From an uncultured Clostridiaceae bacterium (GTDB lineage: Bacteria; Bacillota; Clostridia; TANB77; CAG-508), in assembly GCA_948356915.1 (NCBI GenBank), contig CAOJCG010000002.1, forward strand, positions 128,484 to 192,483: 64,000 nt of DNA, in the 5' to 3' direction. Of this stretch, positions 1 through 64,000 are shown one piece after another (positions within the stretch are counted from its first letter, which is position 1; every line of letters begins with the position of its first letter). The position numbers and the translations under genes were made by a program. The notes beneath the pieces were generated by a model that saw only the letters and a list, made by a program, of their open reading frames with translations, did not search any database and had not been told where the DNA came from.

Positions 1-1
1 G

Positions 2-418
2 TATAATGCAAATGGAAAAGCAGGAATTGTATACTTTGATGATGAACAAAATGTTCGCAGCTATATTGTGGCTGAAGTTCCATTTGACATGAAAGAGAAT
101 ATGTATTTCATTAATGAGAATTATGTTATTTATGATTTTCATGATGTAAAATATCTGTATTTTAAAGGTCAATATGTTGGACAGATATGTTGGTTTAAAT
201 CAAAAACAAAGCATCCTATCTTTGTGCGTACTGATAAAGGTTTTTATATCGGACAGACTTTCTTCGATGAAAAAGGATTTTTCGATATAATGTATTTACA
301 TGTAGATTATATAAGTGATATTTGTAAATCTACAAATATCAGAAAAGTCACATTAAGGTCTGGCCCAAGAACTTACAATTTTAAGTATGATTCAAAAGTT
401 GGTAAAGTAGTAAAATAG
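2..418 (+). CDS. Hypothetical protein. The reading frame is open to the window start, so it is 5' partial; it is the first gene of the mobile element remnant.
   Basis: ORF track 68..418. The same frame has no stop back to position 2. Confidence 0.45.
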   Translation, partial: YNANGKAGIVYFDDEQNVRSYIVAEVPFDMKENMYFINENYVIYDFHDVKYLYFKGQYVGQICWFKSKTKHPIFVRTDKGFYIGQTFFDEKGFFDIMYLHVDYISDICKSTNIRKVTLRSGPRTYNFKYDSKVGKVVK

Positions 419-494
419 TAATAATGTTAGTCTATAGAGAGGACTTGAGATGTATAAATTCACATTTCAAGTTTCTCTTTTTTATTTGTCATAT

Positions 495-1682
495 TTATAA
501 ATCTAATTCTAATTCTTTTTCTCTCTCATATTCAAGTTGCTTTTTGGGGTCAATAAAAGTATGAGTTTCTTCTTCAAATTTTTTAACTAATTCTTTAGAT
601 TCTCCAATACCAAATTTGTGACAAATCCAAACTATAAACTTATCAACAGTTTCACAGAATTTATCTATTATTTTGTGCAAATGATTATTTTCCTTTTCTA
701 AACTTTTGATTTTACTTTTATATTTCCATTCAATATCAAATTCCTTTTCCTTATATTCTGCTTTAATATTGTTTATTTGATTATGAAGTTCTGTATTATC
801 AGCAAGTATGGAATCTCTTTCTTTTTGATATTTTTCTGCCTTATTAACTAAATTTACTTGTTTTGATAATTCATTATGCAATTTTAGATTTTCTTGATAC
901 AATTCCATAATTTTATCATCTTTAGGCTTAATAATTTCATCTTCTACTTTTTCTCTATTAAGTTTTATGAGTTTAATATCATTTATATTTGGTGTTTCTG
1001 GTAATTCTAGTTTTATATTATCTAATACTTTTTTAGTATTTTCAAAATTAGTCAATTTCTTTAAATCTTCTATTTTCTCGTGTTTTGCTCCAGTTTCTTC
1101 TACTGGTAATCCTCGTTTTAAATCAAAGCCTTTTGAAGTTACATATTTGTGAAAAGCATTTTGCAGTTGTCTGTAACTATCTCTGCCTTTCCAAAAATCT
1201 CTACAACATATTTTATCAATATCTTTGCCTTCTTTATCTTTTGTATGAATTACTGGTATATATACTAAATGCATGTGAGGTGTAGTTTCATCTAAATGTA
1301 CTGCTGCTGATACAATATATTTTTCACCAAGATTTTTATAATTGCATACAAATTTATAACTTTCTTTGAAATATCGTTTTGTTTCTTCTAAACCAATTTT
1401 ATTAAAAAAAGCATTATCGGAAGTAATCATCATTTCACACATGATATTGCTATTACTTCTAATAGTGCCTTTTAAATCATATTCCTTTTTCATTTTATCA
1501 AATTCTTTTATATAAGTTAGTTCATTTTTCTTACAGTAAAAATTCAAATGTGTTCTTGTAGGGTCAATATCTTTATTAGAATGACCTTTTGACCTTCTAT
1601 CATTGTGAATGTATGATCCCTGTGCATCCACTCTTGTTAATTTATCATTTCTTATAATAGCATAGCTCATATCTTCTTGCAC
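495..1682 (-). CDS. MobV/Pre-family plasmid recombination/mobilization relaxase.
   Basis: A 395-aa ORF carrying the HMHLVYIPV histidine motif typical of pMV158 MobM/Pre relaxases. The C-terminal half is coiled-coil. Confidence 0.85.
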   Translation of the reverse strand: MQEDMSYAIIRNDKLTRVDAQGSYIHNDRRSKGHSNKDIDPTRTHLNFYCKKNELTYIKEFDKMKKEYDLKGTIRSNSNIMCEMMITSDNAFFNKIGLEETKRYFKESYKFVCNYKNLGEKYIVSAAVHLDETTPHMHLVYIPVIHTKDKEGKDIDKICCRDFWKGRDSYRQLQNAFHKYVTSKGFDLKRGLPVEETGAKHEKIEDLKKLTNFENTKKVLDNIKLELPETPNINDIKLIKLNREKVEDEIIKPKDDKIMELYQENLKLHNELSKQVNLVNKAEKYQKERDSILADNTELHNQINNIKAEYKEKEFDIEWKYKSKIKSLEKENNHLHKIIDKFCETVDKFIVWICHKFGIGESKELVKKFEEETHTFIDPKKQLEYEREKELELDL

Positions 1683-1808
1683 CTCCTTCTTTGCTCAAGA
1701 TATTCTTTGAATGTCTAACATACTAGACAAACAAGTTTGTCCGTATGGCAGGGTTTTGCAACCCCACACCCCAAAACCTAAAAAATTGCTATACGCATTT
1801 TTAGGTTT

Positions 1809-1841
1809 TTCATAAAAATTTGCTTGTCGCAATTTTTATGA
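1809..1841. promoter_or_regulatory. Perfect 12-bp inverted repeat, ttcataaaaatt-N9-aatttttatgaa, upstream of mob. Candidate oriT or operator hairpin. A second inverted repeat, ggtgtaataat...attattacacc, lies at 1954-1994.
   Basis: Palindromes read directly from the sequence, positioned just 5' of the relaxase start. Confidence 0.35.
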
Positions 1842-2300
1842 ATGTGAGCAAAAAAATAAATTTTTTACTCACAACAAAAAAGCACCTATGCTTTTTTGTA
1901 TTCACTTTAGCAATTCAAAGTAGAAACCAGAGGGAGAGAGCTAAAGTGAATTAGGTGTAATAATCCCATTTGTAAAAAATAGAATTATTACACCTATATA
2001 AGCTGAAACCGTCGGTCGTTTGCCTCGTTTCATAGGTAGTCTAGTAAGTAGTAATATCACTACTATAATTGTTGATACATTTAAGTATCTTTGTTCATAC
2101 TTGCCCAAACTTTTTACAATTACAAATCCATATCAAATATGCCACCGAATACTCTTTAATTTATTGTGAGTTTTTGTTCCAAGATCTCACTTACGCACTT
2201 TGTATAATTAGACTGCTTATACAAATACGAATGGACTTTATAGCATCGGCTCATCACACCAAATAGCTTTTATAGAGGCTATTGCATTTCTCTTTGCACG

Positions 2301-2339
2301 ACAAAAAAGCCCGTTTGTAGATTTTTATTCTACAAACGG
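2301..2339 (-). terminator. Rho-independent terminator of the two-gene cargo operon.
   Basis: On the minus strand, the hairpin ccgtttgtagaataaaaatctacaaacgg is followed by cttttttgt. Confidence 0.6.
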
Positions 2340-2380
2340 ACTTTATCGCTTATATATTTAATTGTACTAGAAATTTATAA

Positions 2381-3391
2381 TTATATAAGATTATTTTTAT
2401 ATAAATTATATTTATTTTTTATATATAATCCTAATCCAATATGATTTTGATTAATTTTAATTTCTTTAGAGTTATGTCCAACATAAGTATATTCTTTAGA
2501 TGAATCCATGATATCTTGTGAATTTATATTTTTTAAATATTTGCTTTCAAAATAATCTTTTTCTTCTTCTGTATCATATTCAATAACTATTTCATTTAAA
2601 CGATTCATGGCATACACTTCTTCAGTATTGTCATAGCCTTTTTTATAATTAAAAAGGAAATTTCTTAAAATTATTTCTTTACTGTTTTTTATAAAATATT
2701 TATATTTGTAAGTATGTCCATCATAATGAATAAAACTAGATAAAGGTACAATAGTTTTTAATCTACTTGAATCTAAACATACTACTTGGGTTGAGTATAT
2801 GCAAGTTGTATTATATTTTAAAACAAGTGTATAAAATGATGTACTTTCATTTGTCATTAAATAACTATAGAATTCAGTATTATGATTATCATCATCAATT
2901 ATTTCAATCATATAACTAGGATTTTCTTTGAAATAGTAACCATCAACATTCTCCTCTTGTATTCGTTCCCAGTTATCTGCATCTCTCAAAGTATCAAATA
3001 TATATTCTAATTTATTTTTCTTTTTTAAATTGATTCTTTGTCCAAAATTATAAATTATTGTATTTTCCATTTCATCTTTCCAACTATGAAGTAACTTTAC
3101 TGTATATTTTGATTCATCACTATCTATAAGTTTTGCACAACTCTGACAAAGCCAAATACCATTATTTAAGGCTTTTCTTTCTTCTTCAGTCATATTTTTA
3201 TTGTATCTTGGTCCACCAGGAGATGCTGCACAAATATGAGAAGCTACACCAATATTATTAATAGTATGATTAGTAGCAGGACCTATTGTTAGTTTTTGAC
3301 AACTTGGGTTAGAACATATGAAAGCAACTCTTTTGGCAAGTTTTAATTTAATTATTTCTGTAAAATCATCTCTTTTATTTTTTTTCATCAT
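2381..3391 (-). CDS. HNH-like nuclease domain protein with an uncharacterised ~230-aa C-terminal extension. It is the second gene of the cargo operon.
   Basis: The N-terminus has CSNPSC...ASHICAAS...NGIWLCQSCAKLID, which fits a CxxC / H-I / N / LCxxC HNH signature. There is a 22-nt gap to the upstream gene. Confidence 0.6.
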   Translation of the reverse strand: MMKKNKRDDFTEIIKLKLAKRVAFICSNPSCQKLTIGPATNHTINNIGVASHICAASPGGPRYNKNMTEEERKALNNGIWLCQSCAKLIDSDESKYTVKLLHSWKDEMENTIIYNFGQRINLKKKNKLEYIFDTLRDADNWERIQEENVDGYYFKENPSYMIEIIDDDNHNTEFYSYLMTNESTSFYTLVLKYNTTCIYSTQVVCLDSSRLKTIVPLSSFIHYDGHTYKYKYFIKNSKEIILRNFLFNYKKGYDNTEEVYAMNRLNEIVIEYDTEEEKDYFESKYLKNINSQDIMDSSKEYTYVGHNSKEIKINQNHIGLGLYIKNKYNLYKNNLI

Positions 3392-3413
3392 ATTTTCCTC
3401 TCGTTTTATAAGT

Positions 3414-4538
3414 TTATCTCATTTTGTTAGGCCATGGCAACGGATAATGTTCACCATATTGCAAATTGTAATGTGTTATTTTTGATGTTATATTGTTCAT
3501 AATTTGAGGTGTTGAATCTTGAATAACTTTTTTTACATTGTAGTCATCATATTTGTCTTCTATATAAGTATAACTTAATAGCTTTTGATGTAATAATGTT
3601 AAAAAATCATTTACACATACATCAACAGACATAGCAATTAATGTAGATTCTTTTGAAATTTTAGGGTCAATAAAATTCTCCCATTTATGTGCATTATATC
3701 TTACCAACATTCCATAGCTCATTATCAATAAATAACAATAAAACATAAGATTAAGACAATATATACCATCTTCAAACTTATTTGGTAGTATAAGATGCTC
3801 ATTATAAAATAAACTATTTTTTATAGCATCATCATGTTCGATTTTTTCTTTTCCTTTCATATTAAAACCAATATGCAAAATATTAATTCTATCATCATAA
3901 GTTCCATGTATTCCATACTCTTCAGATATTTCTTTTCTTTGCTCAATCTGTTTAAAGTCCCCACAATACATTTCAAAATCTCCTTTACTGTTGGGGACTC
4001 TTTTGGCTACATTTGACATTTTTAATGTTGTTTTATTAAAAATATCAGATATTTCTGGAATTTGGCTTAGTAATAATTCAAATGATATTTCTTGTTTTTT
4101 TAAAACAGTATTATTAAAAAGCTTTAATATAAATGTTGGAACTCCACTTTGTTTAAGGGTAATATTTGTTTCTAAAATATTATCTTTGATATTATTATCT
4201 GAAATGCAAAAACCATGGTCTTTAAAATATTTTAACATTTCTTCATCTAAATATAGAAGATATGCCATTCCTTTAGCAAAATTATTCAAAGCATAAGAAT
4301 ATAATAATGGATTAGTAGATAAATTAGCATTTTGAGCAGATATTATAAATTCATTAGCTTGTCTAAAACAAGCTGAAGCCACTTCAGAAGAATACAAGAT
4401 TTTAGTTTCCTCACCATCTGGATATTTGTTTTTTATGTAGTTATAACAATAATTAGTTTGTTGAAATAGTTGTAAATCTGCTAAAATATCTTTTAGTGGA
4501 TTATTTGAAATTTTAGTGTTTAACATTTTTCCCTCCAT
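3414..4538 (-). CDS. Hypothetical 374-aa protein with no P-loop. It is the first gene of the cargo operon, upstream of the HNH fusion.
   Basis: ORF track. Co-oriented and tightly spaced with 2381..3391. Confidence 0.5.
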   Translation of the reverse strand: MEGKMLNTKISNNPLKDILADLQLFQQTNYCYNYIKNKYPDGEETKILYSSEVASACFRQANEFIISAQNANLSTNPLLYSYALNNFAKGMAYLLYLDEEMLKYFKDHGFCISDNNIKDNILETNITLKQSGVPTFILKLFNNTVLKKQEISFELLLSQIPEISDIFNKTTLKMSNVAKRVPNSKGDFEMYCGDFKQIEQRKEISEEYGIHGTYDDRINILHIGFNMKGKEKIEHDDAIKNSLFYNEHLILPNKFEDGIYCLNLMFYCYLLIMSYGMLVRYNAHKWENFIDPKISKESTLIAMSVDVCVNDFLTLLHQKLLSYTYIEDKYDDYNVKKVIQDSTPQIMNNITSKITHYNLQYGEHYPLPWPNKMR

Positions 4539-4777
4539 ATACTATTATTTTTTTGTATTATATCATAATTTATAAAATTTATAAATATCAATAATAAGTT
4601 AGACTGTTATTCTATCAAAAGTTCTAACATAGTTCTAACACTTAATTCAAAATTTTAGAAAAGAAATTTTTTGCTTTTTCTTGCATATTTAACAATACTT
4701 GTGCTATAATCTCCTACAGAGAAGCTAAATAGGTTAGTTATCAAAAGAGATTAATTGATGTTATCTAATGGTAAAAA

Positions 4778-4850
4778 GCAGATGGCGTAAAATTCTTAAA
4801 ATCCTGCGGTTGAATAAACCGTGCCGGTTCGATTCCGGCCATCTGCACCA
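4778..4850 (+). tRNA. tRNA-like element. It has a 7-bp acceptor stem (GCAGATG/CATCTGC), a canonical T-arm (GCCGG TTCGATT CCGGC), a discriminator and an encoded CCA, but no convincing D-arm. It may be a degenerate tRNA or an att-site remnant.
   Basis: ggttcgattccggccatctgcacca is read directly from the sequence. The 5' complement gcagatggc lies 70 nt upstream, and a terminator follows. Confidence 0.35.
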
Positions 4851-4852
4851 TG

Positions 4853-4893
4853 GGAGAGTAAGGAAATAGCAATTTTCTTACTCTCTTTTTTTC
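4853..4893 (+). terminator. Rho-independent terminator after the tRNA-like element.
   Basis: Hairpin gagagtaagg...cttactctc followed by a T7 run. Confidence 0.6.
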
Positions 4894-4936
4894 TTTATTA
4901 TTTCCATTTTTGCTAATGTTTTGCTAATCTAATTTA

Positions 4937-5700
4937 TTAACTTGTTTTTAAAAATATATCAAAATTATTGGCTAGTTCTTTATTAGTTGCCTCATATATA
5001 TGTGAGTATAAGTCCATTGTTATACTTATATTGCTATGCCCTAACCTTGTTGAAATTGCTTTTGCTGAAACTCCTTGTGCTAATAGTAGTGACGCGTGAG
5101 AATGTCTTAAATCGTGAAAACGTATATGTGGCAAGTTGTTATCTTCTAGTATTTGTTTAAATTTATGATTTAAACTACTAGGGCTTATAATAGAGCCGTC
5201 TTCTAGTGTACAAACGAATTCACTTTTATTTTTCTGCTTTTCCTTATACTCTTTTAATATTTCTATTAACGTTGGTGGCATACTTATATTACGCACACTG
5301 GTTTTAGTCTTTGTATTTCGTTACTATCAAAAACAGTTGCATTATATCTTTGCTTTTTTGGTACTTCTACGTTATCTGCAATATTTCTAATTACGAAATT
5401 CCATTTCATTGCTTTATTTAATGCTGAATGTATAATTCTATGAATATATACAATAGTTGTATTAGAAAGTTCCTTGATTAATTAGTTATAAAAATTTTGT
5501 AATTGCAGTGGTAGTAATTTATCCAACTTTATATTACCTAAATTTGGTATTATATATTTGTCAAAGTTTCTTCTGTAAATTCAGCAAAAAGAATAAATTT
5601 TCTGAAGCACTTGTTAATTGGTGATATATGGTAATTGTTCGTTTTAGTGAGACTGCAATACTTTTTGAAAATTCCCACTAAAAAATAGCTTTATTTTATT
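4937..5700 (-). pseudogene. Tyrosine recombinase/integrase, decayed. The C-terminal 119 aa are intact (HDLRHSHAS...LGHS...Y). The N-terminal parts are recognisable in two other frames.
   Basis: ORF 4937..5296 has the R-H-R-Y catalytic-domain signature. Reverse-complement translation of 5297-5700 gives integrase-like segments (IVYIHRIIHSALNKAMKWNF..., YHISPINKCFRKF...) separated by frameshifts. Confidence 0.7.
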
Positions 5701-5868
5701 GTTATTTACTTGATATTATATAAGGTTATTTTCAAAAAATCTTGCTTATTTCTAACTCTCTTGGATAGCTTGTGCTTCTCTATGTGGTTAGCTATATATA
5801 CCTTCACTTTGGGCTTTCACCATTTAGTCAAATGGCATGCCTGCCATACACTCTAATAGAACAAAAGG

Positions 5869-6063
5869 CTAGTTCCTTCCTTCTTCTTTTTCTATCCTTT
5901 TTGTTATCATTTTTAGTGCTTTATGTCTTTCTAACATTATTACATGTGAGCATCCTAAGCATTTTAGTTTAAAGTCTACTCCTACTCTTGTTATTTCCCA
6001 TAATTTGCTTCCACATGGATGTTGTTTTTTTGTTCTTACTATATCTCCTATGTTATATTCCAT
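5869..6063 (-). CDS. DUF951-family small protein.
   Basis: The 64-aa MEYNIGDIVRTKKQHPCGSKLWEI...CLGCSH sequence matches the conserved Firmicutes DUF951 pattern. Confidence 0.65.
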   Translation of the reverse strand: MEYNIGDIVRTKKQHPCGSKLWEITRVGVDFKLKCLGCSHVIMLERHKALKMITKRIEKEEGRN

Positions 6064-6114
6064 AATTTTTACCTCTATTTTTGACTTCTAAAATCTGTAA
6101 TCATATGTCAGATG

Positions 6115-6168
6115 CTAGGGTAGTTTCTTCGAAGAACGGGTCGCCGAAGGCGGCGACCCCTACATACG
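6115..6168. repeat. CCCCTACA-family unit ctagggtagtttcttcgaagaacgggtcgccgaaggcggcgacccctaca, with a GC hairpin on a GAAG tetraloop.
   Basis: Homologous to 40855-40913 and 15481-15536. Confidence 0.55.
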
Positions 6169-6193
6169 ATTTCTTTTCCCTTAATTCTGACTT

Positions 6194-7843
6194 TTATTTC
6201 ATTGCTTCTTCGAAACGTTTAAATATTCTTTCCTTACCTAATACTTGCATTATTTCATACATGTCTGGTGTGTTTGCTTTTGAGGTTAGTGCTACTCTTA
6301 GTACTGTGCTTATATCTCCTACATGGCCTGGCCATTTTTCTGGTTCTTTTTTCCATTCTTTTACTTCTCTTGCAAAGCCTACTTCTTCTGCTAAGTCTTT
6401 TATTTTGTCGAACCATGTTTGTTTGTCGTCATTTTCATTATAATATTTTTCCATGTATAATTTTACTATTTTATTTATTAATTCTTTGTCTGTTACTTTT
6501 TGATATTCGTATGTTCTTTCTTTTGCATAGAATTCATCATCATACATGTATTCTATATTTTCTTTTACATCTGACCATTTTGCTATGTCTTTTCTTGGTT
6601 TTGCATTTCCTCTTTCTATTCCAAATACTTTTAGGGCATATTCTTTGTCTTCTAATAATTTATATAGTTCTTCGTCATATATTTTTGCCCAGTTAACTGC
6701 TTCTTCATATATACTTTCAGCTGTATATTTTGATATTACTGTTTTTGCTATGTCTAATATTTTTACTATATCAAATAATGCTCCACTTACACTCATTTTG
6801 TTTAGTTGTAGTTCAAATTCATCTACAGAGGCACTTGGGTTTTGTTTTCTCCATAGTTCGAAGTTTGAATTTGCTATATTTAGTAAGTATTCTGTTACTG
6901 CTTCTTTTGGTACACCTATTTCTGTATAGTAACTTACTGCTGCTTCTGGGTCTTTACGTTTGCTTAGCTTACGTTTTCCACCATCATCTTCTTTCATTAT
7001 TGGTGCTATGTGTGCGTATTTAGGTGCTTTAAATTCTAACATTTGGAATAATTGTAAGTGTAGTGGTACTGATGATAGCCATTCGTCTCCACGTATTACA
7101 TGTGTTGTTCCCATTAGGTGGTCATCTACTGCGTGTGCAAAATGATATGTTGGAAGACCATCTGCTTTTATTATTACTATATCTTGGTCATTTTCTGGAA
7201 AGTCTACATTTCCTTTTATTACATCATGATGTTTTATTTTTCTATCTTCTCTGCCAGGTGATTTTAAACGAATTATATATTGTTCTCCATTCTTTATTTT
7301 TTCGATAGCTTCTTCTATGCTCAAATTTCTATATTTTGCCCATACTCCATAATATCCTGGACGTATTTTAGCTAGCTCTTGTTTTGCTCTCATTTCGTCT
7401 AATTCTTCTGGAGTAGCAAAACATGGGTATGCTTTGCCTTGTTCTAATAAATACTTAGCATAAGCCTGGTATATATCTTTTCTTAAAGATTGTTTGTATG
7501 GTCCATATTCTCCTATTTCTTCTGTTTCATTTATCATTCCTTCATCAGGAGTTAAGCCAAAGTCTCTTAATGATTCTATTATTCCTGTTACCCCATTTTC
7601 TACTTCTCTTTTTTGGTCTGTATCTTCTACTCTTAAAAAGAATACTCCTCCTGTTTGTTTTGCCATTTTTCTTGCTATTACTACTTGGTATAGTGAACCT
7701 AAGTGTACAAAACCTGTTGGACTTGGCGCAAACCTTGTTACTATTGCTCCTTCTTCTAAGTTTCTTTTTTTATATTTTTCTTCATAATATGAAATTTCCT
7801 TTACATCTGGAAATATTAAATTGGCTAAATCTTTATAATCCAT
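6194..7843 (-). CDS. gltX: Glutamate--tRNA ligase (class I aaRS, GluRS/GlnRS family, long clostridial form).
   Basis: RFAPSPTGFVHLG (HIGH-type motif), KLSKR (KMSKS motif) and HVIRGDEW are all present. Confidence 0.85.
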   Translation of the reverse strand: MDYKDLANLIFPDVKEISYYEEKYKKRNLEEGAIVTRFAPSPTGFVHLGSLYQVVIARKMAKQTGGVFFLRVEDTDQKREVENGVTGIIESLRDFGLTPDEGMINETEEIGEYGPYKQSLRKDIYQAYAKYLLEQGKAYPCFATPEELDEMRAKQELAKIRPGYYGVWAKYRNLSIEEAIEKIKNGEQYIIRLKSPGREDRKIKHHDVIKGNVDFPENDQDIVIIKADGLPTYHFAHAVDDHLMGTTHVIRGDEWLSSVPLHLQLFQMLEFKAPKYAHIAPIMKEDDGGKRKLSKRKDPEAAVSYYTEIGVPKEAVTEYLLNIANSNFELWRKQNPSASVDEFELQLNKMSVSGALFDIVKILDIAKTVISKYTAESIYEEAVNWAKIYDEELYKLLEDKEYALKVFGIERGNAKPRKDIAKWSDVKENIEYMYDDEFYAKERTYEYQKVTDKELINKIVKLYMEKYYNENDDKQTWFDKIKDLAEEVGFAREVKEWKKEPEKWPGHVGDISTVLRVALTSKANTPDMYEIMQVLGKERIFKRFEEAMK

Positions 7844-8160
7844 AATTTTCTCCTTCTTTCTTTTTCCTAGCTATTATAACAAATTTTAGTTTATACTTCA
7901 AGATATATAGTATTTAAGTTTTGATATTTTAAAAAAAATATTGAAACTTAGAATATAGTACACTTTTAATTCTCTATTTTTTACTTTTCATTTTAACCCT
8001 TTTATCTATTATAACTTTATATTATACTTTCCTTATTTTGTTTATTATTGCGTCTTTATTTTACATATTTTAATATTTCCTCTCTATGTAGTTAGCAATA
8101 TATATATCAGTCATTGAATTTCGATAATTATATAAACCTTCCTGCCACACCGAAACAAAA

Positions 8161-8250
8161 GGCACGGTGCCCCATGCCCTACATTTTAAATCGATTTTTC
8201 CTATTCAATAAAAAGATGGGGATTAATTACTCCCCATCTTTTTTCATTTC
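8161..8250. repeat. CCCCTACA-family unit plus a terminator hairpin aagatggggattaattactccccatctttttt.
   Basis: ggcacggtgccccatgccctaca...atcgatttttcctat. Confidence 0.5.
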
Positions 8251-8505
8251 TTGCTGTCTGGCTTACTTAAGGTTTATCCTTCTAACGCCTAACCTTCTAA
8301 GCCAAGAGGTTCTTGTCCATTCCTTCAAATGCCACTTGCCAGCACCTGCAAAGAGTCTGATCTTTTCTGCTGGAACTTCCATGGTAATGTAGTCTGACCA
8401 CTCTCTTCCTGCGATCTCGCAAAGGTTAAAGATTGCATAGTAACCTGTTTTGCGGTATTAGTAATAGCCTCTACATATATAATGAATATTTAATATTAGC
8501 TGTAT

Positions 8506-8540
8506 AAAAATAGCCCCTCATAATTTAGGGGTTATTTTTA
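8506..8540. terminator. Hairpin terminator downstream of RNase J.
   Basis: agcccctcataatttaggggtt flanked by A/T runs on both strands. Confidence 0.5.
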
Positions 8541-10562
8541 TTATAAACTCATTATTATTGGCAATATCATTGGGTTTCTTTTTGTTTTTTGGAATATATA
8601 GTCTCTTATATGGTCTTTTAGTGTTGATTTTATTGCTCCCCAATCACGTATTCCTTGTTCTTCTAAAGTTGCTACTTCTATTCTTATTGCTTTTTTTACG
8701 TCATCCATTAGGTTTTCTGATTCTTTTACATATACGAACCCTCTTGTTATTACATCTGGTCCCGCTACTATTTCTCCTGTATTATTGTCCATTGTCATTA
8801 CTATTACTATTAAGCCGTCTTGTGATAAGTGCTGTCTGTCTCTTAGTACTACACTTCCTACATCTCCTACACCTAAACCGTCTACTAGTATTTTACCTGA
8901 TGGTACTGAACCTGCTAGTTTTGCTCCTTCTTCGTTTATTTCTAGTATTCTACCATTTACACTCATGAATATGTTTTCTGGCTCTATTCCCATCATTTGG
9001 GCTGTTTCTTTGTGTGCTTTTAGTTGCCTGTATTCACCATGTACTGGCATGAAGTATTTTGGTTTTACTAATGATAATATTAGTTTTTGCTCTTCTTGGC
9101 AGGCATGTCCTGATACGTGCATGTCGTTATATATTACTTCTGCTCCTATTTGCATTAGGTCATCTATTACTTTTGATACTAATTTTTCGTTTCCTGGTAT
9201 TGGTGTTGCTGATATTATTATTAGGTCATTTGGTGTTATTTCTACTTTTCTGTGTTCTCCTGCTGCCATTCTAGTTAAAGCAGACATTGTTTCTCCTTGG
9301 CTCCCTGTTGTAATTATTACTAGTTTTTCTTCTGGGTAGTTTTTTATCATATCTATATCTATAAATAGATTTTCTGGTGCATCCATATATCCTAGTTTTC
9401 TGGCTGTTTCTATTGTGTTTATCATACTTCTACCACATACCGCAATTTTTCTGCCATATTCCACTGCTGAATTCACAATTTGTTGAATTCTGTGGACATT
9501 TGATGCAAATGTTGCTACTACTATTCTTTTTTTGCAATTTACAAATAGTTTATCAAATTCGGCTCCTACTGTTCTTTCTGACATTGTGTATCCTTTTCTT
9601 TCTGCATTTGTACTATCTGAAAGTAATAGTAATACTCCTTTTTTACCAATTTCAGCTATTCTTGCTAGGTCTGTTGCTTCACTGTTTATTGGTGTATAGT
9701 CTATTTTGAAGTCACCTGTATGCATTACTACTCCTGCTGGTGTATATATTGCAAGCATCATTGCATCTGGTATACTGTGACAACTACGTATAAATTCTAC
9801 TTTCATTTTTCCTAAGGTAATTGTTTGGCCTGGTTTTACTGTTTTTAATTTTGAACCTCTTAATAATTTGTGTTCTTCTAGTTTATTTTCTATTAAGCCT
9901 ATTGCTAGTTTTGAACCATATATTGGTACATTCATTTTCTTTAAGAAGTATGGTATTGAACCTATATGGTCTTCGTGTCCATGTGTTATTACTATTCCTC
10001 TTACTTTTTCCTTATTTCTTTCTAAGTATGTTGTGTCTGGAATAACTAGGTCTACTCCTAACATGTCATCTGTTGGGAATTCTAAACCACAGTCTACTAT
10101 TACTATATCGTCTTCATATTCAAATATAGTCATGTTTTTTCCGATTTCTTCTAATCCACCTAGAGCAATTACTTTTAATTTTGGCTTTTTAAATTCAAAT
10201 TTCTCTTTTTTGTTTGCTTTTTCATTATTCTTTCTTACTGTAGCTGTTCTTTTTTCATTTACTTTTTTTTCTGAAGAATTTGTTTTTCTTCTTGGTCTTG
10301 TTTGTGTATTTTGCTTTTCTACATTATTTGTTTGCTCTTTTATATTCTTTTCTTCTATTTGTTCTTTCTTTTCTCTTTTTGGATTCATTCTTCTTTTTGG
10401 ATTATTTTCTCTTGTTTCTTTTATTTTCTCCTCTTTATTTATTATTTCTTCTGTATTTTTTCTTACAGTATTCGTATTTCTCCTTCTTGGTCTATTATTT
10501 ACTCTTTTAGAAGGAGTGTTTTTACTTTTTATGTCATTTGTCTCATTTGTCTCATTTGGCAT
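8541..10562 (-). CDS. rnj: Ribonuclease J (metallo-beta-lactamase/beta-CASP) with an ~120-aa Lys/Arg/Asn-rich N-terminal low-complexity extension.
   Basis: HGHEDHIG MBL motif and RNase J body are present. The N-terminal 118 aa are highly basic and repetitive. Confidence 0.85.
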   Translation of the reverse strand: MPNETNETNDIKSKNTPSKRVNNRPRRRNTNTVRKNTEEIINKEEKIKETRENNPKRRMNPKREKKEQIEEKNIKEQTNNVEKQNTQTRPRRKTNSSEKKVNEKRTATVRKNNEKANKKEKFEFKKPKLKVIALGGLEEIGKNMTIFEYEDDIVIVDCGLEFPTDDMLGVDLVIPDTTYLERNKEKVRGIVITHGHEDHIGSIPYFLKKMNVPIYGSKLAIGLIENKLEEHKLLRGSKLKTVKPGQTITLGKMKVEFIRSCHSIPDAMMLAIYTPAGVVMHTGDFKIDYTPINSEATDLARIAEIGKKGVLLLLSDSTNAERKGYTMSERTVGAEFDKLFVNCKKRIVVATFASNVHRIQQIVNSAVEYGRKIAVCGRSMINTIETARKLGYMDAPENLFIDIDMIKNYPEEKLVIITTGSQGETMSALTRMAAGEHRKVEITPNDLIIISATPIPGNEKLVSKVIDDLMQIGAEVIYNDMHVSGHACQEEQKLILSLVKPKYFMPVHGEYRQLKAHKETAQMMGIEPENIFMSVNGRILEINEEGAKLAGSVPSGKILVDGLGVGDVGSVVLRDRQHLSQDGLIVIVMTMDNNTGEIVAGPDVITRGFVYVKESENLMDDVKKAIRIEVATLEEQGIRDWGAIKSTLKDHIRDYIFQKTKRNPMILPIIMSL

Positions 10563-11235
10563 TTTTTCTCTTCCTTTCTTTCTTTTATTAGTGTTTTTAT
10601 TCTCTAAATTTATATTTTATTAACCTACTTTTTTATTATTTTTCCCTTTTTTGGTATTTGTTAAACTTTTAGTTTTTGCTAACATTTTATAATATTAAGG
10701 TTGGCTTTGTCACATAGTTCTACCTTTAGTAGTAAGCCTTAAATCTTAAAATGATTTCTTTCGAAAATAGAATTTATTTTCATCTTGTGTTATGAAACAA
10801 AAAATGTTAATAGTGTTTCTATTTAAAAACAAAAGTATAGATTAGATTATATCTAATAGGTTTCTCTTAATGATTTTCCTACATTCTAATATTAATTTTT
10901 CTTTTGAAAATGAAATTGTTTATTTTTACTTTGCTACCATAAAACTCAAAGTTTTATATCATTTTATAAAAAACAAAACAACTTCAATTTTATTATTAAA
11001 GTTGTTTTTGGCTTTTTTTATTATTTTTAACACAAACTTAAACTACATATGAATATTTCATATGTTATCTCTTATTATTCCTAAAACAATTTTTAACTCT
11101 CTAATAACTTATTGGTTAAACCTCTTTTTCTCTCTTTTAAGGTTAATTTACTTTATATAAATTTAAATCTCTTCTTTACCATTATTGGTAACCACTATTT
11201 GTTATTTTAGCATATTTATGTATAATTGTCAAATT

Positions 11236-13047
11236 TTATATTTTCAAAATTTTGTTTGCAATTTGCTTAGTTATTCCTTTAACTTCCATAAGTTCTTGGA
11301 GGCTTGCTTTGCTCATTTTTTCCACACTTCCAAATTTCATTAATAAGGCTTTCTTTTTAGCTGGTCCTATTCCTTCTATTTCATCTAATGTTGATTTTGT
11401 TACTTCTTTATCTCTTAACATTTTATGGTATCCTATTGCTGTTTCGTGTACTGTGTCTTGGAATAGTGTAATTAGGTTCATTAGATTTTCTGATAGCTTT
11501 ATTTCTTTTTTATTTTCATCTATTAATGCTCTAGTTTGGTGCTTGTCATTTTTTACCATACCAAATACTTTTATTCCTTTTAAGCTTTCCACTTTATTTT
11601 CATATTCTGTGGATACCATTTCTATGGCTTCTTTTATTGCTCTTATTTGTGTTATTCCTCCATCTGCAAAAATTACGTCTGGCAAACTTCCAAAAGCTCC
11701 ATTTTCTTCTTTTATTGAACGCCTTAACCTTCTTGATACTACTTCTTTCATACATGCTACATCATCTTGTCCATAAACGGTTTTTATTTTAAATATACGT
11801 GACAAATTCCTTTTTATTTCTCCATCTTTCATTACACACATTCCTGCTACCATATTTGTTCCTGAAAGATTTGATATGTCAAAACATTCTATTTTTCTTG
11901 GCATTTTAGTTAACCTTAATACTTCCCTTAGTTCTGTTAGTACATCATATTTATCTTTTGATTTATTATCTAGTGTTATTTTTGCATTGTTTTCTGCCAT
12001 TTCTACTAGTCTTAGTTTCTCTCCTCTTTGTGGAGTTTTTATTTCTACTTTTCTTCCTGCTTCTTTTGTTAGCCATTCCCCAAATACTTCTTTTTCTTCT
12101 ATTTCTTCTTTCATCATTATTTTATTAGGTAGTATTTCTCTTCCTATATAATATTGCTTTACGAAATCTGATAATATTTGTTCATCTTTTTCATCATTTA
12201 AATCTTTGAAAAAATAGTGCTCTCTTCCTACCATTTTGCTACCTCGTACAAAGAAAACTTCTATACATACTTCTACTTCATTCCTAGCTAAGCCTATAAC
12301 ATCTATATCATTTTCGGTTATATTTGAAACTTTTTGCTTTTCTCCTATCCTTTCTATTGCAAGCCTTTTGTCTCTTATATATGCAGCCTTTTCAAATTCC
12401 ATATTTTTAGATGCCTCAAGCATTTGCGTTTCTAGTTCTTTTAAAATTCCATTTAAGTTTCCATCTAAAATTGATATTATTTGATTTATTTGCTCTCTAT
12501 ATTCTTCTTTTGAAATATAGCCCATACATGGTGCCATACATTTTTTTATGTGGTAATTTAGGCAGGCTCTATCTTTATATTTAAAGCTTTTACATTGGCG
12601 GATTTTAAATTTTTCTTTTATGAAATCTACCATTTCTTTTGCTGCTCCTGCTGATGGATATGGTCCAAAATATTTTGCCCCATCATTTAATATTCTTCTT
12701 GTTACATATACATTTGGGAAATCATCTTTTACATTTATTTTTATATATGGGTATGTTTTGTCATCTTTTAAAAGTACATTAAATTTTGGTCTATTCTTTT
12801 TTATTAAATTACATTCTAATATAAGTGCTTCAGTTTCATTATCTACTACTATATATTCAAAATGGTCTATTAGAGCTACCATGTTTTGTATTCTTTGCGT
12901 TTTATTTGTTTTTCTAAAATATGACCTAACCCTGTTTTTTAAAGAAATTGCCTTTCCTACATATATAATTTTGTCATCTTTATCATGCATTATATATACC
13001 CCTGGCTTATTAGGTAGTTTTTTTAATTCTTCTTCTATATTAAACAT
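11236..13047 (-). CDS. uvrC: Excinuclease ABC subunit C.
   Basis: GIY-YIG N-terminus (GVYIMHDKDDKIIYVGKA), UvrC body and a C-terminal HhH. Confidence 0.9.
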   Translation of the reverse strand: MFNIEEELKKLPNKPGVYIMHDKDDKIIYVGKAISLKNRVRSYFRKTNKTQRIQNMVALIDHFEYIVVDNETEALILECNLIKKNRPKFNVLLKDDKTYPYIKINVKDDFPNVYVTRRILNDGAKYFGPYPSAGAAKEMVDFIKEKFKIRQCKSFKYKDRACLNYHIKKCMAPCMGYISKEEYREQINQIISILDGNLNGILKELETQMLEASKNMEFEKAAYIRDKRLAIERIGEKQKVSNITENDIDVIGLARNEVEVCIEVFFVRGSKMVGREHYFFKDLNDEKDEQILSDFVKQYYIGREILPNKIMMKEEIEEKEVFGEWLTKEAGRKVEIKTPQRGEKLRLVEMAENNAKITLDNKSKDKYDVLTELREVLRLTKMPRKIECFDISNLSGTNMVAGMCVMKDGEIKRNLSRIFKIKTVYGQDDVACMKEVVSRRLRRSIKEENGAFGSLPDVIFADGGITQIRAIKEAIEMVSTEYENKVESLKGIKVFGMVKNDKHQTRALIDENKKEIKLSENLMNLITLFQDTVHETAIGYHKMLRDKEVTKSTLDEIEGIGPAKKKALLMKFGSVEKMSKASLQELMEVKGITKQIANKILKI

Positions 13048-13064
13048 TACTTAACCTTTCTTTA

Positions 13065-13095
13065 GGAAAGATTTGGACGCGTCCCAAATCTTTCC
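13065..13095. repeat. Perfect palindrome ggaaagatttggacgcgtcccaaatctttcc. This is copy 1 of a GACGCGTC-centred palindromic repeat.
   Basis: Read directly from the sequence. Near-identical copies occur at 14272-14299 and 40789-40816. Confidence 0.7.
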
Positions 13096-13225
13096 ATTTT
13101 GTTAACTTATTAATTTTATATTTACATAAACTGACTTTTTTTCTCTATATATGTTATACTTATATCATATTGTAACTTATTATTCAACTACGTGTATAGT
13201 TGTGTTTAATTAAAGGAGGATTTCT

Positions 13226-13444
13226 ATGGCTTATAGTAAACTTTATGTGAGTCGGAGTAACAGAATTGTTGCAGTAGTGAACAACTTAGAATTAATTGAT
13301 ACTTTACCCATCTTTTTTGGCGAAAATATCTCATTTGATATATTCGATGATAAAGGTCTACATGCCACTTCAGGTGTTGTCCCTGCTGGACATACCTTAA
13401 TAGTAGGTAAATATGAATGTCGTTTTAAAGATATCAGTCAATAA
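13226..13444 (+). CDS. Hypothetical 72-aa protein inside the palindrome-bracketed cassette.
   Basis: ORF track, with an RBS aaaggagg 8 nt upstream. Confidence 0.4.
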   Translation: MAYSKLYVSRSNRIVAVVNNLELIDTLPIFFGENISFDIFDDKGLHATSGVVPAGHTLIVGKYECRFKDISQ

Positions 13445-13494
13445 AAGTAAGAAAAAGGCAGTTTTCTCTGTCTTTTTCTTACTTTTCTAATTTT

Positions 13495-13815
13495 TTATGC
13501 TACTTTTATGCCAGTATCTACAATTTCTTTCACAAAAGGATTTGAAACTCTTTCATAATCTTCTGTTGTTATTGGGTGTGGCTCTATTCTTGCATCTATG
13601 TCCCAAGTCATTCCCATTAAAACAGCCATACAATCATAAATATCTTCAAAGTCATCAGAAACAACTGCAATATCTATGTCGCTATCTTCATTTTCTGTTC
13701 CTTTTGCATAAGAACCAAATAATATAATTGCTGTAACATTATATCGCTTTTTTATTTCTTCTATAAACTTGTATATACTATCTTCAATATCTTTATTTAT
13801 TGCTTTTTCAACCAT
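13495..13815 (-). CDS. Minimal nucleotidyltransferase (MNT) domain protein, the antitoxin-like partner of HEPN.
   Basis: ILFGSYAKGTENEDSDIDIAVV is a Pol-beta-type NTase motif. Confidence 0.8.
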   Translation of the reverse strand: MVEKAINKDIEDSIYKFIEEIKKRYNVTAIILFGSYAKGTENEDSDIDIAVVSDDFEDIYDCMAVLMGMTWDIDARIEPHPITTEDYERVSNPFVKEIVDTGIKVA

Positions 13816-14195
13816 TTTTGTACCTCCTCTATATTCTTTATTTGTTCCAAAGTATATTTATCCGTACATTTGTGCTTAAAACTCTCCTTATAATCATCAT
13901 ATCTTGCACTTATATTAAATGTATTTATAACTTGTATCTTTTTTCTTATTTCATTTGGTACTTCTATATTTGCTTTTTGTGAAAGTAATATTAAATTATG
14001 AACTTTAGGTGCTACTGGATTTTCTGGATTATTTTTTGCATATAGTCCTTTTAATAATTTTTCTATTACTAAATGCCCTAAGAACAAACTCCATGTATTC
14101 TTTTTATTTTCAACCATTACTTTCATAACATCATAATCTTCATCACTACTTTTTATCCAGTATTCCATTAAATTTATATTATCCAAAATATTCAC
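13797..14195 (-). CDS. HEPN domain protein, the toxin-like partner of MNT.
   Basis: 132 aa with a 19-nt overlap with the downstream MNT gene. HEPN-like helices carrying an R-x4-6-H-type motif region (ARYDDY). Confidence 0.7.
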   Translation of the reverse strand: MNILDNINLMEYWIKSSDEDYDVMKVMVENKKNTWSLFLGHLVIEKLLKGLYAKNNPENPVAPKVHNLILLSQKANIEVPNEIRKKIQVINTFNISARYDDYKESFKHKCTDKYTLEQIKNIEEVQKWLKKQ

Positions 14196-14271
14196 CTCTT
14201 TTTTACTAATATTATTATACCATTATAATTATAATTTTACTATATATTTTTTATATTCTATATTTTAAATT

Positions 14272-14324
14272 AAAAGATTTGGACGCGTCCCAAATCTTTA
14301 CCAAATCTTTACCAAATCTTTACT
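14272..14324. repeat. Copy 2 of the GACGCGTC-centred palindrome, followed by a 3x tandem 11-nt repeat accaaatcttt.
   Basis: aaaagatttggacgcgtcccaaatctttaccaaatctttaccaaatctttact. Confidence 0.7.
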
Positions 14325-15465
14325 TAAATATACTACTATTATTTAAAATTAATGTACTATACAAAAATAACACTTCTTGGTCTTTAAATTGTATATATTT
14401 TTCTATATCTTTAGTTCTGATATACCTAATATCTATTAAAGTGATTTTGCTATAACCTTCTGTAAATAGTGGTATTAAGCTACTTGCAAATGAATCTCTA
14501 AATACTATTAGTTCTTTATCTGTTTTGGCGTTTTGATTTGTTATTGTTATTAGTGGTGTAGAACCTGATAGATATATGTCGTATTTGTCATTGCTATTTA
14601 TTTTTTCTAAATCATATATTTTTGTTTCTTTTCTATTTTCATAGTTATATACTTTTGCATTTTTTATTGTTTCATTTGTTAGAGTACAAATTTTATCTTT
14701 TTCTACTTTTATAGGTATTTGCCCTGCATATAGTCCATCAAATTCTGTTATTTGTTCTTTTTCATAGTTGTTTGTTAGCCTATTTTTGAAATTCATTTTT
14801 TCGCTTATTTTATCTACTACTTTTTGTAAGTTTTCTTGCTTCCAATGAATGTCTGTTATATAGTAATCTTCTAGCTCTAAGCAGTCAAATATATTAATAT
14901 ATTCTGCATTTACTATATTTTTTTTCATTATTTCTTCTAGCTTTTTATAGTCCATAGTAATATATTCTTTGCTATCAGTAAAGTAGTTTTTATCCGGTAT
15001 TATTGAGTAATAGCATTTCATATCTTTTAAATAACTTTTTTGTATTTCATTTATTTTATTTGCTACATTTAATACAGATTTTTCATTTAATGGATATTCT
15101 ATTTTTATAAGGCTGTTTTTGTACATATATATTTTATTGTTATCTTTTTTTCTAAACAAATTAACCTCTATGGATGATTTTAATTTTCTAAATTCTTCCC
15201 TTTTTATAATTTGGTCTGTCGTATATTTTTCAAATTTATTGCTAAAGCTCCCATCTAATACACTTTTTATAGTTATTTGTGGAAAACTAGCAAGTTTTCT
15301 TCTTTCTGTTATTGAAATTTGTGTGTCTTTTTTTAATATATTTGCTAGAAAAAATAAGATTAGTAGTGTTCCAAATGTAATTGTTACTACTATATTTTTG
15401 GTTTTATCTAACATTCTTTTTTCTCCTTGTTTAATAAAATAATTTATTTGAAATATTTTTTGCAT
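14320..15465 (-). CDS. DHHW-family (AlgX/DltD-like) protein, partner of the MBOAT acyltransferase.
   Basis: N-terminal TM anchor, and its position immediately downstream of the MBOAT gene. Confidence 0.5.
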   Translation of the reverse strand: MQKIFQINYFIKQGEKRMLDKTKNIVVTITFGTLLILFFLANILKKDTQISITERRKLASFPQITIKSVLDGSFSNKFEKYTTDQIIKREEFRKLKSSIEVNLFRKKDNNKIYMYKNSLIKIEYPLNEKSVLNVANKINEIQKSYLKDMKCYYSIIPDKNYFTDSKEYITMDYKKLEEIMKKNIVNAEYINIFDCLELEDYYITDIHWKQENLQKVVDKISEKMNFKNRLTNNYEKEQITEFDGLYAGQIPIKVEKDKICTLTNETIKNAKVYNYENRKETKIYDLEKINSNDKYDIYLSGSTPLITITNQNAKTDKELIVFRDSFASSLIPLFTEGYSKITLIDIRYIRTKDIEKYIQFKDQEVLFLYSTLILNNSSIFK

Positions 15466-15508
15466 ATGCTAGCAAGTTTTCTATAAAGCAATAAAAGCAG
15501 TTTCTTCT

Positions 15509-15636
15509 GGGTCGCCCTTTAGTAGCGACCCCTACAACGTGGAATGTATTGCCTAAAATTGATTTTTCTTATACTATAAAAAGGGGGTAAGTTGGTAAAT
15601 TCTCTTCTGTATTCCTATTAGATATAAGCCCCTACA
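15509..15636. repeat. CCCCTACA-family units. The hairpin gggtcgccctttagtagcgaccc is identical to 40882-40904. The core aaattgatttttcttatactat is followed by a second cccctaca.
   Basis: Read directly from the sequence. Confidence 0.55.
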
Positions 15637-15658
15637 TCTATTTTTATATTTGTTATTA

Positions 15659-17056
15659 TTAGAATCTGAAATATAAAAATGGATTATAGGAATTATCTAC
15701 TAAATATGATGTAACTATTAGTAATAAAGCTACTAGTATAATAGGCTCTATTGTATTAATTACTTTATTAATTTTTGTTTTTTCTTTTAGCTTATTTATT
15801 ATATTTTTGAGTAGTGGTGTTGCACCAATTATTGATATTATTATAATTACAAAGTAACTTTTTAAATAGTATATAGTATAACTATTTATAAATGGCTCTT
15901 TGTTTGCTCCAAATAACCCTATTATTTGCTGAATTGCTTGTGCTATACTATTTGCATTAAATATGATGAAACTAATCATTACTATAAATAGAACATATAT
16001 ATGACTTATTATTTTTGGCATTTTCTCTAATATTTCTTTTAAAAATAGCTTTTCTATAATTAGTAATACTCCAAATAATAGCCCCCATAAAATAAATGTC
16101 CAATTGGCTCCATGCCAAAATCCTGTTAAAAACCATACTATAAAAATATTTCTAATTAACTTTATTTTACCTACTCTATTTCCTCCAAGTGGTATGTATA
16201 CATAGTCTCTAAACCATGTGCCTAATGAAATATGCCACCTTCTCCAAAATTCAGTAATACTTTTTGATATATATGGATAGTTGAAATTTTCTAAAAAGTG
16301 AAAGCCAAATATTTTTCCAAGTCCTATTGCCATATCTGAATAGGCTGAAAAGTCAAAGTATATTTGAAGACTAAATGCTACTCCATAAATCCAATAAAAT
16401 AATATACTTTTTTCATTTGTTTGTATAAAAATTTGGCATAATTCTCCTAGTTGATTTGCAATTAATACTTTTTTTGAAAGCCCTATAATAAACCTTCTTA
16501 TTCCTAATGATATATTTTCGAAGGTATGCTCTCTTTTTTTAAGTTCTTTTTCAACATCTATATAACGCACAATTGGACCTGCTATTAATTGTGGAAATAA
16601 TGATACATATGTTGCAAGTTTTATAATGTTTTTTTGCACTGGAACTTTTTTATTATATACATCTATAACATAACTTAATATTTGAAATGTATAAAATGAT
16701 ATTCCTATTGGCAGTGCTAAGTTTAATAATTTTATTTCTGAATTAAATATGCTATTTATATTTGTTATTATAAAGTCTGAATACTTAAATAACGCTAATA
16801 ACCCTATACTTATTATAATAGATGATATTAAAAAAACTTTTTTATGTTTTGTATATTTATTTATTAAAATACCATGTATATATGCTGATAGTATGCTTGC
16901 TAGCATAATTAATATATAAATAGGCTCCCCATAAAAGTAAAATAATAGGGAGCTTATTAATAGTATAATATTTTTATATTTTGTAGGTGTAACAAAATAT
17001 ATTATTAATACACATGGTAAAAAATAATATAAAAAGTTAATACTTGAAAATAACAC
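15659..17056 (-). CDS. MBOAT-family membrane-bound O-acyltransferase (AlgI/DltB-like).
   Basis: FWRRWHISLGTWFRDYVYIPLGGNR contains the catalytic His of the MBOAT motif. The protein is multi-TM. Confidence 0.85.
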   Translation of the reverse strand: MLFSSINFLYYFLPCVLIIYFVTPTKYKNIILLISSLLFYFYGEPIYILIMLASILSAYIHGILINKYTKHKKVFLISSIIISIGLLALFKYSDFIITNINSIFNSEIKLLNLALPIGISFYTFQILSYVIDVYNKKVPVQKNIIKLATYVSLFPQLIAGPIVRYIDVEKELKKREHTFENISLGIRRFIIGLSKKVLIANQLGELCQIFIQTNEKSILFYWIYGVAFSLQIYFDFSAYSDMAIGLGKIFGFHFLENFNYPYISKSITEFWRRWHISLGTWFRDYVYIPLGGNRVGKIKLIRNIFIVWFLTGFWHGANWTFILWGLLFGVLLIIEKLFLKEILEKMPKIISHIYVLFIVMISFIIFNANSIAQAIQQIIGLFGANKEPFINSYTIYYLKSYFVIIIISIIGATPLLKNIINKLKEKTKINKVINTIEPIILVALLLIVTSYLVDNSYNPFLYFRF

Positions 17057-17065
17057 TTTTTCCTC

Positions 17066-17626
17066 CTAGAATTCCTCTGTTTTTTCTAATTCTTTTCCTA
17101 CTGTGCCACCTACTGTTTGTTTAAATTCGTCATATACAGGTTTTCCCCATTCTTCGCTTGACATTACAAAGAAGATTATATCATTATAGTTAGTAACCCA
17201 TAATTTTTCTGCTGAAACACATATCCATTTTCTCATGTCTATATTGTTTAATATTTCTTGTTTCATTTCTTCTATGTTAGCATTTTCTTTTGCTTTTATC
17301 ATTACTGCTGAATATGCTTGTGAGCTCATAAATGGCTCTGAAGCTACAACTGCTTCTACATTCTCATTTGATTTTAGCCCTGTTGTAGATGTAAATGCAT
17401 ATTCATCTGTTAAGTCTATTTCACGTGTTTCTAGTGCTGGAAGATTTTCTCCAAGTTTTGTGTTAATATCATTAATTACTTTTTCCATTTCTTGTGCTGT
17501 TTGTATTTTTACTGCTGTTTGCGTACTTGTCTTTTCTTCTTTGTTTTTTGAAAATATAAAAACTGCTCCAATAATGATAACTGCAATAATTACAACTGCT
17601 ACTATTCCAATAATTGATTTTTTCAT
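17066..17626 (-). CDS. DUF4358-family membrane-anchored protein, first gene of the MBOAT operon.
   Basis: Signal/TM N-terminus and the conserved operon context. Confidence 0.6.
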   Translation of the reverse strand: MKKSIIGIVAVVIIAVIIIGAVFIFSKNKEEKTSTQTAVKIQTAQEMEKVINDINTKLGENLPALETREIDLTDEYAFTSTTGLKSNENVEAVVASEPFMSSQAYSAVMIKAKENANIEEMKQEILNNIDMRKWICVSAEKLWVTNYNDIIFFVMSSEEWGKPVYDEFKQTVGGTVGKELEKTEEF

Positions 17627-17979
17627 AACTTTCTTCCTTTCTTTCGTTTTATTTTACAATTTTATATTATCATAATTGCTTTGTTTTGTATAGTTGTTTT
17701 TGTTAATTTTATTTTTTAATTATTGCTATTTGTTCCAATTTTTAGCTTTTTAATATTTTTACTTATATACAGACATAGTATTTTCTTGTTTTAAATATTA
17801 TAGTATAAAAAATTTAACCTATAAAGAGAATTGTAAAAAAGACATTCTCTTTTATAGGTTTTCATTACTTCTTGTTATATAATAGCATAAATATTATGTG
17901 TTATTTATCTATCATTTAATTATAAATTTTCAACTTTTTAATAGAGTAAATTAATTTAAGTATAATAATTTAACATAAT

Positions 17980-19728
17980 TTATTGTTCTATTTGCCATTT
18001 TAAAATTGGATAACCATTATTTATTCCTGTATCATCTGTCCATATTTCTATTTCATTTCCTTCATTTAATTTAGTTGCATATCCTTTTAAGTTTTCTTCG
18101 GTTACTTTACCTGTTGTATAATGGCTAGAAGGACTAGACCAATATGAATATGCAGTTGATGTATCTGTATAATATGTTTTTGTTATACTACCACTATTCT
18201 TTCTACCAACAATCCCTCCTGCCAAATTAGTATTTGCATTTTGAGCTGTTATTGTTCCATAATTATAACAATTGGTTACTTCGCCTTCCGCCATTCGACC
18301 AGTTATTCCTCCAGTATCATTAGTATACCAACCTCCTGTTGCTATTACATTACCTACATTATAACAATTTTCTATTAATTCGAAAGATGTAGCTACAATG
18401 CCTCCTACATGATTGGCTGGGCGCATGTCTTGATTATTGTTTGCGACATTAATAATTTCTATGTTAGCACAATTGTAACAACTTTTTATATCTCCTAAAC
18501 TCTTACCAACAATTCCCCCTCCAGCTGTAACCCTAAATCTTCTAGTAGGTTGACACGTATTTATATTAGTAATACTTCCAGAATTTATTCCTACATTTTC
18601 TATTGTTCCTTCATTATATCCTACTAGTGATCCTATATAAGTATGCCAATCAGATGCATTTGGCGAGTTAGAATAGTCTGCATATATATTTACATTATTC
18701 ATTTTTATATTTTTTATTGTTCCTGCATTAAAAAAAAATAGTCCTGCATATTCATATTCATCTGTTTTTATATATAAATTATTTATATTTTTATATTGCC
18801 CATTAAATGTCCCTCTAAAATATATATAATCGTCATCTTCATTTTCTGGATCTAACGTCTTATACCCTATTGGTTTCCAGCTTATTTCTTTTCCACATAC
18901 AGCTGATAAGTCTATATCATTCATTAATGTTACTGTTCTTTTTTCATATGTTGCTCCTTTTTCTACTCTTTCTCTAAACTTTACTAAATCTTGTGCTGTA
19001 TATATTTCCATATCTTCTGATAAATTGCTTACATTTTGTATTTTTGTATTTATCTTTCCGCTTACTGTTTCTACTCTTATTTTATAATTTGCATTTTTTT
19101 CTACCTCTTTTTCAATTTCATATATGTTCTTTCCATTTTCTTCTACCTTTTCTGGTATTTGTATTTCTTCTTCTCCTATTTTTATTGATGTTATTTTTTC
19201 TTCTACTGTTATTTTTATCGTTATTGTCGCCATTGTATAATCTTCTTTATTTATTGCTTTTGTTTCTATTTTTATACTCTTATCTTTGTTTGTTGTTTTT
19301 TCTATATCCTGTATTGTTAGAGTTTCGTCTACTATAATAGTATACTCTTTTTCTATGTTTTCTATTTGTGCTCGAGAACTTCCTTCTTCTATATTTACTT
19401 CGTATTTATTTTTATTTATTAATTCTTTTACATCTTCTAAACTAGCTTTTTTTCCTGTTTCTTCATATTTCTTTGTTTGTATATTCATTAACTCTAGTTC
19501 TAATTCCTCTTTAATACTTGCTTTAATGTAATTTTCCCTTGTTTGCTTAGCTATTTTTATTATTCCATTTTCTCCTACTGCCATATTTATTCCTATTGTT
19601 GCTAGGATTATTAATAGTATTATTGTGATGACTAGCGATATTAATGTTATTCCCTTTGGATAATAAACGTTCACTTCTAAGGTTGTTTTAGCTTCTTTAT
19701 TTTCTATTTTTAAATTTTGCCTTTTCAT
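17980..19728 (-). CDS. Surface protein with a prepilin-like N-terminus (KGITLISLVITIILLIILA) and C-terminal GLUG-type repeats (GGIVG x5).
   Basis: Motifs read directly from the sequence. Confidence 0.5.
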   Translation of the reverse strand: MKRQNLKIENKEAKTTLEVNVYYPKGITLISLVITIILLIILATIGINMAVGENGIIKIAKQTRENYIKASIKEELELELMNIQTKKYEETGKKASLEDVKELINKNKYEVNIEEGSSRAQIENIEKEYTIIVDETLTIQDIEKTTNKDKSIKIETKAINKEDYTMATITIKITVEEKITSIKIGEEEIQIPEKVEENGKNIYEIEKEVEKNANYKIRVETVSGKINTKIQNVSNLSEDMEIYTAQDLVKFRERVEKGATYEKRTVTLMNDIDLSAVCGKEISWKPIGYKTLDPENEDDDYIYFRGTFNGQYKNINNLYIKTDEYEYAGLFFFNAGTIKNIKMNNVNIYADYSNSPNASDWHTYIGSLVGYNEGTIENVGINSGSITNINTCQPTRRFRVTAGGGIVGKSLGDIKSCYNCANIEIINVANNNQDMRPANHVGGIVATSFELIENCYNVGNVIATGGWYTNDTGGITGRMAEGEVTNCYNYGTITAQNANTNLAGGIVGRKNSGSITKTYYTDTSTAYSYWSSPSSHYTTGKVTEENLKGYATKLNEGNEIEIWTDDTGINNGYPILKWQIEQ

Positions 19729-19893
19729 TTGTTACCTCCATATTATATATATTATCCTGTATTTACAAAATTATTGTATTACATTATTGTAGTATTTGCA
19801 AGTATCTTATGTATATATTTTTTATATTATTTATTTGTGTACTTGCTACAATTTTACATTTTTACATATTATAGAACATAAGGAGGCTTTGTT

Positions 19894-21820
19894 ATGTGTG
19901 GAATTGTTGGATATGTAGGTAGCAAAAAATGTCTACCTATTTTATTAAATGGACTTAAAAGTTTAGAGTATAGAGGATATGATTCAGCTGGTGTTGCTAT
20001 AATGGAGAAAGATTGTATTGAAATTAGGAAAGAATGTGGGAGAGTTTGCTCTTTAGAAAATTCAGTGGATAGTTCTCATTTTTTAGGTAGTGTTGGAATT
20101 GCACATACTAGGTGGGCAACTCATGGAAAACCTTGCAGAGAAAATGCCCATCCTCATAAAGATAATAGCAATACTTTTGCTGTTGTACATAATGGAATTA
20201 TTGAGAATTATAAAGAGCTTCGTCAAACTTTAGAAGGCTATGGTTATTCTTTTTATTCTCAAACAGATACTGAGGTTATTCCTAATTTAATTCACTCTTA
20301 TTATTCACAAAAAGAAAAAACAAAAGAAAATTTCTTAAATGCTGTTTGTAAAGCTTGTAAAGATTTTAAAGGTAGTTATGCTCTATTAGTTTTGTGTAAG
20401 GATTTTCCTAATATGCAAATTGTGGTAAGAAAGGATAGCCCTCTTGTAATAGGATTACGGTGACCTAGAATATTTTATAGCTTCTGATATTCCTGCTATT
20501 TTAGAATATACTAAAGATTTTTATTTTTTGGATGATAATGAGTTTGCTGTAATTGAAAAAGATAATATACGTTTTTTTGATGAAGAATTAAATATAATTT
20601 GTAAGAAATATGAAACTGTTAATTTAAGTAATTTTAACACTACTAAAAATGGATATGATAATTTTATGTTAAAAGAAATATTTGAGCAACCTAAGGCAGT
20701 TATTAATACTATTAATAATTATATTTCATCAGAAAATCAAGGTGTTGAACTTTCTCAGTTTCAACCAAATATTTCTACAAACAGTTCTTCTACAATTGTT
20801 AGCCCTTCTTCCATATATAATAAACAATTTTATTTTTCTAATTTTAATTTAAGCCAAGACGACCTAAACAATATTAAACAAATCTATATTGTAGCTTGTG
20901 GAACTGCAATGCATGCTGGGCTGGCCGGCAAAAATATTATTGAAAAATTATGCAAGATACCTACCTTTATAGAAATTGCTTCAGAGTTTCGTTACCGAGA
21001 CCCTATTATTAATGAAAATACTTTATGCATATTTATTAGTCAATCTGGTGAAACTGCTGATACTATTGCGGCTTTAAAGTTGGCAAAAGAAAAGGGATCT
21101 AAAACAATTGCTTTAACTAATGTTTTTGGTAGTTCTATTACAAGAGAGGCTCATTTTTCTTTTTATACGTATGCAGGGCCTGAAATTGCAGTTGCTTCTA
21201 CTAAAGCTTATACTTGTCAAGTATCACTTATTTGCTGTTTTGCTATTTATATGGCTGAAATTTTAGAAAGTACTAATTGTAATGTATTAGAAGAATTAAA
21301 AAAGGATCTATTTGATTTGCCCACAAAAATAAAAGAAGTTTTGCAAAAGCAAGAAGAAATAAAAAATATTGCTAAACAATGCTATTTACAAAAAGATTTA
21401 TTTTTCTTAGGTAGAGGAATTGATTATGCTGTTTCTTTAGAAGGTTCTTTGAAATTAAAGGAGATTTCATATATTCACTCTGAAGCATATGCAGCTGGTG
21501 AACTAAAACATGGCCCAATTGCTTTAATTGAAGCTGGCGTTTATGTTGTTGGTATTTTAACTGATGATAAATTAACTTTAAAAACAATTAGTAATTTACA
21601 GGAAGTTATATCAAGGGGAGCTAAAACATTTGTAATTACTAATAGTAAGCTTCCTAATAATACTTTTGACTTTATTTTTACAGTTCCTAAAACTAATTCT
21701 TTTTTAACACCTATTCTTTCAGTTATTCCTCTTCAATTATTTGCTTACTATATTGCAAAAGAGAAAGGATTGGATGTAGATAAACCTAGAAATTTAGCTA
21801 AGTCTGTTACTGTTGAATAA
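19894..21820 (+). CDS. glmS: Glutamine--fructose-6-phosphate aminotransferase, interrupted by a +1 frameshift at 20458 (in-frame CGG then TGA).
   Basis: MCGIVGY start Cys, glutaminase domain 19894..20463, SIS domains 20528..21820. One extra C restores ...PLVIGLGDLEYFIASDIP... Confidence 0.85.
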
Positions 21821-21957
21821 TTATTAAATTAATGAAAATATATTATAACTAATATAAACTCAAATTTAGAATAAAAAATAGAGAATATTTACCATTATAG
21901 TATAATATTCTCTATTTACTAATAAAAGTTATTCCTCTTTACACTCTTTTATTAATT

Positions 21958-23055
21958 TTATTGTTTTATTTTTAGTTCCTTTAATATGTCTAATATATTC
22001 AGTTTCTTATTTAAATCAATATCTGCTTTTTCAACAATATAAAAAGTATCATGGTAAGTTTGTGTATAACTTTCTATGTATTCAATTTGTTGATATGTAC
22101 ATATATATACATCAATTCTAAACCTTTTATCTGGATAAGGTATTTCTAATATTAATTTTTCATCTTCATATGCATAGCAATTATTATACTCATCTATTTC
22201 ATTTAGTGCTATGAATAAAATTTCATCACCACTTATATGATATAGCCTTGTAATTTGATCTTCTTTACTGCATCTTCTATAATTCTTCGTAATATCTGCA
22301 ATTACTTTTTCAGAATTAAATTTAGGATTTAAATTTGTGACTATATTGTTATATATAAATATGTATATATTTTCATTCCAATTTGGCCTTGCCCTAAGAA
22401 GCACATTTTTACACATTCTACCTCTACGCCCTGTTTTTCTTAGCCTTTTGCTTCTCATTCTCTGACTTTCTTTATCAAAATTCGAATAAGATATATGTTT
22501 ATCTTTCAGCCTTTTTTTTAAAATTTTATTTATTATTTTTCCTCCAAAGTCTCTTTCATATGTATATTCTTCTTTCCCATTTATTATCACTTTATATTTT
22601 ACTTTATTATCCATAACAAAATTATCTTTTATTTCAAGTAAAACATCATGGTCTGAATATCCTAGTGTATATGCATTAGATATAGCAGTTATAGTTATAT
22701 TAATATTTCGTTCCTCACTTTTAAGTTCATATTGCTGTATTATTTCTTCAGTACTTTCTTCTTCTGCATAGTTATCAGTACATTTAAATAAAACATTTGT
22801 TATTCCTCCTACAATGGTACTATCCATATGTAATACAGGATAGTACATTTGTACTTTCCTTTCTTGGTCAAAGTAACTTCCAATCTCATACTCCCCAAAA
22901 ATTAAATTTTTCCCTACATATTCTCTAATCCGCTCTTCATTTTTTCTTGAAGCCTCTTTTAGTTTGTTTAATACTTCTTTTTGTTCTTTTATTTTTGTGT
23001 CAATAACTTTTTTTGTTTCGTTGTACTCTTTTAGCTTTTCAAAATACAATTCCAT
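21958..23055 (-). CDS. Hypothetical 365-aa protein with an N-terminal coiled coil and a basic KRLRKTGRRGR patch.
   Basis: ORF track. Contains an in-frame CGG (Arg42) that is read through normally. Confidence 0.5.
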   Translation of the reverse strand: MELYFEKLKEYNETKKVIDTKIKEQKEVLNKLKEASRKNEERIREYVGKNLIFGEYEIGSYFDQERKVQMYYPVLHMDSTIVGGITNVLFKCTDNYAEEESTEEIIQQYELKSEERNINITITAISNAYTLGYSDHDVLLEIKDNFVMDNKVKYKVIINGKEEYTYERDFGGKIINKILKKRLKDKHISYSNFDKESQRMRSKRLRKTGRRGRMCKNVLLRARPNWNENIYIFIYNNIVTNLNPKFNSEKVIADITKNYRRCSKEDQITRLYHISGDEILFIALNEIDEYNNCYAYEDEKLILEIPYPDKRFRIDVYICTYQQIEYIESYTQTYHDTFYIVEKADIDLNKKLNILDILKELKIKQ

Positions 23056-23145
23056 ATTTTTTCCTCCTAAAATAAATTATTATTTTTAGTTTTAAAAATT
23101 ACTTTTTATATTTTACTATATAGCCAATAATTAATTGTAATAAAA

Positions 23146-23186
23146 GTGTGTCAATATCCCCCGTTCCATTTGACACACTTTTTTAC
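23146..23186. repeat. Hairpin repeat: the 7-bp arm gtgtcaa pairs with ttgacac around a C-rich loop, followed by a T-run. A terminator-like element.
   Basis: Related copies at 35282-35320, 55060-55146 and 62594-62645. Confidence 0.6.
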
Positions 23187-23297
23187 AGCCTACTTTTCTG
23201 CTTTTATCTTCTCTTCATAAGTTGTGAGTTCTTTTTTACTTTCACTTCTAATACTAAAAGATATGGGGATTAACACATTTTTTAGTGCTCCTTTGTT

Positions 23298-23561
23298 TTA
23301 TTCTAGTATGCTTATTGGATATTTTGATCTAATTATTTTCCTTACTCCTTCCCCATCGTCTTCAATATCCTGTGACTCTATTAATCTATAAAGTCCGTTT
23401 AAATACCATTCTGTAATTTTTTTATTAATGTCATTTTCTAAGCTTACTATTGCTTTTTCTTTAGTTTCAAATTCTTTTCCCAGTCCATACTTATACCACC
23501 GAGTTTTTTCTTCTTTGTATTCATATTTCATGCATATATCCTCCTTAATCTGTTTTTGCAT
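23298..23561 (-). CDS. Hypothetical 87-aa protein.
   Basis: ORF track. Confidence 0.4.
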   Translation of the reverse strand: MQKQIKEDICMKYEYKEEKTRWYKYGLGKEFETKEKAIVSLENDINKKITEWYLNGLYRLIESQDIEDDGEGVRKIIRSKYPISILE

Positions 23562-23702
23562 TACTTAATGGTTCAAAAAAATATATTTGTATTTTATCAT
23601 AGTTTACCATAACCTGCAATATAAAAAATGCAAATTTTAATAATTTGCATTTTTTATATTTGTATCTTTTATTTCTAATTTATTAGTTTTTATAAAATTG
23701 AT

Positions 23703-24986
23703 TTAAACTTTCACTGTATGTTTCTCTTCTTTTTTCAAATCTTTTTTATTATTCATCCATTCTTTTCCATCAACTATCCTTGCTACCAACATTGATGATG
23801 CTGAATCTCCTACTACATTTAGCATAGTTGCTGGCGCATCTATTATTGTTGCAATTATTGTTAGTATTGGAAGAGCAGCGGCTGGGTAACCCATCATTGT
23901 TATTATTAGCATTTCTGATATTGTTCCACCACCTATTGGTACTGCTGTTACTAATAGTGTTGCAAGTAATGCTATTCCTATTACACTTGCTATTTCTCCT
24001 ACTGTTACCAAGCTTGTTCCAAATAAACATACTAAGAACATTATTTTAAATACTGAACCTATTATTGAACCATCTTTGTGAAAACTTGTTCCTAGTGGTA
24101 TTGTTGTTTCTGCTATATCTTCTGGTACACCTATTTTTCTGGCACCTTCTATATTTACAGGTATACATGCTGCACTTGAGCATGTTGCTAGTGATGTAAG
24201 AGTTGCTGGAATTATATTTTTCCAATAAGCTCTTATACCTTTAGTTCCACCTGCTATAAATGCATATATTGTATACATTATTATATAGAATAAAACTGAA
24301 ACTACAAAGTATATTACAAATGTTTTTAAATATCCTACTGCAATACTTGAACCAAGCTCACCTATTACTGCTGCAAAATAACATCCTAGCCCTATTGGTG
24401 CATAGTACATAATTATTTTTATAATATTATTTACTATTTCATTTGCAGAATTTAAGAAATTTAAAACTGGCTCTGCTTTTTCTTTTGCCATGTTCATTGC
24501 TATTCCAAATATTACTGAAAATATTAATAAAGCAATTAAATTATCTCTTGTTAATAGTTTTGAAAAGTCATTTACAGTTAATAAACTAACTGTTCTTTCT
24601 GCAATAGAAAGTTCTTCCTCTTCTTCTAGTGCTCCTTCATCAAAAACTTCTACTATTTTTGCAGAATCTTCAGGGTTTACAAGTTTTATAAAGTATGTAC
24701 TTAAAAAACCTACTAGTACTGCTATTACTGATGTAATTACAAATACTAATATTATAGTACCTACTATTTTACCTAAACGTTTAGGTTCTTTCATTTTAGC
24801 TACTGATGTAGTTATTGTCAAAAATATTAGTGGAACAATTATGACTAATAAAAGATTTAAAAAGATATCGCCTAATGGCTTTAAGACTGTTGCTTTTTCT
24901 TTAAAAATAAGTCCTACGACTGCACCAACAATAATAGCAACAAGAAGAATTACTGTTGATTTGTAATTTGATAAAAATTTTTTCAT
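23703..24986 (-). CDS. Dicarboxylate/amino acid:cation symporter (DAACS, GltP/SstT family).
   Basis: 427 aa, multi-TM, with a DAACS-like reentrant loop pattern. Confidence 0.75.
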   Translation of the reverse strand: MKKFLSNYKSTVILLVAIIVGAVVGLIFKEKATVLKPLGDIFLNLLLVIIVPLIFLTITTSVAKMKEPKRLGKIVGTIILVFVITSVIAVLVGFLSTYFIKLVNPEDSAKIVEVFDEGALEEEEELSIAERTVSLLTVNDFSKLLTRDNLIALLIFSVIFGIAMNMAKEKAEPVLNFLNSANEIVNNIIKIIMYYAPIGLGCYFAAVIGELGSSIAVGYLKTFVIYFVVSVLFYIIMYTIYAFIAGGTKGIRAYWKNIIPATLTSLATCSSAACIPVNIEGARKIGVPEDIAETTIPLGTSFHKDGSIIGSVFKIMFLVCLFGTSLVTVGEIASVIGIALLATLLVTAVPIGGGTISEMLIITMMGYPAAALPILTIIATIIDAPATMLNVVGDSASSMLVARIVDGKEWMNNKKDLKKEEKHTVKV

Positions 24987-25409
24987 AATACTACCCCTTT
25001 TTATTTTGGTGGTAACTAAAATTATAATTATAACTTTAGAATTCTTTTTGTATTATACTCTATATATTATTACAATTCAATACTTTTTAGAATTATTTTG
25101 TTACTTTTTTCTTTTATGGTAGCAAGAAAATAAAAAAATTTTACAAAATGGATTGACATATGTAAACATTTGTTTTATTATATAAATATAATATTATTGT
25201 ACAAAATTACAAATGTATACAAAATTAATATTATATGATAAAATATTTACGTAGAAAGAAAATATTATGTTACAAGAATTAGATAATTTAATTAACTTTA
25301 TACAAATTGAATATATGATTTTACAAATAAATGGGAACAAAGCAGTTATTTTTCTAAAATTAATTTAAAAGATACCTTAATTTGTGATGTACTTCAAAAT
25401 AAAATATTA

Positions 25410-25880
25410 TTGGATGCAATTATTAATTATAGAGAATTTATTAACGAAAATAATATACAATTATTAATGGATTTTAAACAATTTAATACAAATGAATCTA
25501 AAATTAATATTAGAACTAAAGCCAAAAACTCTATAGAATATAAAATAAAAAATTATATTGAAAATCATGAAGATGGAAAGGTACCAATAAATAAATGTTT
25601 TAACGATTTATTTGGAATAAGAATTATATGTGAAAATACACTTACACATAATGAAATTTTAAATTTAGTAAATAATAAATATACTGGTCTAAAATGCATA
25701 AACTCTTCTAAATTAAACTACAAAGCAACACATATATACTTTAAAAAGAATAACTTTAGTTTTCAATGGGAATTACAAATATGGAATAAGGTAGATGAAA
25801 TTAGCAATATAAATTCTCACGAAAAATACAAACAAGATTATGTTAGATGGGAAATTGAAAATAAAGGAGGTAGAAAATAG
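25410..25880 (+). CDS. RelA/SpoT-homolog synthetase-domain protein, small alarmone synthetase-like (toxSAS-like candidate toxin). The start may be the ATG at 25386.
   Basis: RTKAKNSIEYKIK matches the RxKxxxSxxxK motif. DLFGIRIIC matches DxxGxRI. YKATHIYF and FQWELQIW match the YxSxH / EIQIRT motifs of the RSH synthetase fold. Confidence 0.65.
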   Translation: MDAIINYREFINENNIQLLMDFKQFNTNESKINIRTKAKNSIEYKIKNYIENHEDGKVPINKCFNDLFGIRIICENTLTHNEILNLVNNKYTGLKCINSSKLNYKATHIYFKKNNFSFQWELQIWNKVDEISNINSHEKYKQDYVRWEIENKGGRK

Positions 25881-26632
25881 TGGTAACACATTTTATATTT
25901 ATGAGTAGTTCTTATTCACTAGGAACAAGAATTGCACTTGATTTTATAGTTGAAGATGCAAGCATACAAGAAGAATTGAAAAAAGACTTAGATACCATAA
26001 TTTATGAATGTGGTAGAGATGTATCTATTTCAACACATATGATACAAGCAGATAATGAATCTTGGGAGTCAGTATGCAATTCAGACCACTTTTTTAAAGG
26101 TGTTAAAGTAATAGAAGATTTAGAAACATTTATTAGCCTCATAAAAAAGGATAGAAAGTTACTTGGAATAGATATAGCAAAATACATTCTATCTAAAGTT
26201 AAATGTACACAACTAAAACTACAAAAATTAGTATATTTATGCTTTGCAGACTATTTATGTGATACTGGTAAAGCATTATTTACAGATAAAATATATGCAT
26301 TTAAATATGGTCCTGTTATAGACACAGTATATAAAAAATATAAAGAATATGGTTACGAAGCAATTGAAGAAGAAACTGGCAATATTGATAGTAACGATGT
26401 ATTTGAAATGCCTGCTAAAAGTAGAATATTATTTGCAGAAGATGGTACAGGAAAAATAATAAGCATAGAAAAAACCTTACAAAAATATGGTGAGTTAACT
26501 GCTTCAGAATTAGTAGGTATAACACATAAACCAAATTCACCTTGGAATAAAACTTATAAAAATGAAGATGTAACATTTTCACAAATAGAATTAGATACTA
26601 TTAAAGAATATCACAAATATGAACTAATATAG
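25880..26632 (+). CDS. Panacea (DUF4065) domain protein, PanA-like candidate antitoxin. Translationally coupled to the upstream gene (TAG/GTG overlap).
   Basis: KLQKLVYLCFADYL...FKYGPVIDTVYKKYKEYG...LTASELVGITHKPNSPW matches the DUF4065/SocA-GepA signature. Confidence 0.6.
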   Translation: MVTHFIFMSSSYSLGTRIALDFIVEDASIQEELKKDLDTIIYECGRDVSISTHMIQADNESWESVCNSDHFFKGVKVIEDLETFISLIKKDRKLLGIDIAKYILSKVKCTQLKLQKLVYLCFADYLCDTGKALFTDKIYAFKYGPVIDTVYKKYKEYGYEAIEEETGNIDSNDVFEMPAKSRILFAEDGTGKIISIEKTLQKYGELTASELVGITHKPNSPWNKTYKNEDVTFSQIELDTIKEYHKYELI

Positions 26633-26853
26633 CTTAATATTTAAAACTTATTTTTATTTTAAACTAAAAGGCACAGTATGGTTTTGTCATATGAGTCATT
26701 TCTAAAAACGTTGCCTATACAAGCCCAAATTATCTTCCTTATTTAGCAAGAAACCTGCATAAAGTCGTTTATTATTTTTATTTAAGTTATATAAATAACC
26801 TTTCATATGATATTTTATTATAAATAAAATTACAAACTTGCAAAGTATTTTAA

Positions 26854-27666
26854 TTAATACTCTGCAAGTTTTATTCTATCCCCTATGCTATCATCTTTTA
26901 ATAATTTGCTAGCAACATTTATAAAGTTTGTTTCCATATCTGTTAAATATATTTCATATTCTTTTGTAATCTGCTTATTATTAGTTATATTCTTTTCTTT
27001 TAATATTTTATTTAAACTTCTTGCTAATACTTCTCCTGTATTTATTACATCTACACTATCCCCTATTTGCTCTTCTATAACCTTTTTAAACAGTGGGTAA
27101 TGTGTACATCCTAATATTAGGCATTGTATATTTTTAAGACCTTTTAGATATTCTGCTACTACTAATTTTGCAATTTCATTTTCTGTCCAGCCTTCTTCTG
27201 CCATTGGAGCTAATAATGGGCATTCTCTATTTATTACATTTGCATTTTTTATTTTTTTATCAATTTTATTTTTCCATCCATTACTTCTTATCGTTCCTCT
27301 TGTTGCCATAACTCCTATATTTTCATATCCTTTATTTTTTATATATTCTACAGTGGAATCTATTATTCCTATTATTGGTATGTTATAGCATTTTTGCATT
27401 TCTTCTAAAGCTTGTGATGTAGCTGTTCCACATGCTATTATTATAGCTTTTACCTCTTTTTTTATTAAAAAATTTATTGCATTTTTACATAAGTTTATTA
27501 TACTTTCTTTTGTTTTATTTCCATATGGGAAAGATTTGGTATCTCCTAAATATATTACCTTTTCTCCTACACATTCTTCGAGTACTTCTTTTAATACTGT
27601 TAGACCTCCTACTCCTGAGTCAAACATTCCTATTGGTCTTGTATCCATTTTTCTTCCTCCTACCAC
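26854..27666 (-). CDS. murI: Glutamate racemase.
   Basis: GMFDSGVGGLTV, LGDTKSFPYG and GCTHYP motifs. Confidence 0.9.
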   Translation of the reverse strand: MVGGRKMDTRPIGMFDSGVGGLTVLKEVLEECVGEKVIYLGDTKSFPYGNKTKESIINLCKNAINFLIKKEVKAIIIACGTATSQALEEMQKCYNIPIIGIIDSTVEYIKNKGYENIGVMATRGTIRSNGWKNKIDKKIKNANVINRECPLLAPMAEEGWTENEIAKLVVAEYLKGLKNIQCLILGCTHYPLFKKVIEEQIGDSVDVINTGEVLARSLNKILKEKNITNNKQITKEYEIYLTDMETNFINVASKLLKDDSIGDRIKLAEY

Positions 27667-27777
27667 TTAATTATATATCATATTATTACAAAAAAGTACA
27701 CATTTTTTATATTTTTTCATAATATATATTATAATTATGGTTAACTATAATAAATTTAGAAAGGATGAATAAATATT

Positions 27778-28242
27778 ATGGAATATGATAAAAATGTATG
27801 CCCTGTAGTAGATGTTGATGGCATTATAGCTTCTGGTAAACAATTTGACCTTGAAATAAAACTTCCAGAAGATAACAGAAATGTTATATATGGAGTTGTT
27901 AAAGATTGCTATGGTGATCCAATTTGTGATGCGGTTGTAAAATTAATAGAAGTTGTATGTGAATGTGGTAAAGAAGAAAGAAGACCTGTTTCTCATACTT
28001 TTACAGATAAAGAAGGAGAATTCGTTTTCGGACCTTTATGTGATAATAAATTTTATGAAATCCAAATATGGGTTGACCGTGTAAGACACTGCAAAATATG
28101 TACAGAAGTTAAACACGAAGGAAAATGCCTAAAAGGTGTAAAAATGGATTGTAAACATGACTGCAAATGCGAAAGACCTTGCGAAAAACCTTGCTTAAGA
28201 ACTGAAGTTTCTGAAGAATGTTGTGAGGATATCGATGAATAA
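27778..28242 (+). CDS. Cysteine-rich hypothetical protein, with a prealbumin-like N-terminal domain and a C-rich C-terminus.
   Basis: ORF track, with an RBS aaaggatg. 20 Cys in 154 aa. Confidence 0.45.
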   Translation: MEYDKNVCPVVDVDGIIASGKQFDLEIKLPEDNRNVIYGVVKDCYGDPICDAVVKLIEVVCECGKEERRPVSHTFTDKEGEFVFGPLCDNKFYEIQIWVDRVRHCKICTEVKHEGKCLKGVKMDCKHDCKCERPCEKPCLRTEVSEECCEDIDE

Positions 28243-28247
28243 AAAGG

Positions 28248-28320
28248 CTGAATGTCAATAATTAAGGTGGAAAACTTTTAAAAGTTTTCCACCTTAATTA
28301 TTGACATTCAGTCTTTTTTT
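28248..28320. terminator. Perfect 32-bp inverted repeat followed by a T-run. A bidirectional terminator between convergent genes.
   Basis: ctgaatgtcaataattaaggtggaaaactttt | aaaagttttccaccttaattattgacattcag tcttttttt. Confidence 0.75.
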
Positions 28321-29482
28321 AATTCATATAATCTCTTAATTTTCTTGATCTTGATGGATGTCTTAGTTTTCTTAGGGCTTTTGCTTCTATTTGTCTTATT
28401 CTTTCACGTGTTACCATGAATTCTTTTCCTACTTCTTCTAATGTACGTGCTTTTCCATCTTCTAAGCCAAATCTTAATTTTAAAACTTTTGCTTCTCTTG
28501 GTGTTAGTGTATCCATTACTTCTTCTAGTTGCTCTTTAAGCATTGTATATGCTGCTGAGTCTTGTGGCGCTGGGCTGTCATCATCTTGTATGAAGTCCCC
28601 TAAGTGACTGTCATCTTCTTCCCCTATTGGTGTTTCTAATGATACTGGGTCTTGTGCAATTTTTTGTATTTCTGCTACTTTTTCTACTGGTATTTCCATC
28701 TCTTTTGCAATTTCTTCTGGGGTTGGTTCACGTCCTAATTGTTGTAGTAAGTGCCTTGAGGTACGTATTAGTTTGTTTATTGTTTCTACCATGTGTACTG
28801 GTATTCTTATTGTTCTTGCTTGGTCTGCTATTGCTCTTGTTATTGCTTGACGAATCCACCATGTTGCATAAGTACTGAATTTGAAGCCTTTTGTGTAGTC
28901 AAATTTTTCAACTGCTTTTATTAACCCCATATTTCCTTCTTGAATTAGGTCTAAAAATAGCATTCCTCTACCTACATATTTTTTTGCAATACTTACAACT
29001 AGCCTTAAGTTTGATTCTGCTAATCTTTTTTTAGCTTCTTCATCTCCTTCTAAAACTTTCTCTGCAAGTTCTAACTCTTCATCATAGCTTAAAAGTGGAA
29101 TTTTTCCTATTTCTCTTAAGTACATTCTAACAGGGTCATCTATGCTTACTCCTTCAATTCCTGCTGTTAAATCTATTTCATCTAATTTAATATCTTCTAC
29201 TTCTTGTAAGTCTTCTATATCTGGTTCTTCTAACTCTTCTTGTAATAGATCTACTCCTATTTCTTCAAATGCATCAAATACTTTATCTAATTGTTCTGGA
29301 TTTGTATCTTCTAGTTCATTTGCAAGTTCGGTATATGTTATTTTTCCTTTTTGGTCTTTGGCTTTTTCTATTATTTCATTTATTTTTTCTTCTGATTTGT
29401 TTTCTTCTTTTTTAGTATTTTTTGTATTTTCTTTATTAGCTGCTGTTTCTTCTAATTCTTCTTTTTTGTCAGCTTTTTTCAC
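28319..29482 (-). CDS. sigA: RNA polymerase sigma-70 factor.
   Basis: Regions 1.2-4 are present; [36 protein letters not shown]. Confidence 0.9.
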
Positions 29483-29494
29483 AAATAACCCCTC

Positions 29495-31273
29495 CTATTT
29501 CATTTTGGCTAACTTTATTATTATTTCATTTAGCATTTTTTCTAATTCGCTACTTTCTTCTTTGCTTAAGTCTTTACTTTCTAGCCTTTTTACTATTTCA
29601 TTTCTTTGCTTTAGTATATTTTCCCTTGTATATATATTTATTAAGTCTGCTATACATTTATTAATTTCTGTAATTTCAAAGTCATATGCTAGTATCCATG
29701 AAAGATAATTTATAGTTTGTTCATCTTCAAACCAATCTATTACATTACTTATATTACTATTTCCTTTTTCTAATTCTTCATACAGCTTTTTTACTATATT
29801 TTGGTTTTGCAAGCTTTTGAAGTCTGATATTCCTATATTTTTTCTAATTATGTTATAACTTTTTTCAGGATAATTAATTAATAAATATATAACTAACTTT
29901 TCCCTTTTGTCTGTTTGTTCATCTATAATATTATTTTCTTTTACTTCTAATTTTGGCTTTGCTCTTTCTAATATTTTAGTTCCTTTATTATTTGTATTTT
30001 CTAATTTATTTATTTCTGCATAAATGGCTTCTTTTGAAATAGTATATTCTTTTGCTATTTTGTCTATATATACTTCTTTTTCAATATCATTTTCTATTTT
30101 TGATAATACTTTCGCTATTTCTTTTAAAAACTTGATTTTGTCATTCGCTATTTCTAAATTTAAGTTTTTACTTAAGGTTTTTACTTTATATTCTACTAAT
30201 GATATTGCTTTTTCTACTTGTTTTTCAAACCTTTCTGGTCCATATTTTACTACAAATTCATCTGGGTCTTTCGCTCCTTCTATTTGAAGTACCCTAACAT
30301 CACACCCTAAACTTTGCAAAATGTCTAAACCTCTTTGAGTTGCAGCTTGTCCTGCTCCATCGGAATCATACCCTATTATTATTTGTTCACTACTTTTCCT
30401 TAAAAGCCTTCCTTGTGATTCTGTCATTGCTGTTCCTAGTGATGCAACTGCATTATGAATTCCTCTTTGGTGTAGTGATACTGCATCCATATAGCCTTCT
30501 ACTATAATTATTTTTTTGGTTTCATATTTTTTTGCAACATTTAAACCATATAGATGTCTACCTTTACTATATACTATGTTTTCTGGCGAATTTATATATT
30601 TTGGTTTACTATCATCTAATACTCTTCCTCCAAATGCTATTACTCTTCCTCTTACATCTTGTATTGGAAACATGAGCCTTTTTCTAAACCTATCTATATA
30701 TTTACCTTCTGGTGTTTTATTTACTAAACTTGAAGCGAGTATTTCCTCTTCTGTATAGCCTTTTTGCTTTAATAGCATATATAGCTCATTGAAATTACCT
30801 GAATACCCTATTAAGAAACTTTTTAATGTGTTATTGTCTAATTTTCTTTTTTTCACATATTCTTGTGCTAGCTTAGCAGTAGGCTTATATAAGTTTTCAT
30901 GGTAGAATTCTGCTGCACATTTATTTATTTCGTATACCTTTGATTTCAATGCTAGTAGTTTACTGTCCCCATCATTTTCTAACATTGGAAGTTCTACTCC
31001 TGCTTTATCTGCTAGAGTTTCTAATGATTCTTTAAAACTTATATTTTCTATTTTGCTTACAAAGTGAAATACATTTCCTCCTACTCCACAACCAAAACAG
31101 TGAAATATTTGTTTATCTGGTGATACAGAAAAAGAAGGTGATTTTTCTTTATGAAATGGGCATAACCCAAAAAAGTTTCTACCGCTTCTTTTTAATACTA
31201 CATATTGTGATATGATATCAACTATATCATTTTTATTTTTAATTTCATCAATTAATTCATCACTATATCGCAC
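29495..31273 (-). CDS. dnaG: DNA primase.
   Basis: Zinc ribbon CPFHKEKSPSF...CFGCG, TOPRIM domain; the gene lies upstream of sigA. Confidence 0.9.
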   Translation of the reverse strand: MRYSDELIDEIKNKNDIVDIISQYVVLKRSGRNFFGLCPFHKEKSPSFSVSPDKQIFHCFGCGVGGNVFHFVSKIENISFKESLETLADKAGVELPMLENDGDSKLLALKSKVYEINKCAAEFYHENLYKPTAKLAQEYVKKRKLDNNTLKSFLIGYSGNFNELYMLLKQKGYTEEEILASSLVNKTPEGKYIDRFRKRLMFPIQDVRGRVIAFGGRVLDDSKPKYINSPENIVYSKGRHLYGLNVAKKYETKKIIIVEGYMDAVSLHQRGIHNAVASLGTAMTESQGRLLRKSSEQIIIGYDSDGAGQAATQRGLDILQSLGCDVRVLQIEGAKDPDEFVVKYGPERFEKQVEKAISLVEYKVKTLSKNLNLEIANDKIKFLKEIAKVLSKIENDIEKEVYIDKIAKEYTISKEAIYAEINKLENTNNKGTKILERAKPKLEVKENNIIDEQTDKREKLVIYLLINYPEKSYNIIRKNIGISDFKSLQNQNIVKKLYEELEKGNSNISNVIDWFEDEQTINYLSWILAYDFEITEINKCIADLINIYTRENILKQRNEIVKRLESKDLSKEESSELEKMLNEIIIKLAKMK

Positions 31274-31399
31274 TTAATCCTCTCTACCTTTCTATTCCAT
31301 ATTTATATTATTCGACAGAATATACATAAATCCTTCTTTTTGTGATTTTATTTTATGTAATCTGTAATTTTAGTGTTCACAATTATTATTTAATATAGA

Positions 31400-31546
31400 T
31401 GTAGGGGCGATTTTAAAATTAATTTCTCCTATGCAACAATAATGCTGTTTTTTTTTGGGGCTATATGAGTCGCCGATGGTGGCTATTTCTACAATGTGAA
31501 ATGTATTTTCAAAAATTGATTTTTCATATTTTATAAATCCCCTACA
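31400..31546. mobile_element. 147-bp MITE-like element with terminal inverted repeats tgtaggggcgattt / aaatcccctaca. It carries the family core aaattgatttttcatat.
   Basis: The inverted repeats are read directly from the sequence. The internal unit is shared with the CCCCTACA repeat family. Confidence 0.5.
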
Positions 31547-31617
31547 ATTCTAATTAAACATCACACATAATACAGAAGACGACTTTTTCTAGCCGTCTTC
31601 TGTATTATGTGCTTATT

Positions 31618-32190
31618 TTATACGTTTGCTGTTCCATCAAATGGAATAAATTTTTTAACTATATCTTTTCCTATTTGTGTATTTTCTTCTATTGGTGTTT
31701 TATATTCTTCAAATGACATTGTTATTTTATTTTCTACTAGTTGTTCTACTTCTTCTTGTGATGCATGTTCTGCTAATACTAATTCACTTACTAATATTTG
31801 TTTAGCATTTCCTAGCATTTTCTTTTCTCCTGTAGATAGACCTTTTTCTTTTTGTTTAAAGCTTAAGTTTCTAACTACGTCTGCAATTTCATATATGTCT
31901 CCACTTTTCATTTTTTCCATGTTGTCTCTATATCTTTTGTTCCAGTTATTTGACATTTCAGTTTCGTTTTCTTCTAATATTTGGAACACTTTTCCTGCGT
32001 TTTCTTTATTTATTATATTTCTTACTCCAATTTCTTCTGCCTTTGCAGTTGGAACCATAACTTTTACTTCCCCTGGCATTTTTATTATGTAATAGGCTTG
32101 TCTTTCACCTAATATATCTTTTTCTTCTATTGCATCTATTGTTCCTGCACCATGCATAGGGTACACTATTTTATCTCCTACATTAAACAT
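31618..32190 (-). CDS. CarD/CdnL-family RNAP-binding transcription regulator.
   Basis: The N-terminus FNVGDKIVYPMHGAGTIDAIEEKDILGE matches the CarD_CdnL_TRCF domain. Confidence 0.8.
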   Translation of the reverse strand: MFNVGDKIVYPMHGAGTIDAIEEKDILGERQAYYIIKMPGEVKVMVPTAKAEEIGVRNIINKENAGKVFQILEENETEMSNNWNKRYRDNMEKMKSGDIYEIADVVRNLSFKQKEKGLSTGEKKMLGNAKQILVSELVLAEHASQEEVEQLVENKITMSFEEYKTPIEENTQIGKDIVKKFIPFDGTANV

Positions 32191-32423
32191 TTAAAGTAAC
32201 ACTCCTTTCAACGTAAATATTTTTTTATGTGTAAGTTAAGAAAGGTTTCGATTCTCTTTTTCAACCACTGACATTATTATACTACATTTTTTGGTAAAAG
32301 TCAAAAGATTTTCCAATATTTTTTGTAAAAATTTTATGGTAATTTTGAAACCTTATATTACACGTCTCTTTAGTGTTTTAATATCCCCTATCACTGTTTC
32401 TTTACTTTTTTCTCTTATGTTTT

Positions 32424-33086
32424 TTATTTTTCTTTTGCCCATATTACAAGCCTTTTTGTGCTGTCACTGGTACATGTTGATAATGAAATTTCCCTTTTTT
32501 CATTTGTTTGTCTTGTTGCATATGAGAAGTCACTATCTTCTGCTATGTACTTATTATATATTTCATATTCTATTGTAGTTCCTAGCTCATCTGTTATACA
32601 TATTGTATCTCCATTTTGTAATTTTTTGTTATTTCCAAAAAAGCCTCCATTTCTATAATTATGTCCTACTATTACCGTATTTCCCTCTTTATTTAACCCT
32701 GCTCCATATAGCATTACTATTGCAGTGTCCATAGCTGAAGGACTAGTAGAATCTACTATTGGATAACTTACCTTTGTTTTTGGTATTTTTATTGTTCCTA
32801 TCATATTATAGCCTTTATATTTTTTTGTCACTTTATTTTGCGGTTTAGTTTCTACTGTATTTGATGGTGATTGATTATTTTCTTCTTGGCTATTTGTATT
32901 TTCTTCTCCAATTTCTATTGTAATAATATTTTGAACTTCATTTTCAAATTCTTCTACTACTTTTGCAGCTTCTTTTGCATTAATATAATTGGATATATAG
33001 TTATATGCTATATATCCTAATAACGCTAATGTTAATGTTATTACTATTATTAATAATATTGTAAAAAATTTTCTTCCTTTATCCAT
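32424..33086 (-). CDS. Sortase-family transpeptidase, paralog 1.
   Basis: N-terminal TM, VGHN His, LSTC Cys motif, and a downstream conserved Arg (RLVIWA). Confidence 0.65.
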   Translation of the reverse strand: MDKGRKFFTILLIIVITLTLALLGYIAYNYISNYINAKEAAKVVEEFENEVQNIITIEIGEENTNSQEENNQSPSNTVETKPQNKVTKKYKGYNMIGTIKIPKTKVSYPIVDSTSPSAMDTAIVMLYGAGLNKEGNTVIVGHNYRNGGFFGNNKKLQNGDTICITDELGTTIEYEIYNKYIAEDSDFSYATRQTNEKREISLSTCTSDSTKRLVIWAKEK

Positions 33087-33109
33087 TCTTTACCTCATAT
33101 TTACCTATT

Positions 33110-33793
33110 CTAATTTGCTTTTGCACAAATAACTAATCTGTTTTTTGTATCATCTGTACAGGTTACTAGTGTTATTTCTTTTTGACCATTAGTATCTCTT
33201 TCCATATAGCTTGAATCTCCTGTTGATGTTGTATATATATCATATATTGTATATTCTAACCTTGTTCCTGTTTTGTCTGTAATGTATATTTTATCTCCAT
33301 TTGCTAGGTTTTTATTGTTTGAAAAGAAGGTTCCGTTTCTATAATTATGACCTATTATTATTGTATTTCCTACTTTATTTAATCCTGGTCCTCCATTTAC
33401 TGCTACTGAAACTTCTATTGCATCTTTACTTCCTTGTGCTAAAACAACATATTTTAAATTTGTTTTTGGTATTTCTATTACTCCTGCCTTTTCAAAACCT
33501 TTGTATGTATCAGTGTTTCCTGAATTTGAAGTTCCATCAGAAACTATATTTTCAACTTGTATATTAAGTTCTACATTTGTTTGTGTATTTGAATTTTGTT
33601 CATTTTTTATAACATTATTTTTTTGTGGGTCATTTACTTCATTTATAAATTTATTTGCTTCATTTAAAGCTTCATTATTTGTATTTACACTTTTTATATA
33701 ATCTATTGTAAAAAATACAAGTGCTCCTATAACTATTATTATTAATATTACTAAACCTATTGTAAGTGTTTTACCATATTTACTTTCAAACAT
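33110..33793 (-). CDS. Sortase-family transpeptidase, paralog 2.
   Basis: IIGHNYRNG, TLVTC and RLVICA. Confidence 0.65.
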   Translation of the reverse strand: MFESKYGKTLTIGLVILIIIVIGALVFFTIDYIKSVNTNNEALNEANKFINEVNDPQKNNVIKNEQNSNTQTNVELNIQVENIVSDGTSNSGNTDTYKGFEKAGVIEIPKTNLKYVVLAQGSKDAIEVSVAVNGGPGLNKVGNTIIIGHNYRNGTFFSNNKNLANGDKIYITDKTGTRLEYTIYDIYTTSTGDSSYMERDTNGQKEITLVTCTDDTKNRLVICAKAN

Positions 33794-33896
33794 AATTACT
33801 CCTCCTTTATTTTTTACACCTATATTAATTATAACATAAAAAAAAGCTTTTTTCTACTAAAAAAGCTTTTTTATGTTATTTAATTTGAATATTTTT

Positions 33897-35201
33897 TTAT
33901 TTCATTATTTTTGCTATTAAGTCATAATTATTTGCACTTATTATTTTACATTTTACAAATTTACCTTCTAATGCTTCATCTATCATTTCAATATAAATAA
34001 GCCCGTCTATATCTGGTACATCCATGTAACTTCTTCCTACATAATATTTTCCATCAAAAGTTTTTGTTTCTACTAATACTTCTAATTCTCTTCCAATTAA
34101 TTTTTTTTGCTTTTCTATAGCTATTTGTTGTTGCAGGCTCATGATTTTGTTATACCTACTCTTTTTGGTATTTGTGTGAATTTGATTTGGAAGTTTCTCT
34201 GCTGGTGTTCCTGCTTCTTTTGAATAGCTAAATGCCCCTAACCTATCAAATTTTGTTTCTCTTATAAAATTATATAGTTCTTCAAAATCTTCCTTTGTTT
34301 CCCCTGGGAAACCTACCATTACTGTTGTTCTTATTACTACATTTGGTATTTCTTTTCTTAGTTTTTTTATGACTTTTCGTATGCTTTCGCCATTGCTTTT
34401 TCTATTCATTCTTTTTAGAACACTATCAGATATATGTTGAATTGGTATGTCAAAGTATTTACATATTTTATCTTCTTTTTTTACTACTTCTATTAATTCA
34501 TCTGTTATTGTTTCTGGGTATGAATATAAAAATCTTATCCATTTTATTCCATCTATTTTACATAGTTCTTGTAATAGTTCTGCTAAACGTGGCTTTCCAT
34601 ATATGTCTGTTCCATATTTTGTTGTGTCTTGTGCTATTACTATTAATTCTTGTGAGCCTTCTTTAGCTAGCTTTTTTGCTTCTTCTAATACATCTTCTAT
34701 TGTTCTACTTATAAATTTCCCTCTTATTTTTGGAATTGCACAATATGTGCAAAAGTTACTACATCCTTCTGCTATTCTTAGGTATGCAAAGTTTTCTCCT
34801 GTTGTTATTATTCTGTCTAAGAAATTTAAGCTTTTTACTTTTGTTACTTCTGGCTTTATAACTTTTTCTATTTGCTCCCATATTGTATTATATGAATCAT
34901 ATTTTATCCATAGGTCTACCTCTGGAATTTCTTTTTCAAGTTCTTCTTTAAACCTTTGTACTAAGCAACCCATGACTATTAAATATTTACATCTTTTATT
35001 TTTATATTCTGCCATTTCAAGAATTGTATTTATTGCTTCTTCTTGTGCACTTAAAATGAACCCACATGTATTTATTACTAAAATATCAGCATCTTCTGGG
35101 TTATTTACTATTTTATATTCATTATTTTTAAATAGGCCTATTGTCATTTCTGTATCTACTAAATTTTTACTACAGCCTAAGTGTATAAATCCTACGTTCA
35201 T
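33897..35201 (-). CDS. rimO: Ribosomal protein S12 methylthiotransferase (radical-SAM MiaB/RimO family). The true start is MNVGF at 35201.
   Basis: Cys triad in the MTTase N-terminal domain, radical-SAM CxxxCxxC (CSNFCTYC), a TRAM C-terminus, and an RBS aaaggag. Confidence 0.8.
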   Translation of the reverse strand: MNVGFIHLGCSKNLVDTEMTIGLFKNNEYKIVNNPEDADILVINTCGFILSAQEEAINTILEMAEYKNKRCKYLIVMGCLVQRFKEELEKEIPEVDLWIKYDSYNTIWEQIEKVIKPEVTKVKSLNFLDRIITTGENFAYLRIAEGCSNFCTYCAIPKIRGKFISRTIEDVLEEAKKLAKEGSQELIVIAQDTTKYGTDIYGKPRLAELLQELCKIDGIKWIRFLYSYPETITDELIEVVKKEDKICKYFDIPIQHISDSVLKRMNRKSNGESIRKVIKKLRKEIPNVVIRTTVMVGFPGETKEDFEELYNFIRETKFDRLGAFSYSKEAGTPAEKLPNQIHTNTKKSRYNKIMSLQQQIAIEKQKKLIGRELEVLVETKTFDGKYYVGRSYMDVPDIDGLIYIEMIDEALEGKFVKCKIISANNYDLIAKIMK

Positions 35202-35281
35202 TTTTTGCTCCTTTTCAAAGTAAATGTAAAAAAGGAGTACCAAAAGGGATTTAAGAAACTGACACATCCTTAAAAGATAAA

Positions 35282-35320
35282 GCGTGTCAATTTTCCTCGT
35301 CCCTTTTGACACACTTTATT
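35282..35320. repeat. GTGTCAA...TTGACAC hairpin repeat copy.
   Basis: gcgtgtcaattttcctcgtcccttttgacacac. Confidence 0.55.
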
Positions 35321-35336
35321 ACATTTCCTTATTGTT

Positions 35337-35915
35337 TTACTTAAAATATTGTCCAAAATACTTTTGTACATTCTCTTTAAACATTTCTTCAGTATCATTT
35401 GCAAAGCGTAATACTTTAATGTTCTTAGTTTGTTTTTCAACTTCATCTGCCAGCTTTAAGTATTCTCTTTGTTGCATAATACTGCTTTCTACTTCAAATT
35501 TTTGATATTGATGTTTATCCCTTTTAATTCTTTCTTCATATAAAGATTCATCTTGTAAATATGCCATTACTAAATAGATGTAATATTTATCTGCATTTTT
35601 CATATTATCTAACTTTGATAATAGGCTTTGATATGTTTCATTAAAAGAATAGTTATGATATCCAAGCCTTGAATATACTTCATTTGTGAAAAATGTTCTA
35701 TCAAATATCATATTGATATCTTCACAATTTTCCATATAATTAAGTAGTTTCTCATACTTTATTTTAATTTTTTTTAGGCCTGTCTCTCCTCTATCTTTTA
35801 TTCCAGATAAAGCATGTAAATCCGTCGCTGGCATATGTTCTCTTAGATATCTTGTAAATGTTGTTTTTCCTACTCCTTGTGGTCCTTCTACAATAATAAT
35901 GACATCATTTTTCAT
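35337..35915 (-). CDS. P-loop NTPase, putative nucleotide/nucleoside kinase.
   Basis: Walker A GPQGVGKTT. Confidence 0.45.
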   Translation of the reverse strand: MKNDVIIIVEGPQGVGKTTFTRYLREHMPATDLHALSGIKDRGETGLKKIKIKYEKLLNYMENCEDINMIFDRTFFTNEVYSRLGYHNYSFNETYQSLLSKLDNMKNADKYYIYLVMAYLQDESLYEERIKRDKHQYQKFEVESSIMQQREYLKLADEVEKQTKNIKVLRFANDTEEMFKENVQKYFGQYFK

Positions 35916-36080
35916 AAGACATATCCTCCAAATTAAAAGTTTTTATTATTTACATTTTTCTTATTCGCAATTATACTATTTTTTTAGGTATTTGTAAATA
36001 TTTTAGACGTAAGTTTTTATAATTTCAAATATAATTGTAAGGCTTTGATAATGTACATAAAAAATTTTTAGATTATTAAT

Positions 36081-36200
36081 TTACAAGTATTGGAAAATAT
36101 TGTATATTATATTTAGCAATAAAAATTTCTTTAAAAAAGTGGTTCAGGATGAAATGAACTCCCCTAGTCTATCCACTAGGGGAGTTTCCTTATTTCTCAA
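36081..36200 (+). ncRNA. Type I TA-like module, copy D (sRNA-only). It has a promoter (TTACAA-N16-TATATT) and ~85-nt of hairpin sRNA. Its terminator abuts the 3' end of lipoprotein gene 36228..36734.
   Basis: Homologous to the modules at 39.0, 42.2 and 43.2 kb. Hairpin gaactcccctagtctatccactaggggagtttcc. Confidence 0.4.
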
Positions 36201-36227
36201 GTTCTTTAAGTATTAACTAAATAATTA

Positions 36228-36734
36228 TTACTTTAATTCTCTAAAAGTTACCATATAAAAATCGCCATTAGTATAGCCTCCAGTATTCATAGAAGTACTT
36301 ATTCCGAGAACTTCATTGTTGTTTCCATCAAAATTTGTTAGAAATCTAAGATATTCTTTCTCACTTCTTGTTCTAAATATTGAAACTTTACCAGTGACTC
36401 TCACATCTTCTCTAGGCTCGTCTAACTTTTTATAGGTTACCATATAAAAATCATCACTGGTGTAACCTCCAGTATTCATACAAGTAGTCACTCCAAGGAT
36501 CTCATTATTCCTTTCGTCAAAATTTTCTAAAAAAGTTATATACTCTTCTACTTTTCTTGTTTCATATACTGATACATTACTATATTCTTCTACTTTGGAC
36601 ACTTGAGCTTTGGTTTTCGCTTGTGTTCCTTCATTAGGAAGTGTAATAATTTCACTTCCTAATGAATCGCTACAGCTAGCCAAAATTAGCATAAAAAAGC
36701 ATACTAAAGTAATTGTGATAATCCGTTTTCTCAT
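36228..36734 (-). CDS. Lipoprotein with an internally duplicated ~55-aa domain.
   Basis: Lipobox LASC, and two repeats ...FL(E/T)NFD(E/G)(R/N)NNE(I/V)LG(V/I)(T/S)T(C/S)MNTGGYT..DFYMVT(Y/F). Confidence 0.6.
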   Translation of the reverse strand: MRKRIITITLVCFFMLILASCSDSLGSEIITLPNEGTQAKTKAQVSKVEEYSNVSVYETRKVEEYITFLENFDERNNEILGVTTCMNTGGYTSDDFYMVTYKKLDEPREDVRVTGKVSIFRTRSEKEYLRFLTNFDGNNNEVLGISTSMNTGGYTNGDFYMVTFRELK

Positions 36735-36986
36735 AAAAATATTCCTCCTTATAATTATTATACGAGAATTAACTGTTACATACTATTTTAAATAGTTATA
36801 AAATATACTTATATTATATATTAGTTTTACATAAATTGCAAGTAATTTTTATTCAAAATAGAATAAAAGATGACTTTTCTACACTGGCGAGCGATACTTG
36901 CTCCCTGCAACCCCAACTTAAAATAACTTACTTTACTAGTATAAAAAAATCCATTAGTGCTGTTGCACTAATGGATTTTTTATATA

Positions 36987-37751
36987 CTAAAAAAGAAATC
37001 TCTCTAACGTTTGTGCTATTTCCTTCTTAGTTTCGCATTCTGCTGTGATTCCTTTTTCATTTATAATCATAGCCCAGTGTTTGCCATTTCCTATTTTTGC
37101 TAAGTCATTTGCTACTATATAGTCTGCCTTATTTTTTTGCCTTAGTTTTGAAGCTACATCGTAAAGTTCTTCTTTGCTTACTCCTTCTAAAAGCTTAAAC
37201 CCTACTAAAGTTACTTCTGGTGCCATTTGCTTTATTTTACTAATTACTTTTGGCGTTAATGTTAGCATTGTCATAAGGTGTGGCTCATAGGATGAAATTT
37301 TTGTTGTATTATTGCATACAGTTTCAGGATTTTCAAAAATGCTCATAAGCATTTCTTTTGTAATTTGTTCCTTACTTTTTGCATTTTGTACTTTCTCCCA
37401 AATTTCGTCAACTAATTCTTCTGCCCTTATAGCATATTTACCTGCATAGTCTCCTACTGCTGCTGAGTGAATTATTATATCAATTTTTTTTGTAGCAAAA
37501 ATTTCTTCTAGTGCCTCAATTAAGTCTTGTGTTGACTCAACTGTTATAAATTGTATCTTTTCACTCTTTACTTTAGGCTTATAAGACATCTTTGTTGAAA
37601 TATAATAAATTGTTTCAATTTCTTCATTTCTTTCTTCTAAAAATGTGTCTGCTACAGCTGCTCCTAATGCTCCTGTTGACATATTTGTTATTTTCATAAC
37701 AGCATCAATCTTTTCATTTGTTGGACCACTTGTAATAATGATATTCTTCAT
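36987..37751 (-). CDS. coaB: Phosphopantothenate--cysteine ligase (stand-alone CoaB).
   Basis: ITSGPTNEKIDAVMKITNMSTGALG matches the DFP/CoaB N-terminal motif. Confidence 0.75.
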   Translation of the reverse strand: MKNIIITSGPTNEKIDAVMKITNMSTGALGAAVADTFLEERNEEIETIYYISTKMSYKPKVKSEKIQFITVESTQDLIEALEEIFATKKIDIIIHSAAVGDYAGKYAIRAEELVDEIWEKVQNAKSKEQITKEMLMSIFENPETVCNNTTKISSYEPHLMTMLTLTPKVISKIKQMAPEVTLVGFKLLEGVSKEELYDVASKLRQKNKADYIVANDLAKIGNGKHWAMIINEKGITAECETKKEIAQTLERFLF

Positions 37752-37828
37752 ATTTTTTCCCTCCTATAATTTTTCTACTATAATGTTTTTTGGGTTACTT
37801 GAATACTTATCACTTCTTCCAAATATGC

Positions 37829-38050
37829 TTAATACAAATATGTCATTTCTGGAAATAAAGATATGTCTGGCTTACGCTTTTCTATTATAGAAAATGCTGC
37901 TTCTAATTGTGAATTAACCTCTTTTGTTTCAATTATATATTCGTCTACACTATTGCAGTCTAAATTAACCTTTAATTGAAACATACATACTGATAAATAA
38001 TCATCTACCCGCATATTTTTTATGCTCCTTTCTTCTTTTGATATTTGCAT
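37829..38050 (-). pseudogene. Possible N-terminal fragment of a carbon-nitrogen hydrolase (ends ...ISLFPEMTYLY*). The rest is absent.
   Basis: The LFPE catalytic-Glu motif sits at the correct distance from the start. There is no downstream continuation in any frame. Confidence 0.3.
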
Positions 38051-38130
38051 TATAATTTATTTTTTGATATAATTCAAATATATATTATTTATATTTATTA
38101 TAACTGGAGGTTATATGATGAATATTAATT

Positions 38131-39006
38131 ATGAATCCTATAAAATATTTTATACTGTTGCTCTTTATCGGAAGTATTACTAAAGCTGCTAATTCACTAT
38201 ATATTTCTCAGCCTGCTATTACTAAAACGATAAAGAAATTAGAAACTGAACTTGGAATTACTTTATTTAATAGAGGGCCTAAAGGGGTAGTTTTAACTCA
38301 AAATGGTAAAATTTTTTATGAATTTATCAAAAATGGAGTTGAGAGTTTTATTAATGGTGAGCATAAGCTTACTTCTTTAAAAAACCTAGAAACTGGTACA
38401 ATAAGGATTGGTGCAAGTACTACAATAACAAAATATTTCTTACTTCCTTTTATTGAAAAATTTCACAATCAGTTTCCTAATATTGATATTTCTATTACTA
38501 ATAGTTTAACTAATCGATTAATAGCTGATTTAAAAAAAGGAAGTCTTGACCTTCTAGTAGTTAACCTTCCTACTCAAAATGATGACACTCTAATTATTAC
38601 TCCTTGTGCTACTTTGCAAGATTGTTTTGCTGGTAATTTAAGTTATAAGAAAAAAATTTTAAAAGAAATATCACTTGAAGATTTGGTAACAAATTTTCCT
38701 ATTATTACTCAAAAGGAACCTTCTAATACAAGAGCATTTTTAAACTCTTTAATGGAAAAAAATAATATTTCTTTTCATCCTAAATTTGATATTGTAAGTT
38801 ATGCATTAGTAAAGGATTTTGCTAAAATTGGTATGGGGATTTCTTATATTACAAAGGAATTTGCTAAAGATGAATTAGAAAATGAGCTTCTTTTTGAAAT
38901 TCCTATAAAGGAAAAAATTCCAAAGAGAAGTTTAGGTATTGTTTTACCTAAAAATACTATTACAAGTTTTGCTACGGAGAAGTTTATTGAATTAATTACA
39001 AATTAA
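38131..39006 (+). CDS. LysR-family transcriptional regulator.
   Basis: N-terminal HTH (ANSLYISQPAITKTIKKLE) and a LysR substrate-binding domain. Confidence 0.85.
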   Translation: MNPIKYFILLLFIGSITKAANSLYISQPAITKTIKKLETELGITLFNRGPKGVVLTQNGKIFYEFIKNGVESFINGEHKLTSLKNLETGTIRIGASTTITKYFLLPFIEKFHNQFPNIDISITNSLTNRLIADLKKGSLDLLVVNLPTQNDDTLIITPCATLQDCFAGNLSYKKKILKEISLEDLVTNFPIITQKEPSNTRAFLNSLMEKNNISFHPKFDIVSYALVKDFAKIGMGISYITKEFAKDELENELLFEIPIKEKIPKRSLGIVLPKNTITSFATEKFIELITN

Positions 39007-39030
39007 TATTAAAACTATTCTTATTTTTTA

Positions 39031-39303
39031 TTGACAAAAGTTGGAAAATATTGTATATTATATTTAGCAATGAAAATTGCTTTAAAAAAGTTGTTCATGG
39101 CGAAATGAAATCCCTTAGTGTGTGCGTACACTAAGGGATTTTCCTTATTTGTCAAAATCTTTTAGTATTAAGTAAATAATTGTTAATGCTATTATCTTTA
39201 GTATTCTATCATGGCGATTACCTCCTTTCTACCTTTTAGGTAAAAGGTGTCTTCATTATACATTATGTATATTTATTTTTCTAGAGCTTCGACAAAACTT
39301 CTT
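39031..39303. repeat. Type I TA-like module, copy C. The promoter (TTGACA-N17-TATATT) and sRNA (about 39066-39150, +) are intact. The peptide gene (39145..39212, -) is frameshifted by a 1-nt loss and lacks an in-frame start.
   Basis: Aligned with copies A and B. The RBS cctcc is retained. Confidence 0.45.
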
Positions 39304-39349
39304 ATTATATGGCATTTATTCTTATTTTTTGCAATTATAATTTCTTTAA

Positions 39350-40600
39350 TTATAACATTCCTTTATAATATTTCCATGCAATAACATTTTTAGCTTTTGT
39401 ATAAATATCTCCCTTAGTAATTTTTCCATTATTTATTCCTGTTTTTACTGCTTTTATAATATCATCATAATTTTCTTTTGATGCTTTATTTATTGTAACT
39501 ATTATAATGTCATTTCCTGCTGAAATAGCATTTATTATTGCTTCTTCTATAGTATACTCATTTGCTATTGCCCCCATGTTCATTGCATCTGTAATAATAA
39601 TTCCCTCAAATTTTAAGTCTTCTCTTAATAACTTATGTATTTTAGGTGAAAGTGATGCTGGATTTTCTGGGTCTATGCTTGTTACTATGTTATGGCTTAT
39701 TAGTACAGCTTCTGCTCCTTCTTCTATACCTACCCTAAATGGCTCTAAGTCATTATTGTATATATCTTCATAACTCCTTTCATCTGTTGATGTAGTTTTA
39801 TGTGTGTCTACATTGTTTCCATAGCCTGGAAAATGTTTTAGTGCATATGATACATTACTTTCCTTACTTGCACTTATTACTGTTTTTGCAAAAGTAGCTG
39901 TTATTTCTTTTCCTTGTTTTAATGACCTTTTATACATATAGTCTGTCTCTTTTTCACATATATCTACCACTGGAGCCAAGTTTAAATTAATTCCTAAATT
40001 ACTTAAAAATTTGCTTTTATTTATTGTATCTTGCCAAATTTCCTCGAAACCTCCATTTTGATATATTTCACTTGAATATTTAAATGGTTCGTTTATTAAT
40101 TTTTTGTTACTACTAACTCTTACAACATTTCCTCCTTCTTCATCTACTGCTATTAAAAGTGGTACTTTTGAGACTTCATTAAATTTATTTATTTCATTTT
40201 GTATTTGTTTTTCTGTTTTATCTTTGAAGAAATCTGCAAAAAATAAATATCCTCCAAATTGCTTTTCTTTCAATTTTTCAAAATCACTAGTAGTATGTGT
40301 TCCTACTAAAAATAACTGTGCTATTACTTCATCTTCGGTTAATTCTTTTAGTTTTTCTTCTGCTTTTTGCATATAATTGTTAAGCTTTAATTTATTAGAA
40401 TTATCCTCTTTACTTTCTAACACATTCTTATTTTTGCTCGCCTCCTCGTTAATTACTTCTTGTTCTTTTTCTGCTTTTGTTTGTCTTTTTATATTTATGG
40501 CAAGTGTAAAAACTCCTATAATTAGTATTAAGGCAATAATACTTATAATTATTAATGTTTTTCTTTTATATTTTATTAAATTGTTTTGTTTTTTGTTCAT
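39350..40600 (-). CDS. Glycoside hydrolase family 3 N-terminal domain protein (NagZ-like beta-N-acetylhexosaminidase), membrane-anchored.
   Basis: LIAVDEEGGNVVRV, KHFPGYGN..DTH and an N-terminal TM. Confidence 0.7.
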   Translation of the reverse strand: MNKKQNNLIKYKRKTLIIISIIALILIIGVFTLAINIKRQTKAEKEQEVINEEASKNKNVLESKEDNSNKLKLNNYMQKAEEKLKELTEDEVIAQLFLVGTHTTSDFEKLKEKQFGGYLFFADFFKDKTEKQIQNEINKFNEVSKVPLLIAVDEEGGNVVRVSSNKKLINEPFKYSSEIYQNGGFEEIWQDTINKSKFLSNLGINLNLAPVVDICEKETDYMYKRSLKQGKEITATFAKTVISASKESNVSYALKHFPGYGNNVDTHKTTSTDERSYEDIYNNDLEPFRVGIEEGAEAVLISHNIVTSIDPENPASLSPKIHKLLREDLKFEGIIITDAMNMGAIANEYTIEEAIINAISAGNDIIIVTINKASKENYDDIIKAVKTGINNGKITKGDIYTKAKNVIAWKYYKGML

Positions 40601-40632
40601 TTTCGTTTACTCCTTTATTTTTATAAAACAAA

Positions 40633-40775
40633 AGGGCACAGTGGTATCATTGCCAACGAGGTATTTCAACAAACGGCCCCTACATCGTAAAATTTGATTT
40701 TTCCTATACTACAAGAAAGAGGCATAGTGGTGTCATTTCTAACAAGTATTCCAACAAACGGTGTCCCTACATTTT
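40633..40775. repeat. Tandem pair of CCCCTACA-family units, ggca(c/t)agtgg...aacaaacgg(c/t)(c/g)cctaca, with the aaatttgatttttcctatact core between them.
   Basis: Read directly from the sequence. See also 6115-6168, 8161-8215, 15509-15636, 40855-40913 and 42455-42525. Confidence 0.5.
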
Positions 40776-40788
40776 TTTATTTTGTTGG

Positions 40789-40830
40789 TAAAGAATTGGT
40801 CGCGTCCCAATTCTTTACCAATTCTTTATA
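40789..40830. repeat. Copy 3 (variant) of the GACGCGTC-family palindrome, aaagaattggtcgcgtcccaattcttt, plus a 2x tandem accaattcttt.
   Basis: Read directly from the sequence. Confidence 0.6.
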
Positions 40831-40854
40831 AATGCAGAAGGTGGCTGATTTTAA

Positions 40855-40913
40855 ATTTCTAGGGTTATTTCTTCGAAGACTGGGTCGCCCTTTAGTAGCG
40901 ACCCCTACAATTC
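40855..40913. repeat. CCCCTACA-family unit ctagggttatttcttcgaagactgggtcgccctttagtagcgacccctaca.
   Basis: Read directly from the sequence. Confidence 0.55.
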
Positions 40914-40936
40914 TATTTTTTTGTCTAAACATTGTT

Positions 40937-41719
40937 TTACTTTAATGACATTATTGCGGTATTTCTTCCTGCGTTTTGTTTATCTACTCTATATGAGTGT
41001 AATACATCTTTATTGCATACTGTACATATATTACTTTCTATTATATTTTCTTTTAGCAAGCCAATTTCTTCTAACATTATTCTATTAATTAGATTTGTAT
41101 CTATAAAATATTTCTGTTTTCCTTCTTTTACTTCTCCTTTTTCTATTATCCTATCATTTATATTCATATATGAAAAAGTAGTTTCAAAAATATTTTTTAC
41201 ATCTTCATCTACTTCAAAATGACATTTTCCTATTGCTGGGCCTATACAACAAATGATGTCTTCTGGTTTTGAATTATATTCTTCTATCATTTTCTTTACT
41301 GCTACACACGCAATTTTGTTTGCAGTTCCCTTCCAACCTGAATGTATATCTCCTATTACATTTTTTGCTGGGTCATATAAATAAATTGGTGTGCAATCTG
41401 CAAATCTTAATGAAAATGATATTTCTTTTTTATTTGTTATAAGCCCATCTACTTTGTCTGGCTTAGTTCCTTGATTTTCTATTATTTGTACGAAATTACT
41501 ATGTATTTGTTCTTTTATTTTTACACATTTTTTATAGTCCAAGTTTAAGCTTTCATATAATGTTTTATAGTTTTTACCATCATCTTTTTCATAGTTATTA
41601 CTTCTTGTTGTATAGCAATGTGTAACTCTATCTTTATACTCTAATAACTTTCTAAATTGTAAATATTCTATATCTCCATCTTTTATATGCACCACGTTTT
41701 CGTTTGATAAGTCTTTCAT
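40937..41719 (-). CDS. pgeF: YfiH/PgeF-family (DUF152) purine nucleoside phosphorylase/laccase-domain protein.
   Basis: RFADCTPIYLYDP, GDIHSGWKGT and CIGPAIGKCHFEV. Confidence 0.8.
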   Translation of the reverse strand: MKDLSNENVVHIKDGDIEYLQFRKLLEYKDRVTHCYTTRSNNYEKDDGKNYKTLYESLNLDYKKCVKIKEQIHSNFVQIIENQGTKPDKVDGLITNKKEISFSLRFADCTPIYLYDPAKNVIGDIHSGWKGTANKIACVAVKKMIEEYNSKPEDIICCIGPAIGKCHFEVDEDVKNIFETTFSYMNINDRIIEKGEVKEGKQKYFIDTNLINRIMLEEIGLLKENIIESNICTVCNKDVLHSYRVDKQNAGRNTAIMSLK

Positions 41720-41928
41720 TAAAGCTCCCTCCCTCTTTTAATATATATTACTATACCATTTTATATAATTCAATATTTTGTTACTTTTTAAGTTTCTATA
41801 TTTTTTGAAAAAAATATAAAAACTTAAACTGAATAATTATTAACATTTTAAGGCAATTATAGTATTCTTATAGAAATAAACTTATATTACCTTTATAAAC
41901 TGATAATTATCATAGAAAGGAGCTCAAT

Positions 41929-42177
41929 ATGTCTGAAGTGAAAATTCCTAGAGGCGATAAAAACGTATATGAAAAATTTGATATGGATAATTGGATGTGT
42001 CTCCCCACATATGACCGGAGTAAGGCAACTACATTCTTCGATGTAGCTAACTTAGTATATTGTCGTTCTGAGATAAGTCAATTAACTGATGAAGAATTAA
42101 AGAATCTTGATGTAAAAGAAATATTTTCAAGCATTGCTGAAAATAAGCAGCGTAATGGAGGTAAATTAGGAAATTAA
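41929..42177 (+). CDS. Hypothetical 82-aa protein.
   Basis: ORF track, with an RBS aaaggag. Confidence 0.35.
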   Translation: MSEVKIPRGDKNVYEKFDMDNWMCLPTYDRSKATTFFDVANLVYCRSEISQLTDEELKNLDVKEIFSSIAENKQRNGGKLGN

Positions 42178-42250
42178 ATTGCCAATACTTTTGTTTACAT
42201 TTTTTATTTTTTTAATTGACAAATGTTGGGAAATAATGTATATTATATTT

Positions 42251-42335
42251 AGCAATGTAAATTGCTTTAAAAAAGTTGTTCATAGTGAAACGAACTCCCC
42301 TAGTGTGTGAGACTAGGGGAGTTTCCTTATTTGTC
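42251..42335 (+). ncRNA. Type I TA-like module, copy A: candidate antitoxin sRNA driven by TTGACA(42216)-N17-TATATT(42239). Two hairpins, ending in a bidirectional terminator.
   Basis: Consensus promoter read directly. agcaatgtaaattgct and gaactcccctagtgtgtgagactaggggagtttc hairpins, then a T-tract. Confidence 0.5.
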
Positions 42336-42395
42336 GAATTCTTTGAGTATTAAGTACACTATTATTAATGCAATTATCTTCTGTATCCTGCTCAT
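42327..42395 (-). CDS. 22-aa hydrophobic peptide MSRIQKIIALIIVYLILKEFDK, a candidate type I toxin. Its 3' end overlaps the sRNA terminator.
   Basis: Strong SD aaaggagg 8 nt upstream of the ATG. Conserved in copy B with conservative substitutions (S2N, I7M). Confidence 0.5.
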   Translation of the reverse strand: MSRIQKIIALIIVYLILKEFDK

Positions 42396-42454
42396 AGTGA
42401 TTACCTCCTTTCTACCTTTTCGGCAAAAGGTGGCTTTCTTTACCGAGTAAAAGG

Positions 42455-42525
42455 CACGGTGCCCCGTGCCCCTACTGTACAAAATTTTAAATTGATTTTT
42501 CTTATATAATAAGGAAAGTCGGTGC
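42455..42525. repeat. CCCCTACA-family unit ggcacggtgccccgtgcccctac...aaattgatttttcttatataat.
   Basis: Near-identical to 8161-8215. Confidence 0.5.
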
Positions 42526-42552
42526 AGTTATAAGCTACACCAATTACTTGTA

Positions 42553-42987
42553 TTACCTCTTCTTTCTATACAGTCTCACCGTAGAAACATGATATCCATT
42601 GTCAAATGCTATTGATGTGAAACTGTCTTTATGGAAGTCTTCTGCTGTTTCAGGACTTTCAATAATTTCAAATGCATTTACAAAAGGAAGGTCATATTCC
42701 TTAATTTGTGAAAGCACTTCACTGATACTTGGCTCGAATAATCCGTAATATCCATAGCGATGTAAGCAAACAAAATCTCTGCCTTCCAGTACCTTAAGTT
42801 CACCTTCTCTAACTTCTTCTCTTACATCTTTGTCATAATTCCACAGGTAACTGATGCCTGTAAGCTCTTCCCAAGTAAACTCTCTTAAATAGTGTAGTTT
42901 ACCGTTAACTGTAACAACTGGCTTAATCTGCTCATAGCGTTCCTTTAACTCTTCATTTGAAATTTTAGGTATTGATACATTAAACAT
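42553..42987 (-). CDS. Hypothetical 144-aa acidic protein, GC-elevated, sandwiched between TA-like modules A and B. The start is MFNVS at 42987.
   Basis: ORF track with an RBS ggaggt. Local GC is visibly higher than its surroundings. Confidence 0.5.
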   Translation of the reverse strand: MFNVSIPKISNEELKERYEQIKPVVTVNGKLHYLREFTWEELTGISYLWNYDKDVREEVREGELKVLEGRDFVCLHRYGYYGLFEPSISEVLSQIKEYDLPFVNAFEIIESPETAEDFHKDSFTSIAFDNGYHVSTVRLYRKKR

Positions 42988-43188
42988 TATAACTACCTCC
43001 TTGAATTTTCTTGGAGGCTTAGAAACCTCCAAGTTGTTGAACTATTGGTTTCTAAACAATCTAACATTTGTATTATATAATATTTTACATAAAATTGCAA
43101 GCGGTTTTACAAAAATTTACTTATAAATAATTATTATATTTTTCATTTTTCGATTGACAAATGTTGGAAAATAATGTATATTATATTT

Positions 43189-43270
43189 AGCAATGTAAAT
43201 TGCTTTAAAAAAGTTATTCATAGAGAAATGAACTCCCCTAGTCTTGTACACTAGGGGAGTTTCCTTATTT
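43189..43270 (+). ncRNA. Type I TA-like module, copy B sRNA, driven by TTGACA(43154)-N17-TATATT(43177).
   Basis: Same architecture as copy A. Hairpin gaactcccctagtcttgtacactaggggagtttcc. Confidence 0.5.
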
Positions 43271-43333
43271 GTCAAATTCTTTGAGTATTAAGTACACTAT
43301 TATTAATGCTATCATCTTCTGTATTCTATTCAT
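43265..43333 (-). CDS. 22-aa hydrophobic peptide MNRIQKMIALIIVYLILKEFDK, a candidate type I toxin.
   Basis: SD aaaggagg, and convergent with the sRNA. Its 5'-UTR carries the anti-SD-like hairpin ccttttgccgaagagg. Confidence 0.5.
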   Translation of the reverse strand: MNRIQKMIALIIVYLILKEFDK

Positions 43334-43422
43334 AGAGATTACCTCCTTTCTACCTCTTCGGCAAAAGGTGGTATTATTATATATTATGTTAAATTGTTTT
43401 TCTAGTACTTCGACAAACGTTC

Positions 43423-46400
43423 TTATTTTTCGACTATACTTTTTATTTCTTCTAGAATCTCTTGCTTTTCTTTTTTGCCAATGTAGTTATAATTATTTCC
43501 ATAGCTACCTGCTTTAAATTGGCATATCGATTTATATTCACAGTATTCGCATGGTGTTTTCTTTGTTTTTGTATTGTAATATGGGTTTAAGTTTATATTT
43601 CCGCTTAGTATTTCTTCTGATATCTCTTTTATTATTTTGGCTGTATATTTTTGTAAGTCTTCAAATTGCTCTTTTGTTACTGCATTTGACTTTTTGCTTA
43701 GGTTTCCTTCTTTATCTATATATGCTGGTACTACATTTGAGTTTCCGCTTTCTAGCTTTTTGTCCATCATTTTTACTACTTTTACATCTGCTAGTATTAA
43801 CCCATTCATTTTAAATTTTTTCTTTAGTTCTTCTTCTATTTGTTCATCTGACATATATTTTTCTGCTTTTATTACTGGGTCTATTAAGCTAAAGTAAAGT
43901 ACCCCTGCTGGGAACATTTCTTCTATTTTACATGTTGCATCTAGGTATGTTAAGAGCTGAATTTGAAGCCCTGCTACTACTTCATTTAAGTCTATATTTT
44001 TTACTGAAGATTTATAGTCTATTATTCTTATATATTTTCCGTTTTCATCTTTTGCTAAGTCTATTCTGTCTATTTTTCCGGTTATTTCTACTTTCTTTCC
44101 ATCCTGTAATTGCAGGCTTATTGGTTCGTAGTCTTTTCCTTTTTTAAATTCTAGCTCACTTCCAAATACCTGAAAGTCACTTTCTTTCAAACTTTCTATT
44201 ATATATTTCATAGACTTTTGTATTACTCTTTTTAGCCTTCTTGTTAGTAATTTATATTTGTCTGTACTTGTAAATATATAGTTTTTACTAATTGATAGTT
44301 TTTCCTCTACAATTTTGTCTATTAGTTCATACATGTGCTCTTCTGTTATTTCTTTTACATCTAATTCTTTTTCTCTTATTGTTTTAAAGAATGTATCTAT
44401 TACATCATGCATAAAGTTTCCTGTATCTACCATTTGTACTTTGAATTCGTTTGTATCACGTATTTTTAAACCATATTTTAAATAGTATGAAAAACCACAT
44501 GCTTTATATTGTTCTAGTCTTGATACTGTTGTATTTAGTGTGTTTCCATATAATTTGTCTATATTTTCTTTTGAAATTTTTTCTGGCTTATTTGTATAGT
44601 TTAATGCTTTTATTGCTGATTCTAGTTTATATTTCCAATCTTCGTTTTTACTTAAAATTTCATATATTTTAAACCAAATTTTATCTATTTTTTCTCCATC
44701 TCTAAACTTTGCTAAATTTACTATTAGTTCATCAAAACAAGAATTTCCTGAAATTATTTCATTTTGTTCATACACCATATCGCTTTCTTCTTTTAATTTT
44801 GGAAAAATCTTTTTTATTTTTGTTACTAAAATTGATGGTCTTAATGAGCTTCCATCAATATTTGTTGATACATAAGATAGAAATAGCTTTTCTTCTGCTG
44901 TGCAAAATGCTTTATAAATGCTAAAGTTATCTTCATAAAGTGCTTCTAAAGTGCCTTTTGCAAGTTCTATTCCTTTTTCTTTTAGTTTTTTTCTGTCTTC
45001 ATCTCCTAAAAATCCTTCGTCTTTATGAACTGTAGGAAATGCTCCATCATTCATTCCTAAAATAAATACTGCTTTTACTTTATGTGTTCTACTTCTTTCT
45101 ATGTCTCCTACTATTACTTGGTCAGCAGTTTGTGGTATTCTTCCTAAGCCACTTGAGTTTAAACCTATTTTTACTAAGTTCATATATTTTTCAAAGCTTA
45201 TTTTCTCTTCTTCAAATATCATATTTAGTTCATCTAGCACATTTATGACTATGTTCCATGCCAATTCTTGTTCTTTTGATAGCTCTATATGTCCTTCTTT
45301 TTCTAATTTTTCTTTTTTATCTATAAGTGTTTTATCTATTTTGTTTTCTATTAGAAAGTTATATATTGCCTTTGTTATATTACCAACTGTTTTGTTTCTC
45401 AAAATATCTTCTTTTAACTTAACTAATGGATTTACTACTATGTTTCTAATGTTTTTTATTCTTTCTAATTGCTCTTTATTCTCCTTTGTTTCATCACCAA
45501 AGTTCCATTCTCCTTGGTACCATTTTGAGCCTTTTATTCCCCACTTTTTAGAATAGTTTTCAAACATATATATATCATCATTATCTAAGTTTAAAAAACC
45601 TGTTTTTATATAATTTATTATAGAATCATAAGACCAGCTTTTTGCGTATACATCTAATATACTCATTATATATTTTATAAAAATGTTTTGACTAAGTTCT
45701 TTTTTCTCATCTATAAATACTGGTATATCATATGCTTTAAATATCGCTTTTACTAAACTTGAATAAGTATCTAAATTTTTTGTTATTACTGAAATGTCTT
45801 TATATCTGTAATTTTCATTTTTTACTAATTTTATAATTTGTTTTGCTACATTTTCTATTTCTGAATATGCATTTGTAGCTAAAAATAACTTTATATTATC
45901 CACATTTCTTTCATATATTGTGTATGGTATTTTATATATGTTTTTCTCTATATGTTTAAGTTCTTTACTTTTAAATCTATACATTTCTTCTAGAAATATT
46001 GTTTTTTCACATTCTATATTATTTTTTCTTGCTAAATATAATAGCTTGTCAGCTGTTTGCTTGTTAGAATAGAATATATCTGAATCTTCATTTGTTCCCA
46101 TGTCTAAGTTATTTGTTGTTACTGTTATAGATATTTGTTTGGCTACTTTTAAAAGTTTTTCTATTATTTTATATTCTTGCTTTGTATAACCTGTAAATTC
46201 ATCTATATATATTAAAGTATCTTTAAACATATTTGTATTATCTAGGTTAGCCGCGAGTATTGTTAATACATCATTTTCGTCTATATATTTATCTTGCAAG
46301 CTTTTTTCAAATTTTTGATATATATATTGTAAGTCTTTTAACTTTTCTTTTAAGTATCTATCTTCTTCTATTTCTATTAAATTTTGTATGTTCTCTAAAG

Positions 46401-46780
46401 TAACATTGTGCTTTTTAAATTCTGTTAATGCTGTATCTATAAGTTCTACATTTTGCTCTGATTTGCCTAAAAATTTTAAATTTGTTTTGCTGTCTTGTAA
46501 AATGCTATAAATAATCATAGCTTTGGCAGATTTGGATATTTTTTTGTCTATTACTCCTCCGAACTTCATTCTCTACCCTGTATGCCATACGTTTAAATGT
46601 TAAAACTTCTGCATTAACAATAGCTCCAGTTTCTTGTTTATCTAGTAGCTTTTTTTCTGCTGAGTATGAAAATTGTTCTGGGGTTATTATATATATTTTA
46701 TTTTTATTGTTACTGTTTAGTTTTTCTATTGTTTCGTTTAAGCAAAACTCGCTTTTACCGTGTTCCGCTTCTTCCGCATA
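43423..46780 (-). CDS. addB: ATP-dependent helicase/deoxyribonuclease subunit B, interrupted by three +1 frameshifts at in-frame CGG codons (plus-strand CCG at 46775, 46758, 46559). No addA follows it.
   Basis: The 1048-aa body plus the N-terminus in other frames gives M-GRSGT-GKSEFCLNE...IITPEQFSYSAEK...RMAYRVENEV-GGVIDKK once each extra C is skipped. This restores the Walker A GRSGTGKS. A C-terminal Fe-S Cys cluster is present. Confidence 0.8.
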
Positions 46781-47043
46781 TTAACCTTAAGCTCATATTT
46801 AGTCTCCTTTTAATATCCTTTTAGATAATAACATATAATTATTATAGCATATAATAATATTTAATACTATTATTTATTTAGTTTTTTAGTAATAATAATT
46901 AATTATTATTTTGCACCTTTAAATGTAATTTATATAGAAAATTAGACATTTTTCATGCTTGCTTTTTTGGTCTTTATTATATATAATCGTACTGTATAAG
47001 TTTTAGATGAAAAATATTTTTATTAATCAAGGAGATGAAATAA

Positions 47044-48780
47044 TTGGATAAAAATTTTAAACCCCAAAAGAACAAAATATATAAAGAAGTCTATGTAGAT
47101 AATTTTAGAGAACTTTTAGACTATACTACTAAACAATTTTCAAATAGAATTGCTTTTAGTTATAAAATAGATGTAAATAGTAAGACCCCTGAATATGTAA
47201 ATGTTACATTTGAAAAGCATCATGAAGATGTAAAAGCATTTTCTACGAAACTTCTTTCTATGGGCCTAAAAGGTAAAAGAGTTGCTATTATTAGCCATAA
47301 TCAGTACCCTTGGCCTGTAAGCTATATGTCTATTAATACTGGCGATATGGTATGTGTTCCTTTAGATTATTTATTACCTGAAAATGAAATTGAAAATTTA
47401 CTTATTCGTAGTAATGCAGAAGCTATTATTTTTGATGGAAAATTTTTAGAAATATTTAAAAATATAAAAAATAAAAATACTACTAATTTAAAGTATTATA
47501 TTAATATGAATTCTACTGAGCATGAAGAAGATATTCTATCTTTTTGGGAACTATTAGAAGAAGGATATAATTTACGAAAAAATGGTGATATTTCTTACGA
47601 TAATATTCAAATAGATAGTACTAAAATGTCTGTTTTATTATTTACTTCTGGTACCACTGAAATTTCAAAAGCAGTTATGCTTTCCCAAAGAAATATATGT
47701 TCTAATGTTTCTGCAATGACTACTTTAATTAAATATGAAGAAGATGATAAAGTTCTTTCATTTTTACCTTTGCACCATACTTTTGAATGTACTGCAACAT
47801 ATCTTTTCTGCTTCTTTATTGGTTTTAATATTTGTTACTGTGATGGTTTAAGGCATATTGCTAAAAACTTAGTAGAATATAAAATTTCTGGAATGGTATG
47901 TGTTCCAGCTGTTTTAGATGTAATGTATCGTCAAATTTGGAAAAATATTAAGCAAAAGAATTTAACTATACTTGTAAAAATTATGATGATCATTTCCAAC
48001 TTTTTATTACTATTACACATAGATATAAGAAGAAAGTTATTTAAGAGTATTTTAGAACCTTTAGGTGGAGCTTTAAGAACTATAATTTATGGCTCTGCTT
48101 CTGCTGATATTAAAGTAATTAAGTTTTTTAATTCAATTGGTATACGCATGATTCAAGGCTATGGCTTAACAGAAACTTCTCCTGTTATTTCTTGTGAAAG
48201 TGATAAATACCAAAAACCTGGCAGTGCTGGTAGACCTTTGTTTTGTGAAGATGTTCAAATTATTAATAAAGATGAAACTGGAATTGGGGAAATCACTGTA
48301 AAAGGGCCCAATGTTATGCTAGGTTATTATGAAAATGAAGAAAAAACAAAAGAGGTTTTAGTAAATGGCTATTTTCATACAGGTGATTTAGGCTATATTG
48401 ATAAAGATGGCTACCTTTTTGTAACAGGACGTATTAAAGATATGATTGTTCTAAAAAATGGAAAGAAAATCTTTCCACAAGAATTAGAAATATTATTAAA
48501 TAATTCTTCTTTAATTGAAGAAAGTTTTGTATACCTTTCTCCTACTGGAAACGATAAGTTATGTACAAAATTAGTATATAGTATGGATAATGACAGTTTA
48601 AAAGGAAAAAATGAAGAGGAAATTTATGAAATGTTAAAAGGAGAAGTAAAAAAAGTCAACTCACAAATTCCGCCTTATAAAAATATCTTTGAAATTAAAA
48701 TTACTACTGAGCCTTTAATAAAAACTACTACTCAAAAAATTAAAAGGCATGAGGAAATAAAGAAAATATTAGGGAATTAA
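47044..48780 (+). CDS. AMP-dependent synthetase/ligase (long-chain acyl-CoA synthetase-like).
   Basis: LFTSGTTEISKAV AMP-binding motif, GYGLTETSP and GDLGYIDKDGYLFVTGR. Confidence 0.8.
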   Translation: MDKNFKPQKNKIYKEVYVDNFRELLDYTTKQFSNRIAFSYKIDVNSKTPEYVNVTFEKHHEDVKAFSTKLLSMGLKGKRVAIISHNQYPWPVSYMSINTGDMVCVPLDYLLPENEIENLLIRSNAEAIIFDGKFLEIFKNIKNKNTTNLKYYINMNSTEHEEDILSFWELLEEGYNLRKNGDISYDNIQIDSTKMSVLLFTSGTTEISKAVMLSQRNICSNVSAMTTLIKYEEDDKVLSFLPLHHTFECTATYLFCFFIGFNICYCDGLRHIAKNLVEYKISGMVCVPAVLDVMYRQIWKNIKQKNLTILVKIMMIISNFLLLLHIDIRRKLFKSILEPLGGALRTIIYGSASADIKVIKFFNSIGIRMIQGYGLTETSPVISCESDKYQKPGSAGRPLFCEDVQIINKDETGIGEITVKGPNVMLGYYENEEKTKEVLVNGYFHTGDLGYIDKDGYLFVTGRIKDMIVLKNGKKIFPQELEILLNNSSLIEESFVYLSPTGNDKLCTKLVYSMDNDSLKGKNEEEIYEMLKGEVKKVNSQIPPYKNIFEIKITTEPLIKTTTQKIKRHEEIKKILGN

Positions 48781-48812
48781 AAAGATGGCATTACGCCATC
48801 CTTTTTAATTTC

Positions 48813-49256
48813 TTAGTTAATTGTATCGTCTGGACTATAAAAAACATATTTTGTCTCCTTATGTCCTAGTCCTAATGTCCATATTGTTGGTTCTGCTTTT
48901 CTTTCGCATTTTACTAATATAGGAACATTCTGAAAAAGGTACTCAACTTCATAATTTATTACATTCCGTTTTGTACTTGATCTTTCAGGTATTAAGTACT
49001 GATATGTATATCCACCGAAAGTATTCTCTTCCTCATTTAGTAATGTTGGTCTAATTGCTTCTTTTACTTCCCACTCCCCCATTTTAGTAGGCTCAACTAT
49101 TCCAAAGATAATAGTAACAAATGCACATGGCAGTCCTAACCAAATAAGCAACATTCCTATTAATATTGATTCCTTTTTCTTATCAAATATTTTATCAAGT
49201 AACAATATTATTATAATTAATGCTACAATTCCTATTAAACTTGCTATCATATTCAA
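48813..49256 (-). CDS. Hypothetical membrane protein.
   Basis: ORF track; two N-terminal TM helices. Confidence 0.45.
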   Translation of the reverse strand: MNMIASLIGIVALIIIILLLDKIFDKKKESILIGMLLIWLGLPCAFVTIIFGIVEPTKMGEWEVKEAIRPTLLNEEENTFGGYTYQYLIPERSSTKRNVINYEVEYLFQNVPILVKCERKAEPTIWTLGLGHKETKYVFYSPDDTIN

Positions 49257-49490
49257 TTCTCCTTTTCTTTAATTAAAGACATTGTTTATGAGTTACATAT
49301 CTATGTTAAACCGATATTATAATCGGGTTAAAAAGGAACTTAAATTTTTCTAGCACTAATATTAACATAATTTTTTCTAAAAGTCAATTAGTTATTACAT
49401 ATCGTGAAATGTTGTACTATATTTTCCATTGACATTTTTCGACTTTTATCATATTATAGCATTATAATTTTTATAGAAAAGGTGATTAAT

Positions 49491-49997
49491 ATGTTAAAAG
49501 AATTTAAAGAGTTTGCAACAAAAGGAAATATCATGGATATGGCTATTGGTGTTATTATTGGTGGTGCTTTTCAAAAAATAGTTACCTCTTTGGTTAATGA
49601 TATCATTATGCCTGCTATAGCTATTTTTACTGGTAAAATGGATTTTTCTAATTTAGTTTTTACAATAGGTGGTTCTTCTATTAAATATGGTTCTTTTATT
49701 ACTACTATTGTGGATTTTCTGATTATTGCATTTTCTATATTTATAGCAATAAAGTCATTTAATAAATTAAATGATAAAACAAAGGAAAATTTAGAGAAAA
49801 TGGCTGAAAATAATAAACATTTTAGAAAAGCTAAAAAGAAACTTTCAGAATTAAATACTGAAGCAGATACTTCAAAAGATACTCAAGAACCAACAACGAA
49901 GGTATGCCCTTTCTGCTTTTCCCAAATAAATTATAAGGCAACTAAGTGCCCTCATTGTACTTCTAATTTGGTAGCAAAAAGTAAAAATAAGAAATAA
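49491..49997 (+). CDS. mscL: Large-conductance mechanosensitive channel with a C-terminal CxxC...CxxC zinc-ribbon extension.
   Basis: [28 protein letters not shown]-terminus, RBS aaaggtga, and a C-terminal [18 protein letters not shown]. Confidence 0.8.
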
Positions 49998-50624
49998 TTT
50001 TACTTACTTTTGAATTTGAAAATTGTTTACTTTTTTTGTGCTATAAAACTAAAAGGTTTCATAGTGTTTAATATTTAATAAAAAATGATAACAGAAATAA
50101 TTAATATTTTTGTTATCATTTTTTATTAAAATATATTAACACTTTTTTAGTAATTTTGCATGGAACCATTTCATATTTTTTGACACCTTTTTTATACCTT
50201 CTTTCTTTTAGTCTTTTTTATATTTCTAAATATTTAACATTGTTTTATAAAAATATTTTTATAAATTTATATTGTTTCGACAAATTTCTACAAAATTGTT
50301 TAATACAGTTTGTTATAATAGTAAAAAGAACGATTTTTTATATTATTGTAGAAAATTTAAATTCAACATTAATATAAAAATTTGTAGTAAATTACGTTAG
50401 TATTCTTTACTCATATAAATCCATAAAGTTAATTAAATTATATAGGTATGCTATTATAAAAATTTACATATTTGCTATAATATGTTATTTTTAAGAATTA
50501 ATAAATATTATGTTAATAATATAGTTTGTTAATTTTCTTTGCACTTTATTTTAACTTAAAATGCAAATTTTTTTTATTTACTATATAGTTTAAAAAATAT
50601 AATATATATATAAGGAGGGAAAAA

Positions 50625-51263
50625 ATGGATATAGGAAAAAAAATTTATGAATTACGAAAAAGTGAGAATCTTTCACAGGAGCAACTTGCTGAAAAAGAAG
50701 GTCTAAATGTTACTAGACAAACCATTTCTAATTGGGAATTAGGTCAAACAGTACCTGATATAAATCAAGTAACAGCATTAGCCAAAATATTTAAAATTAG
50801 TTTAGATGAACTTGTAGATAATGATATTCAAAATGTAATAGTTCAAAAGATCGCCAAAACAGAAAAAATAACTAGTACTACTAATATACTACTGAAATTT
50901 CTTTTATTTACTATCATATGTTTTATAATTTTAATAGCTATTGCTATCAGTATGTATATAATAAATTCGACAAAATTAAATAATAAAATAAAATTAGAAA
51001 AGCAAATGTTATATGAATGCCAAATTCAAAATAGAAGTAAAAAGATTTATTGTACAATTGATAATAGAGAATATGGATATGAATTTTTCTATAATGCTGA
51101 TTATACATTTAAACATTACAACGTTTGGTTTATTAATCAAAATGTTAATGGAAGTAATTTTGAAGTTATAAATTTTAAAAATTATACTGATGTTAGAATA
51201 CTCCTACAAAACCTTAAACAATTTTGTGAAAATAATGGAGGAACTTACAAAGAGTTTGATTAA
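50625..51263 (+). CDS. XRE-family HTH regulator with a C-terminal TM and an extracytoplasmic domain.
   Basis: HTH_XRE LSQEQLAEKEGLNVTRQTISNWELGQTVPD. Confidence 0.75.
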   Translation: MDIGKKIYELRKSENLSQEQLAEKEGLNVTRQTISNWELGQTVPDINQVTALAKIFKISLDELVDNDIQNVIVQKIAKTEKITSTTNILLKFLLFTIICFIILIAIAISMYIINSTKLNNKIKLEKQMLYECQIQNRSKKIYCTIDNREYGYEFFYNADYTFKHYNVWFINQNVNGSNFEVINFKNYTDVRILLQNLKQFCENNGGTYKEFD

Positions 51264-51446
51264 CATTGTAATATGATATAGAATTACAATTCAGAGTTAA
51301 TAATTTGTAATTCTATATCATAATTTGCAATTTTTTCCAATATTTTCAATATTTTTCCAGAAAACTATTGGCTTTTCTAGTAGAATATAGTAATATTTAT
51401 TTCGTAATTATTAATTTGCGTTGAAAAGTAAGAAAGGAAGGGCTTT

Positions 51447-51857
51447 ATGAAAGATTTACGTTTTAAAAAAATACTTTCTTTGATTTGTGTAATTTGTCTC
51501 TTCGCATTTTCAGGTACTATCTGTTATGCAAGTGGACTTATCTATGGACCAGATGTCTTTAATATGACAAATACTGGAATAAAAGTTTCTACTTTTACTG
51601 TATCAAATGAATATGATTATCATCAAATTAATGTTCATTTTCAAGGAAGACCCGGAGATGGAGCTAATAGCTCTGCTGTATTTTCATTTACTGTAACAGG
51701 TAATAACTTTTCTAAAACTCTGTATCTTCCAGCAAATCGGACTACTCAAGTAGTCACTATAGGAAATCTTCCTGCTGGAAGCTATAAATGTACAGTTAGA
51801 CCTTATGCCAGTGTATCTGGATCATATGTATGTGTTTTTCAAATATATGCATATTAA
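51447..51857 (+). CDS. Secreted hypothetical protein. Contains an in-frame CGG (PANRTT) that is read as Arg.
   Basis: Signal peptide, ORF track. Confidence 0.5.
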   Translation: MKDLRFKKILSLICVICLFAFSGTICYASGLIYGPDVFNMTNTGIKVSTFTVSNEYDYHQINVHFQGRPGDGANSSAVFSFTVTGNNFSKTLYLPANRTTQVVTIGNLPAGSYKCTVRPYASVSGSYVCVFQIYAY

Positions 51858-52001
51858 GTGTTAATATTTTATATTTTAAAATTATGTAACTAATAACAAT
51901 TGTTGTTTTACTTTTCAACGCATTAGGACCCTGTTTGGGTCCTTTTTTAATTTATTCAATCTTTCCTATATATAAATATTTAATTCTAATATTTTTTCCT
52001 C

Positions 52002-53246
52002 TTATAATTTTATAGTATCATCTTTTATATAATACTTAGTTCCTACCATTTTATCTGGTAGATATTGTTGTTCTACAAAATGACCTGGGTAGTCGTGTGG
52101 ATATTTATATCCGCCATGATATCCGAATTGTTCCATTCCTTCTACTGGGGCATTTCTTATGTGCATTGGAACTTCCCCTGTGTCTTTTGTTTTTACATCT
52201 TCTAGTGCTCTATTTATTGCTAAATATGATGCGTTAGATTTAGGAGATGTTGCTACATATATTGCTGCTTCTGAAAGTATTATTCGTGCTTCTGGCATTC
52301 CTACCATGTGCACTGCTTGCATTGCACTATTTGCTACTACTAGTGCATTTGGGTTTGCCATTCCTACATCTTCTGAGGCACATATTACTATTCTTCTTGC
52401 TAAAAACATTGGGTCTTCTCCTCCATTTAGTGCTCTTGCTAAATAAAATACTACTGCATCTGGGTCACTTCCACGCATTGACTTTATGAATGCACTTATA
52501 TTATCATAGTGGCTATCTCCATTTTTATCAAATATTGCTTTTCTATTTTGTACACTATCTGCTGCTATTTCATTTGTTATTTTAATTATTCCATTTTCGC
52601 CCATTTTTGTTGTAAGTACTGCTACTTCTAAACCATTTAATGCTGTTCTTACATCTCCATTTGAAACGTCTGCTATTTTTCTTAATGTTTCATCTTCTAC
52701 TTCTATTTTATAACTTCCAAGCCCTTCTTCTGCTGTTAATGACCTTTTTAATACTTCATAAATGTTATTTACTGTTAATGGTTCTAGTTTTACTACCATT
52801 GACCTAGAAATTAAAGCCTTATTTACTTCAAAATATGGATTTTCTGTTGTTGCTCCTATTAATATTACTGTTCCATTTTCTACATATGGTAATAAAGCAT
52901 CTTGTTGTAATTTATTGAATCTATGGATTTCATCTATAAATAGAATGCATTTGCCTGATGGATTAAGCATTAAATTACTAGCCTCTGCCACAGCATTCTT
53001 TATATCTGATACTCCTGATGTTACTGCATTAATTTTTGTAAATTTATATTTTGTTGTTTCACTTATAACTCTTGCTAATGATGTTTTTCCACATCCAGGT
53101 GGTCCCCATAGAATGATACTTGAAAGCCTGTCTGCTTTTATTGTTCTATATAATATTTTATCTTTTCCTAATATATGTTCTTGCCCTACATATTCTTCTA
53201 ATGTTTTTGGCCTCATCCTGAATGCTAGTGGCTTACTTAAATCCAT
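52002..53246 (-). CDS. rarA: Replication-associated recombination protein A (AAA+ MgsA/RarA).
   Basis: LAFRMRPKTLEEYVGQEHILG...ILWGPPGCGKTSLA. Confidence 0.85.
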   Translation of the reverse strand: MDLSKPLAFRMRPKTLEEYVGQEHILGKDKILYRTIKADRLSSIILWGPPGCGKTSLARVISETTKYKFTKINAVTSGVSDIKNAVAEASNLMLNPSGKCILFIDEIHRFNKLQQDALLPYVENGTVILIGATTENPYFEVNKALISRSMVVKLEPLTVNNIYEVLKRSLTAEEGLGSYKIEVEDETLRKIADVSNGDVRTALNGLEVAVLTTKMGENGIIKITNEIAADSVQNRKAIFDKNGDSHYDNISAFIKSMRGSDPDAVVFYLARALNGGEDPMFLARRIVICASEDVGMANPNALVVANSAMQAVHMVGMPEARIILSEAAIYVATSPKSNASYLAINRALEDVKTKDTGEVPMHIRNAPVEGMEQFGYHGGYKYPHDYPGHFVEQQYLPDKMVGTKYYIKDDTIKL

Positions 53247-53268
53247 AATTTTTCTCCTTTTTTAAATT

Positions 53269-53868
53269 TTACCTTGCTAAATTTTTTAGACCTATTTTTA
53301 TTATTTCTTCTACTGATAATTCACTTTCTACTTTTTGCAGTGCTTTTTCTATTTCTTTTTTACTATATCCTAATACTTGAAGTGCAGATGTTGCTTCTGT
53401 TATTTTTTCGCTATCTTCCTCTTCTTTTGTGTTATCTATCGCTTTATTTTCTGCTATTTCTTCTTCTGATTTTATTTTGTCTTTTAATTCTAATATAATT
53501 CTTTGAGCGGTTTTTGGACCTATTCCTGGTAATGATTTTATTTTTGAAACATCATTTGTTATTACTGCAATTGCAAATTGTGATGGTACTATATTAGAAA
53601 GTATTGTTATTGCTGATTTTGCCCCTATTCCGCTTACTTGAAGTAAAAGTTCAAACATACGAAGTTCTTCATTTGTATTAAAACCATATAGACTCATGTC
53701 GTCTTCTCTAACTTTTAAATATGTATGTACCTTAACATTTTCCCCTATTTCTCCTAATTTTTCTATTGCTGTTTCTGACATAAATATTTTATATCCAACT
53801 CCATTTACATCTATTACAATATAACCTCTTGTTTTTATTTCTAAGCTTCCTTTTATATATGCAAACAT
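53269..53868 (-). CDS. ruvA: Holliday junction branch-migration complex subunit RuvA.
   Basis: MFAYIKG...GVGYKI N-terminus and the HhH pair LPGIGPKTAQRI. Confidence 0.85.
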   Translation of the reverse strand: MFAYIKGSLEIKTRGYIVIDVNGVGYKIFMSETAIEKLGEIGENVKVHTYLKVREDDMSLYGFNTNEELRMFELLLQVSGIGAKSAITILSNIVPSQFAIAVITNDVSKIKSLPGIGPKTAQRIILELKDKIKSEEEIAENKAIDNTKEEEDSEKITEATSALQVLGYSKKEIEKALQKVESELSVEEIIKIGLKNLAR

Positions 53869-54112
53869 TTTCGTTTCTCCTCTTTTCTATTTTTTGAAAG
53901 TTGTTGACATTTATTTAGAAAAATTATTGACATCTGTTTATTCTCATTTTCTATAGCATTTAATATACAACATATATTAGGGAAAATCAAGCGAACATTT
54001 AATATTTTTGCAAATTTTTGTTTTGTAGTTTAATTTATCTCTTTTTATATTCCTTAATTTTTTCAAACTAATAATAAAACTCCCCCTTATCTAGTTGAGA
54101 AGGGGGGTTTTA

Positions 54113-54673
54113 TTATTTTTCTTGAAAAGTACTTTTTCCTACTATCATTCCAACCATATGCACAATTTTTGTAGAATTTCTTTTAGCAATTCCTTTTCCT
54201 AATGCTTTTCCTCCTACTGTTAGCGAAGCAACTATTGCACTTATTATAAATTGGATATCAAATGCTAGCCCAAATTTTTCTGTTATTTTTAGTGTAACTA
54301 GTGCTGATATTGAACCACTTAATACTCCACATATATCTCCTATAACATCTGCACATATGTTTGAAACTTTTGATGAGTTTCTAATTAATTTTATTGAAGT
54401 TTTGGCTCCTTGTATTTTTTTACTAGCTTTAGCATGTAGTTCTTCTTCATTTGCTACTGTTACTGCTACACCAATTATATCAAATATTATTCCTACAAAA
54501 ATTGTAACAATTAATATTAAAATTGCTGGAAATAATTCTAAGCATGATATTGCATTAGTAGAAATATATGAAAATACTATAGATAAAATAAAAGTAGTTA
54601 TTACTACTATTACAAACCATTTCAGGTCCGCATTTTCTTTCTTATCTTTTTTATTTTTCTCTTTCTTAGCCAT
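54113..54673 (-). CDS. DUF21 (CNNM transmembrane domain)-like membrane protein.
   Basis: 4 TM helices with a DUF21-like spacing and a Lys-rich N-terminus. Confidence 0.45.
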   Translation of the reverse strand: MAKKEKNKKDKKENADLKWFVIVVITTFILSIVFSYISTNAISCLELFPAILILIVTIFVGIIFDIIGVAVTVANEEELHAKASKKIQGAKTSIKLIRNSSKVSNICADVIGDICGVLSGSISALVTLKITEKFGLAFDIQFIISAIVASLTVGGKALGKGIAKRNSTKIVHMVGMIVGKSTFQEK

Positions 54674-55040
54674 TTATTCTTTTGCTCCTTTTTACTTTTT
54701 TCTCAATTAACATTTTTGTGTCAAAAAAGGACGTCTTTTTTTGACAGTCCATTTTATTAAAAATTATTTAGATGGTAAAGGCCTAAGTAAATTTTACGGT
54801 TTAGGTCTAGAAGAATTTCTCTATTTTCTACTAACCATTACTGTTTAGCCGTTTCCGTTTAAAGAAAATATCTCCTACTACTATGTATAAAAGTAATAGA
54901 TAGAAACCAGATCGCCACTTAAAATCCGTACCTTAATCCATAAGCCTCCATGCTTTTAATTTAAAGCAAACATTCTAGAAGTTTTCCTTGGGCATACTAA
55001 AAGCTATTGCTAGTCTTTTTTGCAATAATAGTTTCATAAC

Positions 55041-55158
55041 TATAAAGAAGCTATAAAAAGGTGTGTCAAAAGGGATTGGGGATATTGACATACTTTATTT
55101 TTTAAAGATGTGTCAATATCCCCGTCCATTTTGACACACTTTTTTATAGCTTCTTTGG
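55041..55158. repeat. Composite nested palindrome. Outer inverted repeats ataaagaagctataaaaag / cttttttatagcttctttgg enclose two GTGTCAA...TTGACAC hairpin units.
   Basis: Read directly from the sequence. Confidence 0.6.
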
Positions 55159-55701
55159 AAAATTAAATTTGGCCAAATTTAATTTTCTTTTTAGTTAATC
55201 CCAGTATTATCACTCGAGACAGGCTACGCTATGCGTTTTATGTCTTGGCATTCAGCATAGGTTACTCTTAAGCATTTTTCTAAAAAGGTTTCATTAGATA
55301 TATTGCCTAAGCCTCCGCGAAAATAGGGCTTCCTTATATATGCCATTATATAATACCCTAATTTCTTACTCCCTGGATACACACAAAACTGGCATTTCGC
55401 GCATAAACAAGAAACTTCAACGATGTGCCCTTTAGTGGATTTTTAGCCCCACCCTCACAATAGTTGTATGCTACTAGAATAATGCACCATCGTTTTTATT
55501 ATAGCATATTTTTCCAAATTTTCAAGTTCATTTATTGTTATTTCACTTAATTTTCACAAAAATATGATATTAAATATAAATATAGAGGCATTATATATAA
55601 ATTGTTACATAAAAAATATCTAAAACCTCTTGTATTTAATTCAATTATGTGTTATTATATTAAATAGTCAATTTAACAAAAACTTATAGGAGGTGTAAGA
55701 A

Positions 55702-55899
55702 ATGGCAAAATGTGAAATTTGCGAAAAAACACTATCTCATGGAAATCAAATTAGTATTGCTCGTTCACACGTTAGTAGAAGAGCTACTAGAACTTTTAAA
55801 CCAAATACAAGAACTGTTAAAGCTATAGTAAATGGACAAACAAAAAGAATATCTGTATGTGCTAAATGCTTACGTTCAGGTAAAGTAAAAAGAGCTTAA
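55702..55899 (+). CDS. rpmB: 50S ribosomal protein L28.
   Basis: MAKCEICEKT...RSHVSRRATRTFKPN and an RBS aggagg. Confidence 0.9.
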   Translation: MAKCEICEKTLSHGNQISIARSHVSRRATRTFKPNTRTVKAIVNGQTKRISVCAKCLRSGKVKRA

Positions 55900-56241
55900 T
55901 TAAATTATAAATAGAAGTAGGATGCATACTACTTTTTATATGTAGATTTCTTAAGAAATAGTAAAATAAAATAGGTCAAATTAAATGAGGTGAATATTAT
56001 TATTCATTTGATTTAATTTGATCTATTTTTAGTATATATTATATATTTTAATCACTAAATTTTTCTTCTCTAAAAAAATATTTAAGGACTGTCCCCAGCG
56101 CTTCTGAATTCGGAAGCATTAAGGACCGTCCCTACCGTTCCCTACTCTTTTATTCCAAATATTAATTTTATGAATCCTCTTAAAAATTTTGGTACTTTTT
56201 TTACTACTATTGTCATTTTTACCACTCTCCTTTTTATGTAT

Positions 56242-56391
56242 TTAGCAAATTAGCCACATTAAGCCTACTGCAAGTATTGCTATTCCTATTAAAAATAACC
56301 ACCCTGTTACTGGAAGTAATAATACTAGTAGCACTCCAAGCCCTAAACCTATTAAACATACCCCTATTGTCCTTTTTAGTAATCTAAACAT
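56242..56391 (-). CDS. 49-aa two-TM hydrophobic peptide MFRLLKRTIGVCLIGLGLGVLLVLLLPVTGWLFLIGIAILAVGLMWLIC (below the ORF-track threshold).
   Basis: Perfect SD ggaggtaatatatt before the ATG at 56391. The frame is open for 50 codons. Confidence 0.45.
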   Translation of the reverse strand: MFRLLKRTIGVCLIGLGLGVLLVLLLPVTGWLFLIGIAILAVGLMWLIC

Positions 56392-56559
56392 AATATATTA
56401 CCTCCTTTATTTATATTATATTTTGTTTTATTTATTTTGTTACCTTTATATAACATTTTGCCTTGAAAATACTTTAATTTTATGGTTTAATATTAATGAC
56501 GTGAATGGGATATTTCCTTATTCGTGATACAAAAAAGAGGCAAGGATTGATAAAATTAT

Positions 56560-57189
56560 ATGAACAAAAAAGATATTATAAAAATTATAGAAATATTAAA
56601 AAGTACATACCCTGATGCTAAATGTAGTTTAGATTTTACTACACCTTTTGAAATGTTAGTAGCAGTTATTTTATCTGCTCAGTGTACTGATGAACGAGTT
56701 AATAAAACAACTCCTTCACTTTTTTCAAAATATTCTACTCCAAAAGACTTTGCTAAAATTGATATAGCTGAACTTGAACAATTAATTCACCCTTGTGGCT
56801 TTTATAAAAATAAGGCTAAAAGTATTAAGGAAACTGCTAAAATAATTGAAGAAAAGTATGCAGGAAAAGTTCCTGAAACTATGGAAGAACTTATGGCACT
56901 TCCTGGTGTTGGTAGAAAAACTGCTAATGTTGTTATGCTTGAAGCTTTTAATAAACCACAAGGTATTGCTGTTGATACACATTGTAAAAGAATTGCTAAT
57001 AGAATTGGCTTTTCTAATAAAAAAGAGCCTGAAAAAATTGAACAAGATTTACTTAAGGTTATTCCAAAAGAATATTATAAAGATGTTAACCATATTCTTA
57101 TATGGCATGGTAGAAATACTTGTATGGCTAGAAATCCTAATTGTGCAAATTGTTCTATAAAAGATTTTTGTAAAAGCATAAAAAAATAA
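56560..57189 (+). CDS. nth: Endonuclease III.
   Basis: HhH-GPD LPGVGRKTANVV, and the C-terminal 4Fe-4S cluster CMARNPNCANCSIKDFC. Confidence 0.9.
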   Translation: MNKKDIIKIIEILKSTYPDAKCSLDFTTPFEMLVAVILSAQCTDERVNKTTPSLFSKYSTPKDFAKIDIAELEQLIHPCGFYKNKAKSIKETAKIIEEKYAGKVPETMEELMALPGVGRKTANVVMLEAFNKPQGIAVDTHCKRIANRIGFSNKKEPEKIEQDLLKVIPKEYYKDVNHILIWHGRNTCMARNPNCANCSIKDFCKSIKK

Positions 57190-57340
57190 TCGTTTATTAG
57201 TTACACCTCAAGTTATTATAAGATTATGAAAAACAAGAATAATATTCTAAGGAAACTCACCGCTATCGCGGATGACTTTCCTAAGAATATGAAAAATTGT
57301 ATTCAATTTTTCAATATATAAATAGTAAAGGAGACTAACA

Positions 57341-57877
57341 ATGAAATTAATTGATAAAAAATATATGAATAAATATAATAATGAAGATTATGTATGGTAT
57401 GCTTGTTATGGTTCTAATATCAATTATAAAAGATTTATGCATTATATTGATGGTGATATAACTGGAAAATATAGTACAACTAATGGTTGTATTGATAAAT
57501 CAGTACCAATAGAAGAAAGACCTTATATATTTGATTGTCCCATTTATTTTGCAGGAAATAGTAAAAGATGGAATGGTGGAGGATTTGCTTTTCTTGATTA
57601 TGAGCATACTGGCAAAAGTTATGGAAAAATATATAAATTAAAAATGAGCCAATTTAGAGGTGTATTAGAGCAAGAACAAAGTTGTAAATTATATGATGCA
57701 ATACTATTAGTTGATTATATTGATGATTTACCTGTGTTTACTTTTACTTCTAAACATAAACTATATAACCTATTACAAAACCCAAGTGCTCAATATACTG
57801 AGGTAATAAAAGAGGGACTATTAAGCTTATATGATAATATTGACAGTAATCAGATAGACGATTATTTAAAAAACTAA
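57341..57877 (+). CDS. Gamma-glutamylcyclotransferase-like (AIG2/GGCT fold) protein.
   Basis: YACYGSNINYKRF matches the YGSNL motif of the GGCT family. Confidence 0.45.
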   Translation: MKLIDKKYMNKYNNEDYVWYACYGSNINYKRFMHYIDGDITGKYSTTNGCIDKSVPIEERPYIFDCPIYFAGNSKRWNGGGFAFLDYEHTGKSYGKIYKLKMSQFRGVLEQEQSCKLYDAILLVDYIDDLPVFTFTSKHKLYNLLQNPSAQYTEVIKEGLLSLYDNIDSNQIDDYLKN

Positions 57878-57923
57878 ATAAAATTACCCCAAAAGAACCT
57901 GGTCCTTTTGGGGTAATTTTATT

Positions 57924-60900
57924 TTATTTATTTGCAAGTTTCATTGAAAGTAGTTTACTTATTCCGTTTTCTTCCATTGTTACACCATATACTGTATCTG
58001 CGGCTTCCATTGTTCCTTTTCTATGTGTTATTACTAAGAACTGTGTTTCTCTGCTGAATTTTTTTAAGTATTCTGCATATCTATATACATTTACATCATC
58101 TAGTGCAGCTTCTATTTCATCTAGTATACAAAATGGTGCTGGGTTTATTTTTAGTATTGCAAATAGTAATGCTATTGCTGTAAAAGCTCTTTCTCCTCCT
58201 GAAAGAAGCATCATATTTTGAAGTTTCTTTCCAGTTGGTTGTACTTTAATGTCTATTCCACATTCTAATATATTATTTTCGTCTTCTAATATTAGCTCTG
58301 CTTTTCCTCCACCAAATAATTCTACAAATACTTCATTAAAGTTTTTATTTATAATATTGAATTTTTCTATGAACTCTTTTTTCATAGTTTCTGTCATTTC
58401 AGATATAATTTTTCTTAATTTGGCCCCAGTTCCTTCTAAGTCTAAACGTTGCTCACTCATAAAGTCATATCTTTCTTTTGCTTTTTTATATTCTTCAATC
58501 GAGTCAATGTTTATACTTCCTAAATTCCTAATTTCATTTCTTAAATTATGTACTTGTTTTGTTGCTACCGCAATATTTGTAGGTTTCTCAAATTCTTCTG
58601 CACTATTTGGTGTTATTTCATATTCTTCCCATAACTGGTCTACAACCTGCTTAATATCTTGTTCTAGTTTGGTTTTCTTAACATCAATTTTTACTATTTG
58701 TTCTTTTAAGTCTTCTATAACCTTAAATTTTTCTGCTATTTCATTTTCTAATTTAGAAAGTTTTTCATTCTTTTCTATTCTTGAACTTTTAAGTCCTTCT
58801 ATAACGTTAGAACTATTTTGTACTTCCGCTTTTATACTTTCTATTTGATTATTTAAGCTTTCTATATTTTGTTCTAAGCTTTCATTTTCAGTAATAATAT
58901 TATCTATTTGTTCTTCTTTATTTTGTATGCTTATTTTGTTATTTTGAATATCAACATCTATTCTTTCAATCATTTCATCTAAAGACATCTTGCTTTCATC
59001 AAATGAAGATACTGAAATTTTCAAGTTTGTAATATCAAAATTCAAGTCATCTATATAAGCTTGACTATCTTTGTTATCTTTCGAGAATTCTTCTATAATA
59101 GCATTTAGTTCTTCTATTTCTTTAGTTAAACTTGCTATTTGTTCTTCTTTTTCTTGTTTTACTTTTCTATTTTCCTGCTTTTCTTCATTTATTGAAACAT
59201 TTTCTTGCTTTAGTTTTTCTAACCTTGCTTCTATTTTGTTAATATTCTCTTCTACTGAAACCATTTTTTGTTTTTCTGTAGCATATACAATATCTATTTC
59301 TTGAAGTACTTTTTCTAGCTCTTCTGAATTTTTTAGAATGTCTTGGATAGATTTTTCATATTCTTCTTTTTCTCTAGTTTTTTCTTCTATAGTGTTTTCT
59401 ATTTTCTTTATTTGTTTTTCTAAGCCTTCAATTTCTCTTGCTCTACCTAAAATATTAACTGTCTTGTTAGCTATGCTACCACCTGTCATTGCTCCTGATG
59501 GATTTATTACATCACCTTTTAGTGTAACTATTCTAAATGAATAACTATTCTTTTTAGCTAAAGCAATTCCATTATTCATATCATCTACTATAACAGTTCT
59601 TCCAAGTAGATTTAAAACTATCTGCTCATATTTTTTGCTATATTTTACTAAGTCTGATGCTATTCCAATTACTCCTTCTATACCTTTATCATTTATTTTT
59701 TCTAGTTTTTTACCTTTTACCGCTGTAATTGGTAAGAATGAAGCTCTTCCTAGATTTCCTTTACGTAAGAAATCTATTAATTTTTTTGCATCTTCTTCTG
59801 TTTCTGTTACTATATTTTGAAGACTTGCTCCTAAGCACATTTCTATAGCTGTTTCATATTCTTCTGGGGCTGATACAAGGTTTGCCAAAACACCATTCAT
59901 TCCCTTTTTTAAGCTACTATCTTTTTCACATTCTAGAAGTAAGTTTTTTACACTTTTTGTATATCCTTCTTTTTCTTTTTCTGTTTCTATTAAAAATTTA
60001 AGTCTTGAATCTTTCATTCTTAAGTCATAATTTAAATTGTTAATTTGCGTTTCATATTCTTTAAGCTTAACTATACTTTCTTGCTTTTTGCAGTTTGCTT
60101 CATTTATTTTACTTACTTGATCATTTCTTTTAGTTTCTATTTCATAAAAACCTTTTGATAGCTCTTGTTTACTCATTCTAGTTTCATCTAGTTCTGAAAT
60201 AGCTGTATTTATTTCTTGTTTAACTATTTTCTCTCTTTTATTTAAGTTTTCATAGTTAACATCTTGTTCATTTATTTTACTTGCTATTTCATATTTCAAA
60301 TCAACATTAGCTTCTACTTTTTGCTTTTTTTCTTCCATTTCTAGCTCTTTTGTAGATAGCTTTGCAGTTATTTCACTTAGCTTTTCTTCTTTTTCTTGCA
60401 ATTCTTTTTCAAATTTTTCTCTATTTGTATTTAAATTGATTTTCTTTTCTTGTTTTTGTTTTTTCTCCTCTTCTAGTTCTACATTTCTTACTTTTATTTC
60501 TTCTATTTCATCTTTAAAACGGTTAGAATTTTGTTTATTATTTTCTATTCTCTCTTTTGCAACATTTATATCTGAATTTATTTTCTCTATTTTATTTGTG
60601 CTTTCAAAACCTAAGTTTTGCATTTCTTCTATTCTTGTTGTAATATTATCTATTTGTTTCTTTAGTTCTTCTTTTAGAGCACGCATATCTTCCTGCTTTT
60701 TGTCTTCTTCTTCATACTGCGCATTTATTATTTCGCTATCCTTTGCTATTTCTTCTAACTTCTTTTTATAAGTTTCTATATTATAAATAAATAGTCCTAC
60801 TTCTATTCCTTTTAGTTCTTCACGTAAGTCTAAAAACTTCTTAGCTTTTTCAGATTGTATTTTAAGTGGGTCTAAACTTCCTTCTATTTCAACTAAAATG

Positions 60901-64000: not shown

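Follow-up and report, generated by a model that had tools for sequence, protein, structure and literature searches.

Two adjoining genes on the minus strand of a mobilizable element raise the question of whether they form one dedicated defence system, or are separate cargo genes on a common transcript. The locus lies near the start of the analysed window, a stretch of 64,000 nucleotides from an uncultured Clostridiaceae bacterium (contig CAOJCG010000002.1), and had been described, in an initial annotation, as an uncharacterised two-gene cargo operon, made of an HNH-nuclease fusion and a 374-aa partner. The features to which the text refers are the following, by position in the window:

495..1682, minus strand: MobV-type relaxase gene (Mob_Pre; Pfam PF01076, 1.6e-39)
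2306..2344, minus strand: intrinsic terminator common to both genes (16-bp stem with 6 GC pairs, T-run)
2364..3410, minus strand: HNH cassette, the ORF with its RBS and, 3' of it, about 18-25 nt
2381..3391, minus strand: HNH gene, an ORF of 336 aa
2384..3037, minus strand: C-terminal domain of the HNH protein, about 220 aa, shared with PDC-S50; a beta-sheet, then a helical bundle
3038..3391, minus strand: N-terminal HNH domain (beta-beta-alpha-Me, Zn-finger), about residues 1-118, of the Cap5/SPARHA type
3414..4538, minus strand: YaaC-family gene, an ORF of 374 aa; predicted helical core of HEPN-like type, into which a large alpha/beta segment (about residues 100-260) is inserted
4557..4618, minus strand: promoter-like sigma-70 sites, upstream of the YaaC-family gene
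4806..4850, plus strand: fragment resembling the 3' end of tmRNA (ssrA), an att remnant (Rfam RF00023)
4937..5296, minus strand: decayed C-terminal fragment of a tyrosine integrase (Pfam Phage_integrase 2.2e-17, profile positions 67-170 of 172)

Both ORFs have exactly the coordinates and strand first reported, and they are real genes rather than chance ORFs, because, for YaaC and HNH proteins alike, full-length homologs number in the dozens and their alignment columns are strongly conserved. The gap between them is 22 nt, as originally annotated, and supports an operon-like layout; the RBS GAGAGGAAAA precedes the ATG of the HNH gene. The promoter-like hexamers upstream of the YaaC-family gene (TTGATA-16-TATTAT, TTGATA-18-TATGAT, and TTTATA-17-TATAAT with an extended TG) are consensus matches only, present in a number not above chance for the region; these sites, at 4557-4618 on the minus strand, probably drive both genes. 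The common terminator is present and strong, but at 2306-2344 instead of the 2301-2339 first given. It is conserved at both empty and filled sites, and is found directly 3' of YaaC in sister elements without the HNH gene.

The ORFs in positions 1-6300 of the window are those of the relaxase, the YaaC-family protein, the HNH protein and the integrase fragment. Homology with sister elements forms a block from about 4850 to about 494, and a homologous relaxase gene is also found in six of them (L018, L019, L027, L028, L030 and L031). The att remnant, previously called tRNA-like, has its best match in the 3' end of tmRNA/ssrA (RF00023 at 4806-4850, plus strand; E 4.9e-6 and 22 bits, which is less than the gathering score), and no intact tRNA or tmRNA gene was called in the window by ARAGORN. 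The remnant, at about 4850, marks the edge of the element. The MobV relaxase and the interrupted integrase, between which the pair had been placed, are both there, and N-terminal integrase remains, interrupted by stops, are still readable upstream of the fragment; the integrase, however, falls outside the homology block of the element, and therefore may belong to a neighbouring, decayed one. That the two genes are cargo of a mobilizable element of the MobV type, located at an att remnant, is borne out.

The 374-aa protein, in which no motif could initially be placed, is a member of the Pfam family YaaC (PF14175: 84.1 bits against a gathering threshold of 27, profile positions 2-307 of 307), and the same domain was found in 74 of 74 YaaC homologs. 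The best structural matches of its model are HEPN domains, and a four-helix HEPN core can be recognised in it, interrupted by an insertion of about 150 aa. Judging from this model, the YaaC family, long classed as of unknown function, has a HEPN-like core. An alignment of 43 homologs lacks the canonical Rx4-6H RNase motif, whose nearest equivalent is an invariant R280-Y281, followed by N282-x-[H/N/D]284, with Rx3H spacing and a non-conserved His. The HEPN survey of 2013 (PMC3710099) does not list YaaC, and a search for functional literature on YaaC or PF14175, B. subtilis yaaC included, returned only incidental matches or the author name 'Bar-Yaacov'. Chance-level matches were obtained with the YaaC profile against PDB sequences, and none with YaaC against IMG/VR, plasmids and phages. 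YaaC travels as cargo of mobile elements and defence islands, and its homologs have many different, unrelated neighbours; neighbouring genes of 230, 172 and 239 aa were considered as relatives of the HNH protein, and rejected by PADLOC, Pfam and HMMs of the HNH and C-terminal domains.

The N-terminal head of the second protein adopts the beta-beta-alpha-Me HNH fold and holds a structural Zn site, and its nearest structures are Cap5 and SPARHA. The HNH signature read from the sequence stands as far as the type of head is concerned, while the first cysteine pair is CX4C (C26..C31) and not CxxC. No variation occurs across 41 homologs at H52, N77 or the Zn-binding cysteines, and the domain is more than a bare Zn-finger; H52 and N77, the general-base His and the structural Asn, align with H46 and N71 of AcaSPARHA. 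The third position, that of the metal-binding His on the alpha-helix, departs from the canon: A86 aligns with H80 of AcaSPARHA, a validated catalytic His, and with the second His of the Cap5 'EHH', and is Ala or Ser in 113 out of 113 matched HNH-domain homologs (within the dipeptide C[A/S] in 111 and H[A/S] in 2). The motif is thus an H-N-[A/S] variant, not fully intact because the canonical third His is replaced by Ala86. As judged from its residues, the protein is a putative nuclease, a prediction to be read with the Ala/Ser at the third position in mind; the invariant D90 and D92 may substitute for the missing His. A conserved H-N-[A/S] motif in a widely fused HNH subfamily raises the question of how, or whether, such heads bind the catalytic metal.

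The remainder of the protein, about 230 aa initially taken to hold no recognisable domain, matches PADLOC PDC-S50 and phrog_29016 over the C-terminal two-thirds. The match to the PDC-S50 model (PDLC05032, 1.4e-35) spans residues 119-332 and profile positions 166-382 of 387, and a profile search with the C-terminal domain recovers the PDC-S50 family. The profile is matched in the C-terminal part only, and AlbA_2 was not found in the HNH protein of the window. In a census of this domain, comprising 291 clusters, an HNH head was found in only 2; SLFN_AlbA_2 heads are carried by 74 of 104 members and TIR heads by 3-4, and the AlbA_2-headed plasmid members are monocistronic. The combination of HNH head and C-domain is rare, with 9 loci in 185,579 species genomes. 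Neither the HNH protein nor its C-domain had a match in IMG/VR viral contigs; phage records match the N-terminal head only. The C-domain has no solved structural relative, its profile giving chance-level matches against PDB sequences, and nothing useful was obtained from NCBIfam for either the HNH or the YaaC protein. The domain is presumed to be a sensor, or a regulatory/oligomerisation module. With Schlafen/AlbA_2, TIR and HNH heads, all three of them classic immune effectors, found on it, the domain is a good target in the search for a new infection-sensing module.

Whether the two genes depend on each other can be read from sister elements. In four of them (L027, L028, L029 and L032), which represent the same element, blastn homology covers 4850 to 3411 and begins again at 2363, so that the HNH ORF is precisely missing (2364-3410 of the window). 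The cassette is a presence/absence unit of 1047 bp, located between the stop codon of YaaC and the common terminator; the empty-site sequence includes ...GAGATAAACTATTTTAATTTAATATTAACG..., and the sisters that carry it keep an intact YaaC of 372-374 aa, at 91-97% nucleotide identity. The YaaC+HNH pair was found only in one closely related element lineage, that of the window, L018, L019, L030 and L031. Identity matrices show that the phylogeny of the cassette is incongruent with that of the flanking genes: the YaaC of the window is 97% identical to the HNH-less copies and 87% to those of L018/L031, whereas the HNH genes of the latter are the closest to that of the window (93%); for L030, the values are 92% for YaaC and 81% for HNH. 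The filled and empty alleles of these sisters are a natural experiment on the contribution of each gene, and on the swapping of defence cassettes.

Elsewhere, within a modest sample of about 10 distinct contexts, HNH homologs of 47-70% identity are found beside ApeA-like genes, Avs4-like/SMEK_N-STAND genes, GajAB, or ORFs of 100 or 153 aa. In some loci the HNH gene follows an ApeA-like protein of 476-478 aa; in others it is in operon with an Avs4-like SMEK_N-STAND gene, in both gene orders, or it is located after GajA/GajB (Gabija), in a conjugative element, or after the 153-aa ORF. Relatives of 264-267 aa are solitary. The gene thus recurs beside two HEPN families and one STAND family, at 47-65% identity and in both orders. 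Recognised defence genes abound in these neighbourhoods (Gabija, Avs4-like, GmrSD, Eco57I-type R-M, RloB/AbiL, PDC-M46, type ISP R-M, McrB-like), in agreement with the defence-like context suggested at the outset. The 478-aa ApeA-like partner was considered as a diverged YaaC and rejected, as BLASTP and hhalign show no relation between them.

The explanation that we favour, with moderate confidence, is that the operon carries two stand-alone immune-type cargo genes on one transcript, the second of which encodes an effector-sensor made of an HNH head and a PDC-S50 C-domain. The two would be separate, individually exchangeable passengers of a MobV element at an ssrA-type att site, co-transcribed only because the HNH gene lies between the stop codon of YaaC and its terminator. 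The domains have been identified, the heads of the C-domain are swapped in a modular fashion, the cassette is present in some elements and absent from others, and the HNH gene has no constant partner. The dedicated two-gene system first proposed does not fit these data, since homologs are not co-conserved as a pair: four sisters lack the HNH gene, and its neighbours vary.

According to the same explanation, the YaaC-family gene would function, or at least persist, alone, and the HNH gene product would be a single-polypeptide effector-plus-sensor, for which we infer a defence role. The trigger would be an infection cue sensed by the C-domain, or the latter might drive oligomerisation; HNH heads would in this way be brought together, as in Cap5 and SPARHA, where tetramerisation leads to activation and collateral dsDNA cleavage (PMC12738770). 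The assembled heads would then cut DNA indiscriminately and the infection would be aborted. The HNH protein is, in short, probably a sensor-controlled DNase that aborts infection. In the literature, no experimental study was found that deals with the HNH variant, with any other PDC-S50 protein or with this YaaC subfamily.

The HNH gene always lies tight against its neighbour with no evident promoter of its own, an arrangement that could reflect functional coupling, and not mere clustering within defence islands. A cooperative system would join an upstream immune protein (YaaC-HEPN, ApeA-like HEPN or SMEK-STAND) to the HNH-C-domain protein, which would act as a plug-in second effector, or would activate the HEPN partner by its DNA breakdown products. 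Gaps are indeed operonic (22-28 nt, or overlap), but YaaC is intact without HNH in the four sisters, and the C-domain family is overwhelmingly monocistronic. In four MAGs, the HNH-STAND pair is a discrete block of two genes whose flanks differ, and the association recurs in reversed order at about 47-51% protein identity; in L025, however, a frameshifted HNH gene lies beside an intact STAND gene. Two unrelated HEPN-type partners, YaaC and ApeA-like, recur, yet ApeA-like homologs without an HNH gene exist, and the latter is also found with unrelated small ORFs, or alone. The HEPN survey records repeated associations of HEPN with HNH or other DNase domains (PMC3710099), and 5'-P deoxydinucleotides, the products of DNases, activate one ApeA (bioRxiv 10.64898/2026.01.26.701840). 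On the other hand, ApeA is a single-gene abortive-infection tRNase (same reference), and SMEK is itself described as a nuclease domain (PMC10810196), so that each has its own effector; for the latter reason, the idea of SMEK_N as an adaptor needing an effector in trans was rejected. Altogether, we regard a cooperative system as rather unlikely.

A more specific version, in which the HNH-C-domain protein is a portable plug-in, functionally coupled to whichever immune protein it lands beside, appears quite improbable. It might take either of two forms: DNase products, such as 5'-P deoxydinucleotides, could switch on the adjoining HEPN protein (YaaC, ApeA-like), or the HNH protein could be recruited in trans as a second effector for an Avs4-like STAND. 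If true, it would describe a two-stage DNase-to-RNase immune cascade assembled from interchangeable cassettes, and would offer a first way into the function of the uncharacterised YaaC family.

The behaviour of the cassette also recalls a selfish, free-standing homing endonuclease, with a DNA-binding C-domain and a gene that copies itself downstream of YaaC and elsewhere. Precise presence or absence at one and the same site in element lineages that have diverged, the incongruent phylogeny, and the insertion, with no promoter of its own, into the operons of other genes are all as expected for it. Homologous recombination between mosaic elements, however, accounts for the indel pattern just as well, and a comparison of cassette contexts revealed no conserved ends, no target-site duplication and no similarity among target sites. 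TIR and Schlafen/AlbA_2 heads on the same C-domain would make no sense for homing; the head belongs to the Cap5/SPARHA type of immune effector, without the third His; phages, as seen above, have the head only, and the overlap of the HNH gene with downstream genes in L001 and L006 suggests long residence. Homing is accordingly very doubtful. An addiction module stabilising the element, with an HNH toxin and a YaaC antidote or the reverse, is highly improbable: an operon of two genes on a mobile element, a nuclease-type head on one of the products, and MazEF adjoining ApeA-like genes in other loci, a sign that such cargo regions do hold toxin-antitoxin modules, would suit it, but each gene occurs without the other in close relatives, YaaC at 374 aa is far above the typical size of an antitoxin, and no toxin-antitoxin family was matched in Pfam, NCBIfam or PADLOC.

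HNH nucleases serve defence in Septu (PtuA/PtuB), Zorya II and Shedu as well, and some SduA proteins match the HNH head with their N-terminus (2e-8), but no PtuA ATPase, ZorAB or DUF4263 nuclease domain was found at the locus, in accordance with the initial exclusion of Septu and Zorya II; membership in these systems and in Shedu, as well as in CBASS and short-pAgo systems, was rejected, their defining partners or domains being absent. The similarity to Cap5 (CBASS HNH-SAVED) and SPARHA (HNH-APAZ) extends over about 111-131 residues, with neither a SAVED nor an APAZ domain in the HNH protein, and neither a CD-NTase nor a pAgo gene in the operon of the window. ApeA and Avs4, although absent from the window, take the place of YaaC beside the HNH gene in other genomes and, like the genes described here, are cargo of defence islands and mobile elements. 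A described system is matched in part only: the C-domain corresponds to the candidate PDC-S50, itself a computational prediction for whose function no published account was found, whereas the HNH head does not, the family having a Schlafen/AlbA_2 head in its place. Identity to a bona fide member (L026, which matches the model at 8e-125) is 34%, the conserved W..P..LDGGR..P motif is common to both, and both are stand-alone and located near other defence genes. If the favoured reading is right, an HNH-headed form is to be added to this candidate single-gene family.

The two ORFs of the initial annotation were recovered with exactly the coordinates and strand first reported. They are named here the YaaC gene and the HNH gene, and are listed below with the features surrounding them.

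Features of the locus within the window
495..1682, minus strand: Mob_Pre/MobV relaxase gene, downstream of the pair (Pfam, 1.6e-39)
2306-2344, minus strand: strong intrinsic terminator, 16-bp stem and T-run
2381..3391, minus strand: HNH gene, 336-aa ORF
3134-3136, minus strand: codon of A86 in the HNH gene
3414..4538, minus strand: YaaC gene, 374-aa ORF
4557-4618, minus strand: promoter-like hexamers, upstream of the YaaC gene
4806-4850, plus strand: 45-nt fragment of a tmRNA (ssrA) 3' end (E 5e-6, below the gathering score)
4937..5296, minus strand: C-terminal part of a tyrosine integrase, upstream of the pair (2.2e-17)

The ORFs are separated by a 22-nt spacer, which contains a ribosome binding site (GAGAGGAAAA, minus-strand reading); with the hexamers before them and the terminator after, the description of a close, co-oriented pair holds. 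Dozens of full-length homologs were found for each protein, with strongly conserved columns, indicating that both ORFs are genuine genes. The proposed flanks were also confirmed by Pfam, with the MobV relaxase on one side and, on the other, a decayed tyrosine integrase whose N-terminal remains are interrupted by stops (minus-strand reading). The best match of the tRNA-like attachment remnant is to the tmRNA 3' end: the fragment is consistent, at the sequence level, with an ssrA-type att remnant. ARAGORN found no intact tRNA or tmRNA (ssrA) gene within the 64-kb window. Homology with sister elements ends exactly at this fragment, and the position of the decayed integrase on its far side suggests two elements in tandem. 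Past the integrase, the first apparent host gene is a small DUF951 gene (5869-6063, minus strand), beyond which gltX-like, RNase J and uvrC genes are located. The host is an uncultured low-GC bacterium, and the nearest relatives of the element are found in MAGs of uncultured gut Clostridia.

The pair had been proposed to be an obligate, novel two-gene system, a reading to be abandoned if its members were not co-conserved. HMMs built from the YaaC and HNH alignments were run over all the fetched comparison loci (L-numbers). The order YaaC then HNH, with no gene between them, was confined to the window, L018, L019, L030 and L031, all copies of the same MobV element. In four further copies (L027, L028, L029 and L032) YaaC is intact (372-374 aa, 91-97% nucleotide identity to that of the window), and the match to the window extends from 4850 to 3411 and picks up again at 2363, with about 5 nt in between. 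The missing segment, 2364-3410, comprises the ribosome binding site, the HNH ORF and some 18-25 nt lying 3' of it, so that YaaC leads straight into the shared terminator. The YaaC gene of the window is 97% identical to those of the HNH-less L027, L028 and L032, versus 87% to those of L018/L031, which carry the nearest HNH gene (93%); L030 is 92% identical in YaaC and 81% in HNH. To account for this conflict, two or more events of gain, loss or recombination must be assumed. Since four sister elements carry YaaC without the HNH gene, and distant homologs have other neighbours, the pair is not co-conserved, its association being confined to one element lineage, and the obligate system is not upheld. 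YaaC and HNH are two independent modules in one transcript, carried by a MobV mobilizable element with a putative ssrA-type att remnant.

The neighbours of HNH homologs are varied. Some of the more distant ones are placed after an ApeA-like protein (476-478 aa), whose homologs match ApeA_NTD1 above cutoff and HEPN_Apea weakly, and are also found without the HNH gene. In this context (L001:8007-10063, also L002-L005, and L006:8007-8561) the HNH gene overlaps by 11 nt a dCMP/MafB19-type deaminase gene, behind which come an SDR gene, an ORF of 114 aa and a Ser_hydrolase gene; large serine recombinases bracket the whole block, possibly a cargo unit of more genes than these two. Other homologs form an operon with a 1572-aa SMEK_N-STAND protein, which matches PADLOC Avs4 (about 3e-36) and, distantly, an annotated E. 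coli Avs4. The HNH gene precedes STAND in L022-L025 (L022:5671-11405) and L060-L062, and follows it in L010:1453-7220. The block common to the four MAGs L022-L025, whose flanks differ, is exactly HNH plus STAND, and the association is still seen, in the opposite gene order, where protein identity has fallen to about 47% (HNH) and 51% (STAND); STAND may be the one partner to which the HNH protein is truly tied by conservation. Further homologs follow Gabija GajA/GajB (L021), a 100-aa ORF in a conjugative element, or a 153-aa ORF beside an integrase fragment, and relatives of 264-267 aa stand alone among housekeeping genes. In L008 (~8040-8075), inside a conjugative element, GGGGCTGTAGCTCAATTGGTAGAGCA, resembling the start of a tRNA gene, lies directly past the HNH stop codon. 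In a Chloroflexi MAG (L049:5001-7864) a PALP fragment of 68 aa and then a full-length PALP gene come after a 267-aa relative, which could represent an insertion scar.

A cooperative function of the HNH gene with its neighbour would account for part of this picture. The gene always abuts another one, and in no case was an obvious promoter seen for it alone; the STAND block persists through inversion; and the upstream neighbour is repeatedly a HEPN-type protein, of either of two structurally unrelated kinds (YaaC or ApeA-like). One ApeA is a tRNase activated by 5'-phosphorylated deoxydinucleotides, compounds that arise when DNA is degraded (preprint 10.64898/2026.01.26.701840), and a DNase beside such a protein could in principle supply the activating signal. 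However, SMEK is by itself a nuclease domain (PMC10810196), ApeA acts as a single gene, YaaC is retained in the empty alleles, and in L025 (5866-6683) a frameshift breaks the HNH gene into pieces of 195 aa and 77 aa beside an intact SMEK_N-STAND gene. Cooperation is therefore kept as an improbable, minority explanation, and independent modules are preferred.

The HNH protein combines a Cap5/SPARHA-type HNH head with a PDC-S50 C-domain. The HNH/Zn-finger head spans residues 1 to ~118 of 336; PADLOC matches include CBASS endonuclease effectors, SAVED_HNH, PDC-M68A and the N-terminus of some SduA proteins, and the top PDB sequence match is 9OM4, the HNH-APAZ effector of a SPARHA short-pAgo system (PMC12738770). 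Across 41 homologs, C26, C31, H52, N77, C82, C85, D90 and D92 do not vary. In the HMMER alignment H46/N71/H79/H80 of AcaSPARHA, whose N71A/H80A mutant is inactive (PMC12738770), correspond to H52/N77/C85/A86; the canonical third, metal-binding His, validated as catalytic in AcaSPARHA (H80), is thus an Ala. Ala or Ser occupies this position in 113 of 113 matched sequences (HNH-domain homologs P0001-P0120), fusions to TIR, DnaB_C and SAVED included, which indicates a conserved H-N-[A/S] subfamily rather than a decayed copy. D90 and D92, on the next helical turn, might be metal ligands of the putative nuclease head.

Residues ~119 to 336 are well predicted (pLDDT mostly >90) as a beta-sheet followed by a helical bundle, for which no solved structural relative was found. 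This part, initially described as devoid of recognizable domains, indeed has no Pfam match, but it matches phrog_29016 and the C-terminal part of PADLOC PDC-S50, a single-gene phage defence candidate (1.4e-35, profile positions 166-382 of 387). An exhaustive profile search over 1.84 billion representatives yielded 291 C-domain clusters (133 at E<=1e-10), only 2 of them HNH-headed. A typical member is 370-400 aa long, with the domain at ~165-380. In a Pfam census of 104 members the head was SLFN_AlbA_2 in 74 and TIR in 3-4, other fusions being single cases. L026 (Alkalibacillus) encodes a bona fide PDC-S50 (8e-125 to the model), composed of AlbA_2 and C-domain; on sequenced plasmids such genes are monocistronic and annotated as 'ATP-binding proteins', one of them adjoining a type I-C CRISPR-Cas locus. 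In single-polypeptide immune proteins, usually, a constant C-terminal module senses or regulates, and a swappable nuclease or NADase-type head kills. Judged by sequence, the HNH protein is a rare head-swap variant of the computational candidate PDC-S50. A single site that is cleanly filled in some copies and empty in others, together with an incongruent phylogeny, is what a homing endonuclease would produce, but homologous recombination between mosaic element copies explains the pattern equally well, and several results speak against homing: no target-site duplication and, across cassette contexts, no conserved ends or target similarity were found, no full-length relative occurs in viral collections, TIR and Schlafen heads share the C-domain, and the HNH head is of the immune Cap5/SPARHA type.

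The 374-aa protein, far from being unplaceable, covers the whole Pfam YaaC profile (PF14175, 84 bits, cutoff 27), as do matches to this family in 74 of 74 homologs. Its AF2 model (43-homolog alignment; pLDDT 91.8, pTM 0.85) is confident, with a helical core into which some 150 residues of alpha/beta structure are inserted. In the same alignment the canonical Rx4-6H motif is not present, the conserved residues being R59/Q60, H108-G-F and R280-Y-N-x-[H/N/D]-x-W. YaaC is missing from the families of the 2013 HEPN survey, and no functional literature on it was found. Homologs at 33-48% identity have variable neighbours, among them HTH proteins, resolvases, UvrD, a nuclease resembling MutH, a metallophosphatase, a Zn-finger protein and unknowns; many of these homologs lie in islands with type ISP R-M, PDC-M46, McrB-like genes and Fic. 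In L011-L015 (7139-8342) and L046 (6138-7342) homologs of ~45% identity are followed by a conserved unknown gene pair (228-230 aa and 172 aa), with an adjoining tyrosine integrase and variable upstream cargo (Fic, nSTAND, type ISP R-M, AAA_15/RloB); this region looks like a defence hotspot. In L033 (1820-4323) there is a 4-nt overlap between a homolog and the gene upstream of it, whose 465-aa product has a MutH/Sau3AI-type nuclease domain, a further juxtaposition of HEPN fold and DNase.

The C-domain may respond to an infection-associated cue, or nucleate oligomers, and would thereby bring HNH heads together; in Cap5, the CBASS HNH-SAVED effector, and SPARHA, tetramerisation by N-terminal helices creates the active site (PMC12738770). 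DNA would then be damaged without specificity and the infection aborted, or competing elements would be excluded. YaaC might, most tentatively, work on its own as an independent immune or conflict protein of HEPN fold, either non-catalytic or with an active site that is not canonical. No experimental support for YaaC or PDC-S50-type families was found in the literature, which makes the locus a reasonable, not exceptional, experimental target. What is new is the HNH-headed variant with its head-swap census, the HEPN-like fold seen for YaaC, the H-N-[A/S] subfamily and the alleles that occur naturally in filled and empty form. The two genes do not belong to new categories, YaaC being a Pfam family and the HNH protein a variant of the existing PDC-S50 candidate.

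Follow-up and report, generated by a model that had tools for sequence, protein, structure and literature searches.

PhRel2:ATphRel2 toxin-antitoxin (TA) pairs, in which a single-domain toxSAS is encoded upstream of an antitoxin of ~250 aa with a PAD1 and a Panacea domain, have been described from B. subtilis Ia1a and L. animalis. Ernits et al. 2023 (PMC10440598) place them at node D8 and Kurata et al. 2022 (PMC8832971) in toxin group T11, and the group also includes gp12/gp13 of Geobacillus phage GBSV1 and gp31/gp32 of Paenibacillus phage Lily. In Dataset S1 of that study (PMC8832971), T11 contains GBSV1 gp12 and Lily gp31 along with the PhRel2 toxins from B. subtilis Ia1a and L. animalis, both validated by experiment, and GBSV1 gp13 and Lily gp32 carry the label PAD1. 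[quoted passage not shown] Among the extensions of PanA antitoxins, PAD1 is the only widely conserved one that is not an HTH; it is found almost always with a toxSAS, and the toxin is always located upstream (PMC8832971). PAD1 alone neutralises PhRel2 of B. subtilis, an activity that is abolished by the H52P substitution, and Panacea has been proposed to be a sensor or platform, with PAD1 as the actual toxSAS neutraliser (Ernits et al. 2023, PMC10440598). PAD1, D27 and the pseudo-ZBD are described as having one fold and one toxin interface in common (PMC10440598), and PanAs of the type described here act by direct binding.

A structural reference is provided by FaRel2:ATfaRel2 of Coprobacillus sp. 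D7 (PDB 8PU1, 8PU3 and 8PU4; PMC11782079). Crystallography of FaRel2 showed that R64, K66, S70, K74, D90, G93, R95, Y128, E145 and Q147 bind ATP and Mg2+ and form the G-loop. Its N-terminal helices α1 and α2 pack into the core and are needed for binding of tRNA, in which K28 and R29 of the next loop play a crucial part (PMC11782079). Neutralisation by a PanA has been described for V. harveyi CapRel as well.

The locus examined here, which lies in a window of 64,000 nucleotides (the whole stretch of DNA analysed) from an uncultured Clostridiaceae bacterium, is a separate member of the already described PhRel2:PAD1-PanA pairs and is here decayed. We consider it very probable that its two genes represent a type II TA cassette of the PhRel2-type toxSAS:PAD1-PanA kind whose toxin is broken in this genome, so that the module is defunct as a toxin system and the antitoxin is left as an orphan. 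The architecture was the same as that of PhRel2:ATphRel2, with a single-domain toxSAS upstream of an ~250-aa PAD1 and Panacea antitoxin, and the toxin-then-antitoxin order and the hosts (Firmicutes and their phages) were common to the whole group. The window clade was nevertheless separate from the PhRel2 examples and consisted almost only of MAGs of uncultured Clostridia and Bacilli from gut and rumen; its toxins had ~204 aa, as opposed to 224 to 241 aa in the phage examples, and the toxin of the window was frameshifted, unlike those of the PhRel2:ATphRel2 examples.

Other systems were more distant. Identity to FaRel2 was only ~20%; ATfaRel2 is a stand-alone pZFD of 74 residues, whereas the corresponding domain of the window is fused to Panacea, and the YXXY neutralisation motif of ATfaRel2 and CapRel (PMC11782079) was absent from the window PAD1 (no YxxY in antitoxin residues 1 to 105), which had a conserved SWxSV after strand β3 in its place. 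CapRel(SJ46) resembles the window family, by analogy, in being a tRNA-pyrophosphorylating toxSAS under the control of a pseudo-ZBD fold, but it is a phage-defence protein with toxSAS and antitoxin fused in one polypeptide, whereas the window family consists of two proteins. PDB searches with the single sequence and with the profile gave no significant match to CapRel, and neither protein was matched by PADLOC v2. The antitoxin had a Panacea/DUF4065 domain in common with SocA of SocAB (type VI, ClpXP adaptor); its partner is a toxSAS, whereas that of SocA is SocB, and it scored 84.2 bits against a cut-off of 190 for the SocA equivalog (NCBIfam NF047745).

The window had a G+C content of 27% and represented a Firmicute chromosome. 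The flagged region contained two co-oriented ORFs, of 156 aa with a TTG start and of 250 aa with a GTG start (Table 1); position 25386, from which the earlier note had begun the feature, falls on a GAT codon and is no start. The TAG stop codon at the end of the first ORF (25878-25880) and the GTG of the second (25880-25882) had one base in common, in the translational-coupling geometry that the note had described, and a GGAGG was located at 25866-25870. A candidate promoter was located ~85 nt ahead of ATG 25267, where the toxin gene truly starts, and the same sequence was present in intact sister alleles. In the window species, the order was SDF transporter (sodium:dicarboxylate symporter), toxin, PanA and murI, with rpoD and dnaG adjoining. 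No second toxSAS or PanA copy was found within the window, and a search of the locus and its surroundings against Rfam was negative. A direct repeat in the promoter region (TACAAAATTA, present twice) was considered as an operator and was dropped because it was not kept in a 97%-identical intact allele.

Table 1. Features of the toxSAS:PAD1-PanA locus (positions counted from the first nucleotide of the window)
Feature	Position	Strand	Remarks
Sigma-70-like promoter, best match	25153..25181	+	TTGACA, 17-nt spacer, TATTAT; 11/12; candidate by consensus match only
toxSAS (PhRel2-like) gene remnant, complete span; pseudogene with 1-bp deletion	25267..25880	+	tblastn of P0001 and DNA alignment
5' fragment as now read, 33 aa	25267..25368	+	MLQELDNLINFIQIEY, then 17 out-of-frame residues; TAA at 25366-25368
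Deletion site	25312..25319	+	window GAATAT-ATGATT; intact GAATATAATGATT
Listed 156-aa ORF, toxSAS residues 49-204	25410..25880	+	all catalytic motifs; without helix α1 and conserved NLK loop
GGAGG Shine-Dalgarno of antitoxin	25866..25870	+	9 nt upstream of GTG; within toxin 3' end
PAD1-PanA antitoxin gene, intact, 250 aa	25880..26632	+	GTG start shares 1 nt with toxin stop
PAD1 domain, ~residues 1-92	25880..26155	+	predicted β-β-α-β-α-β-α; putative toxSAS-neutralising domain
Panacea (DUF4065 / SocA_Panacea) domain, residues 114-222	26219..26545	+	FKYGPV motif; 64 bits, profile 1-112/113

The nearest relative of the first ORF (P0001) was 97% identical to it and had 204 aa, and 111 of the 120 top-ranking cluster representatives fell between 200 and 220 aa. 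Upstream of 25410, the 48 missing residues could be read in two frames, as MLQELDNLINFIQIEY from an ATG at 25267 and as (N)DFTNKWEQSSYFSKINLKDTLICDVLQNKIL running into the listed ORF. A tblastn search of the window with P0001 aligned residues 1 to 16 with 25267-25314 in frame 1 and residues 18 to 204 with 25317-25877 in frame 3. DNA alignment with two intact alleles indicated that one A of codon 17 (AAT) was gone after codon 16 (25314/25315), a change of AA to A at a site without a long homopolymer. The intact orthologue has 615 nt, encoding 204 aa, while translation from ATG 25267 of the window stops after 33 aa at the TAA, and thus this genome holds no intact, translatable toxin ORF. As read from the sequence, the toxin gene is a pseudogene and the 156-aa ORF is a frameshift remnant comprising the 3' three-quarters of a 204-aa gene. 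The size of 156 aa, which the earlier note had placed at the small end for the family, is accordingly an artefact of the frameshift, the intact toxin having 204 aa from ATG 25267.

An error of sequencing or assembly would leave a strain with an intact 204-aa toxin and an active module. The source is probably metagenome assembled, close relatives are annotated as 'MAG: Clostridia bacterium' and assemblies of this type do contain indels of one base. The same deletion, however, was found in two other, separately assembled contigs (L003 and L004; runs SRR30218847 and SRR30218823), although the three deletion-bearing assemblies may not be independent, as the accession numbers of the two runs lie close together and the window may stem from that study as well; two further contigs (L001 and L002) were without it. 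Because the deletion recurred in two other assemblies and the site is not a long homopolymer, it is more likely to be a real allele than a sequencing error, and its co-occurrence with E3Q, V80I and the TTA-to-TTG change argues in the same direction. An error was therefore judged improbable. An intact 204-aa toxin was present at the same locus in all 10 of the other contigs of the species that carry antitoxin P0121, which is the window antitoxin at 249 of 250 residues (T61, with S61 in the window). Changes in the window lineage were limited to E3Q, V80I, the deletion, TTA>TTG and T61S in PAD1, and this small number suggests that the knockout, as dated from these alleles, was recent.

The consequences of the deletion depend on what was lost. 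In a model of the intact toxin, residues 2 to 24 formed a very confident helix α1 (pLDDT ~95), and the following loop (residues 25 to 37) held L34 and K35, which were invariant even in phage homologues; this NLK loop corresponds, we infer rather than observe by structural superposition, to the loop of FaRel2 with K28 and R29. Loss of one base after codon 16 leaves a 33-aa peptide from the real start. Restart is possible at TTG 25410, which is TTA in intact alleles and results from a substitution specific to the frameshifted lineage, or at ATG 25467, but the products (156 or 137 aa) would be without helix α1 and the NLK loop, and neither codon was preceded by a Shine-Dalgarno sequence. As the 156-aa restart product lacks helix α1 and the L34/K35 loop and the 137-aa product lacks all N-terminal helices, a functional toxin from the window allele is unlikely, and with the toxin gene a pseudogene none is expected in this genome.

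These findings also bear on whether the 156-aa ORF is a genuine small toxSAS, with translation beginning at or near 25410 and with the PanA encoded downstream as its neutraliser. The 156 aa include every catalytic motif, the TTG is specific to the frameshifted lineage and the gene calls in databases include a few more short versions, of 137 to 188 aa. We nevertheless regard a minimal toxin as distinctly improbable, as the 48 upstream codons are clearly present out of frame, the potential starts have no Shine-Dalgarno sequence and the part that is lost comprises the confidently modelled helix and the invariant L34 and K35, in a region whose equivalent in FaRel2 is needed for tRNA binding. Another 156-aa representative (P0116) was itself frameshifted, by a 4-bp duplication.

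Bypass of the frameshift by programmed -1 ribosomal frameshifting or transcriptional slippage, yielding a regulated low level of toxin, appears very remote: a -1 shift at any point of 25311-25365 would bring reading back into the toxSAS frame and a T5 run is present at 25350-25354, but a search for a canonical -1 slippery heptamer (in-frame X XXY YYZ) that could restore the toxin frame found none, the sister alleles were all simply in frame and a shift at the T run would swap out 13 conserved residues, including the invariant W23.

We turn to the identity of the toxin that was lost. The motifs of the RSH fold reported in the earlier note (RTKAKNSIEYKIK, DLFGIRIIC and YKATHIYF...FQWELQIWN) were all present in the ORF at 25410-25880. 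Against Pfam RelA_SpoT (PF04607), one of the two profiles that the note had proposed as a check, this ORF matched the full profile (2-111/113) with an E value of 1.7e-6 and 28.8 bits, and full-length P0001 scored 26.6 bits, so that with a cut-off of 27 the family match was borderline. NCBIfam had nothing for the toxin. Among PDB sequences, FaRel2 was the best match and the only significant one, with E values of 1.5e-5 for the single sequence and 3.8e-7 for the family profile. An AlphaFold2 model of the 204-aa toxin (mean pLDDT 86, pTM 0.83) gave FaRel2 as the best Foldseek match (E 2.5e-7; TM 0.54/0.68), followed by the housekeeping SAS RelQ and RelP. Ten residues invariant in the family (R83, K85, S89, K93, D114, G117, R119, Y152, E169 and Q171) aligned, in this order, with the ten FaRel2 residues listed above. 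All of these catalytic or substrate-binding residues were kept in the window remnant, including the RxKxxxSxxxK motif, the Mg-binding Asp, the G-loop Tyr and the ExQ.

The intact toxin exhibited 35% identity to GBSV1 gp12 (E 2e-30), and tblastn detected Lily gp31 and other phage homologues with an E value of 1e-20, with relatives in Paenibacillus and Streptococcus phages. A match to PHROG 4012 (E 8.6e-40) covered residues 1 to 196. Homology to the listed T11 members extended over the full length of the toxin. [quoted passage not shown] Overall, the earlier assignment to the toxSAS and Panacea families was supported by Pfam and by the FaRel2 match, but a working small toxSAS at this locus was not, the gene being a pseudogene.

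The second ORF matched Pfam SocA_Panacea (PF13274), the other profile proposed, over the full profile at residues 114 to 222, with 64 bits against a cut-off of 25.7. All 120 of its closest relatives aligned across the full 250 aa, and the N-terminal extension is therefore a conserved domain, not the product of a wrongly called start. The function of this extension had been given as unknown in the earlier note; it can now be assigned to the published PAD1, as residues 1 to 105 alone matched GBSV1 gp13 (YP_764469; E 7e-22, 38% identity) and Lily gp32 (YP_009202238; E 1e-17), in both cases from residue 1. The published pattern for PAD1, a toxSAS partner with the toxin gene upstream, was present at this locus. 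Invariant residues of the domain were H4, Y12, R17, H53 and W62, and the predicted fold was pZFD or pseudo-ZBD like, with the conserved His of strand β3. H53 aligned with H52 of GBSV1, and we infer, rather than take from a structural superposition, that it is the counterpart of H52 of B. subtilis. A PDB sequence search with the antitoxin and a search of PHROGs with PAD1 alone returned nothing. The AF2 model of the antitoxin was poor in the Panacea part (pLDDT below 50 for residues 136 to 188), and nothing was concluded from it.

In a scan of one genome per species, 306 species-representative genomes encoded a relative. The best 80 of the 306 were almost all MAGs of uncultured members of the Clostridia, Lachnospiraceae, Oscillospiraceae and Bacilli from gut or rumen, and one of them was from the window's own species, with the toxin intact. 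At every one of these 80 loci the toxin was followed directly by a full-length PAD1-PanA, the genes overlapping or adjoining, so that the toxin-first order given in the earlier note and the bicistronic arrangement with a cognate antitoxin extended across this set. Flanking genes varied between species, the position between the SDF transporter and murI being found only within the window species, and this variation fits a mobile cassette and not a vertically fixed feature of the core genome. In ~9 to 11 of the 79 loci that no contig end truncates, the toxin carried a nonsense codon or a frameshift or had lost its 5' part, two of the 11 resting on a TGA at a Trp position that may be recoding; antitoxin ORFs with a stop numbered none of 80. 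In a further case (L017 and L018), the toxin was disrupted by a 4-bp AACT duplication at codons 21 and 22. Among strains of the window species with the intact allele, antitoxins differed by no nonsynonymous and up to 8 synonymous changes and toxins by 0 to 6 nonsynonymous and 0 to 7 synonymous changes.

That the RSH gene is a housekeeping small alarmone synthetase, a RelQ- or RelP-like (p)ppGpp synthetase beside an unrelated downstream gene, is scarcely credible: RelQ and RelP were the next-best structural matches, but PAD1-PanA was paired with the gene in all 80 loci at varying genomic sites, FaRel2 was the only significant PDB sequence match, the model had a FaRel2-like N-terminal helical extension and no RelQ/RelP C-terminal oligomerisation bundle, phage-borne relatives exist and a toxin would account for disruptions that recur in this gene only.

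A decayed PhRel2-type toxSAS:PAD1-PanA cassette thus remains the preferred explanation. In intact alleles, the first gene would encode a 204-aa single-domain pyrophosphokinase of the RelA/SpoT fold, the toxin, and the second an antitoxin whose N-terminal PAD1, predicted to be pseudo-zinc-finger-like, as are ATfaRel2 and the pZFD of CapRel, would bind and block it, with the C-terminal Panacea as an accessory or possible sensor module. In this genome, the module has most likely ceased to work as a toxin system, with an antitoxin that is intact and strongly conserved, and the orphan antitoxin is probably still expressed. There is a slight chance that the orphan PAD1-PanA is kept by strong purifying selection for a role of its own, for example in neutralising PhRel2-type toxins of phages or prophages (anti-addiction or immunity), or that TTG 25410 gives rise to a truncated toxSAS without its tRNA anchor and with an altered choice of substrate.

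The finding matters mainly as a correction of annotation: there is no minimal 156-aa toxSAS, and the N-terminal extension of the antitoxin is assigned to PAD1. Furthermore, PhRel2-type toxSAS:PAD1-PanA pairs are very common among the uncultured Firmicutes of gut and rumen. The disrupted toxins are a supply of natural loss-of-function alleles for toxin studies, and the repeated loss of the toxin, and never of the antitoxin, is a natural illustration of asymmetric TA decay.

The variation in the toxin and antitoxin genes within the species was examined by comparing positions 25267-26632 of the window with loci L001 to L014. Among strains carrying the intact toxin allele, the antitoxin genes had no nonsynonymous differences and up to 8 synonymous differences, while in the toxin genes nonsynonymous differences reached 6 and synonymous differences reached 7. 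Comparison of these sequences indicated that constraint within the species is much stronger on the antitoxin than on the toxin. A T61S substitution, adjoining the invariant W62, was private to the antitoxin of the window.

Lesions in the toxin gene were also detected in other species. At L017 (2856-3471) and L018 (815-1430), two loci of a species that differs from that of the window and has another gene context (nrdD ... Sua5), the orthologous toxin was knocked out by a 4-bp tandem duplication (AACT) in codons 21-22, leaving a downstream remnant that forms a 156-aa ORF (P0116), and the PAD1-PanA gene was intact (251 aa). This knockout is an independent event. Among the best 80 (L019-L098) of 306 species-representative genomes encoding a relative, nonsense, frameshift or 5'-truncation lesions were present in 11 of 79 toxin genes (L029, L042, L049, L054, L059, L062, L064, L086, L095, L096 and L097), and in-frame stops were present in none of the 80 antitoxin genes. 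The lesions in L042 and L096 were TGA codons at Trp positions, which could represent recoding rather than a lesion.

The two ORFs just past the symporter gene had no Pfam matches, and the sister contigs L001 and L003 have gene calls of similar size (364/365 aa and 77 aa) at the matching place. The cysteine-rich protein encoded between murI and rpoD was kept at this position within the species; its sole Pfam match was weak, sub-threshold and to a beta-sandwich (NOMO1-like) domain. For the toxin-antitoxin operon, terminator prediction found nothing on the plus strand in the 220-bp spacer (26633-26853). Elsewhere, an Rfam search of the 64-kb window gave a single match, a full-length ornate large extremophilic (OLE) RNA (RF01071), which aligned over model positions 1-616/616 and scored 287 bits (gathering score, 50).

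Features of the window outside the toxin-antitoxin genes
Feature	Position	Strand	Location or role
ORF, 365 aa	21958-23055	-	just past symporter gene
ORF, 87 aa	23298-23561	-	just past symporter gene
Hairpin, 16-bp stem	26834-26871	-	predicted murI terminator
Cysteine-rich protein, 154 aa	27778-28242	+	between murI and rpoD
OLE RNA	54756-55506	-	

The 156-aa ORF of the window was defined by a TTG start at 25410, which arose by a TTA>TTG substitution restricted to the lineage with the frameshift (the window, L003 and L004). This substitution is probably a coincidence, as no Shine-Dalgarno sequence was present upstream of the TTG, and it gives rise to a misleading 156-aa ORF.

What the first reader, a model, noticed from the sequence alone, without database searches (positions are those of the whole stretch)
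31400..31546. CCCCTACA hairpin-repeat family, including a 147-bp MITE with terminal inverted repeats
At least seven intergenic sites carry a unit built from three parts: a variable GC-rich hairpin (for example gggtcgcc-loop-ggcgaccc or ggcacggtgccc(c/a)(g/t)gccc), then the invariant cccctaca, then about 15-25 nt, then aaattgatttttc(c/t)tata(c)t, often ending in a -10-like TATAAT/TACTAT. The sites are 6115-6168, 8161-8215, 15509-15636, 31400-31546, 40633-40775, 40855-40913 and 42455-42525. The 31400-31546 copy has the motif in inverted orientation at both ends (tgtaggggcgattt ... aaatcccctaca), as in a miniature inverted-repeat transposable element. Copies at 15509 and 40882 share an identical 23-nt hairpin. 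Two copies abut the type I TA-like modules. I do not recognise the family. Its embedded promoter-like elements could affect neighbouring gene expression.
Basis: seen in the sequence. Interest (0 to 1): 0.55.

Follow-up and report, generated by a model that had tools for sequence, protein, structure and literature searches.

The report
REP hairpin repeats of a RAYT system
The CCCCTACA hairpin repeats are REP elements (short GTAG-tagged palindromes spread by a domesticated single-strand-DNA transposase) in an uncultured low-GC gut Clostridia genome, so this is a known kind of repeat in a little-studied host and not a new MITE.

Summary
The repeats are real. CCCCTACA occurs 7 times against 0.35 expected, and the AAATTGATTTTTCYTATA module 5 times against 0.38.

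On the gene (minus) strand the motif reads TGTAGGGG followed by a GC-rich hairpin. That is a GTAG tag plus a stem opening with three G-C pairs, the published signature of REPs tied to RAYT transposases of subclass 2.4 / group 4.

The same hairpin fills related gut Clostridia MAGs. There it flanks, and even sits inside, Y1-transposase genes with the NH[IFV]H / WQ / YIxNNP motifs.

- **Intact REPs:** only five window copies are intact hairpins (6138-6164, 8159-8183, 15509-15536, 40882-40909, 42451-42477). The others are tag-only remnants.
- **The 147-bp "MITE":** it is a unique, decayed REP mosaic whose "TIRs" are two inverted tags. It has no second copy and no target-site duplication.
- **Turnover:** orthologous spacers in close relatives are empty or hold different REP content, which indicates turnover.
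- **Promoter reading:** the AAATTGATTTTTC module is a genuine linked repeat of unknown role. A promoter reading is not supported.
- **Main gap:** no RAYT gene lies in the window, and the rest of the genome could not be read.

Verdict: a new member of a known kind, of modest interest.

The parts
6115..6164 (-). REP A, type 1. TGTAGGGG + GTCGCCGCC/TTCG/GGCGACCC hairpin (6138-6164) + 3' extension GTTCTTCGAAGAAACTACCCTAG. Lies 30 nt after the gltX stop codon.
   Evidence: Sequence. Fold -21.6 kcal/mol, z -2.4. The same unit, including the TCTTCGAAGA extension, is found in 5 other MAG species.
8159..8183 (-). REP D, type 2. (T)GTAG + AGGGCATGG/GGCA/CCGTGCCTT hairpin followed by TTGTTT, so terminator-like on the gene strand.
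   Evidence: z -2.6; flagged terminator-like. Conserved at the orthologous site in L136 and L137.
8188..8209 (-). Linker module X (the gene strand reads TTGAATAGGAAAAATCGATTTAAAAT). Sits directly after the terminator at 8210-8243.
15507..15537 (-). REP C, type 1. Identical over 31 nt to copy B.
   Evidence: 100% identity; z -2.6.
15556..15578 (-). Linker module X, exact match to the 18-mer.
15580..15636 (-). Tag-only unit (type 3). TGTAGGGGCTTATATCTAATAGGAATAC...CCCCC with no stable fold. Related units occur in L123 and L134.
   Evidence: (z +1.2).
31400..31546 (.). Decayed REP mosaic (the proposed 'MITE'). It holds an inverted tag at 31400-31407 (remnant of a GGGGCGATT-type REP), an X-like stretch at 31416-31433, a degenerate type-1 REP at 31467-31494 (tag mutated to TTTCTACA), X at 31513-31530, and a tag at 31539-31546.
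40633..40684 (-). Tag-only unit F1 (TGTAGGGGCCGTTTGTTGAAATACC...GTGCCCTTTTGTTTT), unstructured. Lies just upstream of the RBS of the GH3 gene.
   Evidence: (z +0.8).
40691..40713 (-). Linker module X, between F2 and F1.
40719..40771 (-). Tag-only unit F2, a direct repeat of F1 (tag gtCCCTACA).
   Evidence: z +1.5.
40855..40910 (-). REP B, type 1, with the same 3' extension as A (…TCTTCGAAGAAATAACCCTAG). Lies 27 nt after the pgeF stop codon.
42451..42477 (-). REP E, type 2 (GTAGGGGCACGG/GGCA/CCGTGCC + TTTTAC).
   Evidence: z -4.5.
42489..42511 (-). Linker module X, exact match. Together with REP E it occupies the place where the other TA-module copies have their toxin promoter.

Best explanation
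**What it is.** The sites are REP elements (repetitive extragenic palindromes) of the GTAG-tagged class. They match the sub-kind associated with RAYT / TnpA_REP Y1 transposases of subclass 2.4 (Bertels' group 4). On the gene strand each copy is (T)GTAG followed by a hairpin whose stem opens with three G-C pairs.

**How it most likely works (inferred from the family).**
1. When the strand carrying GTAG is single-stranded, it folds. That strand is the G-rich strand here, which would be the lagging-strand template at replication.
2. A single-copy RAYT encoded elsewhere in the genome binds the hairpin plus tag.
3. It cuts at a nearby CT/CA dinucleotide chosen with GTAG as guide, and rejoins the DNA.
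4. This copies, swaps or deletes REPs and the DNA next to them. No target-site duplication is made.

**The subtypes.** At least three hairpin subtypes share the tag: GGGTCGC, GGGCACGG and remnants of GGGGCGAT. Many copies in this window are decayed, tag-only relics.

**Effects when transcribed.** The hairpins sit in 3' UTRs and intercistronic spacers. Type 2 copies carry a T-run and would act as extra terminators.

**The AAATTGATTTTTC module.** It is a linked, conserved linker on the 5' side of the tag. It most likely travels with the REP, as BIME linkers do. Its own function is not established.
For: **Shown in the window**
- The tag and the module are far above chance.
- There are five stable hairpins directly 3' of GTAG.
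- All five lie on the G-rich strand, between co-directional genes.
- Copies B and C are identical over 31 nt although they lie 25 kb apart.

**Shown across species**
- Most are low-GC gut Clostridia MAGs, often as inverted doublets 15-25 nt apart.
- The flanked unit TGTAGGGG...GACCC-GTTCTTCGAAGA recurs in 5 other species.

**Enzyme link**
- In L027, L058, L105 and L063 (relatives), and in L003, L010 and L056 (other phyla), the motif flanks or lies inside a Y1_Tnp gene.
- The best NCBIfam hit is REP_Tyr_transpos.
- The best PDB hit is E. coli TnpA_REP 4ER8, E = 1e-6.
- The motifs NHIH / WQ / YIxNNP, REPs inside the gene, and stems starting with three G-C pairs match the published description of subclass 2.4 (PMC6006769).

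**Turnover at orthologous sites**
- The CarD-DnaG spacer is 344 nt here, 477 nt with a different mosaic in L123, and 188 / 141 nt without any REP in L126 / L128.
- The gltX-DUF951 and MBOAT-DHHW spacers hold different REP content in L136, starting at the same GTAGGGGC junction. L138 and L139 have none.

**Orientation.** In relatives the GTAG strand falls on the G-rich strand 125 times and on the C-rich strand 64 times.
Against: - There is no Y1 / RAYT gene in the 64 kb. The 260-aa ORF beside copy B is PgeF.
- The rest of this genome could not be read, so a cognate RAYT in this organism is inferred from relatives only.
- The close relative L123 carries a different Y1 protein. From its motifs it looks like subclass 2.1, a class not linked to REPs. 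This assignment is my own reading of the motifs.
- RAYT hits to NCBIfam NF047646 are below its cut-off (54-72 bits against 80).
- The window has only five intact hairpins and no clean inverted doublet.
- The AAATTGATTTTTC module is not a described REP feature.
- The one biochemical paper I read (PMC8266576) studies group 2 and group 3 enzymes only, and I found no group 4 study. The mechanism is therefore by analogy.
- The orientation bias is confounded with the direction of transcription.
Confidence: 0.8

Rival explanations
1. A classical MITE family. The elements would be bounded by terminal inverted repeats (tgtagggg... / ...cccctaca) and moved by a DDE-type transposase that recognises the TIRs, with 31400-31546 as a complete copy.
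For: - The two ends of 31400-31546 are inverted copies of the tag, and the whole stretch can pair end to end.
- A genuine TIR-bounded element of about 190 nt exists in a related MAG. Its ends are AAATTGTAATTTG / CAAATTACAATTT, it carries an inverted REP pair, and six near-identical copies were seen.
Against: - The 147-bp unit has no second copy in the window or in the loci held at the time, L001-L129.
- It has no target-site duplication (flanks ...aatataga / attctaat...).
- The inverted similarity is only the 8-nt tag plus ATTT with an indel.
- Every other site carries the tag in one orientation only.
- The TIR of the relative's MITE is absent from the window (matches at chance level).
- The orthologous spacer in L123 shows a different arrangement with both tags in direct orientation.
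Confidence: 0.04
2. IS200/IS605-derived palindrome-associated elements (PATEs). The hairpins would be left or right ends of an IS moved by a TnpA_IS200 dimer, not by a RAYT.
For: - The chemistry and substrate type are the same: a single-stranded hairpin with a guide tetranucleotide 5' of it (PMC8266576).
- A Y1_Tnp gene of another type lies in the close relative L123.
Against: - The tag is the canonical REP GTAG.
- The hairpin recurs inside and beside RAYT-type genes, whose best matches are TnpA_REP rather than IS200.
- There is no pair of distinct left and right ends and no tnpB/ωRNA-like cargo.
- The L123 Y1 gene is not flanked by the tag.
Confidence: 0.06
3. Selected regulatory cassettes rather than mobile DNA. 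The module X would be a promoter (or operator) and the hairpin a 5' stabiliser or terminator, kept similar by function.
For: - On the gene strand, X always follows a terminator T-run and ends in TAAAAT-like hexamers just before GTAGGG.
- In L059 and L105 a good promoter lies 4-7 nt upstream of a REP that then precedes an RBS.
- X resembles the -35/spacer part of the toxin promoter of the TA modules by eye. This was not tested statistically.
- X + REP type 2 is conserved at one orthologous site in three relatives.
Against: - The spacing between X and the tag varies from 4 to 28 nt.
- -35-like and -10-like hexamers are 14 nt apart in most copies.
- The sigma-70 scan finds nothing above shuffles.
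- Copies A and B lack X.
- The same hairpin occurs in phyla with 27-71% GC beside RAYT genes.
- Content at orthologous sites is replaced rather than conserved.
Confidence: 0.08
4. Unrelated intrinsic terminators that happen to share a short motif.
For: Types D and E have a T-run after the stem, and D is flagged as terminator-like.
Against: - 7 copies against 0.35 expected for the 8-mer.
- Copies A, B and C have no T-run.
- B and C are identical over 31 nt.
- The unit is conserved across species with the same boundaries.
Confidence: 0.02

Closest known systems
REPs associated with RAYT / TnpA_REP subclass 2.4 (Quentin et al. 2018, PMC6006769), which equals RAYT group 4 of Bertels et al. 2017
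   Same: - 5' GT[AG]G tag at the foot of the hairpin, with the bottom of the stem made of three G-C pairs.
- Several REP subtypes per genome.
- Extragenic position downstream of genes.
- REP copies inserted inside the RAYT gene between the HUH and Tyr motifs (seen in relatives).
- RAYT motifs NH[IFV]H, WQ and YIxNNP.
   Different: - The host is an uncultured 27%-GC gut Clostridia lineage. Di Nocera 2013 (PMC3733652) does not mention Firmicutes or Clostridia, and Quentin 2018 lists subclass 2.4 mainly in Cyanobacteria and Bacteroidetes "and various phyla".
- Many copies here are decayed and singlet.
- A conserved AT-rich linker (X) sits 5' of the tag.
- In relatives the REP inside the RAYT gene shifts the frame by +1, whereas the paper states that such insertions keep the frame.
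E. coli REP / BIME with TnpA_REP (RAYT group 2)
   Same: - GTAG-tagged palindromes.
- Mosaic clusters in which REPs alternate with conserved linker motifs.
- A single domesticated Y1 transposase.
- Roles as 3' mRNA stabilisers and terminators.
   Different: - E. coli REP stems are longer and carry an essential bulge.
- E. coli linkers carry IHF sites.
- Here the stems are short and perfect, the loops are variable, and the linker has no recognisable protein site.
REPINs of Pseudomonas (RAYT groups 2/3)
   Same: Inverted REP doublets that replicate as a unit. Such doublets are common in the related MAGs.
   Different: The window has no intact doublet. 31400-31546 is at best a heavily decayed one, with 139 nt between the tags.
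IS200/IS605 ends and their PATE/MITE derivatives
   Same: Single-strand hairpin substrates, a guide tetranucleotide 5' of the hairpin, no target-site duplication, and a link to the lagging-strand template.
   Different: Those elements have distinct left and right ends and a specific target tetra- or pentanucleotide, and are moved by TnpA_IS200 dimers. None of this is seen here.

Membership tests
REP (GTAG-tagged repetitive extragenic palindrome) | Short (about 20-40 nt) palindrome able to form a stem-loop | tested here: met
   Five copies fold with z from -1.6 to -4.5. Five further tag copies do not, and are treated as remnants.
REP (GTAG-tagged repetitive extragenic palindrome) | Conserved 5' GT[AG]G tetranucleotide at the foot of the stem | tested here: met
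   Every copy reads (T)GTAG directly before the stem.
REP (GTAG-tagged repetitive extragenic palindrome) | Many copies, extragenic, mostly downstream of genes between co-directional or convergent ORFs | tested here: inconclusive
   Twelve tag copies lie in intergenic spacers of one 64-kb window, all between co-directional genes. The genome-wide copy number could not be counted.
REP (GTAG-tagged repetitive extragenic palindrome) | Arrangement in inverted pairs (BIME / REPIN) | tested here: not met
   There is no intact inverted doublet in the window. It is met in related MAGs and at the orthologous MBOAT-DHHW site of L136.
REP/RAYT system, subclass 2.4 (group 4) | Bottom of the REP stem made of three consecutive G-C pairs | tested here: met
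   GTAG-GGG... is seen in types 1 and 2 and in the type-4 remnants. The criterion comes from PMC6006769.
REP/RAYT system, subclass 2.4 (group 4) | A cognate single-copy RAYT gene in the same genome, flanked by or containing the same REPs | not testable with these tools
The feature is met in the relatives L027, L058, L105 and L063, where the same GGGTCGC hairpin lies inside the gene.
REP/RAYT system, subclass 2.4 (group 4) | RAYT motifs NH[IFV]H, WQ, YIxNNP, and similarity to TnpA_REP rather than TnpA_IS200 | tested here: met
   Tested on the relatives' proteins only. The motifs were read. NCBIfam REP_Tyr_transpos is the best hit but below its cut-off. PDB 4ER8 matches at E = 1e-6.
TIR-bounded MITE | Terminal inverted repeats, target-site duplication, and several copies of the same bounded unit | tested here: not met
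   The "TIR" is the 8-nt tag only, there is no duplication of flanks, and there is no second copy.
Any Rfam RNA family | Covariance-model match at these sites | tested here: not met
   Nothing was found at the sites, either at the gathering threshold or at E <= 1.

The most novel reading that the evidence does not exclude
The most novel reading not excluded has two linked parts.

1. In this gut Clostridia clade the REP system may be self-limiting, because the RAYT gene is itself split by one of its own 28-nt REPs. The Tyr-motif half lies in the +1 frame yet is under purifying selection (dN/dS 0.12-0.23). Transposase would then be made only after a +1 frameshift at the REP hairpin or after excision of that REP.
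2. The unit that moves may be REP plus its 5' linker X, a portable terminator/promoter-like junction. One copy has replaced the toxin promoter of the type I TA module at 42194-42440.
Probability: 0.15. Interest if true: 0.6.

Novelty: new member of a known kind. Interest (0 to 1): 0.33.

Why it matters
REP/RAYT systems have been studied almost only in Proteobacteria and Cyanobacteria. The 2013 survey of GTAG repeats that I read does not mention Firmicutes.

A group-4-type REP population in very low-GC, uncultured gut Clostridia extends the known host range. Its orthologous sites differ between relatives with 95-98% protein identity.

It also explains GC-rich islands, assembly breaks and intergenic length variation in these MAGs.

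For annotation, these sites should be labelled REP rather than terminator, sRNA or MITE.

The split RAYT gene seen in relatives could be a handle on how such domesticated transposases are kept in check.

Tried and rejected
- **Rfam.** The gathering-threshold and E <= 1 scans gave nothing at the sites. The only real hit is OLE RNA.
- **RAYT in the window.** tblastn with a relative's RAYT gave no hit. I suspected the 260-aa ORF next to copy B from synteny with L123, but it is PgeF. L123's Y1 protein is absent from the window.
- **Metagenome scan.** The scan for X followed by the tag gave 4 chance hits in unrelated marine contigs.
- **Extending the window.** Look-ups of window-edge proteins did not help. 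One protein is not on record, and the other returned related species rather than this genome.
- **Relatives' conserved tails.** ACGTTTGCAATTAATTT and ACAAATTACAATTTA are absent from the window or at chance level.
- **Promoter reading of X.** It is not flagged by the consensus scans on either strand.
- **Other readings of X.** I compared X by eye with the SigH, SigF/E/G, CcpA cre, CodY, Spo0A, IHF and dif consensus sequences from memory. None fits, but these were not formal tests.
- **F1/F2 as a tandem riboswitch-like leader.** There is no stable fold and no Rfam hit.
- **An over-permissive regex for the X core.** It returned mostly noise and was not used.

Full report

The window has 27% GC and carries an OLE RNA gene. 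Its proteins match uncultured gut "Clostridia / Clostridiaceae bacterium" MAGs.

- CCCCTACA occurs 7 times against 0.35 expected, with 0 of 100 shuffles reaching 7.
- The hexamer CCCTAC occurs 17 times against 7.4 expected. Twelve of these lie in the intergenic sites discussed here, and 11 of those 12 are in the same orientation.
- The second module, AAATTGATTTTTCYTATA, occurs 5 times at 2 or fewer mismatches against 0.38 expected. All copies are on the + strand and each lies 4-28 nt from a tag.

So the family is real.
- Sites 6115 and 40855 lack the second module.
- The tag varies at two sites (gCCCTACA and CCCCTACT).
- Only five copies have a stable hairpin.

**2. Anatomy**

Nearly all genes here are on the minus strand, and that strand is the G-rich one. 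Read on that strand, every copy is (T)GTAG followed at once by a stem that opens GGG.

Three hairpin types share the tag.
- **Type 1:** GGGGTCGC-loop-GCGACCC. These are copy A at 6138-6164, B at 40882-40909 and C at 15509-15536. B and C are identical over 31 nt.
  - A and B continue with a small second palindrome and a near-complement of the tag: GTTCTTCGAAGAAAnnACCCTAG.
  - Five other species share the hairpin and the TCTTCGAAGA palindrome, and end in related but variable sequence.
- **Type 2:** AGGGCAYGG-GGCA-CCGTGCCTT followed by a T-run. These are copy D at 8159-8183 and E at 42451-42477. D is flagged as terminator-like.
- **Type 4 remnants:** pieces of a GGGGCGATT...AATCGCCCC type form the two ends of 31400-31546. 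Intact versions occur in L118 and L136.

The units at 15580-15636, 40633-40684 and 40719-40771 keep the tag but do not fold better than shuffles (z +0.8 to +1.5). I read them as decayed copies. Relatives of the 15580 unit exist in L123 and L134.

**3. What it is**

- Most hits are low-GC gut Clostridia MAGs, where the hairpin is often an inverted doublet 15-25 nt apart.
- The same motif also occurs in Megasphaera, Oscillospiraceae, Acidobacteriota and Sphaerobacteraceae.
- The alphaproteobacterial hits lie in a conserved coding sequence and are chance matches.

In seven loci the motif flanks or lies inside a small gene.
- The gene matches Pfam Y1_Tnp.
- Its best NCBIfam hit is "REP-associated tyrosine transposase", below that model's cut-off.
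- After repair of a frame offset, its best PDB hit is E. coli TnpA_REP, 4ER8.

The relatives' proteins carry NHIH, WQ and YIxNNP, and have REPs inside the ORF. Quentin et al. 2018 (PMC6006769) describe exactly this combination for TnpA_Y1 subclass 2.4, which equals RAYT group 4:
- a GT[AG]G tag;
- stems whose bottom is three G-C pairs;
- REPs inserted in the transposase gene.

In L105 and L058 the RAYT lies between the same two genes, upstream of radA. This fits the vertically inherited, single-copy habit of RAYTs.

The window's repeats are therefore REPs of this class. The survey of GTAG repeats by Di Nocera et al. 2013 does not mention Firmicutes or Clostridia (PMC3733652), so the host is unusual but the kind is known.

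**4. Evidence for mobility**

I fetched orthologous spacers from relatives through CarD and GltX homologues.

- **CarD-DnaG spacer**
  - It is 344 nt here and 477 nt in L123 (CarD 98% identical). L123 holds a longer, differently arranged mosaic that starts at the same AATTGTAGGG junction.
  - It is only 188 nt in L126 and 141 nt in L128 (CarD 91%). Those spacers hold just a terminator and the conserved dnaG promoter region.
- **Spacer downstream of gltX**
  - REP A is intact here.
  - L136 has a tag-less variant with a 60-nt insertion between the stem arms.
  - The copy is decayed in L137 and absent in L138 and L139.
- **MBOAT-DHHW spacer**
  - The window has tag unit + X + REP type 1.
  - L136 (GltX 98% identical) has an inverted pair of a different REP type, starting at the same "aatagatGTAGGGGC".
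- **Spacer upstream of gltX**
  - X + REP type 2 is conserved in three relatives.

Such replacement at fixed junctions, together with the identical B and C copies, indicates recent activity. No target-site duplication is seen, as expected for Y1 enzymes.

**5. The 147-bp "MITE"**

The stretch 31400-31546 contains, in order:
- an inverted tag with a type-4 half-stem (31400-31416);
- an X-like stretch (31416-31433);
- a degenerate type-1 REP whose tag has mutated to TTTCTACA (31467-31494);
- X (31513-31530);
- a tag (31539-31546).

Evidence on its status:
- It has no second copy in the window or in the loci held at the time, L001-L129.
- Identical-strain contigs carry it unchanged.
- L123 has both tags in direct orientation at this site.

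It is a decayed REP cluster, not a TIR-bounded transposon. A true TIR-bounded element that carries a REP pair does exist in a related MAG, but its TIR is not in the window.

**6. The second module (X)**

On the gene strand X reads T(T/A)G(T/A)AT-A(G/A)GAAAAATC(G/A)ATT, usually followed by TAAAAT.
- It directly follows a terminator T-run in every case I could inspect: window D and E, and L038, L073, L108, L136 and L137.
- It precedes the tag by a variable distance.
- It is shared with species about 75% identical at the DNA level.
- In L059 two copies form a palindrome.

Neither strand gives a sigma-70 promoter above chance. On the + strand, two copies would transcribe only a terminator.

By eye, X resembles the -35/spacer part of the toxin promoter of the TA modules.

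My reading, with low confidence: X is the conserved 5' linker of the mobilised unit. This is analogous to BIME linkers, or to the stretch between the cleavage site and the hairpin in IS200/IS605 left ends. Its function is open.

**7. Mechanism**

*Shown:*
- the tag, the hairpins and the strand bias;
- the association with RAYT genes in relatives;
- turnover at orthologous sites.

*Inferred from the family* (PMC8266576):
- the RAYT binds the folded single strand;
- GTAG acts as guide for cleavage at CT/CA 5' or 3' of the hairpin;
- strand transfer spreads or rearranges REPs.

That paper studies group 2 and group 3 enzymes only, and I found no biochemical study of group 4. The G-rich-strand bias fits action on the lagging-strand template: 5 of 5 here and 125:64 in relatives. 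It is confounded with the direction of transcription.

**8. Limits**

No RAYT lies in the window, and I could not reach the rest of this genome. Whether this organism still has an active cognate enzyme is inferred. The copy number per genome is unknown.

**9. By-catch**

In four relatives the RAYT ORF is offset by +1 exactly at the REP that follows the HUH motif.
- Removing 28 nt restores the frame in the three relatives examined base by base, L027, L058 and L105 (my reading).
- The downstream 51 codons have dN/dS of 0.12-0.23.
- Many of the top-scoring database clusters are N-terminal-only ORFs, and the ten of these I fetched all end the same way.
- More distant homologues read the same REP in frame as GSPRxATPT.
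- This differs from the published statement that such insertions keep the frame. It remains unexplained.

Noticed in passing
L027 1314-1806(+), L058 5141-4607(-), L105 6926-6437(-), L063 about 1055-574(-): RAYT genes of related MAGs are split by a +1 frame offset at a REP inside the ORF. Removing 28 nt (1 nt plus the 27-nt REP) restores the frame in L027, L058 and L105. The Tyr-motif half is under purifying selection (dN/dS 0.12-0.23). The ten N-terminal-only database homologues I fetched end in the same frame-0 reading of the REP (RVA..(C/G)DPY.., one variant RVDVGIDPY). More distant homologues read the REP in frame. This could be a programmed +1 frameshift or REP excision.
   Followed up: partly
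window 55047-55153 (inside the OLE RNA gene, 54756-55506, minus strand); related copies at 23143-23189 and 35255-35330: A palindromic element of about 106 nt (AAGCTATAAAAAGGTGTGTCAAAAGGGATTGGGGATATTGACA...) sits inside the OLE RNA gene. The relative L135 has only TTTATAAATAA at that spot. Longer versions occur in L108 and L038. This looks like a second, hairpin-type mobile repeat family.
   Followed up: partly
window 36058-36254, 39009-39330, 42194-42440, 43132-43451: There are four copies of a type I toxin-antitoxin-like module. Each has a + strand sRNA with a TTGACA-17-TATATT promoter, convergent with a minus-strand ORF of about 22 aa (MSRIQKIIALIIVYLILKEFDK), and the two share a bidirectional terminator. 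In the 42194 copy the toxin promoter region is replaced by X + REP E.
   Followed up: partly
L035 (3 copies), L036, L107, L113: A genuine TIR-bounded MITE of about 190 nt occurs in a related MAG. Its ends are AAATTGTAATTTG / CAAATTACAATTT, it carries an inverted REP pair inside, and six near-identical copies have unrelated flanks.
   Followed up: partly
window 63748-63778 and 63915-63945: Perfect 31-nt inverted repeats flank a relatively GC-rich 136-nt segment. This could be an invertible DNA switch or another MITE.
   Followed up: no
window 13050-13105, 14256-14311, 40773-40828: A third repeat family consists of hairpins built on AAAGATTTGGACGCGTCCCAAATCTTT. One copy lies between REP B and unit F2.
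   Followed up: no
window 28241-28318: A 78-nt near-perfect palindrome (44-nt overlapping arms, 98% complementary) lies between two ORFs. It draws spurious miRNA-model hits in Rfam.
   Followed up: no
window 63697-63745; also L138 11655-11740, L034, L108: Runs of degenerate GTTAGAG / GTTGGAA-like heptamers (CTAACTTCCAAC on the gene strand) lie just upstream of ribosome-binding sites or downstream of gltX in several relatives.
   Followed up: no
window 56086-56145: Short repeats AAGGAC(T/C)GTCCC(C/T)A with two GTAGGGA-type tags on the minus strand. They are possibly further decayed REPs. The region is otherwise about 90% conserved in L135, which lacks the tags.
   Followed up: no
window 8244-8540, compared with L136 8830-9600: The spacer between RNase J and gltX holds the 3' remnant of a 136-aa ORF that is intact in L136. 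The deletion in the window starts next to a degraded tag (GTAGAGG here, GTAGGGGGG in L136).
   Followed up: partly

Follow-up and report, generated by a model that had tools for sequence, protein, structure and literature searches.

Anatomy of a four-copy repeat unit

A repeat unit of approximately 320 bp occurs four times in the 64-kb stretch of DNA analysed here (the window), at 36058–36254 (c36k), 39009–39330 (c39k), 42194–42440 (c42k) and 43132–43451 (c43k). These coordinates, obtained by repeat search, essentially reproduce the four copies noticed in an earlier sequence-only reading. In a profile search of the whole window the four copies score E = 3e-54 to 9e-96 and no fifth copy was found; core motifs of the unit occur 3–4 times, where 0.00–0.01 are expected. 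The unit has no terminal inverted repeats. All four copies lie directly 3' of a gene and supply a terminator, and the surrounding genes are core housekeeping genes, not prophage or plasmid. The 22-codon ORF is intact in two copies and frameshifted in a third, and the fourth has the RNA half only (Table 1).

The plus-strand promoter TTGACA-17-TATATT, attributed to every copy by the sequence-only reading, is present in 3/4 copies; c36k has TTTACA. The 5' end of the c43k RNA was assumed to lie 7 nt past the -10 box. A GC-rich stem followed by a T-run lies on the plus strand of 4/4 copies. This stem was proposed to terminate transcripts on both strands, which agrees with its detection in both directions in c43k and with three compensatory pairs across copies; the c39k stem carries two compensatory changes. 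The first hairpin expected in the RNA is predicted in only 2/4 window copies and is without covariation support across copies.

On the minus strand, the expected 22-aa ORFs with a Shine-Dalgarno (SD) sequence were found intact in c42k and c43k, both preceded by AAAGGAGG with an 8-nt gap between GGAGG and ATG. The MFE fold of c43k pairs the 5' arm CCUUUU with AAAGG of the SD, as foreseen in the suggestion that a 5'-UTR hairpin could sequester the SD. Upstream, the -10 TATAAT of the putative toxin promoter is invariant in 11 copies and the -35 (TAGAAA) is poor. c39k and c43k have this region in common. c42k lacks a recognisable toxin promoter, which is replaced by the terminator-like hairpin of an inserted 144-aa gene (about 42451–42473). 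The copy already recognised as frameshifted by a 1-nt loss is c39k, with the deletion in codon 2; L009, L010 and L031 have intact counterparts of it. c36k had been described as an RNA half abutting a lipoprotein gene. It does adjoin such a gene (168 aa, lipoprotein signal peptide LILASC, stop codon 36228–36230), and it also keeps a degenerate tail of the ORF.

The peptide consists of a short hydrophobic helix between lysines and a charged KEFDK tail. Its hydrophobic core spans 11 residues (7–17), a short stretch for a helix that crosses a membrane. Counted on the sequence, hydrophobic residues make up at least 10 of 15 and the C-terminus is polar or charged, the features by which Fozo et al. 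recognise type I toxins.

Table 1. Positions of features within the repeat copies.
Copy	Feature	Positions	Strand	Remarks
c43k	Small-RNA promoter TTGACA-17-TATATT	43154–43182	+	
c43k	Predicted 83-nt antitoxin RNA	43189–43271	+	5' hairpin, A-rich linker, start-codon-pairing segment, terminator, U-tail; ends inferred
c43k	13-nt RNA segment TTATTCATAGAGA	43214–43226	+	Complementary to cognate toxin start-codon region
c43k	Bidirectional intrinsic terminator	43230–43262	both	Common to both transcripts
c43k	Intact 22-codon ORF MNRIQKMIALIIVYLILKEFDK and stop	43265–43333	-	
c43k	Target on toxin mRNA, -5 to +8 around ATG	43326–43338	-	
c43k	SD and 5'-UTR hairpin	43342–43370	-	GGAGG 43342–43346; hairpin 43350–43370
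c43k	Putative toxin promoter TAGAAA-17-TATAAT	43376–43404	-	Directly after addB stop codon (43423)
c42k	Small-RNA promoter TTGACA-17-TATATT	42216–42244	+	
c42k	Predicted 83-nt RNA	42251–42333	+	Pairing segment TTGTTCATAGTGA 42276–42288; terminator 42292–42324
c42k	Intact ORF MSRIQKIIALIIVYLILKEFDK	42327–42395	-	Target region 42388–42400
c42k	SD and 5'-UTR hairpin	42404–42432	-	
c39k	Small-RNA promoter TTGACA-17-TATATT	39031–39059	+	
c39k	Predicted 86-nt RNA	39066–39151	+	Pairing segment TTGTTCATGGCGA 39091–39103; terminator 39107–39142
c39k	ORF with 1-nt deletion	39145–39212	-	Pseudogene or sequencing error
c39k	SD, 5'-UTR hairpin, toxin promoter	39221–39283	-	SD 39221–39225; hairpin 39229–39249; -10 39255–39260; -35 39278–39283
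c36k	Weakened RNA promoter TTTACA-17-TATATT	36080–36108	+	
c36k	Predicted orphan 82-nt RNA	36115–36196	+	First hairpin broken; terminator 36156–36187; segment TTCAGGATGA
c36k	Degenerate 3' tail of peptide ORF (..II*LILKELEK*)	36190–36227	-	Directly downstream of lipoprotein gene

Coding constraint and covariation at the start codon

All 11 distinct ORFs have 22 codons and 0 stops. In frame, pN/pS is 0.25 compared with 0.67–1.12 in three other frames; a fourth, antisense frame gives 0.26, yet has stops in 3/11. The coding result was matched by 2/300 column shuffles. These results indicate that the peptide ORF evolves as a coding sequence under purifying selection. The same had been claimed from two copies, a weak basis for it; the 11 distinct ORFs uphold the claim.

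Within the small RNA, a stretch of 13 nt is complementary to the start-codon region of the cognate peptide (positions -5 to +8). For the covariation analysis, related genomes of uncultured Clostridia supplied 18 distinct copies of the module. In the 13-bp RNA/mRNA helix 97.9% of cells are paired and six pairs have changed on both sides (20 cells, corresponding to about 6–8 independent compensatory events), the two segments lying approximately 110 nt apart. The helix covariation score is 0.338 versus 0.194 in shuffled data (0/500 shuffles as high, a statistic inflated because the copies share descent), and it collapses in every slid register. The two RNA segments have co-evolved. There are six matched RNA/target classes: CATGGCGA, CATAGTGA, CATAGAGA, CAAGGTAA, CATAGCA and CA(A/G)GATGA. 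Where the start codon is TTG (L017), the RNA matches with CAA in place of CAT, and changes at the third base of codon 2 are mirrored in the RNA segment. The two copies of the repeat differ in 29 cells; 24 of these are of the two substitution types under which G.U pairs remain, and five are unpaired. By sequence comparison, this pattern is as expected for RNA pairing, not DNA identity.

Cognate duplexes have energies of -17.6 to -22.4 kcal/mol, non-cognate duplexes -7.1 to -15.5 kcal/mol in a comparison of three window copies. The best partner of the c36k orphan RNA is the start region of a remnant beside the DFP gene in other strains (-15.9 versus -5.6 to -9.1), the only place where the start region that it pairs with survives. 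Perfect pairing is not obligatory, since the helix of the L031 copy beside addB contains an internal U.U mismatch (-11.9 kcal/mol) and that of L021_2 a single A.C at its end. The covarying complementarity at the start codon, absent from the sequence-only reading, is the main support for a par-type type I system.

A candidate type I module and its alternatives

Each unit probably represents a type I toxin-antitoxin module of the chromosome, organised like par (Fst/RNA II), and the units most likely form a previously undescribed family of RNA-controlled toxin-antitoxin modules. The same architecture was suggested earlier; what it predicts at the level of sequence is all present, and it is now supported by the convergent promoters, the shared terminator, the constrained ORF and the covarying start-codon repeat. 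In the model that we infer for transcription, RNA ends, pairing order and peptide toxicity, a weak minus-strand promoter with its invariant TATAAT would produce a toxin mRNA of about 145 nt containing, in order, a 5' hairpin, a strong SD, the 22-residue peptide ORF and a GC-rich terminator. A near-consensus plus-strand sigma-A promoter would produce an RNA of about 83 nt running into the terminator of the toxin mRNA. Because transcription converges on one terminator, the two RNAs would be fully complementary over the stem-loop and tails (about 45 nt). The complementary terminator loops would nucleate the RNA duplex, then the single-stranded 13-nt segment would cover the start codon and block ribosome loading. 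The partial intramolecular hairpin sequestering the SD may delay translation until the RNA duplex forms. The membrane would be the peptide's site of action once the RNA is depleted.

The same RNA logic could instead gate a harmless membrane micro-protein with a regulatory or structural role and no part in addiction or killing. The RNA-level and coding evidence fit this explanation equally well, and the core housekeeping context, the lack of a plasmid or phage homologue and the very short hydrophobic core of the peptide favor it. We nevertheless consider it unlikely, as loci hold multiple diverged paralogues, each with a private RNA/mRNA match, and copies are often pseudogenised. The units show local duplication, strain-specific presence among close relatives and remnants with internal deletions, which on sequence grounds is typical behaviour of chromosomal toxin-antitoxin loci. 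Decay of the RNA promoter also accompanies toxin loss. In c36k and L013/L023, where the toxin half is lost or interrupted, the -35 has changed from TTGACA to TTTACA and the first hairpin is broken, whereas toxin-intact copies keep both without exception, together with the -10 and the 17-nt spacing. Such population-genetic habits fit toxin-antitoxin modules, not a useful single-copy membrane protein. The family was seen in just a single clade of uncultured Clostridia from the gut (GH3 marker 78–100% identical), so the comparative depth is shallow.

It is very improbable that the units are a non-coding intergenic repeat, either REP/MITE-like or bidirectional terminators with a promoter, in which the ORF and direct repeat are fortuitous. 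The unit is short and repeated, its position 3' of genes would suit a terminator, and c36k is the plain terminator of the lipoprotein gene. However, the 64 kb contain just four copies, which are clustered and lack terminal inverted repeats, and the ORF is open in 11/11 distinct variants at the low pN/pS given above, behind a conserved SD sequence. The six distant covarying pairs would be left unexplained. A REP or terminator family with the ORF mostly missing, which the sequence-only reading had named as evidence against itself, is not what related genomes contain; most of their copies retain an intact 22-codon ORF.

A leader peptide or attenuator controlling a downstream minus-strand gene is hardly credible: a short ORF with a strong SD and hairpins on both sides (the would-be attenuator structures) and a same-strand gene further downstream of c43k and c36k would suit it, but the gene that c39k and c42k face is convergent, on the plus strand, which leaves them no gene to regulate, the downstream neighbours vary among genomes, no single regulatory amino acid is over-represented in the ORF, and a strong promoter faces outward beyond the terminator.

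Comparison with known type I systems

The type I modules proposed here are par-like in working and yet would not be Fst members, since the peptide has neither the PXXXG motif nor the Trp conserved in the Fst/Ldr signature; it is 22 residues long compared with 33 in Fst-pAD1. Convergent promoters, a shared bidirectional intrinsic terminator, complementary stem-loops and a 5' structure touching the SD are likewise found in Enterococcus faecalis pAD1 par, Fst is also a small hydrophobic toxin with a charged C-terminal tail, and chromosomal par relatives often lie between core metabolism genes (PMC7472228). There is a single 13-nt direct repeat here, whereas par has two (DRa and DRb). The toxin loops do not conserve the U-turn motif (YUNR) that matters in pAD1 par, and no 5' 'upstream helix' as in par was identified in the modules.

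[quoted passage not shown] The earlier statement that the peptide is shorter than known families is therefore not upheld for Ibs, and T1TAdb gives 20–60 aa as usual for type I toxins (PMC8594479). The antisense RNA of Ibs/Sib covers the whole ORF (PMC8594479), unlike the modules here, in which the overlap comprises the terminator and last codons and repression would use a separate repeat. The peptide, which the sequence-only reading did not recognise, appears to be missing from current family libraries: Pfam and NCBIfam gave no peptide match at E≤10, Rfam gave none for the unit, and searches of PHROGs, plasmids, phages and the literature covered gave none either.

In Staphylococcus aureus, functional pairing of SprA1/SprA1AS takes place at the toxin translation-initiation region, and the toxin PepA1 is, like the peptide here, a small membrane peptide (about 30 residues); no sequence similarity between the two was found. 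SprA1 and SprA1AS also overlap at their 3' ends and pair functionally outside the overlap (PMC8594479), and PepA1 is classed as an Fst-family toxin (PMC7472228). SprA1/SprA1AS belong to a staphylococcal pathogenicity island, whereas the modules here lie between housekeeping genes.

The Clostridioides difficile CD-toxins of the CD-toxin/RCd modules are longer than 22 residues and share with the peptide their small size, hydrophobicity, charged tails and multiple paralogous copies. [quoted passage not shown] The modules described here differ from them in housekeeping-gene context and par-type architecture, and a search of Rfam gave no match to the modules.

Module copies in the window and the peptide ORF

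The unit, a minus-strand 22-codon peptide ORF with a convergent plus-strand small RNA of predicted length ~83 nt, was found four times in the very AT-rich window (27.4% GC) by repeat search and by alignment of the module copies (alignment A1). A profile built from the four copies, named c36k, c39k, c42k and c43k by position, recovered all four with E = 3e-54 to 9e-96 and no fifth copy in the 64 kb searched. Conserved cores of 19-39 nt occur 3-4 times, compared with 0.00-0.01 expected from shuffles. The sequence-only reading had described a four-copy repeat in which one copy had lost 1 nt and another kept only the small RNA half, and that description was correct apart from details. One base is missing in codon 2 of the c39k ORF, at a homopolymer (39205-39212) where either a true frameshift or an assembly error may account for it. 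Copy c36k consists of the RNA half with a degenerate ORF tail that directly adjoins a stop codon, that of the gene for a 168-aa lipoprotein.

Features of the window and of homologous regions (L0xx) from related uncultured Clostridia genomes
Feature	Region	Coordinates	Strand	Detail
Module c36k	window	36058-36254		RNA half
Module c39k	window	39009-39330
Module c42k	window	42194-42440
Module c43k	window	43132-43451
Peptide ORF, c42k	window	42327-42395	-	22 residues, MSRIQKIIALIIVYLILKEFDK
Peptide ORF, c43k	window	43265-43333	-	22 residues, MNRIQKMIALIIVYLILKEFDK
Small-RNA promoter spacer	window	43160-43176; 42222-42238; 39037-39053; 36086-36102	+	17 nt, AAtGTTGGaAAATAaTG
~45-nt promoter core	window	36809-36849; 43068-43108	-	lipoprotein gene; 144-aa gene
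Lipoprotein DNA repeats	window	36234-36391; 36423-36580
addB 5' end	window	~46400-46900
OLE RNA	window	54756-55506	-	Rfam RF01071, 287 bits, E = 1.5e-80, model 1-616
Gene order	window	41929-43131		addB-module-144aa-module-82aa
Gene order	L021	7240-8660		addB-module-82aa-module-153aa; 153-aa protein 83% identical to 144-aa protein
Gene order	L033	6540-6990		82-aa gene only (L033-type strains)
Gene order	L034	6078-6990		144-aa gene only, with module remnant (L034/L038)
Separate ADDB_N ORF	L013	5224-5481
Separate ADDB_N ORF	L021	3582-3827
Separate ADDB_N ORF	L033	2883-3167
Insertion in module	L013	8691-8797		AT-rich
Insertion in module	L023	4120-4218		AT-rich

A predicted small-RNA promoter, TTGACA-17-TATATT, lies on the plus strand in 3/4 window copies and has TTTACA as its -35 hexamer in c36k. 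In all four a GC-rich stem of 13-16 bp precedes a T-run, and AAAGGAGG precedes both intact peptide ORFs (c42k and c43k). The c43k stem was detected as a terminator on both strands. Promoters were predicted on both strands, the one for the small RNA being near-consensus. In all copies the spacer of the small-RNA promoter and the 6 nt 3' of the -10 box are conserved to about the same degree as the hexamers; a regulator binding site is one candidate reason. The neighbours of the modules are housekeeping genes, encoding AddB, a GH3 hydrolase, a LysR regulator, a PgeF-like protein and a CoaB-like protein. The setting is not a prophage.

The 22-codon ORF is open in 11/11 distinct variants. In frame its pN/pS is 0.25, compared with 0.67-1.12 for three of the other frames, and only 2/300 column shuffles matched the observed value. 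The antisense frame with common third positions also gave a low pN/pS (0.26), yet it contains stops in 3/11 variants. By our own count 11/15 of residues 4-18 are hydrophobic, and the C-terminus is charged (KEFDK). The criterion of Fozo et al. for type I toxins is at least 10 hydrophobic residues in 15, and toxins of this class are hydrophobic peptides of <60-70 aa with a predicted membrane segment and a polar or charged C-terminus; the 22-aa peptide agrees with both.

The terminator stem common to both RNAs is maintained, with 13 bp kept and three pairs changed on both sides; the loop varies more than any other part of the module. Near-invariant elements on the peptide side are TATAAT, the 5' hairpin and GGTAGAAAGGAGG. 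In the MFE folds of six copies the 5' CCUUUU pairs with AAAGG at the start of the Shine-Dalgarno sequence, which makes the earlier proposal of Shine-Dalgarno sequestration plausible. An alternative register of the hairpin frees the Shine-Dalgarno sequence, and variation is confined to loop and wobble positions, so covariation favours neither register. No upstream helix was identified at the mRNA 5' end. Where the peptide half is lost (c36k) or interrupted (regions L013 and L023) the RNA has TTTACA at -35 and a mismatch in its first hairpin; toxin-intact copies all retain TTGACA and the first hairpin. This coupled decay of promoter and hairpin is consistent with an RNA that would be required for as long as the toxin gene is functional and no longer.

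Co-evolution of the small RNA with the peptide start codon

Between the 5' hairpin and the terminator of the plus-strand RNA lies a segment that repeats the peptide start-codon sequence on the same DNA strand, ~110 nt apart, a feature absent from the sequence-only reading. As RNA, 13 nt of this segment are complementary to positions -5 to +8 of the cognate mRNA. The paired sequences (RNA segment / start region) are TTATTCATAGAGA / CTATTCATAGAGA in c43k, TTGTTCATAGTGA / CTGCTCATAGTGA in c42k and TTGTTCATGGCGA / TCATGGCGA in c39k, and each copy has its own private version. Predicted duplex energies in the window are -17.6 to -19.7 kcal/mol for cognate and -7.1 to -15.5 kcal/mol for non-cognate combinations.

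Covariation was counted after every RNA segment had been joined to the mRNA start region of the same copy (alignments A2 and A4). The 13-bp helix is 97.9% paired among 18 distinct sequences, and six of its pairs have changed on both sides (20 cells). Because the copies share descent, these cells are estimated to represent ~6-8 independent compensatory events rather than 20. The covariation score was 0.338, compared with 0.194 for shuffled alignments, and 0/500 shuffles scored as high; all slid registers of the helix gave only 0.02-0.12. Matched RNA/start classes are CATGGCGA, CATAGTGA, CATAGAGA, CAAGGTAA and CATAGCA. The copy in L017 has a TTG start codon and its RNA has CAA, where the RNAs of other copies have CAT. 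Codon 2 changes, whether synonymous or Asn/Ser, are likewise mirrored in the RNA (GTT, ATT, ACT). The two copies of the repeat differ in 29 cells. Five of these are unpaired; all 24 others show one or other of the only two substitution types compatible with a G.U pair. RNA-RNA pairing would be expected to give this G.U-biased asymmetry, and conservation of a DNA repeat would not. Clearly, the RNA segment and the start-codon region have changed together.

A sixth matched class is divided among genomes, with its RNA in c36k of the window and its start region in L033-L040. The orphan c36k RNA (TTCAGGATGA) and the start region TTCAAGATGA, which has a TTG start and belongs to an internally deleted remnant adjoining the DFP gene, form 11 contiguous bp at -15.9 kcal/mol. 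With other start regions the c36k RNA reaches only -5.6 to -9.1 kcal/mol. There are two exceptions to matching. L021_2 has a single A.C pair at the end of the helix. In the closest strain, L031, the module beside addB has AGTG in its RNA and AGAG in its start region, leaving one U.U mismatch (-11.9 kcal/mol). It differs from the window copy only within one block, which spans the terminator loop as well as the RNA segment and resembles a conversion tract, and the mismatched copy may be an evolutionary intermediate.

A candidate type I system of par design

[quoted passage not shown] At the sequence level the small RNA has what is expected of a type I antisense RNA, namely a predicted convergent promoter, full complementarity along the common terminator and a covarying 13-bp helix over the start codon. 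We infer that both promoters fire and that the convergent transcripts end at the common bidirectional terminator, where complementary stem-loops could start the duplex. The second, separate complementary segment would then mask the start codon and stop translation of a small membrane peptide, presumed toxic. The RNA 5' and 3' ends and the order of pairing are part of the same proposed scheme, in which plus-strand RNAs of ~83 nt would start near 43189, 42251 and 39066 and a minus-strand RNA of ~145 nt would end at the common terminator. The sequence comparison itself establishes the layout of the module, the coding constraint and the joint evolution of the pairing segments.

The main rival is that the same RNA logic governs a harmless micro-protein, for which antisense control of the start codon would look alike. 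This is unlikely in view of the multiplicity of the copies, their private specificities, their frequent decay and their patchy distribution. Neither a non-coding repeat nor a leader peptide fits easily with gene orientation, the coding constraint on the ORF and the RNA/mRNA covariation: orientation led us to reject a leader peptide for a downstream gene, and a REP or terminator family lacking the ORF in most copies, which the sequence-only reading had named as what would overturn it, does not fit four copies clustered in 64 kb rather than many dispersed ones, with the terminator as sole inverted repeat and a conserved ORF under purifying selection.

Par-like loci have convergent promoters, a bidirectional terminator and direct repeats DRa and DRb over the initiation region, together with a 5' stem-loop that sequesters the Shine-Dalgarno sequence, an upstream helix shielding the 5' end and often a U-turn loop motif (Weaver review, PMC7472228). 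The putative type I module resembles the par / Fst-RNA II system in its convergent promoters and in the bidirectional intrinsic terminator common to both RNAs. It also has a direct repeat over the initiation region, a single one of 9-13 nt (-5 to +8) rather than two. The YUNR U-turn is present in 8/15 toxin-strand loops and is not conserved; the motif in the toxin terminator loop is not universal in the par / Fst-RNA II family either (PMC7472228). Fst/Ldr toxins carry a PXXXG(C) motif within their transmembrane helix and, separating this helix from the charged tail, a conserved Trp (PMC7472228). This signature is absent from the module peptide: 0/11 variants contain P or W, and G occurs once only, in the tail. 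Three peptide variants had no match in Pfam or NCBIfam at E<=10 and a single one in PHROGs (E = 0.23, function not known). Since the signature and any Pfam/NCBIfam match are lacking, the module would work like par but lie outside the Fst family.

No paper on the peptide motif was found in the searchable literature, and the sequence-only reading had likewise not recognised the peptide. It was mistaken in calling it shorter than Ibs, as Ibs toxins are 18-19 aa. Rfam includes 13 type I antitoxin RNA families (PMC8594479). No Rfam covariance model matched the modules at gathering score; with the limit relaxed to E<=10, the overlaps were all far below threshold (PyrG leader, 26 vs 65 bits; Enterococcus sRNA 84, 29 vs 52 bits). 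According to T1TAdb, pairing outside the 3' overlap is known only for Fst/RNA II and SprA1/SprA1AS (PMC8594479); the module family would be a third example. As of a 2019 review, the validated clostridial type I systems were from C. difficile only (PMC6563280).

The modules are a real, well-supported new family within an already known kind of system, which will not surprise the specialist in principle. They are unusually informative because natural covariation reveals the recognition helix and because the 22-residue peptide is near the lower size limit of a membrane-active toxin. Type I systems are missed by gene callers because their toxins are so small, and an ORF of 22 aa falls short of the minimum gene length in common use. 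The par-type regulatory plan would extend to a non-Fst peptide in uncultured gut Clostridia. At least six matched RNA/start-codon specificities, with the mismatched L031 copy and the ATG-to-TTG switch, form a natural series. They make up a compact system in which one can ask how RNAs and their cognate RNA targets diverge once a module is duplicated, and what keeps paralogous modules from cross-talk. The 13-nt recognition code could be reused for orthogonal translational repressors in low-GC Firmicutes.

Modules and variable genes in related genomes

Relatives of the module were sought at the DNA level, the peptide being 22 aa. Five copies, from three uncultured Clostridiaceae/Clostridia MAGs, emerged from a pattern scan of species-representative genomes, an undercount unusable for family distribution as the pattern required CTTTAAAAAAG, absent from several true copies. 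Homologues of the neighbouring GH3 gene were then used as synteny anchors, and regions were fetched from genomes with GH3 78-97% identical; the L031 region was fetched via the inserted 144-aa gene. Most fetched genomes hold modules, at four intergenic sites (after addB, GH3, the DFP gene and prs). Modules were absent within the fetched flanks of L015, L016, L022, L024 and L025 (61% identical). Two scans of JGI metagenomes found no module (0 matches in the first; five ordinary promoters, attributed to chance, in the second). Viral contigs gave no match to peptide or terminator patterns, and a match to the 20-mer TGTATATTATATTTAGCAAT at one jumbo-phage locus was unrelated and due to chance. BLAST against plasmids and phages returned no module homologue; a weak 60-nt match of Fusobacterium phage Fnu1 to the AT-rich promoter region (E = 2e-3) was judged chance. 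The host organism is represented by metagenome-assembled genomes only. In two related genomes (L013 and L023) an AT-rich insertion of ~190 nt splits the module exactly in the Shine-Dalgarno sequence.

Strains differ in the genes they carry between addB and the pgeF-like gene, and modules bracket those that vary. As homology blocks of ~320 bp, insulated from one another in RNA/mRNA specificity, the modules flank strain-variable small genes (the 144-aa, 82-aa and lipoprotein genes) between core genes. Conceivably they are not just selfish addiction cassettes and act as recombination portals, a hotspot of TA-bracketed cassettes in which accessory genes are inserted, swapped or reordered, the toxin stabilising what lies between two copies, a suggestion we regard as improbable. 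Neither the 144-aa nor the 82-aa protein has a Pfam match.

The lipoprotein and 144-aa genes have in common a promoter core, TTGCAA-17-TATAAT, with the same spacer (..CTTGCAATTTATGTAAAA..TATATAAT..) and unrelated leaders. The same core lies 5' of their orthologues in L021, L033 and L034 and may be a common regulator site. The 168-aa lipoprotein, which belongs to no Pfam family, is an internal tandem duplication of ~158-nt DNA repeats with 73% identity, each half of the protein reading ..NFD..NNE.LG..T.MNTGGYT..DFYMVT... Its gene lies on opposite sides of the module in the window and in L033, where the protein is 71% identical.

For the window AddB ORF (1048 aa) the match to the ADDB_N profile begins only at position 75. 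Several relatives have a separate 81-94-aa ADDB_N ORF overlapping the main addB start, which points to a frameshift, a wrongly called start or an assembly problem that recurs. Elsewhere in the window lies a full-length OLE (ornate large extremophilic) RNA, perhaps worth recording in an uncultured gut Clostridia lineage.
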